Shown here piece after piece: positions 1 through 64,000 of a stretch of DNA of 64,000 nt (position 1 is its first letter; each line of letters opens with the position of its first letter). Position numbers and translations under genes: made by a program. The notes below the pieces were generated by a model. The model ran no database searches and was not told the DNA's origin. It worked only from the letters and a program-made list of their open reading frames with translations. The stretch comes from Torpedo marmorata (taxonomy: Eukaryota): assembly GCA_977017645.1 (NCBI GenBank), contig OZ360222.1:133672001-133736000 (forward strand), written 5' to 3'.

Positions 1-247
1 TTGGCAAGTTGATCCTTCATGCACATGATGTTATTCTACTTGATATGATGGTGAAGGTGGTCATTGGCCTCTAATGACTTTGGGAACTTTGTGTAACAGT
101 CTGCCATAGGAGGATGATATGTGGCCCATGTTCCATCATGGCTCCTTGCAGCAATGTCACCTGAGACTTGAAATTTAAAACTGTACTTGGCTAAGAAGTT
201 GTTTTAAATGTGTACATGGTGGTGATTTTTCTTTGTTTTGAACACAG

Positions 248-502
248 GTCCAGGAGACATGATAGAGAAGGCTGTGTATTCTGGGATGATCAATCCCAGC
301 CATCAATGGCAAACGTTAAGACACAATGGTGCTGTGGCTCACTTTGAATACCAGATTAGAGTGGTGTGCGACGAGTACTACTATGGATTTGGATGTAACA
401 AGTTCTGCAGACCAAGGGATGATTTTTTTGGGCACTATACCTGTGATCACAATGGCAACAAGACCTGCCTAGAGGGCTGGATGGGAAGTGATTGCAACAA
501 AG
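248..502 (+). CDS. JAG1: Jagged-1 exon (human exon 4 equivalent): end of C2/MNNL domain and DSL domain
   Basis: acag|GT acceptor and AAG|gttcgt donor; 255 nt; encodes [11 protein letters not shown]...[40 protein letters not shown] (DSL motif). Confidence 0.97.
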
Positions 503-974
503 GTTCGTAGTAGGATTGTTCTCTCATATGATGCAAAGCAATGAGTTGTCCAAAATAATTGACAGTGGAGTTTTGTGTTTGAATTTCCAAGTGCTAGATT
601 TGTATCCAAGATGGTAGCATTGGAAAGAAAATAATCTGTTCTGACATTTTTTTATAAATGCCATAAGAATTTAATGCCAGGAAATGCAGACATTGCAAAC
701 CTCATTTGATAAGCATCCTTCAAACAGTAGAGCAATTGTTGAACTGGTTTGATGTCCAAACATAAAATTGTCAGCAATTAAATAAAATCAGGTCAATACA
801 TTTTTATCTTTGAAAGAGTGATGTTAATATTTTGGTGTTGTATAAGTGATTTTCCAAATGAAAAATTCTAATTGCTATTTTTAGGCACTATACAGTAAAC
901 TGTACTTAGTTTTACATAATGCAGGCAGGATAAACGAATGCTTTTTTATAAGATCCAAAAGCAAAGTTTAGTAG

Positions 975-1170
975 ATGGTGAAAATCTGAAAAAATACAAT
1001 GATTGGAATGCTCAGTTTGTTGGTGACCTATGTGGAAGGAGGCAGAATTGACATGTCGGACCAATGATCTTTCATCAGAACTGATGAAACATTGAGCTGA
1101 AACATTGGTCCGGTTTCTCTCTCCACAGGTGCTGCCTGATTAACTGAATTTTCAGCAATTTTATTCATTT
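975..1170. mobile_element. Palindromic non-autonomous element related to the Penelope-like 3' end, degraded
   Basis: Centre TTTCATCAG-AA-CTGATGAAA (1070-1089); arms CGGACCAATG/CATTGGTCCG; right arm GCTGCCTGATTAACTGAATTTTCAGCA resembles the GACCTGCTGAGTTCTCCAGC tail at about 53277. Confidence 0.6.
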
Positions 1171-1228
1171 TTTTATTAATTAACCAAATATATTGGCTAA
1201 ATAGTAATACTCTGCTGTCCTTTTCCAG

Positions 1229-1289
1229 CTATCTGTCGTCAGGGCTGCAGCCCTGAACATGGTTCCTGTAAAGCACCTGGCAATTGCAG
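1229..1289 (+). CDS. JAG1: Jagged-1 exon 5 (EGF1)
   Basis: ttttccag|CT...TGCAG|gtaagc; 61 nt; [19 protein letters not shown]. Confidence 0.96.
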
Positions 1290-1434
1290 GTAAGCACGTA
1301 GGTCCTCCTGAACATGCGAGTAAATGGGCATAATCAGTAACACTGAAAAAAATCCAAAGCTGTGCTATGAAAGTACACACCAGGATAAGTGGGTGCGTGT
1401 ACAACGTATGGAAATAGTTCACTATTTTTAATTT

Positions 1435-1690
1435 AATTCAGAGATGCATTGTGGTAACAGGCTATTCCAGCCAGTGAGCCCGTGCCACCTAATTACATCC
1501 ATGTGACCAGTTAACCTACTAACCTCGAATGTCTTTGGAACATGGGAGAAAATCAGAGCACCCAGAGGAAACCCACGCGGCCACGGGGAGAATGTACAAA
1601 CTCCTTGCAGACAATGCTGGATTCAAACCCAGGTTGCTGGCGCTGTAAAAGCACTACGCTAACCATGCTGCTTTATGCTAGCTATGTCGC
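1435..1690 (-). mobile_element. tRNA-derived V-SINE (HE1-like)
   Basis: GGATTCAAACCC (B box on - strand); V-domain-like GAGGAAACCCACGCGGCCACGGGGAGAATGTACAAACTCC; similar to the copy at 58425-58668. Confidence 0.8.
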
Positions 1691-3004
1691 CCTCTTGGTT
1701 ATGAACCAAGGGATTCTGCAGCATTTAGGACCAATCAATTTAAATTATTTTTAAACACTTTTTTAAAAAAGCAACTGCATGTTAAATGGTCATTTAAGAT
1801 GGGTTTTATGTGCTGCGTCATTCGGGAGAGGTGGCAAATGCAGGAAAAATGAGTTTAAAAGATCTTGCTCTTCGTGTTGGGAGCTGTAATTCTGGGTTGT
1901 GCCATGACTTTTAAACTGACGCTTGTATTTGACATGGTATTAGTCACCAGTTGCTCGGAAATCATAAGTTAAAGTTGGTTCCACCACTGTCCCCACCCCC
2001 ACTTCTAATGCTGTTCCTTTCTCTTTCCCACCCTCCTGTTGCCCCTCCCCATCCAGTGCAGGGAGAACAAATGCATGAGCAGAGGCATAGCATTCTTTAA
2101 AACGGGATTATCTTTGCTTCTCCCGACACTTGAGTGTTGAGAGGTTAATGGCTGCATGGCATCTTATTGGGAACTACTGATGAATGCAATGATTTGAATG
2201 CTATTTCTTGATGCTGTTGTGACTAGTTATCGTAGGCCAAATTGACGGTAGATTTGTGGATGAAGTTGAAGTGTAGAAATGTGATCTTTAAAAGATTCAA
2301 TTTGGTGGAAGTATACTGCCGTGTTAACAGTCAAGGGAACTAGAGAGGAGGAAAGCTGCTCTTGGTGGGGGAGGGGTGAAGGAAGGAACAGGATGGAAAT
2401 GTAATTTACCATTTTAAAAAAACACACAAAACAAACTATGGTTTTCCAAATTACAATATCCAGTTCTGGCTTTAATTTTTCTTTTGCTTTGTAAAGAGAC
2501 ACAATATTAAGAATTAACCGGTCTCTATCCATGTGAAAGTTAAGCTATTGTGTGGACAAGAACCTGATTAACGTGACAGTTTTGAGCCTAAATTAAATCC
2601 TTGAAATTAGCTTTTTTTTCTGCTACTTATTGCAGTTGGGCTCAAATCAGAGTTGTTGATGAAAGTGACGGGAGTAAATGTTGAGATGTATATGAGGAAA
2701 AGCTGACAGATTTGTGCTGCTGTCATCAGAATAAACATGTTTAGTAGGGGTTGCTGAAGCCATACAAGTACATCAAACATTGTTTCTAGGTTCCAAGCTG
2801 CCTTAACCAGCTCAACTCCCACTCGTCTGGACATGCACTGGCGATTATTTATTTAAGGTGCAACTTTCCCACAGTTAATTTGCATGGCTGTGCGTTTATT
2901 CCACAGTTGGCTGGCTTATCTGTGAGTTGGGAGAAGTGAAGACCTTTTGGAGAAACCTCAGCCTCTCCTTCAATAATTTTTGGATTACAGATGCCTGCAA
3001 TACT

Positions 3005-3308
3005 TCAGAATCAGAATTTATTGTCATGAACAAGTCATGAAATTCGGTGTTTTGCGGCAGCATCACAGTGCAAACATTCATATTATAACCATCTTACAAC
3101 ATTACTATAAAAAAATTAAAATAATAGTGCACGAAAAGTAAGGCAGTGTCTTTGGTTCATTGATTATTCAGGAATCTGATGGCAGCTGGGAAGAAGCTGT
3201 CCTTGTGCCGTTGAGTGCTCGTCTTTAGGCTCCTGTACCTTTTTCCCGATGGTAGCAGAGTGAAGAGGGCATGGCCTGGGTGGTGGGGGTCCTTGAGGAT
3301 GGAGGCTG
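3005..3308 (-). mobile_element. Rex1-Babar LINE, short 3' fragment
   Basis: Near-identical to 4923-5230, including the (ATTCTG)n tail and the DPHHPGHALFT-coding end. Confidence 0.85.
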
Positions 3309-4922
3309 TCCTGAAATGTGTCTTTTGGTACATTTGATTTTGCAGCAGTGTTCTAATACTAATCTAGTTGAATGTTTGAAAGGTTTGCAAAGTTGACTTT
3401 CTGATTCTATTTTGATAATCATTGGTGAAGACAATTAATTTAAAAAATGGTTAGTTCGCGCTTGAGCAATTTAGTGTCTGCTGAGTTAACTACAGCTTGG
3501 ACTCTGCTGGGTAGGCTTAGATTGCTCATCTGTGCAAATTAATCGAAACAGAATTTCCCATGAGAAAACTATTGAAGTGTGTGTGTGATATATGGGGGAA
3601 AAAGACGGACAATCCTTCGTACTATGGATGGTTTTGGATTTATTTCTAAATGTGATTATTTCCCTTTCCAGTTGATATTTTCCATGACTTTAATTTGTTG
3701 AGATTTTAAAGTAGCTTCTGAATTGCATAGGTTAACTTAAAGCAATAGCTATATCTAGCAGCCCCCCACTTGAAGTTGAAGCAATTATTCTGAGATTTTA
3801 CCAGGTATTAATCTTCTGTTGGAGCTATTCGAGTTATCCAAAATGAAGTTCCAAGAAAAATATTTTGATTACCGTAATTTACAAAATGGATAAAGTTAAT
3901 TTTGGAATTGTAAAGATTTATAATAGTTCACAGGCACAGTTTGCACACTTGATTTTGTGTTTGCAGAAGTTTGCTACTGATAATTAATGGGTTTTTTTCT
4001 AATTAATGAGCAGTTTGGAATTTCAGAATGTTAAAATTGACTTGCATAGAAACATTTTTAGAATTTACTATCTTGGTTTGGGTGTGCTCACAAGACTTGG
4101 TTCCTGAATCCAAGACGATTCATGCATCTCTTGCAGTTTTCTTTGCATTAGTTTATAAAGCTGGACAGAAGTCCACCTGGAAGTCTGATACTGTGGTAAC
4201 TTAAAAGTTATTCATTTGTTTCCCACATTTCCCATCCCACATTTCCCATCAATATTGTTAAAGTTAACTTTGTATCTAGATGTCTTGCTGTAGTTGCACT
4301 AAGTTCAGTTTTGCAGCTACTTAAAATATTTTGCCCCTTCCCCAAAATCCCCGTTACACTGAGAGAAGAATACGGAGGAAAGAAATGTATGGGAACATAG
4401 AGCAGTGCAATGAAAGAAACTACCAAAATAACAGGCTGATCATTTAACCTTTGCTACTGGACAGATCAGAGATGGAATTAAATTGCTTTTCAGCAGTCAT
4501 TTTCAGCGTCACAAGAAGTGCCCGAGCACTTTGTATCTTTCTGAGCAATGAGCAACATTCTGCATGCCAATAAGAGATTTTGCGTTTCAACCAGCCTGCC
4601 AGTTCAATATGTGCTTTTAAATGAATATTAAGATGGCGGGTCAAATGATGTCAGCCCGTTATTCAGTCGGTCTTGTGATTCAGGGTAGAAACCAAATGTG
4701 ATGCTGCCTGAGGAAGGATTTGACTTGCACCCTTTCTGACTCAGTTGTGCTAGGTCTGAAAATAAGATGATATTGTACTTGGTGAATCCTGCTGTGTCCC
4801 TCCGAACAGTTACTCTCTTGTGTGAAAGTTGGCTTCAAACTTTGGAAAGTCTGCCTTAATGTTTATTTATAAGTAACAAGAGCATCAATACACAAAGCAA
4901 AAAGGAATACCTTTCTAGAAAC

Positions 4923-5812
4923 TCAGAATCAGAATTTATTGTCATGAACAAGTCATGAAATTCGGTGTTTTGCAGTAGCATCATAGTGCAAACATTCATA
5001 TTATAACTATCTTACGACATTACTACAAAAAAAAGTATAAATAATAGTGCATGAAAAGTGAGGCAGTGTCTTTGGTTCATTGATTATTCAGGAATCTGAT
5101 GGAAGCGGGGAAGAAGCTGTCCTTGTGCTGTTGAGTGCTCGACTTTAGGCTCCTGTACCTTTTTCCCGATGGTAGCCGAGTGAAGAGGGCATGGCCTGGG
5201 TGGTGGGGGTCTTTGAGGATAGAGGCTGCTTTTTTAAGGCAACGCCTCGTGTAGATGTCCTCGATAGAGTGAAGTCTGGTGCCTGTGATGTCACAGGCCG
5301 AGTTAACAACCCTCTGGTGTTTATTCTTGTCGTGAGAGTTGGTGCCCCCATACCAGGCAGTGATGCAACCAGCCAGAATGCTCTCCACGGTACACCTGTA
5401 GAAGTTTACGAGAGTCTTCGGTGACATACCAAATCTCCTCAGACCCCTCACAAAGTATAGCCGCTGACGAGCCTTTGTGATTGCATCAATGTGGAGGCTC
5501 CAGGACAGATCCTCGGAGATGTTGACACCCAGGAATTTGAAGTTCTTGACCCACTCCACTAATGATCCCTCGATGAGGACTGGGTCGTGTTCCCCTGACT
5601 TCCTCCTGAAGCCAACAATAATTTCCTTGGTTTTGCTGACGTTGAGCTCAAGGTTGTTGTCGTTACACCATTCAACGAGCTGATCTATCTCCCTCCTGTA
5701 CACTTCCTCATTGCCGTTTGTGATTCTGCCGACAACTGTGGTGTCATTGGCAAACTTGTAGATGGCATTGGAATTGTGCCTTGCCACACAGTCATGGGTG
5801 TATAACGAGTAG
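4923..5812 (-). mobile_element. Rex1-Babar LINE, 5'-truncated (RT C-terminus)
   Basis: ORF 5077-5787: KFANDTTVVG (FADD mutated to FAND), LELNVSKTKE, FKFLGVNI, KARQRLYF, FYRCTVESIL, DSFFP; tail GACAATAAATTCTGATTCTGA. Confidence 0.9.
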
Positions 5813-5823
5813 ACATTCTTTAG

Positions 5824-6099
<276 letters not shown>

Positions 6100-6403
6100 T
6101 AAACACTCTCATAAAACTTGAAAGGTGACTGATTTGCTTTGCATGCAACAATAATTTTTGGGACATAAGATTTTACTTTGCCAATAGCGTAATAGTATTT
6201 GTAGAGTTAATTACCAGAGAGTAGTTTATAAACACGATCCAAGAGCAGCACAAAAGCAGTTAGTAAATGGCTGAAAATTAGGTTAACACTTTGGGTTCTG
6301 ATGACTCCATGACTCAAGCTGATCTTTTCTGGCTAATTGAAGTTTTTTTTCAAACTTGTTGGGCATTTAACCAGATGCATTTTCATCTGCATTGCACTTC
6401 CAG

Positions 6404-6523
6404 ATTTGAACTACTGCGGGACGCGCCAGCCTTGCTTGAATGGTGGCACCTGCAGCAACACTGGGCCTGACAAGTACCAATGCACTTGTCCCGATGGCTA
6501 TTCCGGCCAAAACTGTGAAATAG
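6404..6523 (+). CDS. JAG1: Jagged-1 exon 7 (EGF3)
   Basis: ttccag|AT...ATAG|gtgagc; 120 nt; [39 protein letters not shown]. Confidence 0.97.
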
Positions 6524-6639
6524 GTGAGCTCTACGACGGGCACTCGGTGATGGCAAAACCCTGTTGGTTCCATTTTCTTGTTTATCTCCGGGTCCAAGAA
6601 TTCTTCATTTTGGTCCTCCGAGCTAATTTAAACAATGGA

Positions 6640-6991
6640 CAGATATCAAGATGAAGAGTAAGAAGGGACATGATTAAGGTATATACAATTGTAATGGGTG
6701 TAGATGGGACAATCTGCATGAAGCTTTACCCCATATGAGAGGCAGATAAAGCAAGAGGAGACCGGGTTTATGGTGAGTAGAAAGAGATTTGGATATTAGG
6801 GGGACCTTCACCCAGAGTATAAATATCTGGAATGGACTGGTGGAGAGTCGTTGAAACTGGGTCGCTGTCAGCATTTAAGGAGGAGCACTTGCCTAGGCAT
6901 AGAAGGCCATGGGTTAAGAGCTACAAGATGGGATTAATACAGAAGCATGCTAACTAGTTAGTATGGATGTTGGGCTGAATGGCCTGTTTTT
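6640..6991 (+). mobile_element. Degraded CR1 3' end; its terminal motif is split by an L1 and resumes at about 9010-9030
   Basis: CR1-type text (ATCTGGAATGGACTG, CATTTAAGGAGG) ending GGGCTGAATGGCCTGTTT...GTGCTGTATGATT. Confidence 0.7.
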
Positions 6992-8993
6992 TTGTTTTTT
7001 TATTATTTTAAAAATTTTAAATCACAAAATACATAAAATAAAATATGAAATTATCAAATACTTGTGATACATTTTCACCCTCCCAACCCCACTAATCTAA
7101 TAAAATAATTTAAAAAAAGAGAAGAAAGCGAAAAGGATAAGGTAAGGAGAATGTCAATCTAATAAATACATCTGTAAACTAATTCTATTATGGAGGTTAG
7201 GTAGCCAGTAGATCCATTGTCCAGAGATCTTCAAATCCTTAAGCCAACAGCTTTCATATAGGGCTCCATATTTTTAAAAAGAAATGATATTTATTCCGTA
7301 AGTTATAAGTAATTTTTTCAAGTGGTATACACGAACGAAGTTCTGCATGCCATCTTTCTAACCCTAAATCTACATCAGATTTCCAAGTAATAGCAATACA
7401 TTTCTTTGAAACAGCTAAAGCAATTCGCAGAAATTCTATTTGATACATATTTAATTTCATCTTACTACTAAATTTTCTAATATCTCCAAACAAAAATATC
7501 ATAGGATCCATTGGAAATGTAATCTTAAATACTTTATCTAAAATTTTTTTAACTTTCAACCAGAAATCATAAACTTTTAGACAAAACCATGTAGAATGTA
7601 CAAAAGAACCTTCCTCTTTATTACATCTAAAACATAAACCTGATAATGTCAGATTAAATTTCTTTAGTCTTTTAGGTGTTAAATATAATTGATGAAAAAA
7701 ATTGTATTGTACTAATCTATATCTAACATTAATAATTTTCGTCATACTTACTTTACATAATTCTTTCCAATGATTTTCATCTATTGTTACATTCAAATCT
7801 AATTCCCATTTTAATCTTGATTTATGAATTCTTACTTTAGGAATTTTCCTCTGAAACAATTTATACATTTGAGAAATAAATTTATTTACATCTCCTTTAG
7901 TAACTAATAATTCTAATTCATTCTGTCTTGGTAAAATCAAAGCATAACCTAATTTCTCAATCAGAAAAGCTCTAATTTGATAATAAGCAAAAAGTGTATT
8001 ATCTAATATATTAAATTTATCTTTCATTCTTTGAAAAGTAATACATTTCCCAGCTTCAAAACAATCATTTATTTTCTTAATTCCTTTTTAAATATTTTTT
8101 TAAAATTTTAAATCACAAAATACATAAAATATACAGTTATGAAATTATTTGTGATACATTTTCACCCTCCCAACCCCACTAATCTAATAAAAATATAAAA
8201 TAAAAATAGAAAAAGAAGAAAGAGAAAAATAGAGTTAGGGGAATGCCAATCTATAAACTACTTCTATTATGGAGGTCAAGTATGCCAGTAGACCCAATAC
8301 CCAGAGATCCTCAAATTCTTAAGCCAACAGCTCTCATATATGGGCTTCTTAATTCCTTTTTGAAACCAAATTTTAAATAATTAATTATTAATAGTAAATG
8401 GAATAAGTCCATTTTGATATAAAGGCATCCTTGAAGAAATCAATCCTTTTCCTCCTATTTCCTTATCCGTCTTATTCCATATTTCTAACAAATGTTTAAG
8501 AATAGGAGAATTTTTCTTTCTTGTTGATATTAATTTAGAATCCCATTTATAAATACCGGTAACTTCTTCTTTGGAATCTTCTCCTATATTTAGTTCTATT
8601 TTAATCCAAGCAGAAGATTTAGTTGAATCAAAAAATTCATTAACAAATTTTAATTGAGCTGCTTTATAATAATTTTGGAAATTAGGAAGTTGTAAACCAC
8701 CCATTTCATAATTCCAAGTTAATTTTTCCATACCTACTCTTGCTAACTTTCCTTTCCATAAAATTTTCTAATAATTGAATTTAAATCTTTGAAAAATTTT
8801 TGAGGAATTTCATAAGGAATTGATTGAAAAAGATATTGAATTCTTGGCAAAACATTCATTTTAATACAATTTACTCTTCCCATTAAAGTTATAGGTAAAT
8901 CTTTCCAATTTTCTAAATCCTTTTTTATTTTCACAAATAATGGTAAATAGTTTAATTTATATAAATTAGCCAATTTTGTGTCAATCCTTATTC
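6992..8993 (-). mobile_element. L1-clade LINE, 5'-truncated, with 17-bp TSD
   Basis: ORF pieces GRVNCIKMNVLPR, GGLQLPNF, CFRC-x7-H-x4-C; poly(T) at left; TSD CTGAATGGCCTGTTTTT at 6975-6991 and 8994-9010. Confidence 0.93.
8090..8345 (-). mobile_element. Short 3' end of the same L1 family nested in the previous element
   Basis: Repeats the 3'UTR seen at about 7005-7265; TSD TTCTTAATTCCTTTTT at 8074-8089 and 8346-8361. Confidence 0.9.
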
Positions 8994-9394
8994 CTGAATG
9001 GCCTGTTTTTGTGCTGTATGATTACTTTCTATAAGGAAATATGACACTGGGGCATGTGAATCACAATGGTTGCAGTACAAAGGACATTCAATCCCTTGAG
9101 CATATGCCAGCTGTGAAGCTGCAGTTGGACTGGTGCATGCATCCCCAGAGCCCTGCAGAGTTTCACCTTCAAGTAGCTTAAGCTGTTCAGTTTTGAATGC
9201 AATAGAATCTGCCCCCATACTCTCCCAGACCCTTCATTCTGGGTCCTAACTGCTTCAAGCTTCAACTATAACATTAGTTTTTCTGCCAGTCACTTTCATT
9301 TTCTCCACCATTATATTCAGCTTCTGTATGCTCTACCTTGTCACTTCTACATTTTACATGCCTCTGTTACATCCCTTAACATCTCCAGTTGTGC

Positions 9395-9565
9395 CAAACT
9401 ATTATTCTGCCTAATCCCATTGACCTGGCACCCAGACCATACCCCTCCATGTAGCTATCCAATTTTTTCTTAAATGTTGAAATGGAGCCTGCGTTCATCA
9501 CTTCAGCTGGCAGCTTGTTCCACACTCTCGCCACTATCTGCGTGAAGAAATTCCCCCAATGTCCA
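9395..9565 (-). mobile_element. CR1 3' fragment
   Basis: Translates to FFTQIVARVWNKLPAEVMNAGSISTFKKKLD (CR1 ORF2 C-terminus). Confidence 0.8.
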
Positions 9566-9794
9566 TTGAGCACAGTCCAGAAAAGATTGGGTTTAAGGTC
9601 GTAAAAGCAGGAGAAAGAAGCATTGACCCTCTGCCTGGTGTACCACTGGGTAAAGTTGCTGATCTTTAATTTCACCGCCACTTTCTTGTACTAACCCCAT
9701 ATCTCTTAATAGCTCGACATCCATCGGTCTGATTTAAGTTGTTGCCTGTAGTGAGAGACTTATTTGTAACTGGGGTCACAGTTGTATTTAAGTG

Positions 9795-9980
9795 AGCATG
9801 CCAGTACAATTTTGCCTCACTGCTCCAACAACCCAGGTTCAATTCTGACCTCTGACGTTGTCTGTGGAGAGTTTTCATGTTCTGCCTGTTACTGAGTTGG
9901 GTTCCTCCCCACCCCAAAAATATTCGGGTTGGTTAATTGGCCACAGTAAGTTGTGTAGATGAGAGGCAGAATTTAGGGTG
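9795..9980 (+). mobile_element. Degraded V-SINE
   Basis: CCCAGGTTCAATTCTGACC B box followed by TGTCTGTGGAGAGTTTTCATGTTCT. Confidence 0.6.
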
Positions 9981-9984
9981 GGGG

Positions 9985-10355
9985 AAATTGGTGCTGGAGA
10001 AACTTGGCAGGTCACACAGCATTCATAGGAAGTAAAAGGAAGTGGATGTTTTGGGCCTGAGCCGTTTGTCAGGAAACTGGACAAACAGATGCCTGAATAA
10101 AAAAAAATAGGGGAGCACAGGCTAACGGGTAATAGGTGGATACAGGTGGGTAGAAGAGAAAGCAGCTGAGAAGTGATAAGGGCAGAGGATAGAGGGCTAA
10201 GCAGGATCGCTCTCTGATGGAAGGGGGTGGGGAGCTGAAGGAAAGGAGACGAGCAATAGAGAAAGAGAGACTCTGGGGAGAGGGGTTAACAGAAATTGGA
10301 GAAGTCGATGTTGATGCCGTCTGGTTGGAAACTGCCCAGACAGAATATAAGGTGA
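9985..10355 (-). mobile_element. Penelope-like element 3' end, degraded
   Basis: Similar to 52955-53310: ORF end QPDGINIDFS on - strand, purine-rich tract, GCTGGAGAAACTTGGCAGGTCA. Confidence 0.75.
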
Positions 10356-11743
10356 TGTACAAATTAACTAGTGATGCCTCCTGCAGTTGTTTAACCCACC
10401 AACGCAGTTCAGTCTACTGGAGGCTGGCTGTGAAACCATAATCCAAGGAAGGAATCGTTGCATTTGTGAGGGTGGGGATAGATGATGACTGTGAGATAGA
10501 GGTTCTTCACCTCCCTCAATGATCTGCACAAGACAAATTCAAGGAAACAAATTTTATTAAACAGGTCTGCACAGCTGGGTGCCTTCCCGAAGAAAGGAAC
10601 CCCGAAGCATTCAAGACACGACTTTTTATGCATTTTCAGCACACATTCAAATCCCTCCCTCACAGGCTTGTCAGCCTTCGAGGTTCACAGTCTAAGTGAT
10701 TTAGTACTTTTCCATTCCATATAAGGTGTTGTTTATCGCTAAAAGGTGTTGTTTATCGCTACTGACTCCTCTGCCCTTTGTCCCATAGTTGCAGCCCCCA
10801 GGCCATGTCAGCTTTATTAATCCATCATTTGGTTGATCATTACCCTCAGGCTGTCGACTACCGAGACAAGCAGTTGCAAAACATGATATCTGCGATTAAA
10901 TCTTCTTGTCCCTACCCTGCTAATTTGATTAAGCAGCTTTCTGGTCACGTGCGCTCAACAGCACTTTAACTCTTCTGTGTTAGAGGTCTATATGCACATC
11001 TTAACTCAACAGCCCCTCTTACAATGACCATTGCATCAAGAAGTTTTCCATGTATTTTTTTTTCTTTTTGACAATGTTTAAGGTACAGAAAAGGCCAGAC
11101 TTGCAAGGAAAATAATTAATCCTTGCTTTGAATTTGTGTTCCATGTGCAAGACTGCATGCTCCAGAGTACCTACGCCTACCTTTCTCGGAAAGTGCTTAA
11201 ACAAATCGTGCGAAAGGAGACTGGCCTATCCAGTGCATTTGTTTGTTATCTACGATCAGCTTTTTAAGACCTACAGTTTCACATTTTCTTACTGATTCAT
11301 TTGTCGACATGGCAAATTCTTGGAGATCAAATCTTTAGCCTCTTATGGTTATTCGGCTTCTCAGAAATTAAATGTCTTGTGGCATTTCACCAAGCTAGAG
11401 TACAAAGATGAAACCATTCTACAAAGGCAGTTGCACTGTTTGATGTATTTGTTTCCTTAAAGAATTTTTCAAAAATTGACCGGTTAGTTTGGGATTGAAG
11501 GAAAATGCAAGTACCTAGCACTATCTTTGTTCTAACGTAAGTCAGCAGCACTTGGTACAATGATCAGACAGGATTAGCATAAATTATTTTAAATCATGGG
11601 AGTGTTGATGAGATTGTCGGATATCCAACAAAAAATGCTGTCTGTTTACAAGCCCAAACTGTGAAAGAAGAGGGTGTTACGTTTGGAATATGATCGAATT
11701 GTCCATTTGTAATGAATTAAAAAGCATTTTTTATGCACTTTAG

Positions 11744-11857
11744 CTGAGCACGCCTGCATCTCTGACCCCTGCCATCATGGCGGAACTTGTTCAGAAATCA
11801 CATTGGGATTTGAGTGCCTGTGTATCCCAGGGTGGAGTGGCCCCACTTGTACTATAG
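11744..11857 (+). CDS. JAG1: Jagged-1 exon 8 (EGF4)
   Basis: ctttag|CT...ATAG|gtgagt; 114 nt; [37 protein letters not shown]. Confidence 0.96.
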
Positions 11858-12064
11858 GTGAGTATCCTGATGTTTCTTGCATTAATAGATGCAAAAAGGG
11901 AATGAGAGGGGCAAATCCTTTCATTACGTTTTAATTGAGTGTGAATATTTGTGCTAATGTCAGATGAGTAAGCTAAGTGTTTGGGTGTCCAAAGACGTGC
12001 ATCAAACTTCAGTGTGATTATAAAATTTTCTTTGCCTTTCTCTCATTTTCTTTTGTTTGTACAG

Positions 12065-12178
12065 ATATTGATGACTGTGCTTCAAACCCCTGTGCCCACG
12101 GTGGCACGTGCCAAGATAGGATAGATGGCTTCAAATGTGTCTGCCCACAACAGTGGACTGGCAAAACCTGTCAGCTAG
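12065..12178 (+). CDS. JAG1: Jagged-1 exon 9 (EGF5)
   Basis: tacag|AT...CTAG|gtaatt; 114 nt; [37 protein letters not shown]. Confidence 0.97.
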
Positions 12179-14426
12179 GTAATTGTTGTTTGTGCTACTT
12201 CTGGTACTAAACTCATTTTAACCTGGTGCAATTAGTTGTTCCTTTGATACTTTGTCATCTTGGGCTTTCTAACTGTGGGGCATGGAAATCGCTTCTCCGA
12301 TATGGGGGGAGGGGGTGCAGAGAGCCACAGAACACCCAAATGGGAAGGCTACACCAGTTTTTGTTCCTGTGGGAACAATATCACACCTTTCTCACTCGTG
12401 TGAACTCTCTCAAACCCAGGATCTTTGCAGCTGGATTTAGAATGGGGATGATCTCATAAAGAATGAGCCGGCTGCATTCCTTCTGCAATCCTTTAATCTG
12501 CCTGACGACAACAGGGGCAAGCAGAGTCCCACTGGATTTTGGAAATGCCTGATTAACTCCTTTTATTGTTTAATCCTGCCTTTCTTGCCATTAATTAGTA
12601 ACTGGGCCCATTCTGAATTGTCTAAACTGCACCTTCTGTTTTCAGACAGGTGAACTGCATTTCCTTAAAAAAAAATCCTTTCTTTCTTATAGACCTATTT
12701 CATTACTTAATGTAGATATGAAGATTTTATCTAAAGTTCTTGCTCATAGATTAGAGAATATCTTACCATTAGTAATTAATACTGACCAGACCGGTTTTAT
12801 TAAAAATCGATATTCTTATATACATCGATTATTGAATATTTTATACTTCTATTCCAACGACTGAGTGTGTTCTCTCGTTGGATGCTGAAAAAGCGTTTGA
12901 TCAAGTGGAATGGGAATACATGTTTGCTACTCTAAAGAAATTTAATTTCGGTCCAATTTTTATCAAGTGCCCTTGCGCTTCAATACGGTCAAATTTACAA
13001 CAATCAACATTTTTCAGGCTATATAGGGGAACTCGACAAGGTTGCCCCTTAAGCCCTTTAATCTTTGACCTGATTTTGGAACCTTTAGCAGTTGCTCTGC
13101 ATGATAGTAGAGATTTTAGTGGTATAATTAGAAAAAGAATTGAACATAAAGTTTCCTTATATGCAGATGATCTTTTGCTTTTTATCTCCAATCCTGAGAT
13201 TTCTTTACCAAGTATACTAACTTTGTTTGCCCAATTTAGTTTGTTTTCAGGGTATAAAATAAATTTTCATAAGAGTGAATTATTACCTATAAACTGACCT
13301 TTAGCAATCTATGCTAATTTCCCTTTTAAAATAGTTAAAGACCAATTCAAATATCTGGGAATTACAATTACAAAAAGTTGTAAAAACTTATTGAAAGAAA
13401 ATTTTTCAGTATTAACTAATCAGACTAAAGATTTGTTATTGGATGGTCACCCTTGTGCATGACAATGATTGGACGTATTAATGTAATTAAAATGAACATT
13501 TTACTTAAATTTTTGTATGTTTCAATCTTTACCAATTTCTCATTTCTAAAACTTATTTTAATTCATTGGATTCGATTATTTCTTCGTATATATGTCAAGG
13601 TAAACAACCCCGTATAAATAAGGCCTATCTTCAAAGGACCAAAAGGAATGCGGGCTTATCTCTTCCAAATTTTAGATTTTACTATTGGGCAGTCAATATA
13701 CGAAACTTATTATTGCTATTACATTTTGATATTTCAGATGATCAACCTTCTTGGGTAAAAATGGAACTGAGTTTTTCCAAAAAATTACTGGTAGCTATGT
13801 TAGCAATTTTAGGTTCTTCCTTACCCTTTTCCTTTTCAAAATTTACGGACAATCCGATACTGAGAATATGGGCACAATTTAGGCAATGTTTTGGCTATCT
13901 TTGTTTCTCTTGCTAGCCCTATTATAAAGAATCGTCTTTTTCAACCCTCTATCTTGGATGCAGGTTTTAGGGAATGTTGGATTGGGAATAAAAAGTTTTA
14001 AGGATCTATATATTTGAGGCAATTTCACTTCATTTGAACAACTAACAGTTAAATTTAAACTTCCTAATAGGCATTTTTTTTAGATATTTACAAATTAGGC
14101 ATTTTGTTCAGTCTAAATTTTTGAATTTTCCTCGAATTCCTGATACCAATGTTCTTGATTTACTTTTTCATTTAAAGTTTTCCCATGGTGGATTGATAGC
14201 AATTATATATAGTAATTTGATGGACCTAAGAATATGTTCAGGGATGGGAATCAAGAATGATTGGGAACGAGATTTGAATACATCAATTTCAGATGAAAAT
14301 TGGGATACCACGCTTGATCTGATTAATAATACTTCATTTTGTGCACAACATTGTTTAATACAATTTAAAGTTGTACATAGTTTAACTTTGGACATATATA
14401 TTCTATCTTGTTTCTATCCTGATGTT

Positions 14427-15622
14427 TTTTTTTGTTTTTTTAATTTTATTTTTTTATTTTTATTTTTTTTTAAAATATTTTATTTTAAGATTTTCAACTT
14501 TTTCACAATAATACAAAATAATGTAAAATATACATTAAACATCAGTTAAATTCGATACATAGGAATTTCGTATTACCATGAATCTAACCCCATCTAAACC
14601 ACCCTTACTAAAACAACCCACCCTCCACCCTTCCCATCCCTTATCCCCTCCCCGTACTAGAACTAAAAAAGAAAAGAGAAGGGAAAAGCACAATTGAAAA
14701 TATATCTATACATATCCATGGCTCGATGCAAGAAATTCAACAATGTTCATTCTTCAAATTTAAACTTAAGAGAGTCAGCGGGGTCTGGGATGCAGGGCAA
14801 CATATTTAAATATTCATTCCTGATAATTGGATAAATGGACGCCAAATTTGTAAAAAGAGTTCATACTTATTCCTCATATTGTATGTTATTTTTTCCAATG
14901 GGATGCAACTCTGCATCTCTGAATTCCATCTACTCATACTCAGATTTGTATCCGATTTCCAGGTCACTGCTATACATTTCCTAGCTACTGCTAGTGCAAT
15001 TTTTACGAATTTTAATTGCCATATGGATAATTTCAATTTTGGTCTAGTTCCCTCTATATTCCCCAATAAGAACAAGTCAGGGTTTTGAGGAAATGTAACA
15101 CCTGTAACTAGTTTCAACCGGTTTCCTAACTCTGCCCAAAAATCTTTAACTTTTGAACATGACCACGTTGAGTGTAAGAATGTTCCTTCTTCTCCACATC
15201 TAAAACATCTATTTGGTATTGTAGAATTCATCTTGTTCAGTTTTTGTGGTGTGAAGTATATTTGGTGTAAGAAGTTCTATTGTACCAGTCTATATCTTAC
15301 ATTAACAGTATTAGTCATACTATCTAAGCATAGATCCGACCATCTTTTTTCATCAATTATAATATTAAGATCTTGTTCCCATCTTTGTCTGGACTTATGA
15401 AGTCCTCGTTTTTGAGCTCCCTTCTGTAACAAAGAATATACTATGGAAGTAAATTTCTTAATGTTTCCTTTCCTAATAATAGTTTCTACCTCGCTGCATT
15501 CTTGTAACAACATGTCTGGACCTAATTTTCCTCTTAAATAAGCTGTTAGTTGAAGATAGCAAAAAAATGTATTTCTAGGTATTCCGTATTTATTCTGTAA
15601 TTGTATGAATGACATCATTTGA
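14427..15622 (-). mobile_element. L1-clade LINE 3' part nested in the 12684-17461 element
   Basis: CFRCGEEGTFLHSTWSC, CIPLEKITYN; poly(T) at left; TSD TTGTTTCTATCCTGATGTT at 14408-14426 and 15623-15641. Confidence 0.92.
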
Positions 15623-16276
15623 TTGTTTCTATCCTGATGTTGATCCACTATGTGATAAATGTAAAATCTTTGAGGCCTCTCTGATTCATATGTTTTGGGA
15701 GTGTCCAAAACTACAAGAATATTGGGAACAATTCTTCAAAAGTCTATCAGAGATTTTTAAGATTAAATTAGAACCGTGCCCTTTTATTGCTTTGTTTGGT
15801 TATTCTCTAGAAGAGAAGATTTCCTTGAATTCAACTCAAGAAAGAATAGTAGCTTTTATTTCATTGATAGCCAGACAAAATGGAAAGATAGCACCAACTC
15901 ATATGCAATGGATACAGGATGTTATGTCTTGCTTGAGTTTGTAGAAAATTAGATATAATATCAAAGAGATCAAGGTTGAATTTGATAAGATATGGGGCCC
16001 ATTCATGGACTTTTATCATATTTTGATTACTTAGGCAAGGGGGCTCTGGGGGTTTCCTGTCCGATGTCCGTGAGCCGATACTCGATTCTCTACATTTTAA
16101 TTGCTGGTGACCATGTTTTGTGGGAGGGGCTAGATTAATGTTTTTCTTTTTTTTTACAATTAGAAGAGATTGGTCTATTTAGATAATCACAACGTATATC
16201 TCAATATTAGAATATGAGGTGAAGTTTTCACGAGGATTTTTCATTTTCGAGAATTGTGTACAAGACATTGTATAAT

Positions 16277-17341
16277 AAGTAAATCACGAAAATCTGTAGA
16301 CACCGTGGTTGAAGTAAAAACACAAATGCTGGAGAAACTCAGCAATTCAAACAGTGTCTTTTATGTAGCAAAGGTAGAAATACATAACTGACGTTTCGGG
16401 CTTGAGCCCTTCATCAAAGTATGAGAAAATGCCGGCAGGCGTCCGAACAAAAGAGTGGGGGGGGGGGGCGGAAGGGGTGGTAAAGGCAGGAGATGATAGG
16501 TGGAGAAAGGAGGGAGGGGACAGCAGTAATGAGGGGGAGGAGGGATGGCTGGGTGGGAAGGCAGGGGAGAGGAAAGGCTAGCAGGATTAGTGGAAAGCAG
16601 TAAAGTCGATGTTCATGCCATCTGTCTGGAGAGTGCCCAGACGGAAAATAAGGTGGTGTTCCTCCAACTGCGGGTGGTCAGGGTTGGATAGTACTCAAGG
16701 CCATGAACGGACATGTGAGCGCGGGAGTGTGACTCGGAATTGAAATGGTTGGCCACTGGGAGGTTGCTGTTGTTGCGAACAGAGCGGAGGTGCTGAGCGA
16801 AGCGATCTCCCAATCTGCGACCGGTCTCTCCGATGTAGAGAAAGCCACAAAGGGAGCACCGGATGCAGTAATTAAGTCCTCTGGAAGTACAAGTGAAGTG
16901 TTGCTTCACTTGAAAGGCCTGTTTGGGGCCCCGGACCGTGGTGAGGGGGGAGGTGTGGGCGCAAGTGTTGCACCTCCTGCGGGTACAGGGGAAGGTGCTG
17001 GGGGTGCGATGGGTGGCGAGGGATGAGTGCACGAGGGAATCGCGGAGGGAGCGGTCCCTGCGGAAGGCCGAGAGGGGAGGAGAAGGAAAAATGAGTCTGG
17101 TGGTGGGGTCCTGTTGTAAGTGCATGAAATTCCGAAGGATAATGTGTTGGATGCTGAGGCTGGTGGGGTGGTAGGTGAGGATGAGGGGGATTCTATGTTT
17201 GTTGCGTCAGGGGGCAGAGTGGGCCAGGGCAGATGAGCGGGAAATGGAGGAGATGTGGGTGAGGGCTGAGTTGATGGTGGTGGAGGGAAGCCACATTTGT
17301 GGCAGACATTTCAGAAGATGATTTCAGAAGGTCGGTTTTAT
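16277..17341 (-). mobile_element. Penelope-like (Neptune-type) element 3' part, nested in the L1 3'UTR
   Basis: GIY-YIG motif NYCIRCSLCGFLYIGETGR, Cys motif CTRRRCNTC; closely similar to 52280-53345; possible TSD TTGTATAAT at 16268-16276 and 17342-17350. Confidence 0.92.
16383..16423 (-). ncRNA. Putative minimal type I hammerhead ribozyme in the Penelope-like 3' region
   Basis: - strand reads CATACT-TTGATGA-A-GGGC-TCAA-GCCC-GAAA-CGTC-AGTTATG. Confidence 0.55.
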
Positions 17342-17760
17342 TTGTATAATCATATATGATTCATAGTCTGTATTGCATTATATAAAAGTTATGTGATTAA
17401 TATCTAAACAATATAAACGTGTAATATTTCTCTATCAAATTAATAAAAATATTTTAAAAAGAAAAAATCCTTTCTGGCCTCTATTTCTGCGGAGACTGAA
17501 ATGTGACTGTTCTATATGGTTGCTCACCTGTCATCCACAAGCAAAAGGGGCACGTTCTTGTGCAAGGTTGTTTTCATGAAACTGCTCCATTTGACCAGCA
17601 AGAACCTATCTAGTTTAAATTGGGAATGGGAGGCAGTAGTCAAAGACCCTTGGTTACATTGTGCTCATGCTCTGCTGTGACAATGGGAAGGAAACTTCAT
17701 CGGCTTGGAGCTTTCTTTGTCTTGATTATATTTTAAATAAACATTTCTTTCTTATCCCAG

Positions 17761-17874
17761 ATGCCAATGAATGTGAGGGAAAGCCTTGTGTAAATGCTGA
17801 CTCTTGCCGAAATCTGATTGGTGACTACTACTGCAACTGCATGCCTGGGTGGTCAGGCAAAAATTGTGAATTAG
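17761..17874 (+). CDS. JAG1: Jagged-1 exon 10 (EGF6)
   Basis: cccag|AT...TTAG|gttggt; 114 nt; [37 protein letters not shown]. Confidence 0.97.
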
Positions 17875-18242
17875 GTTGGTATTATTTGTGGAGAGGCTCG
17901 GGGAGAAACAGGGAACTGGAGGTTCCAGCATTGATGTGCACTGTTTGCAAAGCTCAAAACTGATTGCCCTCTGGCCATTTAATTCAGTAAATTGCTGGGA
18001 AGAGAGACATCTGCAGACAAATTTTCCAAGGGAGTTGAACTGCGATCAAACTTTATCAGACACTGGGTCATAATTTCCTGAGTACATGAGTGACGTCAAG
18101 TAACTGTGGAGGGGTTCCCATAAATTACACTGAACAAAATCTCTTAAAATTAAGCAAAATATCATTAGATATGAATGTCTTGATAGTTTATTTAATAACT
18201 TGGTAATTATCTGTGCCTCACGATTTCAATTGTATGTTACAG

Positions 18243-18289
18243 ATATCAATGACTGTCATGAGCAATGCCAAAATGGGGGAATTTGCAAG
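18243..18289 (+). CDS. JAG1: Jagged-1 exon 11 (start of EGF7)
   Basis: ttacag|AT...AAG|gtgcgt; 47 nt; INDCHEQCQNGGICK. Confidence 0.95.
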
Positions 18290-18595
18290 GTGCGTCTGGA
18301 TTTTATCTGCATTGTTATAAAAGTTAGAGATTCATGCAAACAATGATAAAGCTGGTGCATTTTAACTAAAATTAATTTAAAAGTTTTCATTGTGGGGTAA
18401 ACTGTTCTTTTCAATATTAAACTATTTGTCACAGTTTATAAAACAGAACTTTTGCACATTCTCTGGTACGGTATTATGGAAACCTCAATGTGCTAATTAT
18501 TCAATTTATCCGCTGAACAATTAGAGCTATGCTTAATTAATTTGATCCCATCTCAACTATGCTTGACTGACTTTTTCCCACCTCTGTTCTTGCAG

Positions 18596-18769
18596 GATTT
18601 GGTTAATGACTATCACTGTATCTGTCTGCCGGGCTATACAGGAGATAACTGTGAGAAGGACATCAATGAATGTGAAAGCAGCCCCTGTCTCAATGGAGGC
18701 TTCTGTCAAGATGAAGTCAGAGGATTTCAATGCCTCTGTCCTGTTGGTTTCTCTGGAAACCTGTGTCAG
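18596..18769 (+). CDS. JAG1: Jagged-1 exon 12 (EGF7-8)
   Basis: ttgcag|GAT...CAG|gtaagc; 174 nt; [58 protein letters not shown]. Confidence 0.97.
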
Positions 18770-19494
18770 GTAAGCACTTGATGTAAGGCACACTCTGAAT
18801 AGTTGGGCTGTTGTAAGAGATCAGTTTGAGGCTCATCTATTTTGTTTCCCAGTCTTTTAAAGGCAGTAATTTTACCTGGAATTTCTGAAACTATGCTACT
18901 TAAATTCCCTGTATCATTAAAAATTCACCTTTTCAAACAATTTTTTTTATTGCCTTTGCAATCATTTGTCCGGTGTGCTTTGAGACTCTTGATTTGTGAC
19001 CCCTCTCCTGGTCTTCCTGGGACTGCAATCCTGATGCAGAGGCTCTGGGTTGAAAGGATAATGCCCACGCTTGTTCTCAATGCCCCCGCCAAAACTTTTC
19101 CACCAGGTTTCCACCACTTTGCAACGAACCACAACGCCTGAGGTGCCGGCTTGGGACCTTGAGCTGGAATGCTTTTGTGCGAGTTGCCTTCAACAGCTAA
19201 ACCAGGAAGGTCCGTTGTGACCACCAATGCCTTTTTTAACCCAGCAAATGAGGATGTGGAAGCAGGGTGGTGGGGGGGGAGAGGTGCAAGGGTGCAGTGC
19301 AAACCTTTGAGTGTCTGTCATATGAAGAATCCAGATGTATCTGCGCTGTCCAAAGTGCAGTTTAAAAACTAGTTGCACACATCCAACAGTGAGGAGTTGG
19401 ATGTTAACATGTTGTTGTCAATGGTCTGTCGGTCGTGAGCCTATGAAATTTTCATTTTCTGTGTCAAACTGTGTTCCCTTTGTATACGTTTCAG

Positions 19495-19645
19495 CTGGAT
19501 GTTGATTATTGTGAACCCAACCCGTGCCAGAATGGGGCACTCTGCTTTAATCTGGCCAATGATTACTTCTGCAGCTGCCCAGAAGACTACGAAGGGAAAA
19601 ATTGTTCTCATCTAAAAGACCACTGTCGGACTACTCCCTGCGAAG
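19495..19645 (+). CDS. JAG1: Jagged-1 exon 13 (EGF9)
   Basis: tttcag|CTG...GAAG|gtactt; 151 nt; [50 protein letters not shown]. Confidence 0.97.
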
Positions 19646-20453
19646 GTACTTCCCATTTGCTTGCTCAAGCAACTTCCGTCATTATCTCAAGTGCTTGGTG
19701 TGGGAGAGGCTGATGTGGAGAGAGAGAGATGCTAAATAGTTACTCTGGGGACAGCGTGCTTTTTTTTTTGTATTGATTGCTGGCACTGCATCCTTGCTTG
19801 ACACAGCACAACTGTAGTGCCTTGGTCGTTCATGTAAGCCTGAATGAGAAAAACAACCCATATTCTTTGAATTGGGGCCATTTTCAAGATGCTGTGGGAA
19901 TCTTGTGTTTCCATTTCCACAGAAAGGACACTAATTTTAAATGGAGCAGACACTGGCTAACCATTAACAGGCTGTGTGTGTGTTCCACCCAATAATTGTT
20001 CAGTGGCTTTTGCATTTTGTTCTGTGTGGATGGAAAGTGCCAGGTCAGACCTACCACAGTGCAGTAGTAGTGGTTCAGAGGCTTGGATTTGATGTGTTTT
20101 GCCACTTAAAAAAGACATTCACCAGTTGTTTATACTTCTACAGAAATGCAGTTGTATACAACCATGGCGATATATCTGCTGTATATGCCATGTGTGTCTA
20201 CAGCATTGTTCCTTGCGCACTGCTCCGTCTCTTTCTTCTCTCTCTCCCACCACCCCCCCCCCCAAAGAGGCAGCTTTTATTAATGAAGATCAACTGCACT
20301 CTTGAAGAAAATGGGGACTGCCCTTTAAAGTTCCACAAATATTTTCAATAGGTGATTTCATTTGCACCTGGATGTCTTTATTATTGTTTATATAAGAGTC
20401 CACTCACGTGCGTCTGAAAGGTCCATTAAGAAATGCTCTGCTTCCTTTCTCAG

Positions 20454-20618
20454 TTATTGACAGCTGTACAGTGGCTGTGGCCTCCAACAGCACACCTGAT
20501 GGTATTCGTTACATTTCCTCCAATGTCTGTGGGCCTCATGGAAAGTGCAGGAGTCAAGCAGGAGGGAGGTTCACCTGTGATTGCAACGAGGGATTTACTG
20601 GCACTTACTGTCATGAAA
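20454..20618 (+). CDS. JAG1: Jagged-1 exon 14 (EGF10 with the Serrate/Jagged-type insertion)
   Basis: tctcag|TT...GAAA|gtaagc; 165 nt; [54 protein letters not shown]. Confidence 0.97.
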
Positions 20619-20957
20619 GTAAGCATGGCTTCCTTCTCTTTGTTCTCCTCTTCCCACCTGCGCTCCACTCCTCATCCAGCCTGCGCCATCCTACCATCTC
20701 TTTCACACCCGCGCTCCATGCCTCATCCAGCATGCACCGTCCCACCATCTCTCCTCCTTCCCACCTATGCTCCTCTCATCCAGCCTACACCTACCATCTC
20801 TCCTCCTTCCTTCGTTCAGCGCTATTCCTCTCTCCCTGCCCCGTGCCTGCACTGCCCCCATCCTGGATCAATTTTCTGTTTTTTGTGTTTAAAGTAGAGA
20901 TAGGTTTCAGACTTGGGCTCTATTGAGACAATTTTATGATCTTTATCTGCACTTTTA

Positions 20958-21330
20958 AGAACATGGAACATTACAGCACAGTACAGGCCCTTCAGCCCAC
21001 AATGTCTGCTAGCCTATGTAAACCTCCTCAACAATCTAATTTTTACCTACCTCACACCCATAACCTATTTTTCATACATCCATGCGCCTATCTAAGAGTC
21101 TTTTGAATGTCCCTGTTGTGCCAGCCTCCATACCACCCTTGGCAATGCGTTCCAGGCAACCACCACTCTCTGAATAAAAAAACTTTGACATCACCCCTAA
21201 ACTTTCCTCCACTCACCTTAAACAGATGTCCTCTGGTATTTGTTATTGTCACCGCAGGAAAAAGGTGCTGGCTCTCCACTCTATCTAAACCCCTCATAAT
21301 CTTTTAGACCTCTATTAAGTCACCTTTTAT
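20958..21330 (-). mobile_element. CR1 3' fragment
   Basis: MRGLDRVESQHLFP...TRGHLFKV; tail GAACATGGAACATTACAGCACAGTACAGGCCCTTCAGCCCAC. Confidence 0.85.
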
Positions 21331-21478
21331 TGAGAGATCAGAATTTTTGATAGCATGCTGAAGCACGAGGAATTTGCTAATCATTTAATGTTGGCCAAAA
21401 ACTTGAGATGTTCTCTTGATAGTGGGCATTGGAAACAACCTGGTTTGCTTTTTGAGTAAACACTTTTTGTTCCTTTAG

Positions 21479-21592
21479 ATATTAACGACTGTGAGAGTGA
21501 TCCATGTAAAAATGGTGGGACATGCATTGATGGAGTTAACTTCTACCAGTGTATATGCCGTGAAGGATGGGAAGGTGTTATATGCCAGTTTG
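21479..21592 (+). CDS. JAG1: Jagged-1 exon 15 (EGF11)
   Basis: ctttag|AT...TTTG|gtaagt; 114 nt; [37 protein letters not shown]. Confidence 0.96.
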
Positions 21593-22248
21593 GTAAGTGG
21601 TTTTGTCATCTGAAAATGCTTTACAATTCTCAGATTATTAGGGCAAGATGTAGATTTTTTTTGTTTGCAATACGTTCAAACCATTTAACTAATCCCTGAA
21701 TCAGTGTTTTTTTTGTACAGCTCCAGGTGTGGCTGTATTATGAATAGTAGTGGGGAATGTTTATAGTGGCAAAAACATACATGTATACAAAAGATGTAAA
21801 GCAGGACAATGTTTTATAGTGTGCACCTGACTGGCGTTGCAGTGTTCATTTGTATAATGCCTTTGCAAAATGTCCTGAGGTTCTTGATAGGATCAGTTAT
21901 CAAAATGAGCATTAAGATGGGGCAGGAATGGAAAAGGATAATTTAAGGGTTGTTTAAGTGGAGAGATTTAAGAAGGGAACACAACAGTTTTGGACCCAGC
22001 AATTTAAAGCTGTGGTCAATGTGAAGCAGTGATTAAAATAAAGATTATAAAAGGAGTGCAGAGATTGCAGCAGGTGGTAGGGCTGGAGAGGGTTAGAGGT
22101 AGACTGGGACATGCGTTCAGGGTTAACTATTTAATGTTTGGTCAGTATTAACAATTTCCCAATACCTGATGCAGAGTGCGCTTCGTGGTAAAGCTGCTGA
22201 GTTTCAGCAAAACACAAGGTGCTAATGGAACTCCTGACAAGCTGAGTT

Positions 22249-24172
22249 CACAATATAAAGGAACAGAAGTAGGCCATTTGGCCCATCAAGTCTGCTCCGC
22301 AACGCCACCCTGAGCTAAACTGTTCTCACATCTAGTTCCAAATTCCGGCCTTTTCCCCATATCCTTTGATACCCTGACTAATTAGATACCTATCAATCTC
22401 CTCTTTAAACTCCCCCAATGATCGGGCCTCCACAGCTGTATGTGGCAACGAATTCCACAAATCCACGACATTCTGGCTAAAGAAATTTCTCCTCATCTCT
22501 GTTTTAAATGGGTACCTTCTAATTCTAAGACTGTGCCCTCTTGTCCTGGATTCACCCACCAAGGGAAACATCTTATTCACATCTACTCTGACCAATCCTT
22601 TCAGCATTCAAAATGCTTCTGAGATCCCCTCTCATTCTTCTGTACTCCAATGAATACAGTCCAAGAGCTGCTAAATGTTCCTCATATGTTAGCCCTTGCA
22701 TTCCAGGAATCATCCTGGTAAATCTTCTCTGTACTCTCTCCAACATCATTACATCCCTTCTAAGATAAGGGGCCCAAAACTGCACACAGTACTCCAAATG
22801 AGGTCTCACCAGTGCCCCATAGAGCTTCATCAACACCTCTTATACACTATTCCTCTTGAAATGAATACCAACATAGCATTCGCTTTCTTTACTGCCGATC
22901 CAACCTGGTGGTTAACCTTTCGGTTATCCTGCACGAGGACCCCCAAGTCCCTTTGCACTTCCGAATTTTGAATTTTCTCCCCATCCAAATAATAATCTGC
23001 CTGTTTATTTCCTCTTCCAAAATGTGCGACCGTACAGTTCTCAACATTGTATCTCATCTGCCATTTCTTTGCCCACTCTCCTAAGCTGTCCAAGTCTCTC
23101 TGCAACCTTTCAGCTTCTTCAACACTTCCTACTCCACCACCTATCTTGGTGTCATCTACAAACTTAGCCACAAAACCATTCAATCCGTAATCTAAATCAT
23201 CATATACATTGTAAAAAGAAGCGGCCCCAACACCGACCCTTGCGGAACACCACAAATAACCGGCAACCAACCAGAACAGGATCCCTTTATTCCCACCCTT
23301 TGGATGGAGCATTGGCTGATAGGCAGGAAGCAATCTAATATCTTTCCTGTAATTCCATGGGTTCTCATCTTATTAAGCAGCCTCTTATGCGGCACCTTAT
23401 CGAAGGCCTTTTGAAAATCCAAATACACAACATCTACAGCCTCCCTTGTCCATCCTACCTGAGATTACCTCAAAAAATTCCAATAGGTTGGTCAGGCAGG
23501 ATCTTCCCTTCATGAAACCATGCTGGCTTGGACCTATCATGTCATGCACCTCGAGGTATTTCATAACCTCGTCCTTGAGCATCGACTCCAATAACTTTCC
23601 AAATACCAACGTCAGACTAGTAGGCCTATAATTTCCTTTTTTCTGCCTCCCTCCTTTCTTAAACAGCGGAACTACATTTGCGACCTTCCAATCCTCCGGA
23701 ACCATGCCAGTCTATTGATTTCTGGAAAATCATTTCCAATGCCTCCACAATCTCTAAAGCCGCCAACTTCAGAACCCGTGGGTGCACCTCATCCGGTCTG
23801 GGAAACTTATCTATCTTTAGTCCATTCATCTTACTAAGCACTATCTCCCTAGTAATCCTGACTACTTAATTATATTCCCTAAGACCTCTGACTATCCGGT
23901 ATATTGCTATTGTCGTCTTCCTCTCCCATCTCTTTGTTACCCATTATAATTCCTCCAGCATCATTTTCTATCGGTCCTATATCTACCCGCGTCTCTCTTT
24001 TACTCTTTATATTTTTTTTTTTAAAAACTCAGTATCCTTTTGTATGTTATTTGCCAACTTCCTTTCATAATTCATCTTTTCTTTCCTAATGACTTTGTTT
24101 GTCTCTTTCTGTAAGTTTTTAAAAGTTTCCCAGTCCTCTGTTTTCCACTAATTTTTGCTTCCTTGTATGCCC
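22249..24172 (-). mobile_element. CR1 LINE, 5'-truncated RT, frameshifted
   Basis: VPEDWKVANVVPLFKKG, YLDFQKAFDKVPH, GVPQGSVLGP, RPHLEYCVQFW; highly similar to 60806-62770. Confidence 0.93.
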
Positions 24173-24274
24173 TCCTGGAGTTTCTCCAGCAGATCGGGTT
24201 TTATTTTGTTGCTCCAGATTCCAGCATCTGCGGTCTTTCATATCTAAATTAGTTTTCTCTTTGCTGTTGTGCAG

Positions 24275-24388
24275 ATATTAACGATTGTGGGGCCAACCCC
24301 TGCCAGAATGGGGGCAGGTGTCACGACCTGGTCAATGATTTCTACTGCGAGTGCCAGAATGATTGGAAAGGCAAAACCTGCCACTCTC
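24275..24388 (+). CDS. JAG1: Jagged-1 exon 16 (EGF12)
   Basis: gtgcag|AT...TCTC|gtaagt; 114 nt; [37 protein letters not shown]. Confidence 0.96.
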
Positions 24389-24491
24389 GTAAGTACTCTG
24401 TACTGTTTTTTTGGCTGCATTGCGATGCTTGCATGAGTGAAACAAAAACTGAACCTTAGGCCGACAATTTGTGAATTGTGTTTGTTTGCAG

Positions 24492-24605
24492 GGGATAGCC
24501 AGTGTGATGAGGCAACATGCAACAATGGTGGGACGTGTTATGATGAAGGCGATACATTCAAGTGCATGTGCGGTCTTGGCTGGGAAGGTGCCACGTGCAA
24601 CATAG
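24492..24605 (+). CDS. JAG1: Jagged-1 exon 17 (EGF13)
   Basis: ttgcag|GG...ATAG|gtaggt; 114 nt; [37 protein letters not shown]. Confidence 0.97.
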
Positions 24606-24696
24606 GTAGGTGTTTGCATTATTAATTCTTTTAAGCCTTATGGCACCATTGGCAAGACTTGTAATTTAATTTCCTTTCCACCCTGCATCCCCACAG

Positions 24697-24813
24697 CAAG
24701 AAATAGTAGTTGTTTACCAACTCCTTGTGAAAATGGTGGTACTTGTGTGGTGAATGGCGATTCCTACACGTGCGTCTGCAAAGAAGGCTGGGAAGGAATC
24801 ACATGCTCGCAGA
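24697..24813 (+). CDS. JAG1: Jagged-1 exon 18 (EGF14)
   Basis: ccacag|CA...CAGA|gtgagt; 117 nt; [38 protein letters not shown]. Confidence 0.96.
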
Positions 24814-26052
24814 GTGAGTAATTGTGCTTTATGACTGAAAAATGACAGCTCGTCAGCGAGGTGGTTAAAGTGAATGCACTTAAACTAATTAGGTTTTGGG
24901 AATGCACTGTTTTATGCAGACAGATTTGCTGCTGTGATACAGACATGATTCATTACTTGTGCGCTTCAGGTGAGGGGAAGATGGGTGGTTAAATGCCAAC
25001 CCAAGCAGTCCTGCCACAAAGCATCGCTTCACTATTGCATTTGCAAGCAGTTTCTCACTGCCTGGGTTTCTATTGAAATAAGTTGAGCCACAAATTTGAA
25101 TTTCGAAAGGGACGCCATTCTAATTTTGTTCTGCAATGTGGCGAGAACTAATTTCTGCCAAATTGAACTCTCATTGAATATAGATTTTTATTCTCAATCT
25201 GCTTCTTCCATTTACCTGATTTGATTGACGCCACTCCAACTTTCTGAAACTTGTAATGACGCATGGAGGCCATTTGGCCTGCTCGGTCCATGCTGGCCTC
25301 TGGAGGAGCAATCCTGTTTACCTGCTCCTCTCTGATCCACTCTTTGCACAGTTAATCTTGCATGTCGTCAGTCGGTTAAGGTAATGAGCAGTTTGTTCAG
25401 TCAGCACCCAAATATTGTTTCCTCAGTTTGCACATTCATCAACTTGCCACACAAACCTTTTGAAGGTACAAACATTTATATTAAAAAAAATAAAAAAAAG
25501 GGAGGCAATTTCATCTAACAGCAGATGCTGCTCGAGTTATTCCTCTGGCAAACCATGGCCCAGTATCTGATTTCGGTGTTCCGATTGTTTAGGTTTTCTT
25601 CTGTTTTGTTTTTCTGAAGCCTTGGCAAAATAAGTATTTTAACTGCGACTCTGCCAGATCTAATAGCAATCCATTTTATTACTCGGTACGAGACCTGTGG
25701 CTGAGAGCAACGCAAATTACATAAGTGAATGCAGATGTGCTCTTGTTCCCAGTGTTCTTGGCTGGACAGCAAAATATCTGCTTTCACTCAATTCTTCCTG
25801 TAACTAGCTTTAAAGGACTACCTCCCTATGCGCACATCTGTCAGAAAGTATTTAGCAAAGCTGATGGTGAAAGCCTAGAATCCATTCAGTAGGGGTAACA
25901 ACCTATTTGACAAACATTAAATGACTTCCTACACTTTAATCAGGAGCCGATTAACAAGTCACCACCTTGGGCACCAGTACAATGCAAGTTTGAGGGTTGA
26001 ACAAAATCTCTCCCGACAGTTATTAAATTCTTTTTAATATTTTCCTCTCTAG

Positions 26053-26080
26053 ATACAAATGACTGCAATCCGCACCCGTG
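26053..26080 (+). CDS. JAG1: Jagged-1 exon 19 (28-nt micro-exon, start of EGF15)
   Basis: ctctag|AT...GTG|gtgagt; TNDCNPHP; the phase joins exons 18 and 20. Confidence 0.94.
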
Positions 26081-26160
26081 GTGAGTGAGATCCTGTTTTA
26101 AACACTTTTTGGGTTTTGGATTTATGACGGTGGTCTCTGTATCTAATGCTAATTTTCTAA

Positions 26161-26262
<102 letters not shown>

Positions 26263-26394
26263 TAAGCTTTGGCATTGCTGTACTGCTTTTCCAGAATGTT
26301 CTTAATTACTGATTCCTGCTAAACTATTGCCCAAGAGTAGGACTGTGTGAGAACCCATCAACCTTAGACCCTCCTACCTGTATCACATTTACAA

Positions 26395-26765
26395 AGATAA
26401 AATGTTGGGCAGTCTCCAACCAGACGGCATTAACATTGACTTCTCCAATTTCCATTAACCCCCTCCCCTGAGTCTCACTCTTCCCTACCCCTTTGTCTTT
26501 CCTCCAGCTCCCCACCCCCTTCCCTCTCCAATCTCCAATCAGAGAGCAACACTCTCTCCCTGTCAATTCTCAGCTTTTTTTTCTCTTCTACCCTCCCACC
26601 TATAACCTCTTGTTTGTTAGCCTTTGCTCCTCCCTCTGCCCTTTCCTCTGTCTCCTCTCCTTCCTCCCATCCCCTCCATCTTTCTGTTCAGGTGCCTTTG
26701 GGTACCCATTACTTCCCATGGATGATGTGTGAATGCTGAGTTTCTCCAGCACTTTTGTGTATGCG
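26395..26765 (+). mobile_element. Penelope-like element 3' end, with the hammerhead segment missing
   Basis: CAGACGGCATTAACATTGACTTCTCC, CT-rich tract, GCTGAGTTTCTCCAGCACTTTTGTG. Confidence 0.75.
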
Positions 26766-27189
26766 ACATTTACAAAGAGTTCTCACTCACTCACACACAC
26801 AACTGGCTTGATGTTGAGCTTATTCGGTATTTATGCACATTCTGACCAGTTATTTGGCCTGTATGCTTGTTTCCGAGCGTCTGCAGGCTCTCTTGCCTTT
26901 GGCCTCTTCAGTTAGTTTCCTCTTGTGCTGTGAATGAACAATAGGGCAGTGCAGGAGACCAGGTATCTGACACTTCTGTCATTAGGGCATCTCCTTGACC
27001 AATGAAATTTAAGCATTAGAAGTAAATGGTGCAGAAGAGTTAAAAGGTGAGAGGAAGACTTTGGTCAAGAGAAGGGGCAGGAGGAGGTCGATCAGTTTAG
27101 GGTGGGTACGTGAAATAAATCAAAACTCGAGTAATCTTTTCTGTACCAGTACTTAACAGAAACTTAGCCCAGAATTACTATTTTTATTA

Positions 27190-27810
27190 AGAAATAGAAG
27201 TCAGCCATTTGGCTATCTCATCTGTACCATTCAATAAGATCATGGCTGATTTTTGTTTCAACCTTGCTGCTTAGGCATGCTAATTCAATATTCCTTAATA
27301 TTCAAAACTAATCTTTTTGAATGCACTCAGTGACTGGGCCTCACAACCCTCTTGGGTTCAGAATTCGAAATAAATTTCCTTTCAACCCTGACCTTAGTGG
27401 CCAATCTCTTACTTTGAGTCTAAGCGCCCTAGCCAAAGGAAGCATCTCTGCATTTGCTGTCAAGAAAAATGTGTACATTTCATTATCTCCCCATATTCTT
27501 CTCAACGCTTGTCGAGTCAGTATAATATCTCCTGCGGGCAATTGCTTCTGGCCATCCTTGCCTTACCCTGACCATCCCGTTCCAATCCCAGGAATCAAAC
27601 TGGTGAACCTTTATGCACTATCACAAGTACATCTGTGGGTAGGGAGGCTGGACCCATACACAATATATAAGGCTCTGTGAAGTGAAGTATCTTGCTCTTG
27701 AACTCAAGCCTTCTGCAATAAAGGCCAATGTACTGTTTGCCTTCCTAATTGTTTCCTGTAGCTGCACATTAACTTTTAGTGACTAGCATGCAAGGACATG
27801 GGTCTCTGAA
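27190..27810 (-). mobile_element. Degraded CR1 3' part
   Basis: CATTCAATAAGATCATGGCTGAT, ATCCCAGGAATCAAACTGGTGAACC, GCAATAAAGGCCAATGTACTGTTTGCCTTCC. Confidence 0.7.
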
Positions 27811-27823
27811 CACCATCACCTTT

Positions 27824-28660
27824 TCGATTCAAGATTATTTTTTATGGTCATGTAGTAAAACAGAAAATGTAATATTACACCAAATTTCCTTCAGTATGCC
27901 GTAAGGCAGACCGTCCCCATTGATATTGCCTGGCGCCCCTTACAGTAAGAGAGAAAGAGAAGCAAAAGAGTCCCTTCAGAGTCACTGAGTGTCCGTGGAT
28001 TCACCTCCAGCATTCCCGCAGCTACACAGACTCCAGCTCTATCTGTTGGCAACCCAAGCTCCAGATCCAAACCTCTGATATGATCAGGAAGCCTTCAGCA
28101 TCCAGAGCCCTTCTTGCCCTCAGCACCCTCTGAAATCCCAGTTCCGATAACTGGCTCTTTTGAGCCATTCACCAGCAGCCCACAGCCTGTGTTGGGTCCT
28201 TAGACTGCAAATCGCCCACAGCCTGTGTGGGTCTTTCAGCTGCTGAGCTCCTGGCTGGTCCACTGCCGTGATCACCGTCCTTTAGGGTAGTCTCTTATCT
28301 TGTCCTTCTCAATGGGGGTTGGTTCTCCCCGTTTCTGGTGCCCTGCGCTGGTCCGCTGCTCCCCCAGAGTCTGCAACCCTTGTATGCTGTCCAGCACAGG
28401 ACCTGCCATATGCTGTCCAGCACAGGACCTGCCATATGCTGTCCAGCACAGGACCTGCCATCTTGGGCACTGACCCCGTAATTGGAGGATTTTAAATAAA
28501 AACACCATCAGTTCCTTTAACAGGTCATTTAAAGCCTGTACTGGGCAATTGGTATTAATTGGTACTGGGCAGTTGGACCCTGCGGAAGAGTGCTGTGACT
28601 CTGCTCCCCGCTCTCCCTGGGTCCTCACCAGCGGCAGGGCTGGCATTAATTACAGCAGCT
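27824..28660 (-). mobile_element. GC-rich non-coding retroposon (YY1-motif, Rex1-like tail family)
   Basis: Collinear with 35746-36520 and reverse-complementary to 28872-29696; tail ATAATCTTGAATC. Confidence 0.75.
28383..28460. repeat. Three perfect 26-bp tandem repeats TATGCTGTCCAGCACAGGACCTGCCA
   Basis: Units at 28383, 28409 and 28435. Confidence 0.95.
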
Positions 28661-28739
28661 CCAGCAGCACTGCTATTTTTCTCACCATTTAAACAAAATG
28701 CTTTACTACTGTTTACTGAGTGAACAACTTCACACTTTT

Positions 28740-28868
28740 CCACTTTAGTACTACGAAACAACCAAGAGCGAGTACATTGTGGATTGGTAATGGGAAAAGC
28801 CAGAGTGGCTCCATTAAAGCAAGTCACCATACCTCGTATGGAATTGACTGCCGCTACTATGGCGAGCA
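28740..28868 (+). mobile_element. BEL/Pao LTR retrotransposon RNase H fragment (continues at 29697-29723 and 31338-31358)
   Basis: VHCGLVMGKARVAPLKQVTIPRMELTAA matches the BEL/Pao K-x-RVAP...TIPRLEL-x-AA motif. Confidence 0.8.
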
Positions 28869-28871
28869 ATG

Positions 28872-29696
28872 AAGATGGCGCCGCTGTAGCAGCAGCGCTG
28901 CCACTGGTGTGGACCCGCGAGGAGCGTGGGAGCGGAGATACAGCGCTCCCGCGGGGTCCAGCCGCCCAGTCGACTGCCGTCAGTTCCGCAGGGGCTTTGA
29001 ACGGCCCGTTAAAGGAGCCGATGGTGGTTTTATTTGAGATCCCGCGACTGCAGGGTCTGCGCCCAAGATGGCAGCGCCTATTAATTGGCAGCAGCCACGA
29101 GGGGCTGCAGACTCCGGGGAAGCGGGGGACTGGAGCAGGGCACCAGTGGACGGGAAGATCACCCCCGTCTGAGAAGGAGAAGCGGAGGAGACGACCCACG
29201 GGACGGTGAGCACAGCAGCGGACCGGTGAGGGCTCTGAGGCTGAAGGACCAGTGCAAGCGGTGGGCTGCTGGCGACTCGAGGCGAGGAACCCGCGGAGGC
29301 TGTGGGCTGCTGGAGACTGCTGTCGGGGGACTCACGACGGGCTGCGGACTGCTGGAGGTTGGCTCGAACTGGCTGGAGGAGTACCAGGTATCGGAACCGG
29401 GATGTGAGGGGGTGCCGAGGGCGACCTGACCGTGTTGGAGTTTCGGATCTGGAGCTCGGGATGCCGATCGTTTGGACTGGACTCTGTGGCTGCGGAAGCG
29501 CTGGAGGCGAATCTATGGACACTCGGTGACTCTGGGGGGGACTCTCTTTTGCTTCTCTTTCTCTGACTGTAAGGAATGTTAGAGGCGCTTAGGCAATTTC
29601 TGCCGATGGCGAATCTGTCTGCCTTGCAGCAGGCAAAAAGAAATTTTGTGGTATATGACACTGTCTTATTGCTGTGACAATAAATTGAATCTTGAA
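28872..29696 (+). mobile_element. GC-rich non-coding retroposon (YY1-motif head, Rex1-like tail)
   Basis: Begins AAGATGGCGCCG, ends GTGACAATAAATTGAATCTTGA; flanked by AATG at 28868-28871 and 29697-29700. Confidence 0.8.
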
Positions 29697-29723
29697 AATG
29701 GACACTATGTTAAGAGAATTACA

Positions 29724-31325
29724 TTGCACCAATCTATATCTAACATTAATAATCTTCGTCATACTTTGTTTACATAATTTTTTACAGTGTTCTTCATCTA
29801 TTGTTACATTCAAATCTTTTTCCCAATTTAATCTTGATTTATGAATTCCTGTTTTAGGAAGTTTCCTCTGTAACAATCTGTACATTTGAGAAATAAATTT
29901 AGGCACACCTCCATTAGTAACTATTAATTCCAATTCAGTCTGTCTTGGTAAGGTCAAACCATGACCCAACCTTTCAACTAAAAATGCCCTAATTTGATAG
30001 TAAGCAAAGATTGTATTATTTGCTACACTAAACGTCTTTCATTCTCTGAAACGTAATAAATTTACCAGCTTCAAAACAATCATTTATTTCCCTAATACCC
30101 TTTTGGAACCAGATTTTAAATAATTGATTATCAACGGTAAATGGGATAAGTTTATTTTGATACAGAGGCATTCTTCGAGAAATTGATCCTTTCGCTCCTA
30201 TTTCTCTATCCACTCTATTCCATATTTCTAACAAATGCCTAAAAATAGGAGAATTTTTCCCTCTAATTAATAATAATTTAGAATTCCATTTATAAATGAC
30301 TTCTTCTTTCAAATCCTCTCCTATATTATTTAATTCTATTCTCATCCAAGCAGAGAGTTTCCCTTAATCAAACAATTCGTTAATAAATTTTAGTTGGGCT
30401 GCTTTATAATAATATTGAAAATTAGGAAGCTTTAGACCACCCATTTCATAATTCCAGGTTAATTTCTCCAATCCTACTCCAGCCAACTTTCCTTTCCACA
30501 AAAATGTCCTAATAATTAAATTTAAATCCTTAAAAAACTTCTGAGGGATTTCATAGGGAATTGATTGAAAAAGATATTGAATTCTCGGAAAAACATTCAT
30601 TTTAATACAATTTACCCTTCCCATTAGAGTTATAGGTAAATCCTTACAACTCTCCAGATCTTTTTTTATATTCACAAATAATGGTAAATAATTTAATTTA
30701 TAAGGTTCCTTTGTACACTCCACATGGTTTTGTCCAAAAGTGTATGATTTTTGGTTGAAGGTTAAAAAGTTTTTGGATAGGGTATTGGGAGTTACACTCC
30801 CAATGGATCCTATGATATTTTTGTTTGGAGATATTGAAGGAACCAGTGTTAAAGTGAAATTAAATATGTATCAGACAGAATTTTTGCGTATTGCTTTAGC
30901 CGTTTCTAAGAAATGTATTGCCATTACATGGAAGTGGGATGTAGATTTAGGGTTGGAAAGATGGCATGCAGAATTGCGTTCATGTATACCACTCGAAAAA
31001 ATTACATATAATTTACGTGATAAGTATCATTTATTTTTGAAAGTATGGAGCCCATATATAAAAACTGTTGGTTTAAGGATTTGAAGATCTCTGGACATCG
31101 GGTCTGGCTGGCGAACCTATCCTCCACAATAAAATCAGTTTATAGTTGTTCTTTTTAGATTGACATTCTCCTTACTCTATCCTTTTCTTCCTCTTTCTTT
31201 CTTTTCGGGAGGGTGAGGGAGGGAGGGGGGGTGAAAATGTATCACATGTAATTTGAGAAATTAGCATTTTAAACTGTGTACTGTGTGATTTAAAAATTTT
31301 AAATAAAATATTTTAAAAAAAAAAG
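29724..31325. mobile_element. L1 with 5' inversion (twin priming): 29724-30703 antisense, 30703-31325 sense plus poly(A)
   Basis: ORF2 pieces on opposite strands; TSD AAGAGAATTACA at 29712-29723 and 31326-31337. Confidence 0.92.
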
Positions 31326-31849
31326 AAGAGAATTACAGATGGAGTTAGCAAATGCTGAGTTGGAGATAATTCGTTGATTAAGCGTATAAACATTTTACAT
31401 AGTTTCACAATAAAACTTCCATACAGTTGAATAATAAAGCATTTACGGTATTTAAGAGATATAAAAACATTTAAAGAGATGCAAACAATTCAAAGAAAAA
31501 TTTCTCGTGCTTACGCATCTTCACATCTCGTAGACTGAAAAAACAAGCCGTTTATGAAGACTATCCAAACGAGTGCTTTTGCTTTATGCTCCATCTTTTT
31601 ACAGTTCCGAGTTTAAAAAAAAATAAATAAAATAAATTATGCTCTGGTAAGTTGACTATATCTGGCGAACTATTGAATCATATTGAATCATTTAAAATAA
31701 AGTCTCATTTAATTATTCTTTACTCCTCACTGCCTCCACCTCCAAAAAAAACACCTTCCTCAACTTGCTGGAAATGTAATGGTTTACTAACCATTAAGAC
31801 TCAACAAAGGCTGCATAGATCCTATTGAATGTATGTGCAATACGTCCAG

Positions 31850-34260
31850 CCTCCCCCAGGGAAAAGATCAAGGTTATTTTTCCTTCAGGGTCTGTTACAT
31901 TTTTTATCTTGTCTACAAATTGATTTACTGTTAGCAATAATTAGCTTGCAAGTTGCAGATATGCAGTTCATGGCAAAAGCTACAGGGTTGTTGTCGTGGG
32001 AGACTTTAATTGCCCCAATATTGACTGGGATGTTGTTGGCACTACAGGCTGAGATGGGGCAGAATTTAAGTGTGTGCAGGAAGGTTTCTTGAAGCAGCAT
32101 TTAGACAACCCAACCAGGAAGGGGGCCATACTAGACCTTGTATTGGCAAATGAACCCTGCCAGGTGATTGGAGTCTCAGTGCGGGAGCATTTGGGAATAC
32201 TCTTGTGTTTCAAGATAGTTATGAACAAGTCTAGGCTTAGGCCTTGGAGAAAAGTATTAAATTGGAGGAGAAATTATGACCTTATTAGACAGGTGCTAGG
32301 GGGAGTAAACTGGGGGTAGCTGTTATCAAGCAAGCTCACAACTGACCTGCGGGAGTTGTTTAGGGACCAACTGATTGGTTCTAGTCCGAAGGAAGGCAAG
32401 GTAAGAGAACGAGAGGGGTCGTGAATTTAGTCGAGAAGAGAAAGGAGGTGTATGTCAGGTTCAAGAAGCTACAATCAGAGAGGGCCCTGGAGGAATATAA
32501 AGATTGCAGGAAAGGAAGGCTAAAAGGGCCATGAGATTACCTTATTGAGCAGGATTATTAAAAATCCCAAGGCATTTTAAGCTTGGATTATAAACAAGAG
32601 GATGATGGAGAGGATAGGACCGTTCAAAGGCAAAGGAGGGAATTTATGCGTGGAGTCAGGAAGTGGGTGAGGTACCAAACTAGTACTTTGCATCTGTGTT
32701 TACCAAGGAGAAGGATGTGGACAGTGATGAGCACATAGGGAGAACACTCATGCATTAGGGCATATTGAGATCAAGAAAGAGGTAGTATTGGATATTTGAG
32801 GAGCATTAAGGTGAACAAGATCCCTGGGCCTGATGGGATATCTTCTAGGTTATTGAAAGAGGCAAGTGAAGAGATTGCTGGGGCTTGACAAAGATCTTTG
32901 CATCCTCACTATTGACAGTAGAGGTCCCAGAGGACTGGAGAATGCTATACCTTTTTTAAGAAGGGAAAATGGGATAATTAAGGAATTAATAGACCAGTAA
33001 GCCTCGTATCAGTGATAGGGAAACAATTGGAAAGGATACTTAGGAATAGGATTTATGCACATTTGAAAAATCAAGGTCAGATTAGGGACAGTCAACATGG
33101 CAAATCTTAGTGGATGTGTCAACATGAACTTTAGTAAGGTGTTTGACAAGGTTCCTCATGGTAGGCTGATTGAGAAGGGTCAGATGCATGAGATCCATGG
33201 CGAGTTGATAAATTTGGATACAAAATTAGCTGGCCCATAGACAGGTTAGTGGCCGAACGGTGTTATTCAGACTGAACAGTGGTGTTGTGCAGGGAGCAAT
33301 GTTGGGACCCCTGTTGTTTCTGATGTATATAAATAACTTGGATGAAAAATTAGATGGGTGGGTTAGTAAGTTTGCAGATACAAAGGTTGGTGGAGTTGTG
33401 GACAGTGCAGAGGGCTACGAAAGAATACAACAGGATATAAATTAGTTAAAGATATGGGCAGATGGAGTTTAATGCAGAGAAAGTTGGGGTGTTGTGCTTT
33501 GGGAGGTTCAAATGCAAGGTTAATGGTAGGGCTCTTAAAAGTATTGATGTTCAGAGGGATCTGGGGATCCAGGTCCATAGCTTCTTAAAAGTGGCCATGC
33601 AAATAGATAGGGTGGTAAAGAAGGAACCTATGCCTGCCTTCATTGGAGTGAGACATTAAGTATAAAAGTTCAAAGGTCATGTTGCAGCTGTATACAACTT
33701 TGGTCAGGCTGCACTTGGAATGCTGTATGGAATTCTTATTGCCCCATTGCTGAAAGGATGTGAAGGCCTTGGAAAGGGTACAGAAGATATTTACCAGGGT
33801 AAAGCCTGGTTTAGAGGGTATGAGTTATGGAGAGAGATTGGACAAACTTAGGTTGTTTTCTCTGGAGCGTCGGAGGCTGAAAGGCAACCTGATGGAGATT
33901 TTTAAAATCATGAGAGGTATTGATAAGTTGGACAGTCAGAATCTTTCCCCCAGGGCAAAAATGTCACGTACTAGAGGGCAGGAATTTAAGGTGAGTGGGA
34001 GGAAGTTTTAAGGGAGATGTACAGGGCATATATTTTGTACAGAGAGTGGAGGTGCCTGGAATGTCAGGCAGAGTGGTGGAAGCAGATACAATCGTAGTGT
34101 TTAAGAGGCTTCTAGATAGACATGTGAATATGAGGAGGATGGAGGGATATCAGGTGCAAATAGCAGAGTTTTATTTTGATTTGGACATCATGTTCAGCAC
34201 AGACGTGGCCAATAGGGCCTGTTCTTGTGCTGAACAGTTCTATGGTCATTGTTCTATCAA
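31850..34260 (+). mobile_element. Old CR1 LINE (end of endonuclease to 3' end), heavily degraded
   Basis: PTRKGAILDLVL, GAMLGPLLF, WVSKFADTK, LFSLERRRLKG, TRGQEFKV; 3' GGGCCTGTTCTTGTGCTG. Confidence 0.88.
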
Positions 34261-34632
34261 ATCTATTTGAAGCATTGTAAGATTAAATAAAATCTTGCAA
34301 CAGGGAAACTTTCAAGTCAATGTTAATTTGGACAAAGTTTAATGATTGTATCCTTCCAGAAATGTTGCTTGATTACTTTGATTTCAGAGTTTTAACATCT
34401 TCCTATGGTTGGAACGTTAACTAATCTATGTGGAAGCACTCAGCAAATTAAGCAGCAGATTTTAAGTTTTCTGAACTGCATCCTTTAGTTTTTCTTCATA
34501 GATGCTTCCTGATCTGAGCATTTTGTTTAATTTCATAATTCCAGCATGTTCTGCTCTTTAAATTTCACTTAATTGCGTTGTACGTTGGTTTGTAAGTGCC
34601 TTTTTATCATAGTGCAACAACTGCATTTTCAG

Positions 34633-34746
34633 ACATCAACGAATGCCAGTCTTCACCTTGCGCCTATGGAGCCACGTGCGTGGATGAAATCAATGGTTTT
34701 CGATGTAATTGCCCACCTGGACAAAGCGGCTTAAGGTGTCAAGAAG
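34633..34746 (+). CDS. JAG1: Jagged-1 exon 21 (EGF16)
   Basis: tttcag|AC...GAAG|gtaaat; 114 nt; [37 protein letters not shown]. Confidence 0.96.
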
Positions 34747-35336
34747 GTAAATCATGAATCTTCAATGGTACACACAATGTCATTAATTAGTGATCAATGC
34801 AAAGGAGGCGATAACTTTTTCAATTGCTTTAATGTAGATGAAAGCCATTTTCTTGGATAATCAATGAATTTAAGGTGGTTGCCTTGGTTACAACAGTGTC
34901 TGCATACAAAGACGAGTGGAACTTTTTCCTGGCCTCCTTTGATCAGCTCCTGCCTCCTTTTTTAAAAAAAAACATGTTGTGGTCCAAAAAACCACATGAG
35001 AATATCAAAACAAAAAACTGAGTGTTTGAAACAAGGCAAGAGATAGGATGCAGATCTGCTCTAATCTCATGGAATAATAGAACAGCACAAAAGACTGGCC
35101 AATGCCTGTTGTTAGACTTTTCCACAGCTCTTTCTGAATAATATTACATCTTCTAACCTCGCTGCTGTTGTGTTACTTCTGCAGTGAAGCTGGTTTTTAA
35201 TTCAGTCATAACAGAATGTTTACCTTGTGTCATGATGTATTGGTTAGCAGTTGGACTACTGATTCTCGATGTGCAGAGCACGCGAACCCTTATCCTTTCT
35301 CAGTCGTTGATTGAATCTCCCCCTTGCTTTCTGCAG

Positions 35337-35446
35337 TCACGGGAAGAGCTTGCATTCTGAAAGATAGTGTCGTGTCACATGGAGCCAAATGGGAAGAAGA
35401 CTGCAATGGGTGTCAGTGTCACAATGGCAGAGTTGCATGTACAAAG
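35337..35446 (+). CDS. JAG1: Jagged-1 exon 22 (vWC-like Cys-rich domain)
   Basis: ctgcag|TC...AAG|gtacga; 110 nt; [36 protein letters not shown]. Confidence 0.95.
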
Positions 35447-35745
35447 GTACGATAACTGATTTGAGTACGGGAAAATGAAACTAGTAAAGATTGTATGGAA
35501 AAGGAAGCTAAAAATGAGGCTGGCAGGAGGGGGTACAGAGGAAAGGAGATTTTTAGATTTATCCACTTTTCAAGCTTGCTGTTTATTTGAATTCTTGCAA
35601 TTCGTTTGGGATAAGAAACTGGATTTAGTAACGTAAACCAAGAAAGCTGTGCAGCGGTAATACTCCAGTAAGTGTTACAGCAGGAATACAGATTAGAAAC
35701 AGTAGACCACTCATCTTTCATTTGCCCTGCCATTCAGTGAGATCA

Positions 35746-36524
35746 AATACTATTTATGTAATAAAACAGAAATGTAATATTACAGGAAATAGCCTTTAAT
35801 CTGCCATAAAGCAGACAAAGATTCACCATTAGCAATGCCCCATACAGTGAGACAGTGAGAGAAAGAAAAACAAAAGAGAGTTTCCCCCCCCCCCCCTCTC
35901 CAGAGTCACTGAGTGTCCGTGGATTCGCCTCCAGCGCTCCCGTGGCCCCTGCAGCAACACAAGACTCCAATTCACTTCAAACCATCGGCAACCCGAGCCC
36001 AGATCCAAACCTTCGACATAATGAGGAAGCCTTCAGCGCCCAGGGCGCTTCGGGAGCCCTTCTTGCCCTCAGCACCCTCTTGAATCCCGGTTCTGATACC
36101 TGGTTCTCATGAGCCAGTCTCCAGCAGCCCACAGCCTGGCGTGTGTCCTTTAACTTCGTCGTTAGCAGCCCGCAGTCTGTGAGGGTTACTCGCCCACAAG
36201 TCGCCAACAGCTTGCCGCCTGTGTGTCCTTCAGCCACAGAGCCCCTCGCTGGTACGCCACCGTTGGCATCGTCCTTGGGCTAGTATCCTCTGCTTCACTT
36301 CTCAACAGGGGGTGTTCTCCCTGTTACTAGTGCCCTGTGCCAGTCCTCTGCTCCCCAGAGTCTGCAACTCCTCGTGGCCACTGCTGAACACAGGCGCCGC
36401 CATCTTGGGCACAGACCCTGCGGTCGCAGAATTTTAAATAAAACACCGTCGACTCCTTTAACAGGCCGTTTCCACTCCCTACTCTCCTTGGGTCCGCACC
36501 AGCGGCAGCGCCACCATTTGTTTT
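35746..36524 (-). mobile_element. GC-rich non-coding retroposon (same family), inserted in a CR1 3' end
   Basis: Contains CGCCGCCATCTT (YY1 motif on - strand); flanked by AGATCA at 35740-35745 and 36525-36530. Confidence 0.78.
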
Positions 36525-37370
36525 AGATCATGGCGAATCTGATGGTAACCTCAATTCCATGTTGCTTCCCACACATGGTCACCCTTCAGCCGCTTGCCTA
36601 TCAAATATCTGCCTCTCTACCTTAAAAAAATTAGTCAAGGACTGCTTCCACCACACTTTGAAGAGAATTCAAAAACATAACCTTTGGGAAATTCCACCTT
36701 GTCTTAAATGGGCAATCTCTTATTTTCAAATAGTAATCTTTAGTTCTAGGAAACATTCCCTCCATATCACCCTGCCAGGCCCCTCACGATGTTCTTTCAA
36801 TTGGGTCCCCTCTCTGTATAAGCATCAGTGGATGAGCCGTCTGCGCAGCCTATCTTCCTCAGCACATTCCCGAGTCCAGGAAGACTTCACTGAATTATTT
36901 CCAAACAAGAACATTTCTTAAGAAGACCAACTGTGTACGCAGTACTCCAGATGTGGCCTCGCCAATTCCCTATGTAATTGTAACATAACCTCCCTACTTT
37001 TGTAATCAACTCCTCTCACAACAGACACATTCTGTTGGCCTTGATTGTTCCCTGTATGTACATGATTGCTTTTCATGAATCATCCATTAGGGTACTTGGA
37101 TCTCTCTTCATCTCTGCTCTACAATCTCACTATTTGGTTAATAAACTTGTTTTTGTTGCCAAATTGAACAATTTCACCCTCCCCCACATTGTACTCCATT
37201 TGCCAGATCATCACCCACTCAGTTAACTTGACATAACCTTGCATTTATAATTGTATGCATCCTCAATGAATTTAACAACTAGACCGTCAGTGTTTTCAGA
37301 TTATTTCTATAAATTGACTAAAGGAATTAAGGCCCCAGCCTGTGGCATGCCATTTTGCATGTTGCCAACC
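36525..37370 (-). mobile_element. Degraded CR1 3' part (its tip lies at about 35680-35745)
   Basis: AGATCATGGCGAATCTG, CAGTACTCCAGATGTGGCCTC, GTACTCCATTTGCCAG. Confidence 0.65.
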
Positions 37371-37629
37371 TGATGAAGGGACATTTGTACCTACCATTTC
37401 CTTTTATGTAACTAATGGAAGACAGTAGAAGCTAATATTAAAGCTAAGTATGATTGGTGTAAAAACTTGTAAGTGAAAGCTGATTGGTGGAACCTAAAAC
37501 AAAATTGAAATACATGCTGCAGCTCACCTCCACTGCTTATTTTGATCTTTAACATTCAGCAGCACTCTAAATGGTCAAGCTGCTTCTAGGCAGCTGAGAA
37601 TGTTTACTCCTTTTGGATTCTGGACTTTG

Positions 37630-38375
37630 TTTTTCTCAGTTCCATGTACCTATTGAATAGTCTCTTAAAAGATCCGATTTGTATCTGCGTCCACTGTTGC
37701 CAGCAGTGCGTTCCATGACCCACCACTGTGTGAAAAACATGCCTCTTGCACCCCCTGCTCTTGCTCCCAAAACACCTTAAAACTATGCCCCCTCGCGTTA
37801 GTCATTTAAGCCTGGAGGGGGGCAGGAAGCCTCTAGCCATCCCCACAATGCCTCTCAACATCTTGTACACCCCTCATCCTCTGTCGCTCCAAGGAATAAG
37901 ATTAAGTTCACTCAACCTATCCTCTTAAGGCATGCTCTCCAATCCAGGCAGCATCCTTGTAAATCTCCACTGCACCCTCTCTATAGCATCCACATCCTTC
38001 CTGTAGTCAGGTGACCACAACCGAATACACAATTCCAAGTGGGATCTAACCAAGGTCGTGTATAGCTGCAACATTACCTCATGGCTCTTGAACTCGATCC
38101 CACAGTTAATGAAGACCAACACGCCATACGCCTTCTTAACAACCTGGCAGCAGCTTTGAATGTCCTGTGACTATGGACCCCAAGATCTCTGTTTGTCCAT
38201 ACTGCTCAGAATCCTCTTGCTAACATTGTATTCGGCCTTTAAATTTAACCTACTGAAAAGAGTCACTTCACACTTTTCTGGGTTAAACTTCATCTGCCAC
38301 TTCTCAGCCCAGCTCTGCATACTATCAATGCCCCTTTGTAACCTCTGGCAACCCTCCAGACTATCCATAACACTA
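37630..38375 (-). mobile_element. CR1 3' fragment
   Basis: WAEKWQMKFNPEKC, YRKDVDAIERVQWRFTRMLPG. Confidence 0.85.
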
Positions 38376-38570
38376 CCAATATTGATTGAAACTCGCACAA
38401 GTTTGATAATGCCATGATATTTAATATTTTATAAAATCAATGGCAAGATGTTTCGACATTCTGTGTGTTTAAGAGCCCTACTTGGCAGCAGTGAGATCCA
38501 GCGTCTTTTGGATTACTCTGACGAGAATGTGCCCTGTAGCTGACCTGTCTGTTAAATCTGCCTTTTATAG

Positions 38571-38807
38571 ATGTGGTGCGGCCCTAAACCCTGCCAACTT
38601 CGTGGCAAAGGCCGTAGCGATTGTCCAGCTTGGCAAACGTGCCTCCCCGTGCGGGAGGACCACTGTTTCGTCCCTCCGTGTGTGGGCTTGGGTGAGTGCT
38701 CATCAAGTCGTCCGCCAACAAAAACCAGGTGCCAGCCCAGCACGGACTACCTGGATGGTACTTGTGCCAAGATCACGCTTGCCATTAACAAAGAGATGCT
38801 ACAACCG
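38571..38807 (+). CDS. JAG1: Jagged-1 exon 23 (Cys-rich domain)
   Basis: ttatag|ATG...CCG|gtacgt; 237 nt; MWCGPKPCQL...CAKITLAINKEMLQP. Confidence 0.95.
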
Positions 38808-39149
38808 GTACGTAATCGTGATGACTGCGGTGGCCATTTGAACAGGCTTGTTCATGTGATAATGGTGGAGGTCAGTCAGCTTCTACAAGCTGTTCTGTTC
38901 AGTGAAACTGTGGGTACTCTGTAGATTCACTGTTTGCCAGCCTTCGTTCCTTCTCGCTACCTTGACTAGAAAGTGTAATTTTAAAGTTAACTGAACAGTA
39001 GGTAAGTTCATTACCTTTGCGTAAAGTTAGTGTTCCCTGCTTTTTCTCCTGTAAAAATTGACTGTTATTTCCAAGATTGTTTCCCACTTCCTAAAATTAA
39101 CCCACCAGCAGGAAGAGGTTTCCTGTCTACTCTGGAATTAAAACAGATT

Positions 39150-39845
39150 AGTGCAGCAGAGAATTACGGTATGTTCAGCCTACAATGTTGTGCCGACCCA
39201 TCTAAACTTACTCCACATCACTCTAACTATTCCCTCCTTCATCGTCCACAACCCACCCCCCCCCCCCATTATTGTTGTATCCCTGTGCATATGAGTCTTT
39301 TAAAATGTCCCTATTGTACCAGCCTCCACCACCATTCCAGGCACCCACCACTCTCTGCATAAAATACCTTCTGAAATCTCCCCTAAACTTTCCTCCACTC
39401 GCCTTAAACAGAAGTCGACTGGTATTAGCCATTATCGCCCTGGGATAAAGGTGCTGCTTGTCCACTCTATCTGTGCTCCTTGTGCACGTCTATTAAATCA
39501 CTTGTCATCCTAGTTTGCTCAACCTTTCCACACAAGATATGTTCTGTAATCCAGCTACATCCTGGAAAATCTCCTCTGCTCTTTCCAAAGCTTCTACATC
39601 CTTCCTATAATGAGGCGAGCAGAATTGAACACAATACTCTCAAGTGTGGTCTAACCAGAGTTTTATAGAGCTGCAACATTACCTCAAAGCTTTTGAACTC
39701 AGTCCCCTAAGTAATGAAGGCCAACGCACCATAAACCTTCTTAACCACCCTATCAACTTGCGCTGTAACCTTAAGGGAACTATGGATTCGGACCCCAAGA
39801 TCCCTCTGTTCCTCCATACTGCCAAGAATTCTATCAACCTTAAAT
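39150..39845 (-). mobile_element. CR1 3' fragment
   Basis: EQRDLGVRIHSSLKVTAQVDRVVKK, FKASGGKFRGD. Confidence 0.85.
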
Positions 39846-39972
39846 TCTGAAGCCTCTTTAAATCTGCCCCTCCCTTTAAATTTCGGGAATTTTGCAATGT
39901 TACTGACTGGTTCTGCCTTTTCATTGTGTCCATTGTGGCTCCTTGGTTGCATTTGATTTGATTTGATTTTAG

Positions 39973-40101
39973 GGTGTTACTATTGAACAAATTTGTGTGG
40001 AATTGAGGCGTCTCCAGGTTTTGCGCAACCTGTCAGTGGAACATTCGCTTTACCTTGTCTGCGAACAAACCAGCTCTGCCAATGAGATTAACGTGGCAAT
40101 A
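39973..40101 (+). CDS. JAG1: Jagged-1 exon 24
   Basis: ttttag|GGT...ATA|gtaagc; 129 nt; GVTIEQICVELRRLQVLRNLSVEHSLYLVCEQTSSANEINVAI. Confidence 0.94.
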
Positions 40102-40189
40102 GTAAGCATCTTCTTGCATCACCAAAATTTCAAATAGACCTGGTTATGTTAACTTTACCTTGCTTAACTTCTCTATTGCTTTTCCCCAG

Positions 40190-40340
40190 TCGGTGGAAAA
40201 TTCACAGCAGGAAACTAATCCAATCAAGGATTTGACTGAGAGAATTACTGATGTCATCAGTAAGCGTGATGGAAACAACTCCATTCTTGCATCAATTGCA
40301 GAGGTTCGAGTGCAAACGGTGCAGGAACCACTGAAGCCAG
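40190..40340 (+). CDS. JAG1: Jagged-1 exon 25 (juxtamembrane region)
   Basis: ccccag|TCG...CCAG|gtaaga; 151 nt; SVENSQQETNPIKDLTERITDVISKRDGNNSILASIAEVRVQ. Confidence 0.95.
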
Positions 40341-40889
40341 GTAAGATTCTGTGCATATTGAGAGCTTTGTAAAAGGGAGGTCCAAATCCTGGTTTGCCTG
40401 AGATACGTCTGAATGGGGAACATGGGACAAATGAATAGCCATGTCAGCTTGTGTTGCTGCTGCCCTCACTGGTAAATCGGAAGTGCGTTGAGGGCAGGAT
40501 CTCTGAAGCCCTTTTTGCAAAGAAGTGGTGTCAAATGCAAAACATGCTTTGGCACCAGATAGTCTTCAAAATATATAACTATATAACACTTACAGCACAG
40601 AAACAGGCCAGTTCGGCCCTTCTAGTCCATGTGGAACACCTTCTCCCACAAAATCTGCCTGACGAACCTGGATACCTGGTTCTGCAATCAGATGAGACAA
40701 GCAGACTTTTAACAATGAGAGTGTGACCAGGATTAGTGTCATGCCCACTGGGTTATTTTTTTTCCCCATCCACATTTACTCACCTGCCCCCACCCCAAGC
40801 AGATAAAAAATTGCATGTTTTTTGCCTTGTAGACTTGCTGTTCCAAGGCTGGACGGAAATGCTGTGACTTTATTTCAGCACACTGTCCA

Positions 40890-41122
40890 GAGAGTTTCAG
40901 GCTGATCCCATCAAAAAGCAGACAAGGGTGTGGAGGTTATGATGTGGTGGGGTCGCGCGGAAGTATTGGAGGATAATGTGTCAGCGGTGGGGACTGGTAG
41001 GGTGAAGAATGAAGACCAGAGGGACTCTGTCCTTGCTCTGCCTGGGGTGATGGGTGGGGTGAGGGCAGAGTACGAAAAATGGAGGTGATACGGGTAAGGG
41101 CTTCATCATTGACAGCAGGGGA
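40890..41122 (-). mobile_element. Penelope-like internal fragment
   Basis: GGAGGATAATGTG...AGGGACTCTGTCCTTG resembles the NKHRVPLILTYHPTSL-coding region of the 51922-53345 element. Confidence 0.6.
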
Positions 41123-41124
41123 TC

Positions 41125-41330
41125 AAATGCTGCCTAGATGTCAGTGGCAGTAACTCTCATTTCACCTCTAGAATTCAGCTCTTCGTGTGGACCAGGACTG
41201 TAATGAGGTCAGGAGCTGAGTGACTTTGGAAGAACCCAGACTGAGGTGTGAGCAGGCTGTTGCTGAACAAGTGCCACTTGATAGCAGTGCCCATTGCTTT
41301 GCTAATAGAGAATTCATGGGGCAGTTACTG
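41125..41330 (-). mobile_element. Degraded LINE RT fragment, clade uncertain
   Basis: - strand gives LGSSKVTQL/APDLITVLV/ELNSRGEMRVTATD-like pieces of an RT domain. Confidence 0.5.
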
Positions 41331-41580
41331 TTCCCATCCTCATTTAAAATGAGTGCACGAGTTTAGCGGCTATCTGTGATTGGTGATGAGGAATGTGAAC
41401 CCAAGAGATACCAAGTTAATGGCATCAATTTACTTGGTGCCTTGGCTGATACAATGTGGTTTGAGGATGAATGCTGAAATCTGTTGTATCAGTCCATGGT
41501 GCCTATTACTTGCCAGGGAAGGTACCAGAGACTGCTTGTTCCTTTTGTCTAACTTCATCCTCTCCTTTCTCGCCCAGCAG

Positions 41581-42032
41581 ATTTCCTGGTCCCTTTGCTG
41601 AGCTCTGTAATCACTGTTGTTTGGATCTGTTGCTTCGTAACATTATTCTTCTGGTGGATACGGCGTCGAAGAAAACACAGCAGTCCCACTCCGGGGTCTG
41701 ATGACACCACAAACAATGTTCGAGAGCAGCTGCATCAAATAAAAAATCCCATTGAAAAGCACGAGACAAATAGTTCTGCCAGCAAAGACTACGAAAACAA
41801 AAATTCGAAAATTGCCAAAATAAGGACGCACAATTCAGAGCTTGAAGAAGTAGATGTAGACAAGCACCAACAGAAGACGAGGTTTTCCAAGCAGTCGGCA
41901 TATACACTGGTAGACAGAGATGAGAAATCTGTACAAGGCACTCCTACTAAAAACCCCAATTGGACAAATAAGCAAGATAACAGAGACTTAGAAAGTGCAC
42001 AGAGTTTGAGTCACATGGAATACATTGTATAG
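41581..42032 (+). CDS. JAG1: Jagged-1 exon 26 coding part (TM helix, intracellular domain, PDZ-binding MEYIV end)
   Basis: cagcag|AT acceptor; [33 protein letters not shown] and stop-transfer; [24 protein letters not shown] and terminal MEYIV-stop are typical of JAG1. Confidence 0.97.
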
Positions 42033-43600
42033 CAATCAGCGGTGCTGCCTATTTAATATTAAAGATGCACAGCCTTTTGCTATCCCTGAAGGTTTAGTCA
42101 TAGTTCCTAAATAGTTCTGTAATATAATGTAAAGGGTATTATCAGCAAAGAACCTCAGTTTGTCTTCAATGAACAGACGTACCCTGGCATTGATGGTTGC
42201 TGTGGTTGGCAGAGATTACATGGGCTGTATCTCATGTCTATGCAAATCTCGTCAGAGTACCCTGATGGAAATTCAGCTGCAGTTTATGCTTTGCTGAACC
42301 ATTCTTCTATTAAATGAGTCTAATTAGGATTCCATATCCTTTTGAACTGAAATCTAGTTGTAGGTGTTTGCCCAGTCCTGATTTAATTTAAGATGGTGAA
42401 TTTTTATTTATTTTACTGGCTCAAATTTCTCAGTATTGTTAAGTTATGTACAATAGGTTTGACTTTGTTTGTCTAGTTCTGTGTATGAAAGTGCCTTTAC
42501 AGCTGGAAACCACAGCAGTCATCAAAATCCAAGATGATACTTTTTTTTGGGGGGGGGGGGTGGGTGGTTGGGCACGAGTCAGCAGTTGCTGTTCAGATGA
42601 AGAATTTAATAAAAGGCCAAGTGTTTATGATTTTGTATAAATGTAAATACTTTTTTTAATTAATCACTGTGTATATTTGATTTAATAACTTAAATAATCA
42701 AGAGCCTTAAATACCATTCCTTTTATTTATATGTATGTTTAGATTTGAAGGTTTTTGATAGCTTTGTAAGCTTGTGGCTCCTTTATTTTTGATGAATTGT
42801 TTCTTTGTGTTTCAGTAATGTTGCCTACATGCCAAATTTGAGGTGTGCTCTAGTTGCAGAATGGATTATTTTTTAACACTAGAATTGGCCCCGTGCCTTG
42901 GAACTGTTTTGTACAGTCAGAAATTTTTGGATCAATTTCTATACGATCACTTCAAGCTCTTTCTTTATTTTGGCCAAGAGTTTTTTTGTACGCATCAAAA
43001 GGACATGCGGAGAGCATTAGACTAGAATGCTTTGATAATTGCTGCTTTAGAGTTTAAAACATTGGAGTGACAGGGCAGACAGTCTGCAACAAAATACAAG
43101 TAAGGGAACAAATTAACCTATTTACTTTTGTGTAACTGAAATGTGAGTGGTTGCATGTACAAGAAAAAAAAATTGTATATCTCTAGATAGTACATTTGAG
43201 TTAAAAGCACAGCACATTGTTTTGTAAATCCTGATCTTTCACCTTGGATATAATATTGAACCACTTGTAGATTTGATTTTTGTGATAACATTACCTGCAT
43301 TTAGGAAGTATTCTAATAATAAGCTAGCTGTTGAATATCTGTACTTGAATGGTAGATTTTTCCAGTGAGATTGCTGTGGGATAACATGTCACACTGCCTG
43401 CCTGACCTAAGGATATTCAAGTTCTGAAAAGTATAATCCATGCAATTATCTGGAACGGCTCTTAAACATGGTAATCTCATTGGTGAAATCTTGGTAACGA
43501 TGTTTTCTTGTGTATTGTGACATTAGTGTTATATGAACATGAGGATGCATCATTGTGTTGCTCCTGGCAATAAATTTTGGAAATTAATATTTATTAAATA
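42033..43600 (+). other. JAG1: JAG1 3'UTR (AU-rich, TE-free, several miRNA seeds); end is approximate
   Basis: Follows the stop codon; no recognisable repeats; AATAAA at 43569-43574 followed by GT/T-rich sequence. Confidence 0.75.
43569..43574 (+). terminator. Polyadenylation signal of JAG1 (a proximal AATAAA also lies at 42608-42613)
   Basis: GGCAATAAATTTTGG, with a TGTGCT/TGTTATGTGCTTTCTTTT downstream element. Confidence 0.7.
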
Positions 43601-44490
43601 TTTTGATACAACAATGTGCTACTGTTATGTGCTTTCTTTTAAAACGTGCATTTCCATTTCTAAAACATGAACATAATTGGTTCTAAAAAAAAATACCTGT
43701 TGGACTGATCTGCTCTGCAAATTTTATTTTTGATTATTACAAAATAACATTGGCAATCCTAGTATCTTCAAACAATTGCCTCATATAATACATTACAGTT
43801 CACTCAGTGTTTTCAAACTGGAATGTATCTTAAATTCTGGGGCATTTGCAACAAGCTTTGTCAAGTTAATCAGCTTTATACGTGACTGTTAATATTAACT
43901 TTCCAAACCCCTCTCTACTTGCATTCTACTACATTGGCTTCATTTGTCACTTGGTCTTCTAACTGATTTGTGACCAGACACCATTTCTGAAGTGGAGATG
44001 CTGCTGTACTCTGGCTGTGTCGTATACTTTGTTCCTAGAAGGTATCTGTAGGTTTATGTTGCTGCGCAGTGTAATACCTTGTTTAAGTACTGGCTTCCCA
44101 AATCTGTGGTTGCATTAGTATTGTCAAACACCTTTTGTATGTTACTTTCTCGTTCTTGCTCTCCAGGTTGTCCCAATTTGATTGAGTTGTTGCTACATGA
44201 CAAGTGTTTGATTCTTTGTAAATGTCTGTATGGTATGAATTTTTTGTGCCCATTTTTCATAAAATCCCAATAAAATTTTTGAACAGAAAATTCTGATTTT
44301 ATGAGAAACATTACACTCAAAGCTATCACTCTGTTTGACCAGGCTATTATGTGGGTTGAGGGGTGATACTGTGAGAGATTAACAGGAAAGGAAATCAACA
44401 GGAACTGATCCTTGGACTAAAAGCTTTATAAACACAGGAGTCATTCAAAAACTGTTGATGGTAATGGTGCTCGAACTCCAGATAGAGCTA

Positions 44491-44592
44491 AAAAACACAC
44501 ATGCTGGAGAAACTCAGCAGGTCAAACAGGGTCTTTTGTAGCAACGGTAGAAATACTTCAACCAAGGTGTCTACAGATTTTCGTGTTTTACT
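44491..44592. mobile_element. 102-bp Penelope-like insertion with internal inversion and 14-bp TSD
   Basis: TSD TCCAGATAGAGCTA at 44477-44490 and 44593-44606; antisense then sense pieces of the PLE 3' tip. Confidence 0.88.
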
Positions 44593-45689
44593 TCCAGATA
44601 GAGCTAGGTGACCAATATCCTGATTTGGATTCGGTGATAGTGAAAGCACAAGTTTAACGATCAAGATTGACAAATTGTATGTGAACTGGAAAGAACTGCA
44701 TTAGTGATGGGCCATCTTCCATGGCCCATTATAATCATAAACATTAAAACGTGTGCTTTTGAAATAAACAGAACAGGCTGCACAGAATAAAGGCAGGAAA
44801 ATTCCCAAGTATTTTGCGCAAGTGGGAGCAATGTAATAATTACTGGACTGGACATGGCCAAGACTGCAGCACTGTTGAATGTTATCATTTATCCCACTTG
44901 TACTTTGAAGTTTTATTTTGGAAACCATGCTTCTCTCTGTTACAATGAGTGCCTCTACCTACTTGTTTCTACCTTACTACCCAGTGTCTGAGAATGAACA
45001 ATAGCTTTGTTAATTACTGATCCAGGTGTCCCTAATTAACCTTTTCAAACACTGAGTTGATATTTGCTCATAGTTGAGAGAAATGAAAATGTTGGTTGAT
45101 TAGCATTCAAAATGTTGGCTGTGTTGCAAAGGCATTTGCCTTCCAACCTCTGGTCTTTAGTTTGAGTCTTGATGCTGAGAGAATTTTGACTACGTGCCAC
45201 ATGTGTATGCTCTCTGCCAGACTTTTTTGGGGGGGCGGGAGGCTCTGAATGAAGCAAAATAAGAAATTACTAATTTTGGCCTTAGCCGATCAAACTATAC
45301 AATGGATTTTTTTTTTTTTTTTTAAAGTGACAAACCAGCATGCAATTGTTTGCCCTAACAAAGTTACAGTTACCCTATTCTGAATATGGTATCTTGCAAA
45401 TACTGCTAGGATATAGTCAGGACAATTGATGTATGCACAGTTCCTCTTGTAATTGATTTAGAATGGAGTTTGTTCTCATCATGGACAATAGTGATTGTAA
45501 CCCAGTATGAAAATAATGGTCATTCCAAATGCATGTTCTCTACCATGTGCATAGCTGTGTCCTGTTCAGTCCCTGACATGTGTAGAGCTTGAAATTAATT
45601 TATTTTGTTACTGCCTTTTGTTGCTGTTGCACCCATCTCTATCTTTTAACATTAGGGGTTTTTATGCTCAAAACCTGCTTTATCGCCTG

Positions 45690-45943
45690 CTCGTTTTTTT
45701 TTTAAAAAAGCCGAATTTACCTTTTTATGCTGACGAGTGAAAATGCGGATCGCGCGGTGCTTTTATGCAGGGGTGATTCGAAGCCGGCTTCCGAAGCTGA
45801 AGGAGGCGGGGAGAGTAGGCGGGGAGAGTAGTGCAGTAGCGCCGCCCACCATCGTGACGTGAAACATACGCACCGGGAAGGGAAAGCGGCCTATACTCAA
45901 AATGGCAACTGAAAAGCAGGTACGAGCGCTAGTGGAGATCTGT
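45690..45943. promoter_or_regulatory. CpG-rich promoter-like segment (left half)
   Basis: CpG-dense; two GGCGGGG GC boxes, TGACGT CRE-like site, AAAATGGC YY1-like site, then CAG|gtacga donor-like site. Confidence 0.6.
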
Positions 45944-48900
45944 ACAATAGACAATAGGAGCTGGAGTAGGCCCTTCGGCCCGTCGAGCCAGCACTGCCAT
46001 TTTACATATCATGGCTGATCACTACTATCAGTACCCCTTTCCAGCCTTATCCCCATAACCCTTAACTCCTCTGCCCACTAGAGTCTTATCTAACTCTCTT
46101 TTGAACATAATCAGCGAATCTGCCTCTACCACCCTCTGTGGCAGAGCATTCCACAGATTCACACTTCTCTGGGTAAAAAAAATTTTCCTCATCTCCGTCC
46201 TAAAGGGCCTTCCCTGTATTCTTAAACTATGCCCTCTAGTCCTCGTCTCTCCCATCATTGGGAACAAGTAATCCGACTTCACCCTGTCTATCCCCTTGAT
46301 AATTTTGTATACCTCAATCATGTCCCCCCTCATCCTTCTAAACTCCATCGGATACAAGTCCAGTTTTTCTAGCCTTTCAGCATATGTCAACCCTGCCATC
46401 CCTGGAACTAACCTTGTAAATCCGCGCTGCACACCCTCTATAGCTAGTATGTCCTTCCTCAAATTTGGAGACCAGAACTGGACGCAATACTCCAGGTGGG
46501 GTCTCACCAGGGCCCTGTACAACTGCAGAAGGGCGTCTCTGCTCCTATACTCCAATCCCCTCTTTATGAAAGCCAACATGCCATTTGCCTTCTTCACAGC
46601 TTTCTGAACCTGCATGTTAGCCTTCAGTGACCGGTGAACAAGTACACCCAGATCCATTTGCACTTCCCCACTCCCTAGCTTGTCTCCATTTAAATAATAC
46701 TCAGCTTTCCTATTACTGCCCCCAAAATGGATAACTTCACATTTGCTCACATTGAACTTCATCTTCCATTCTTCAGCCCACTCCCCCCAACCTGTCCAAG
46801 TCCCTCTGCATTTTCCTGACATCCTCCTCACACTTTACACCGCCACCCAGTTTAGTGTCATCTGCAAATTTGCTCATGTTATTAATAATCCCATCATCCA
46901 AATCATTTACAGAAATGACAAACAACTGAGGACCCAACACCGATCCCTGCGGCACTCCACTCGTCACATCCTGCCATCCTGAAAAAGACCCGCTTACCCC
47001 AACCCTTTGTTTCCTATTTCTTAACCAACTTCCTATCCATGTCAGCACCTTACCTCCAATACCATGCTCCCTGATCTTGCCCACTAGTCTCCCATGCGGG
47101 ACCTTATCAAAAGCCTTCTGGAAGTCCAAATACACCACATCCACTGGCTCTCCCAAGTCCACCCTCTTTGTCACATCTTCGAAAAATTCCAGAAGGTTAG
47201 TCAAGCATGACTTACCCTTAAGGAATCCATGCTGACTAGCCCTTATACTATTATTTCTGCCTAAGTGTTCTGCTATTACTCCTTTTATGATAGATTCCAA
47301 TATCTTCCCCACCACTGACGTCAGGCTGACCGGTCTATAATTTCCCGTTTTCTCCCTCCCTCCCTTCTTAAAAAGTGGCACCACATCAGCCACTCTCCAA
47401 TCCACAGGGACCTCCCCCGAATCTATGGAACTTTGGAAAATGTCGACCAGTGCCTCCACAATTTCCAGAGCAACCTCTTTAAGCACCCTGGGATGCAGCC
47501 CATCAGGCCCTGTGGATTTATCAGCCCTCAGTCCCAACAATTTACTCACAACCTTCTGCTTCTGGATCCGGATATCCATCAGATCCCCTACTTCCCCAGG
47601 AAAGTTCCCCAAGTCTCTTGATACCGCATGACCACTACCCCCTAACTGACCATAACCTATATCCTCCTTGGTGAAGACAGATGCAAAGTATTTGTTAAAT
47701 TCCTCAGCCATTTCCTTGTTTCCAGTAATAATTCCACCCTTTTCCATTCTTAATGGACCAATTTTAGACCGAACCAATTTCTTCCTCTTCACATATTTAA
47801 AAAAGCTTTTGCTATCCTCTATTATATTATTTGCTAATTTCCTCTCGTATTTCATTTTTCCCCTCTCGTATGACTTTCTTAGTTACCCTCTGATGTTCTT
47901 TGAAGGTTTCCCAATCCTCTAACTTCCCACTCTGCTTCGCTATCTTATACTTACTCCCTTTGGACTTGATATTGCACTTGATTTCATTAGTTAGCCACGG
48001 CTGCCATTTGCATCTCCTAGAGCCTTTCCTCCACTTTGGAATGAATTTGTCCTGAATCCTGTGAAAAATGTCCAAAAATACCTGCCATTTTTCCCCAGTT
48101 GTCCTCCCAGCTAGTGTATCTTTCCATTTTATTTTGGCTAGCTCCTCCCTCATAGCTGCATAATCCCCTTTATTTAACTGCAGTACAGATGCTTCCGACT
48201 TCCTTTCTTTTTCCCTTTCTAATTGCAGATCAAAAGTAACCATACCATGGTCACTATTCCCTAATGGCACCCCTACTTCAAGGTCACTTATTAACTCTGC
48301 GTTGCTGCACAGCACCAAGTCCAGAATCGACTTCCCCCTGGTTGGTTCCTCCACTAGCTGCTCCAAGAATGTATCTCGTAGACATTCTATAAACTCACTC
48401 TCTTGTGTTCCTGCCCCCGTCTGATTTTCCCAGTCCACCTTCATGTTGAAGTCCCCCATAACTACCGTATTGCTACCACTTTGACATGCCACTCTTAATT
48501 CCTGATTTATACTACTTCCTATATCTGAGCTACTTTTCGGAGACCTGTAAATGACCCCCATTATGGTCCTCATGCCTTTGCAATTTCTTAATTCTATCCA
48601 AACAGACTCTACCCCACCTGTTTCAATGTCTTTCCTTTCAAACGCCTGAATTTCATTTCTTACCAACAGAGCTACCCCACCTCCTCTTCCTAATTTTCTG
48701 TCCTTTCTATAGGACGTGTACCCTGGAACATTTCCCAATCCTGTCCCTCCCGCAGCCATGTCTCCGTTACTCCGATAATGTCATAACCTCCCATTGCCAT
48801 TTGCGCCTCAAGCTCATCCATTTTATTCCTTACACTACGTGCATTCATATACAATACCTTGATACCATATCTCCTTTCTCCCTCCACCTTTGTTCCTGAT

Positions 48901-48950
48901 GCACTTGCCCCTACTCTCCTATCACTTTTAGTTCCCTTTTTCCTTAGGAC
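45944..48950 (-). mobile_element. Young CR1 LINE with nearly complete ORF2 (APE endonuclease and RT), few frameshifts
   Basis: YMNARS, GVTETW, MGDFN, SDH, YRPVSLTS, GVPQGSVLGP, KFADD; octamer-type tail ACAATAGACAATAG on + strand. Confidence 0.95.
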
Positions 48951-48954
48951 TTAG

Positions 48955-49215
48955 GACTCAGGCAGATCTTTTGCGCAACGTAATCGCCTTTTTTGACCAT
49001 ATGGGTTCTTTAAAATTCGCGCTCTTGGGTCGCGGGCTGACAGTGACATCGCAACGTCATCAGCCCTCCCCTTTGGAGCCGTATTCAGCGGCAATCCTTT
49101 TACAGAGGAGGTGGAGTGACTTCGCTCCACCTCTGACACTACCCCCCTAGGCGGAGGGAACGTGGAGCAAGTTGGACCAGCCAATCCTCCTTTGGACCTT
49201 TTATGGAGGTAAGTG
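48955..49215. promoter_or_regulatory. CpG-rich promoter-like segment (right half) ending in a strong splice donor
   Basis: Many CpGs, ACGTCA, GGCGGAG, CCAAT; GAG|gtaagt at about 49208. Confidence 0.5.
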
Positions 49216-50100
49216 GAGCGATTTAAAGGCAGAGGAAACCTGTCTTTACAAATCACTAATTTTCATTATAAAAGGGCCTATTGATTTAAGTTTGAGGTTT
49301 TTTGAGGTTGTATATAATATTTGAAGAAATGATTAGTAACAAGCTTGGTTAAAAGAACAGTAAATTCATTTAACTCCCACCACGATACCTACAGCTCTGC
49401 TACTGTTACTACTCTGTTTAGATGTTGAAAGTCTGTCATATCCATTGGCAGATTGTTTCAAATTTACTGCTCAAACAATAGAAGGGATCCATCCACAAAT
49501 TGAATGTTTGTTTTTACTTTCGAATGTCATAATCAACACTTGCAGATTAATGAGTTCATCCAAGGATTTTATGGAAACGCATGACATTTTGTGATTATTA
49601 GAATAACAACCTCAATGTGCAGGGGCTACATTTAGTATTTCAAAGCACACTTGGGAATTGAATCAATTCTCAGTGGAATGTATTTTTTGTACACTTGACC
49701 AAATTCCACTTCAGTAATGCTGTTTCACACCTCAGTACTATCTCTGCATCTTTTCAAAATGAAGGACTATTACGTGCTTAATAAGGTGTGAGGGCATAGA
49801 GAGGAATGAAATGTAGATAGTGAGCCACTGAAATTGTGCTACCAGTTCAACTGGGCTGATAATTGTCCTGCGTGATCGAGTTTATTCATTTGCCCACATG
49901 AAGGTACCTCATTGCAACTCTCTGTCTTGCATTTAGTTTCCAAAACTTATCCTTCTAACTTCATTGAATTAACATATTTAATCCAGTGGCAAATAACTGA
50001 CATTTTTGTCTCCTCTCTGAATTTTCAGCCACAGATCAGAATGTCCAATTTTCACACGGGATTCTTGGAATTGGCAAGGAAACTTCAATTCCAACATTTT

Positions 50101-50807
50101 TTTTAAAACAACTATAAACTAATTTTATTGTGGAACACAGGTTCGCCAGTCAGATCCAATATCCGGAGATCTTCAAATCCTTAAACCAACAGTTTTTATA
50201 TATGGGCTCCATATTTTAAAAAAGAAATGATATTTATTACGTAAATTATAAGTAATTTTTTTCAAGTGGTTCTGCATGCCATCTTTCTAACCCTAAATCT
50301 ACATCAGATTTCCATGTAATAGCAATGCATTTCTTAGAAACAGCTAAAGCAATACGTAAAAATTCTATTTGATACATATTTAATTTCATCTTAACACTAA
50401 TTCTTTTAATATCTCCAAACAAAAATATCATAGGATCCATTGGGAGTGTAATTCTTAATACTTTATCTAAAAACTTTTTAACTTTCAACCAAAAATCATA
50501 TACTTTTGGACAAAACCATGTAGAATGTACAAAAGAACCTTCCTCTCTATTACATCTAAAACATAAACAGGATAATGTCGGATTAAATTTCTTTAATTTT
50601 TTAGGTGTTAAATATAATTGATGAAAATAATTATGTTGCACTAATCTATATCTAACGTTAATAATCTTCGTCATACTTAGTTTACATAATTCTTTCCAAT
50701 GATCTTCATCTATTGTTACATTCAAATCTGATTCCCAATTTAATCTTAATTTATGAATTCCTAGTTTAGGCATTTTCCTCTGTAACAATCTATACATTTG
50801 AGAAATT
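50101..50807 (-). mobile_element. L1-clade 3' fragment with a shortened 3'UTR
   Basis: ORF 50246-50818 is the same family as 30703-31084; TSD AATTCCA(A/T)CATTT at 50088-50100 and 50808-50820. Confidence 0.9.
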
Positions 50808-51483
50808 AATTCCATCATTTGAGGATGGATCTAAAACTATAAAGGCTGCATGGCAGGAAGCTAACTAACACACTGCCAACTTTCTGCTTGTCGATTAATA
50901 CAGTGGGAGGAGAAAGAGTTTGTAACCTTGAAAGAGAAATGCTTAATCACCAAGGCTGGGATCTAAACACCAAAATGCAATTCTGGTTGAAATGTTTGTA
51001 TCCACCTGTTTGTTGACCACCAGATGATTTGGTTGCTAATTAGCTTTGTTTAAATTCATTCTGAAAATATTTGTCAGTAAAATATAGAAGGAGGACTTGA
51101 GTGTTGGAGTTCCACTGTGCTTTCCTTGACTTTCGCATCCTCCCAATGACTACTCTTACTCCACTGTACAGCTGATTGGGCCTCCCACTTCCATTTCTTA
51201 AGCTCCTTTGAAATTGTGCTGCACATAACCTAACTCACACCCAGGTTCCACTCACCCATCAACCTATCCTCATTGATGCATGTTAAGTAATGTTGGTTTT
51301 AAAAGAATCACTTCTGTTTTCAATGCTTTCTAATGACCATAATCTCTTCCCATCTTTAATTTACTGTAGTGCTAAAACTCAGTGACATTGTCTTCTAATT
51401 CTGTCTTGGGCATCCCAGGTTTTAATCGTTATATCATTGTCCACAGTGCATTCCTTAGCCCAGGAATTCCTTCTCTAAAACTC

Positions 51484-51700
51484 AAAACACAACGTGCTGG
51501 AAAAACTCAGCAGGTCATGTAGCATCCATAGAAAGTAAAGGGTAGCCAACATTACAGCCCCAGGCCCTTTATTGGGAATAAGCCCAGGCATGAAACGTTG
51601 GTCACCCTATACTTCCTATGGCTGCTACGTGACCTGCTGAGTTTTTCCAGCACATTTGTGTATTGCATTTGACCCCTGCATCTTCAGATTTTTCTTGTTT
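51484..51700. mobile_element. Palindromic element built from two opposed Penelope-like 3' ends
   Basis: Perfect 24-bp inverted repeat GTGCTGGAAAAACTCAGCAGGTCA at 51494-51517 and 51630-51653, extending imperfectly inward. Confidence 0.8.
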
Positions 51701-51921
51701 AAATTCTCGAAAGCTCTGTACCTTTTCCCTATTCTCTCTTCTTAAGATGCTCCTTTAAATAGTGATTTTTTTGTACAATGTTACAGGCACATGTAAAGCA
51801 AGCTGATATTTCTGAATGTTGTCGTCAAGCAAATGAGAAGAAAATTCATGTTTAGAAGAAAAATTATTGATTACTTGAAATTTGCTACGAAGACATTAAA
51901 ACAAGGAACCTGTACAGAATC

Positions 51922-53345
51922 CATGCTGCAAGCCTACACAGGCAAGACCCCTCATCTCTTCCTCCGGTATATCGACGACTACATCCGGGCTGCCTCATGC
52001 ACCCACGATGAGCTTGTCAACTTCATCCACTTCGCATCCAACTTTCACCACGATCTCAAACTCACCTGGTCCATCTCCGATAACACTCTCCCCTTCCTGG
52101 ATCTCGCTGTCTCCATCTCGGGAGACAAGCTTTCCACCGACATTTACTACAAACCCTCCAACTCACACAACTATCTGGACTACACATCCTCACACCCTGT
52201 CCCCTGCAAGGACTCCATCCCCTTCTCTCAAGTTCTCCGCCTCCGCCGCATCTGTTCCCAAGATGAGGTGTTCCACTCCAGATCTTCTGAAATGTCTGCC
52301 TTTTTCCACAAACGTGGCTTCCCTTCCACCACCATCAACTCAGCCCTCACCCGCATCTCCTCCATTTCCCGCTCATCTGCCCTGGCCCCCTCTGCCCCCA
52401 GACGCAACAAACATAGAGTACCCCTCATCCTCACCTACCACCCCACCAGCCTCCGCGTCCAACACATTATCCGCCGGAATTTCCGGCACTTGCTGCAGGA
52501 TCCCACCACCAGACACATTTTTCCTTCTCCTCCCCTCTCGGCCTTCCGCAGGGACCGCTCCCTCCGCGATTCACTCGTGCACTCGTCCCTCCCCACCCAT
52601 CGCACCCCCGGAACCTTCCCCTGTGCCCGCAGTAGGTGCAACACCTGCACCCACACCTCCCCCCTCACCACAGTCCAGGGCCCCAAACAGGCCTTCCAAG
52701 TGAAACTACACTTCACTTGTACATCCAAAGGACTTATCTACTGCATCCGGTGCTCCCTTTGTGGCTTTCTCTACATTGGAGAGACCAGTCGGAGATTGGG
52801 AGACCGCTTTGCCGAGCACCTCCTCTCCGTCCGCCGCAGCAGCGACCTCCCAGTAGCCAACCATTTCAATTCTGGGTCACACTCCCACGCTCACATGTCT
52901 GTCCATGGCCTCATGTACTATCCCACCCAGACTACCCGCAAATTGGAGGAACAACATCTCATATTCTGTCTCGGCACTCTCCAGCCAGATGGCATTAACA
53001 TTGACTTTTCTGCTTTCCACTAACCTGTTTGTTGTTCTCTCTCCCCCCTCCCCCCTCACCTGTTTTTTTCCACCCACCTAGCCATCCCTCCTCCCCCTCT
53101 TTGCTGCTGTCCCCTCCCTCCTTTCTCCACCTATCATCTCCTGCCTTTGCCACCTCCCTTCCCCCCTCACTCTTTTGTTTGGACGCCTGCCGGCATTTTC
53201 TCATACTTTGATGAAGGGCTCAAGCCCGAAACGTCGGTTATGTATTTCTACCTTTGCTACATAAAAGACACTGTTTGACCTGCTGAGTTCTCCAGCTTTT
53301 GTGTTTTTTACTACATTATTACGGTGTCTACAGATTTTCGTGTTT
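51922..53345 (+). mobile_element. Penelope-like (Neptune-type) retroelement, 5'-truncated, open RT C-terminus and GIY-YIG endonuclease
   Basis: FLRYIDD, LPFLD, TDIYYKP, CARSRCNTC, GLIYCIRC...YIGET, stop at 53023; TSD ACCTGTACAGAATC at 51908-51921 and 53346-53359. Confidence 0.95.
53202..53242 (+). ncRNA. Putative minimal type I hammerhead ribozyme; predicted cleavage after C53235
   Basis: CATACT-TTGATGA-A-GGGC-TCAA-GCCC-GAAA-CGTC-GGTTATG. Confidence 0.55.
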
Positions 53346-54499
53346 ACCTGTACAGAATCGTTGTCTGACAGATTAGCCACATCGAATTCTGGACACATTT
53401 GAGAAGGTTTAAATAATCTCCTATTAAGGCATTCCAATGTAATAAACCTATGATTATGAAATACAATGTTCATGTGCAGCTCTCTGAACTTCATTTGACC
53501 AGTGGGGTATCTGAAGTCAACCTAACAATTTCCTGATCTGTTTATGAAAAATTAGTAGCAGCTGCTAATTCTTTTGATTAATGTGACCTTTGGTCTATTT
53601 TAAGTGCAAAGAAAATAAAGCTCACATTTATGAAGTGGTTCCCATAGCAGATTTTGCAAATAAATTCTCATTTCTCTGTTTGGTCTGGCTGCATTCTTTG
53701 TGAATCTATGGGATTCGGATGGATCAGCTCTGAGGGATAATCTTGAATTATGTTTGTTTTTAATTTACTTTGAAACGGTAAATCAACATATAGATACATG
53801 ATGTCCAGAATGATGCTATTTTAATATTAAAATTGATGTGTGCACATGCAAATTCTATTCAATAACTTTTTTTTAGAGAACTTGACATGTTCGCCTTTAA
53901 TTAGACAAGTCCTCATTGCAGGAATTAAATGATTTTATGCACAGACTCAAATTAGAGACGTTAGACTTTCTCTAGCTCATGCAAAAACTTGCTGCGAATG
54001 AGGGTAGCAAAGAAATGGGGTCTAATGTTCCAACCCTATTTCGAGCTGCATTGATCCCTGGAGATCCCTTGATAAAACGGAGGTACACACATTGAAGTTG
54101 TCTGATATGCAAGGACAATTTAAAAGCATTTCCACGTTTGAGAAAATGAGGAAGCGCAGAATGAGGAAAAAGGCCATTTGAACCATTAAGTTTATTCTTT
54201 AATTGTAATAAATAAATCCCAAACTACCCGTCGAATTATCGGAGGAAAATAAAAAGATTGTTGAATATCATGACATCGTTGCTATGTTATTTATTCTGTA
54301 CCGACTTACCCTTGTAATGTTTAATAATGCTCAAGTAGCCTAACACATCAGAAACAATCATGTCCCACTAACCATCTTTTAATTTCTTCTAATCTTTATC
54401 TCCTTAATATTGAACTTTCACCTTTTTGAAAAAAAGTGACAAAATATGAACTGATTTTACTGACATTTCAAACATTATGCAAATGAAAATTGCCTCCCT

Positions 54500-54784
54500 A
54501 ATTCCAAGAATTTCCGTGTTTTAATCCAATAGTTTCACTGTTATACCGCGAACACCCCCTGTGCAGCGCCGCCGCGAATACCCCCGTCCAGCGCCCCCGC
54601 AACCCCCACCATCCAATGACGCTGTTCAGAAACCCTTCTAGTTGGAGTGTCTTTGTTTTGCGCGAATCTGAAGCAACGCAATTATTTAAAAGTACCGCCG
54701 TTAAAATAATTCTATAATCCGAAAAAATCTGAATTCCAAAAAGTGTCTGGTCCCAAGGTTTTCGGATAAAAGGTTAGGCACCTG
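54500..54784. mobile_element. Probable Tigger/pogo-like DNA transposon end, with an internal GC-rich minisatellite
   Basis: Ends TTTCGGATAAAAGGTTAGGCACCTG|TA; repeated CCGCGAA..CCCC..CAGCGCC units at 54546-54605; left TIR not found. Confidence 0.45.
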
Positions 54785-55214
54785 TATTGACATCTACTCC
54801 TGAAATCATCCCATCAGATTTTTCTGATGTGCATCAGTATCTTATTCTGACTTTCAAGTATGTGTTGTTAAGGACAGAAGTCACAAATTTACTGACAGAT
54901 TCAAAATGCATCATAATATTGAGATCTTCCAGTATTTATACTGGGAAATCATTTCATTTTTTTTAAACCAAGAGTAATCTAAAACAACCATGTTTTATTT
55001 TGTTCCTTCCTGTTCTACTTATTCAATACTTCTGATTTACAATATTTATTACCTAAATGCGCTGTTCTAACTTTGATTTTATCCCTGTAAATGTAAGTTC
55101 CTCAATTATTTTGTACCTCTGTCTGTCAATCAACTCAATGGAATTCCCTCCTAAAAAAAACATTGAAAAATAGAAAAGTAACAAAACAAAGTCTGTCAAA
55201 AAATCTTCAGAAAA

Positions 55215-57490
55215 AAGCATTTGATAGGTTAGAGTGGAAGTTTTTATTTAAGGTTTTAGAGAAATATGGATTTGGAAATACGTTTATAAATTGGATTAAA
55301 ACTATATATAAGGAACCTACAGCTAAAGTAATTACAAATGGTCAAATATCATCTAAATTTTCTTTGACACGGTCAACAAGACAAGGATGTCCATTGTCAC
55401 CTGCCTTATTTGTATTGGCAATAGAACCGTTGGCGGAAATGATCAGGAAAGATATGAATATAAAAGGGATAAAAGTAGGTGCAGAAGAGCATAAAATTAG
55501 TTTGTTTGCAGATGATGTATTAATATATATGACAAAGTCTATTGAATCACTTCAACAATTAGATAAAATATTGAGGGATTATGGTGAAATATCTGGATAT
55601 AAAATAAATTCGGATAAAAGTGAGATAATGGCTTTATCTCAAGGAGATTATACTAAATGTAAAGAAGTTACAAAATTTAAATGGGCTAAAGAAGCTATTA
55701 AATATTTAGGAGTTAAAGTGGATACAAAGTTAGAAAATTTATATAAATTAAATTACATACCTTTATTTCAGAAAATAAAGAAGGATTTGGATAATTGGAA
55801 AGATTTACCTATAACTTTAATAGGAAGAGTGAATTGTATTAAAATGAATATTTTTCCAAGAGTTCAATATCTTTTTCAATCTATACCTTTTGGTATTCCC
55901 CAAAAATTTTTTAAAGATTTAAAAAGTATTATTAGAAAGTTTTTATGGAAAGAAAAACTGGCAAGAGTAAGTATGGATAAATTAACTTGGGAATATGAAA
56001 TGGGTGGATTACAACTTCCTAATTTTCAATATTATTATAAGGCAGCACAATTAAAATTTATAAATGAATTATTTGATTTAACTAAAAACACGGCATGGAT
56101 TAATATAGAATTAAGTAATATAGGAGAAAGAAATAAGGAAGATATTATTTATAAATGGAATTCTAAATTATTATTGATTAAAAAGAAAAAGTCACCGATT
56201 ATTAGACATTTATTAGAGATTTGGAATCAATTAGATAATGAAATAGGGCGAAAAGGATCAATTTCTTTAAATATGCCATTATATCAGAATTTATTATTAC
56301 CATTTTCTATGGATAATCAATTTTTAAAATTATGGTATCAAAAAGGAATTAAGAAGATTAAAAATTGTTTTGAGGCAGGAAGATTTGTAACTTTTTCCAG
56401 ATTGAAAGAAAAATTTGGAATAATGGATAATACAATTTTGGCTTATTATCAAGTTAAAGGATTTTTAGTTGAGAAATTAGGGAATCAATTAATATCTCCT
56501 AGACAGGATGGGTTAGAGTTACTAATTACTAATGGAAATGTTAATAAATTTATATCGCAAATGTATAAATTATTTCAGAAAAAGATACCTAAAGTAGGAT
56601 TGCATAAATCTAGATTAAATTGGGAATCAGATCTAAATACTAATATAGATGAACAACACTGGAAAGAATTGTGTAAATTGAGTATGACTAAGATTATTAA
56701 TGTTAGATATAGATTAGTACAGTATAATTTTTTTCATCAATTATATATAACACCCAAAAAATTAAAGAAATTCAATCCGGCATTGTCAGATATGTGTTTT
56801 AGATGTAAAGATGAAATAGGTTCCTTTGTACATTGTACATGGTCATGTTCGAAAATTAAAAATTTTTGGTCTAAAGTCAAAGATTTTTTAGATAGAATTT
56901 TTAATATTATGATTCCAATGGATCCTATGATATTTTTATTTGGAGATATAAAAAAAATGAGTATTAGAAATAGATTAAATATGTACCAAATAGAATTTTT
57001 ACGAATTGTATTGGCTATTTCAAAAAAATGTATTGCTATTACTTGGAAATCAGATTTAGATTTGAATTTAGATAGATTACATGCAGAGTTACGTTCTTGT
57101 ATACCACTGGAAAAAATTACGTATAATTTGCGAGACAAATATCATTTCTTTTTGAAAATTTGGAGCCCATATATGAGAATTATGGGTATGAATTAATTCT
57201 CTAAAAGTTAGTACCGCTGACAAAAGTATCCTCCATATATAAATAGAGTTAGTCTGAAATAGTTTTCTCCTCATACTAACTCTCTTAACTTTATTTCTCA
57301 TTCTATTTCTTTCCTTTTAACTAACATTTCTATATATTCTTTTTTTTTTCTCTTTATTAGAATAGTGTGGGAGGGCTGGGGAGGGAGGGAAGGGGGGTTG
57401 GTAAAAATATCACATGTATTTTGATAATATATTATTTTGATTATGTATTTTGTGATTTTAAAAATTAAATAAAAATTAAAAAAAAAAAAA
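55215..57490 (+). mobile_element. Young L1-clade LINE, 5'-truncated, uninterrupted ORF2 part, poly(A) tail
   Basis: KAFDRLEW, STRQGCPLSP, LFADD, YLG, CFRC...HCTWSC; TSD AAAAAATCTTCAGAAAA at 55198-55214 and 57491-57507. Confidence 0.96.
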
Positions 57491-57759
57491 AAAAAATCTT
57501 CAGAAAATGTAGAATTGACATGCCCTTTCATTGAGATTGTACTTGAGTGAATTGAAGTGGAATAAAAATCCTAGAACTCTTCACCCCAAAAAATCCTTGG
57601 CAAATGATTCCAGAGCTGAGAGTATTAACTAAACTGGCATTTTGTCCTTTAAAAAAGGGACAGAATTCAACACCTTCACCATAATTTGGATAAACAATTC
57701 CCAAGCTGCTTTATTTGCCTTCTATTTATTGTTCCCCAGATTTTCCTGTTGTTCATGAG

Positions 57760-57990
57760 CTTTTACCAGCCTCTTTCAACCAGAAGGTTCAATCCTGACC
57801 TCAGGTGCTGGAGTTTGCATGCTCTGCATATGACTGTGTGTTTTCTCTGGGTTCTCGCATTTCCACCTACATTCTTAAGACAGGGAAGTTGATGGGAATA
57901 TAGGCAGAATAAAATGGAATGAGCATAGGATTGGTGCAAATGGGTAAGTGTCAGTTGGCTGAAGAATCTGTTTCCATATTGTATTACTTT
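57760..57990 (+). mobile_element. Degraded V-SINE
   Basis: GGTTCAATCCTGACCTC B box, GGAGTTTGCATG, CR1-like tail GGCTGAAGAATCTGTTTCC. Confidence 0.55.
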
Positions 57991-58206
57991 GACTCAATTC
58001 TGAAATATATCTGATATTTTCTTCTGTTCTCTGCAAGGCTCCACTTTCTCTACAATTTAAAACTTAAAAAAATCAATTTCCAGTTCTAATCAAAAGATCT
58101 TTGACTAAAATTCCTAACCCTGTTTTTCTCTCCTTTGATGCCCATTTCACCTGCTGAGCATCTTTGGTATATTCTGTTAATATTTTGTATTTCCAAAATG
58201 GCAGTA

Positions 58207-58408
58207 CAGTAAAACACCTGTTATCCAGAATTCAAGCAACCGGCAAAAAAATCGCAGAAAATAAATAGGTAAAAAATTAGGAAGTTTAAAATTGGTGTGC
58301 CTCGTCGTTAGTTCGCCAATCGATGCAACACGCAATCTCATGCAACCGGAAAATTCACTTATCTGGCATCTACCTATCCCATAGGTGCCAGCTACCAGGG
58401 TTTTTCTG
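58207..58408. mobile_element. Tc1/mariner-pogo type MITE
   Basis: TA|CAGTAAAACACCTG ... CAGGGTTTTTCTG|TA; imperfect TIRs with TA TSD. Confidence 0.7.
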
Positions 58409-58424
58409 TATTTTGCTCAACTTA

Positions 58425-58668
58425 TTTATTTAGACATCATGGTAACAGGCCATTTCGGCCCACGAGTCCGTGCCGGCCAATTTACACCCAATTAACCTAC
58501 ACCCCCGGTATGTTTCGAATGGTGGGAGGAAACCGGAGCCCCCGGGAAAACCCACGCAGAGACAGGGAGAACGTACAAACTCCTTACAGACAGCGCGGGA
58601 TTTGAACCCCAATCCCGATATCTGGTGCAGTAAAGGCGTTGTGCTAACTGCTACACCAACTGTGCCGC
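58425..58668 (-). mobile_element. tRNA-derived V-SINE (HE1-like)
   Basis: GGGATTTGAACCC B box, V-domain, (TAAA)n tail; homologous to 1435-1690. Confidence 0.82.
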
Positions 58669-59481
58669 CAAAAAAAATTTGTCAGCAACTCTCCATTTAG
58701 ATTTCCAAAATTTCTTTCACTTGCTTTCCCCTCATGTTGGCATTCAGAGGGTTTCTGTATTTGAAATGTAAGAAATTAGGTTTTTATCTCTTGTGCTCAT
58801 CTGTATTTAAATTTCCACCTCCATAATATCACCTACCTGCTCTGTCTCAACACTTATCATTGTGACCTGACTGCAGCAATGCACTGTGTAAATTTTACGT
58901 GTGTATGACAATAAATTCGTTATTATTATTGATGAGTCTCCTGAGTTCTCTACTGACTGAGGTACTTCAATACTCAGCTGCCTGTGTCCTGACTCTAACC
59001 ATTCCCTCTTGTGTTTACTGGCTTGGATCCTAATTTAATAGTACATTAGTATTAAAGACCACATCCTTTCTCTTAAATTCTCACTTGGTCTTGCTCTGTC
59101 CCTCCCTATCTCTGCCATCTCAACTAGCCTATCTAACTGTGCTCTTCTAATTGGCTTCTTGTACCCATAATTTTCATTTCTTTTCAGATAGTGACTGTAC
59201 TTTTAATTGCTTTGATCTTAATTCAATCTATAAATCTCTCTGCATATTTATTTTCCTCTCTGGAATGGAAGATACTGCTTTGACCAAGTGAAGTAAAACT
59301 CCAGTAATCTGGCACCCTTGGCACTTTGATGCTGCACCAGCAGATTGTCCAGACTTTTAGATGTTACTCTAATGTATGCACTTTTTAACATGTGACACTG
59401 TGTTCAGTGCAGGCACATGGTCTTAAAGGCCTGGTCTGCTGCTGTTCTGTGTGAAAAGAGACACTGGGGACAATGAGCAAT

Positions 59482-59811
59482 TGAGTAAAATTCCAATAAC
59501 ACTATCGGTGACACAATTGTCAATGTTTCGGACCGGAATCATTCACGAAGGTTGAGAGTGCAGAGGTAAGAGAGCCGGTATATTGAGGACAGGGTGGTAG
59601 GAGTTGGATACCCTGTCCTCATTTTACCGGTGAGCACCCTTCTGCAATCTCAGTCTTAATGAAGGGTTCCGGCCTGTAATGTTGACTGTTCTTTTTCTCC
59701 CGCTGATGCTGCACGACCCACTGAGTTCCTCCAGCAGGTTGATTTTGGCCCCAGGTTCCAGCATCTGCAGTCACTTGTGTGTCACCAGTGGTATTATTGG
59801 AGTTTTACTCA
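59482..59811. repeat. About 330-bp imperfect palindrome containing Penelope-like 3'-end sequence
   Basis: Outer 34-bp IR at 59482-59515 and 59778-59811; inner IR TGAGGACAGGGT/ACCCTGTCCTCA; CTGAGTTCCTCCAGCA motif. Confidence 0.7.
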
Positions 59812-59849
59812 TCTGCATATTGTCCCTAATATCTCTTTATAAATAGAGC

Positions 59850-60312
59850 CCAGAGCAGTGCGGCACAGGACCAGGCCCTTCAGCCCACATTGCCAGCACC
59901 AAAAATGATACCCAAATTAAACTAAAACTCTGCTGCCTGCACCTGATAGATATCCCTCCATTTCCTTCATATTCATGAGTCTATCCAGAAGCCTCTTAAG
60001 CACTACTATTGTATCTGCTTCCCCCGCTGCTCCTGGCAGCCCGTTCCATGGACACCACTACCACTGTGTGTGGGAGTGGGGGGGGGACTTAACTCTCACA
60101 CCACCTTTCAACTCCCACCCACCAACCCCTCACTTTAAATACATGTCCTCTGCTATGTGACATTTTTATGCTGAGATAAAAGATTCTGATTGTCTACCCC
60201 ATCAATGCTTCTCATATTGGGATGCCCCTCAGCCTCCAACGCTCTAGATGAAAAACCAAGGTTTGTCCAACCTCCCCCATAGTTCATACCCTCTAATCCA
60301 AGTAACATCTTG
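59850..60312 (-). mobile_element. Degraded CR1 3' fragment
   Basis: CAGGCCCTTCAGCCCAC tail; CCCCTCAGCCTCCAACGCTC. Confidence 0.65.
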
Positions 60313-60314
60313 GT

Positions 60315-60790
60315 AAGCAGAATATGCTGAAGGAACTCAGCGGGTCAAGCAGCATCAGTAGCAGAGAAAGAATGGTCGACGTTTCAGGCTGAAACCTCAT
60401 TGAGACTGGGAACGTGAAGAAGAGATGCCAATGTAAATAGGAAATGGTGGAACAGGAGCCCCACGGGGCAGATTGGCGAATCAGGGTGAGGTGAAGCATG
60501 ATCATCATAGACTGGCAGATGCCAAACAAAGGGAGAGAGAGGCAAAAAAAAGGTGGAGGAAGATGAGTCACACAGAGTAGAGTGGGTGCTATGAAGACTG
60601 CTGGAATCTGATGTGAAGAGAAGGGTCAATAGTGGTACGGAGAGAGATCAGATGGAACCGGTGGGGGAAGGGGGTGCAGAGAGAGCAAAATAATCCATTG
60701 AGGAGATGGAATTGGAGGGGGATGGAACCAATGAGGAGGGGGGGGGTGAGAATGAGTGGGACAAGGGGAGGATATCTTCAGCCTTTGAAT
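60315..60790 (-). mobile_element. Penelope-related 3' end with a degenerate hammerhead motif
   Basis: GCTGAAGGAACTCAGCGGGTCAAGCAGCATC; - strand CTCAATGAGGTTTCAGCCTGAAACGTC; purine-rich tract. Confidence 0.6.
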
Positions 60791-60803
60791 ATTGTGGAAA
60801 TTC

Positions 60804-63800
60804 ACACAAGATCACAAGATAAAGGAACAGAAGTAGGCCATTCGGCCCATCGAGTCTGTTCCGCAACTCCACCCTGAGTTAAACTGTTCTCACATCTAAT
60901 TCCAATTTCTGGCCTTTTCCCAATATCCCTTGATATCCTGACCATTCAGATACCTATCAATCTCCTCCTTAAAATCCCCCAAAGATCAGGCCTCCACAGC
61001 TGTATGTGGCAACGAATTCCACAAATCCACGACCCTCTGGCAAAAGAAATTCCTTTTCATCTCTGTTCTAAATGGGTACCCTCTAATTCTAAGACTGTGC
61101 CCTCTTGTCCTGGATTCACCCACCAAGGGAAACATCTTATTTCCATCTACTCTGTCCAATCCTTTCAGTATTTGAAATGTTTCTATGAGATCTCCTCTCA
61201 TTCTTCTATACTCCAAAGAATATAGACTGAGCTGCTAAACGTTCCTCATATGTTAGCCCTTGCATTCCAGGAATCATCCTGGTATATCTTCTCTGTACTC
61301 TCTCCAACATTATTACATCCCTTCTAAGATAAGGGGCCCAGAACTGCACACAGTACTCCAAATGAGGTCTCACCAGTGCCCCATAAAGCCTCATCAACAC
61401 CTCTTTACTCTTATACACTATTCCTCTTGAAATGAATGCCAACATAGCATTCGCTTTCTTTACTGCCGATCCAACCTGGTGGTTAACCTTTAGGTTATCC
61501 TGCACGAGGACCCCCAAGTCCCTTTGCACTTCTGAATTTTGAATTTTCTCCCCATCCAAATAATAATCTGCCTGTTTATTTCCTCTTCCAAAATGTACAA
61601 CCGTGCATTTCTCAACATTATATCTCATCTGCCATTTCTTTGCCCACTCTCCTAAGCTGTCCAGGTCTCTCTGCAACCTTTCGATTTCTTCAACACTTCC
61701 TACCCCACCACCTATCTTGGTGTCATCTGCAAACTTAGCCACAAAACCATTCAATCCGTAATCTAAATCATCTATATACATTGTAAAAAGAAGCGGCCCC
61801 AACACCGACCCTTGTGGAACACCACTAGTAACCAGCAACCAACCAGAACAGGATCCCTTTATTCCCACCCTTTGCTTCCTGCCTATCAGCCAATGCTCCA
61901 CCCAATCTAATATCTTTCCTGTAATTCCATGAGCTCTCATCTTATTAAGCAGCCTCTTATGCGGCACCTTATCAAAGGCCTTTTGAAAATCCAAATACAC
62001 GACATCCACAGCCTCTCCCTTGTCCATCCTACCTGAGATTACCTCAAAAAATTCCAATAGGTTGGTCAGGCAGGATCTTCCCTTCATGAAACCATGCTGG
62101 CTTGGACCTATCATGTCATTCACCTCGAGGTATTTCATAACCTCATCCTTGAGCATCGACTATAAAATCTTACCAACTACTGATGTCAGACTAATAGTCC
62201 TACAATTTCCTTTTTTCTGCCTCCCTCCTTTCTTAAACAGCAGAACTACATTTGCAACCTTCCAATCCTCCGGAACCATGCCGGAGTCTATTGATTTCTG
62301 AAAAATCATTTCCAATGCCTCCACAATCTCCAAAGCCACCTCCTTCAGAACCCGTGGGTGCACCTCATCCGGTCCGGGAGACTTATCTATCTTTAGTCCA
62401 TTCAGCTTATCAAGCACTATCTCCCTAGTAATCCTAACTGTACTTAATTCTATTCCCTGAGACCTCTATCAGGTATAGTCCTATTGTCTTCCTCGGTGAA
62501 GGTTGATGCAAAATACTCATTTAGTTCCTCTCCCATCTCTTGGTTACCGATTATAATTCCTCCAGCATCATTTTCAATCGGTCTTATATCTACCTGTGTC
62601 GCTCTCTTACTCTTTATATATTTTTTAAAAACTCAGTATCCTTTTGTATGTTATTTGCCAACTTCCTTTCATAATTCATCTTTTCTTTCCTAATGACTTT
62701 CTTTGTCTCTTTCTGTAAGTTTTTAAGTTTCCCAGTCCTCTGTTTTTCCACTAGTTTTTGCTTCTTTGTATGCCCTTCCTTTTGCTTTTATTTTAGCCTT
62801 AACCTCTCTAGTTATCCACATTTGTGCCATTTTTCCATTCATAATTTTCTTTTTTCTTGGAATATATTTATCCTGCACTTTCTTTATTTCTTGTAGAAAT
62901 ATCATCCAATTCTCCATCTAGCTTACTTTTCCAGTCAACCTGGGCCAGTTCTTCTCTCATACTACTGTAATTTCCTTTGTTCCACTGAAATATTGACACA
63001 CCTGATCCCTTTTCAAATTTAAAACTGAACTCAATCATATTATGATCACTACTTCCTAAGGGTTCCAATACCTTTAATTCCCTAATCACCTCAGGTTCAT
63101 TACACATCACCCAATCCAAAACCGCCGATCCCCTGGTGGGATTATCGACAAGCTGTTCCAAAAAGCCATCCCTTAGGCATTCTACAAACTCTCTCCTGCG
63201 ATCCAGTACCTTCCTGATTTTCCCAATCTCCTTTCATGTTAAAATGTTTAGTGTGTCCTTACCGCGAGTGTGTTTAAGATGGCGGCGCTTAGATTGCGAC
63301 GGCTTCTTGGCGGGTAAGCGGTTTGGACCTGGCTGTTTGTTTTGTCTGGCGCCCTTGCCTGCTGGGGATGGCGGCGCCTTAATTTGCAGCGGCTTCCTCG
63401 ACAGGTTGAGTGGTGGGCAGGGGCTGTTTTGGTTAGTTTTGTTTTGTTTATCAGCAGGCATTGTCTTGGCCTTGTCTCGTGTTTTATGGGCACTGTCCGG
63501 GGAAACTCAATTTCGTTTTACTCTATGTAAGTAGTGTAAAATGACAATAAATGATTCTGATTCTGATCCCCCAGAATTATTTTGACATTTTCCTTCTGAC
63601 ACGCTTTTTTTATTTCCATCTGTGACTCATAGTCCACTTCCCGGCTGCTGTTTGAGAGCCTGTATATAACTGCTAATAGGGTTCTTTTACCCGAGCCATT
63701 TCTTAACTCAACCCATAAGGATTCTACCACTTCTGACCCTATGTCCCTCCTTTCTAGTGATTTAATACCATTGCTTACCATCAGGGCCACGCCACCCCCT

Positions 63801-64000
63801 CTACCTACCTGTCTATCTTTCCTATATACTGTGTACCCTTGGACATTCAGCTCCCAATCACATCCATCATTAAGCAATGTCTCGGTGATGGCCACAATGT
63901 CATAATTTTTAATCTGTAGCTGCACAACAAGGTCATCTACTTTATTTCTAATGCTCCGTGCATTTAAGTACAGCACACTTAGACCAGTATCTGTCAACGA
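60804..64000 (-). mobile_element. CR1 LINE ORF2 (endonuclease and RT), runs off the window edge
   Basis: YLNARS, AITET, SDH, KSPGPD, YLDFQKAFD, KFADD; tail CACAAGATCACAAGAT on + strand. Confidence 0.95.
63245..63566 (+). mobile_element. Short GC-rich retroposon with YY1 motifs and (ATTCTG)n tail, inserted in the CR1
   Basis: Interrupts the ILGD/FNMK codons; AAGATGGCGGC at 63276-63286; ends GACAATAAATGATTCTGATTCTG. Confidence 0.8.

Follow-up and report, generated by a model that had tools for sequence, protein, structure and literature searches.

With moderate confidence, we interpret positions 53202..53242 (+ strand) of the window, the whole 64-kb stretch of DNA analysed here, as a minimal type I hammerhead motif in the pseudo-LTR (pLTR) of a young, abundant, Neptune-type Penelope-like element (PLE), in which a U3-G8 core has become fixed and which is likely a weak ribozyme, cutting only as a dimer or with the help of the element's protein and likely dispensable for insertion.

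Motif and host elements in the window

An earlier sequence-only reading had reported two copies of the motif, at 53202-53242 (+) and 16383-16423 (-). Both match the letters it gave, the sole difference being G versus A at position 1.1, and the motif that it identified is borne out as a minimal type I hammerhead of a PLE pLTR with a U3 core. The first copy, delimited by sequence, folding and a descriptor scan, has its predicted cut after C17, at C53235 (+). The core of the class, (C/U)UGANGA...GAAA with an NUH cut triplet, is present on the + strand as UUGAUGA (positions 3-9; 53208..53214), GAAA (53228-53231) and GUC, and hammerhead numbering on this copy puts U3 at 53208. An extra A follows A9 (53215, +), as is typical of PLE hammerheads (PMC4209133), and stem II (53216..53227, +) consists of 4 bp, GGGC/GCCC (arms 53216-53219 and 53224-53227), opening with G10.1-C11.1 and closed by a UCAA loop. 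The palindrome ACGT (53231..53234, +) occupies the 15.1-16.1 segment in place of stem III, which could form only between two motifs, and stem I of this copy has six pairs and one bulged U in the folding computation.

A structural descriptor that accepts either C or U at position 3 matched twice in the 64-kb window and not once across 300 second-order Markov controls; Rfam covariance models returned nothing in the window at E ≤ 1, nor in the 151-nt motif stretch at E ≤ 10. A Watson-Crick pair between positions 3 and 8 (C-G or U-A) is absent, as U3-G8 can only wobble, and this state is fixed across the family. The missing pair lowers the expected activity and leaves membership of the motif class intact, because one published PLE example shares the U3-G8 state.

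The motif at 53202..53242 belongs to a 5′-truncated Neptune-type PLE copy (~51922..53347, +) comprising a YIDD RT end, a CX4CxxC linker, a GIY-YIG endonuclease (stop at 53021-53023, +) and a pLTR with hammerhead and tail, all flanked by a 14-bp target-site duplication (left 51908..51921, right 53346-53359). The hammerhead is placed 185 nt past the endonuclease stop and 150 nt ahead of where the next unit's ATG would lie. A second, shorter 5′-truncated copy (~16278..17319, -) lies antisense within an intron of a Jagged-like gene. Each copy is single and truncated, and the two are mutually opposite in orientation; both hammerheads are therefore without a partner and likely inert. Harm to the host gene was considered and rejected, since neither copy lies in sense orientation within the Jagged-like coding span (ending near 42029): the first is downstream of it and the second is antisense and intronic. 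The gene itself appears as Jagged1-like exons with EGF repeats at 6415-42029 (+), with a stop near 42029, and has a C-terminal motif that we take to support its Jagged1-like identity.

A non-LTR retrozyme, made of short non-coding tandem repeats with a hammerhead in each, was excluded as an identification: the window copies are single and stand behind an endonuclease ORF, and the tandem unit of the family is ~3.8-4.5 kb long and coding. The features of an EN+ PLE are in place, namely a single ORF with RT, a CX2-5CxxC linker and, at its C terminus, GIY-YIG, and partial tandems, inverted 5′ copies and an optional tail of 30-40 nt are all found in the family. In the first window copy this optional tail, recognised from family copies and by analogy with a published element (PMC11167929), is ~35 nt long (53313..53347, +) and lies between the two 3′ ends used by the family. 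The CX4CxxC linker suggests an element of Neptune or Nematis type, since a CX2-5CxxC linker marks these two clades (PMC8557442), which only a tree would separate.

Three further observations concern the surroundings of these copies. At 44489-44592, a very short stub holds tail sequence of this family in head-to-head arrangement; it lacks a hammerhead and is flanked by a 13-14 bp duplication. Just upstream of the first copy, two tail ends of an older PLE subfamily form an inverted, decayed pair (51484-51700). Other non-LTR-type RT ORFs (RVT_1) occur at 55097-57196, 46773-47882 and 61206-62159.

A young, abundant family with a fixed U3

Copy numbers were obtained genome-wide with sequence-pattern searches. 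The 26-mer that runs from U4 to U16.1 has 69,272 exact matches in the 6.2-Gb genome (reversed control, 0), and a protein search, with 102 candidates scored, yielded about 100 stop-free copies at 97-98% identity. Twenty long loci, picked mainly for long open frames, included six with two direct U3 motifs ~3.8-4.5 kb apart. These six full-length elements thus carry a hammerhead in both pLTRs; the 5′ pLTRs reach 431-1954 nt beyond the cut site in the upstream direction and share >99% identity with the 3′ pLTRs. Five of the six have an open ORF of 1197-1363 aa that begins with an ATG 150 nt downstream of the 5′ cut site, and the 1197-aa ORF contains RVT_1 and GIY-YIG domains, both scoring just below Pfam curated cut-offs. 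The family is a young and very abundant PLE retrotransposon.

The full-length ORFs of loci L218-L222 vary between 1197 and 1363 aa through a variable, proline/alanine-rich in-frame repeat of ~19 aa in the N-terminal half. At another locus, L226, six to seven tandem repeats of a 236-bp segment of the RT region remain in a single open frame with the remainder of the ORF.

U3 is not a product of decay in individual copies and is fixed in the family. A general motif pattern matched 106,161 times with U3 and 3,372 times with C3 (reversed controls, 48 and 19), so that U3-G8 accounts for 97% of pattern matches genome-wide. C3 was found in only 460 of the 69,272 exact 26-mer matches, and the C3 cases inspected (n = 20) were mostly single substitutions, one-base deletions or junctions. 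U3 was present in 30/30 loci sampled from the 26-mer matches, in 41/41 tail-anchored young copies and in both pLTRs of all six two-motif elements. It is common to at least four subfamilies with differing flanks and with U, A or G at N7. Older subfamilies with a GACTGCC or GGTTACC 3′ arm are mostly C3, in a sample enriched by the C3 pattern. Reading an upstream C as the true C3, followed by an inserted U, was rejected because stem I then breaks at its second pair; the U3 register gives stem I pairs C-G, C-G and A-U in an older subfamily. When four contig runs were aligned, 53208 was not among the 40 of 87 variable rows listed and a T>C at 53207 was, a weak hint that U3 is common to related organisms. 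Loci L167-L195 form a distinct U3 subfamily with A at N7, an upstream region unlike that of the young family and only two contiguous pairs in stem I.

The single difference between the window copies had been taken as a G-U to A-U exchange that keeps pairing, an interpretation that the family does not support. Position 1.1 belongs to a CpG, as its G, and has become A in 3/41 young copies; other CpG G positions are changed in 1-2 of 41, and C17 has become T in 6/41. The A at 1.1 in the second copy (16383..16423, -) is ordinary CpG decay.

Excess conservation of both core and stem II among genomic copies had also been put forward as a mark of function, and it was found for the core only. Forty-one young copies were chosen by their tail alone, nine older copies of the 50 having been set aside. 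A single change was seen at their non-CpG core positions, where 6.2 were expected (P ≈ 0.015, in a small sample of 41). Stem II had 9 changes against 9.0 expected and was kept no better than the flanks, and a change breaking one of its pairs was common to 2/41 copies. These counts give modest support to a core kept under constraint; the comparison is a weak one because copies decay neutrally after insertion, and subfamily differences are more informative. N7, loop 2 and the flanks vary from one U3 subfamily to another, yet the core is retained. Among 16 hand-picked copies, U4, G5, A6, G8, A9, A13-A15.1 and U16.1 were invariant and N7 was variable, an invariance that is partly circular because most of these copies were found with core-demanding patterns. 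In the same alignment, stem I pair 2.2-1.2 was C-G in 6/16 and U-A in 6/16; this covariation score was reached by 5/500 shuffles, could be produced by relatedness alone and possibly reflects a single event. Stem I pair 2.3-1.3 was unpaired in 11/16.

This pattern bears on whether the motif has no catalytic activity and survives either as a signal that the element's protein binds or that guides folding, or as a slowly decaying relic, which we consider unlikely. Apart from the variable N7, the U3 subfamilies all keep the rest of the core, G10.1-C11.1 and the ACGU palindrome, the deficit of changes in the non-CpG core points the same way within its small sample, and the presence of U3-G8 in a hemichordate PLE as well suggests tolerance rather than accident. 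A dead motif would, on the other hand, fit the Watson-Crick pairing of C3 with G8 in the active hammerhead fold (PMC3884650), the loss of activity in the Anolis Poseidon hammerhead after single C3G or G8C changes (PMC11167929), the U3 subfamily with just two contiguous stem I pairs and the high copy numbers still reached by Naiad PLEs that have no hammerheads (PMC8557442).

Cleavage, copy ends and the insertion template

Weak or dimer-dependent cleavage of the U3 motif is plausible. Alone, the 41-mer prefers a hairpin that pairs the core with the stem III side (-11.8 kcal/mol, versus -7.7 kcal/mol for the target fold), and the double hammerhead, at -13.7 kcal/mol, compares with -23.6 kcal/mol for two monomer hairpins and -31.0 kcal/mol for the best dimer. 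With 20 nt of flank, the target stem I pairs had a probability of at most 0.06. These nearest-neighbour energies leave out tertiary contacts. They agree, even so, with reports of low activity in minimal hammerheads of PLEs (PMC4209133) and with the protein dependence of cleavage in Anolis Poseidon, of which hammerhead mutants insert normally in vitro (PMC11167929). On the reading that we favour, cleavage by the predicted ribozyme would be infrequent and would take a dimer or help from the protein, and the U3-G8 wobble would make it slower still, because the C3-G8 pair that it replaces is a Watson-Crick pair in the active fold. Natural U3-A8 hammerheads are known (PMC3088659, PMC4209133), as is, from salterns, a U3 variant that carries a two-base insertion (PMC7151607). 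No cleavage rate for a U3-G8 core was found in the literature searched, which covers the most relevant papers incompletely.

The sequence-only reading had further proposed that the hammerhead defines the ends of the PLE RNA. Inserted copies neither begin nor end at C53235. In a tail-anchored sample of 99 copies, 73 of them young-like, 70/73 young copies run 5′ across the cut site and none ends at it; their 3′ ends fall +70 to +85 or +109 to +115 from the cut site (~75 or ~114 nt), forming a two-step tail. A genome-wide pattern for breaks within ~4 nt of the cut site gave 574 matches, and 30 inspected near-site breaks included 5-7 that start exactly at the site (1.1) and 3-5 at each of several neighbouring positions. 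It is thus very improbable, in our judgement, that cleavage after C17 sets the ends of a linear RNA that is then reverse transcribed. The 5-7 copies beginning exactly at 1.1 speak for such an RNA, but they extrapolate to only ~260-360 copies genome-wide, close to the levels of neighbouring positions; no tail-anchored copy ends at the cut site, and each of the six elements with two pLTRs continues beyond its 5′ site. At the DNA level this version is largely refuted.

Rather than at the cut site, copies tend to end at a position 32 nt upstream of it. A prior sample of copies had already pointed to position -32 when breaks there were counted. The pattern for breaks just upstream of the core gave 14,600 matches, and 29 independent loci comprised 14 longer copies in shifted register and 15 true junctions, seven of them at -32. 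By extrapolation the hotspot holds ~7,700 copies, versus ~260-360 at the cut site. Its equivalent in the first window copy, which reads through it, is 53204 (+). The sequence TCATACT, initiator-like by the known consensus, overlaps the hotspot, and an Inr-like TCACT is on record from a rotifer pLTR (PMC3846280). The hotspot may result from the start of transcription, an RT stop or an endonuclease cut. Two other origins were rejected: a shared TACT duplication, as several such copies have separate duplications of 9-15 nt, and a hammerhead-type cut at -32, as the preceding triplet is not NUH.

In a more elaborate account, which we regard as a long shot, the pLTR transcript would start ~33 nt upstream of the cut at TCATACT (also part of stem I), explaining the hotspot. 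The hammerhead would clip the capped 5′ end of the mRNA and sever 3′ templates from the RT start sites as a self-limiting brake, and C3-to-U would have loosened that brake, U3 lineages outgrowing C3 about thirty-fold in the 6.2-Gb genome.

The two-step tail suggests that uncut tandem or read-through RNA would be reverse transcribed from two internal start sites, which lie ~75 and ~114 nt beyond the cut site. The read-through of the cut site in 70/73 copies is also expected from a cut and religated circular RNA. In the model of Cervera and de la Peña (2014), tandem transcripts are cut by a double hammerhead and religated to unit-length circles, round which RT goes more than once. Inserts of more than unit length with 5′ pLTRs of variable length do exist, and 5′ and 3′ pLTRs agree at one segregating site in 6/6 elements. 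We nevertheless think the circular template quite improbable, since the pLTRs of L221 differ at a segregating site (A in 5/44 other copies), a difference that one circle would not give, and since the predicted dimer fold is unfavourable. The remaining differences between 5′ and 3′ pLTRs are too few to separate a circle from a tandem template.

Comparison with known systems

Minimal hammerheads (min-HHRs) in the pLTRs of metazoan PLEs were described by Cervera and de la Peña in 2014 (PMC4209133; review, PMC6765202). The motif reported here resembles that set in being of type I, in having only a palindrome for stem III, in the extra nucleotide that separates position 9 from 10.1, in G10.1-C11.1, in its pLTR location and in occurring mostly as solo truncated copies. 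The U3 core had been called unusual, and it is not without precedent: a PLE-linked motif of Saccoglossus kowalevskii in their Fig. S3 has U3 with G8, in the core UUGAAGA (PMC4209133). The families differ in scale, with ~4,000-9,000 min-HHRs reported in coelacanth and Xenopus and >100,000 U3 matches here, and in state, U3-G8 being the majority here whereas the accessible text of that paper discusses only compensated U3-A8 (PMC4209133). No paper on a genome-wide U3-G8 hammerhead family was found in the literature searched, of which coverage was incomplete; a 2026 animal-retrozyme preprint, in its available part, includes a single chondrichthyan, and the word 'core' does not occur there.

The Anolis Poseidon element (PAc) of Frangieh et al. 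(2024) likewise has, downstream of the hammerhead, two internal 3′ end points that are RT start sites and have a tail of 30-40 nt between them, and its insertion template is uncut RNA, to which we liken the template proposed here (PMC11167929). It differs in having C3-G8 and an ORF that starts at stem II, as against U3-G8 and an ATG 150 nt after the cut (PMC11167929), and the linker zinc finger of our element marks Neptune or Nematis, not Poseidon. The Neptune EN+ PLEs of Craig et al. (2021) share with it the C-terminal GIY-YIG, CX2-5CxxC linker, partial tandems, inverted 5′ copies, tail and pLTR hammerhead (PMC8557442). An ORF of ~1200-1360 aa with a variable proline/alanine-rich repeat sets the present family apart from that clade as described there. 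The function of PLE hammerheads has been called unclear and possibly parasitic (PMC8557442).

The motif and even its U3-G8 core are already described, so that its worth lies less in discovery than in offering a good test case, made useful by the combination of a family-wide wobble core and the -32 hotspot. Near-identical full-length U3 elements and older C3 relatives in one genome allow U3 and C3 to be compared, and placing the two on one backbone could show whether cleavage helps or hinders transposition.
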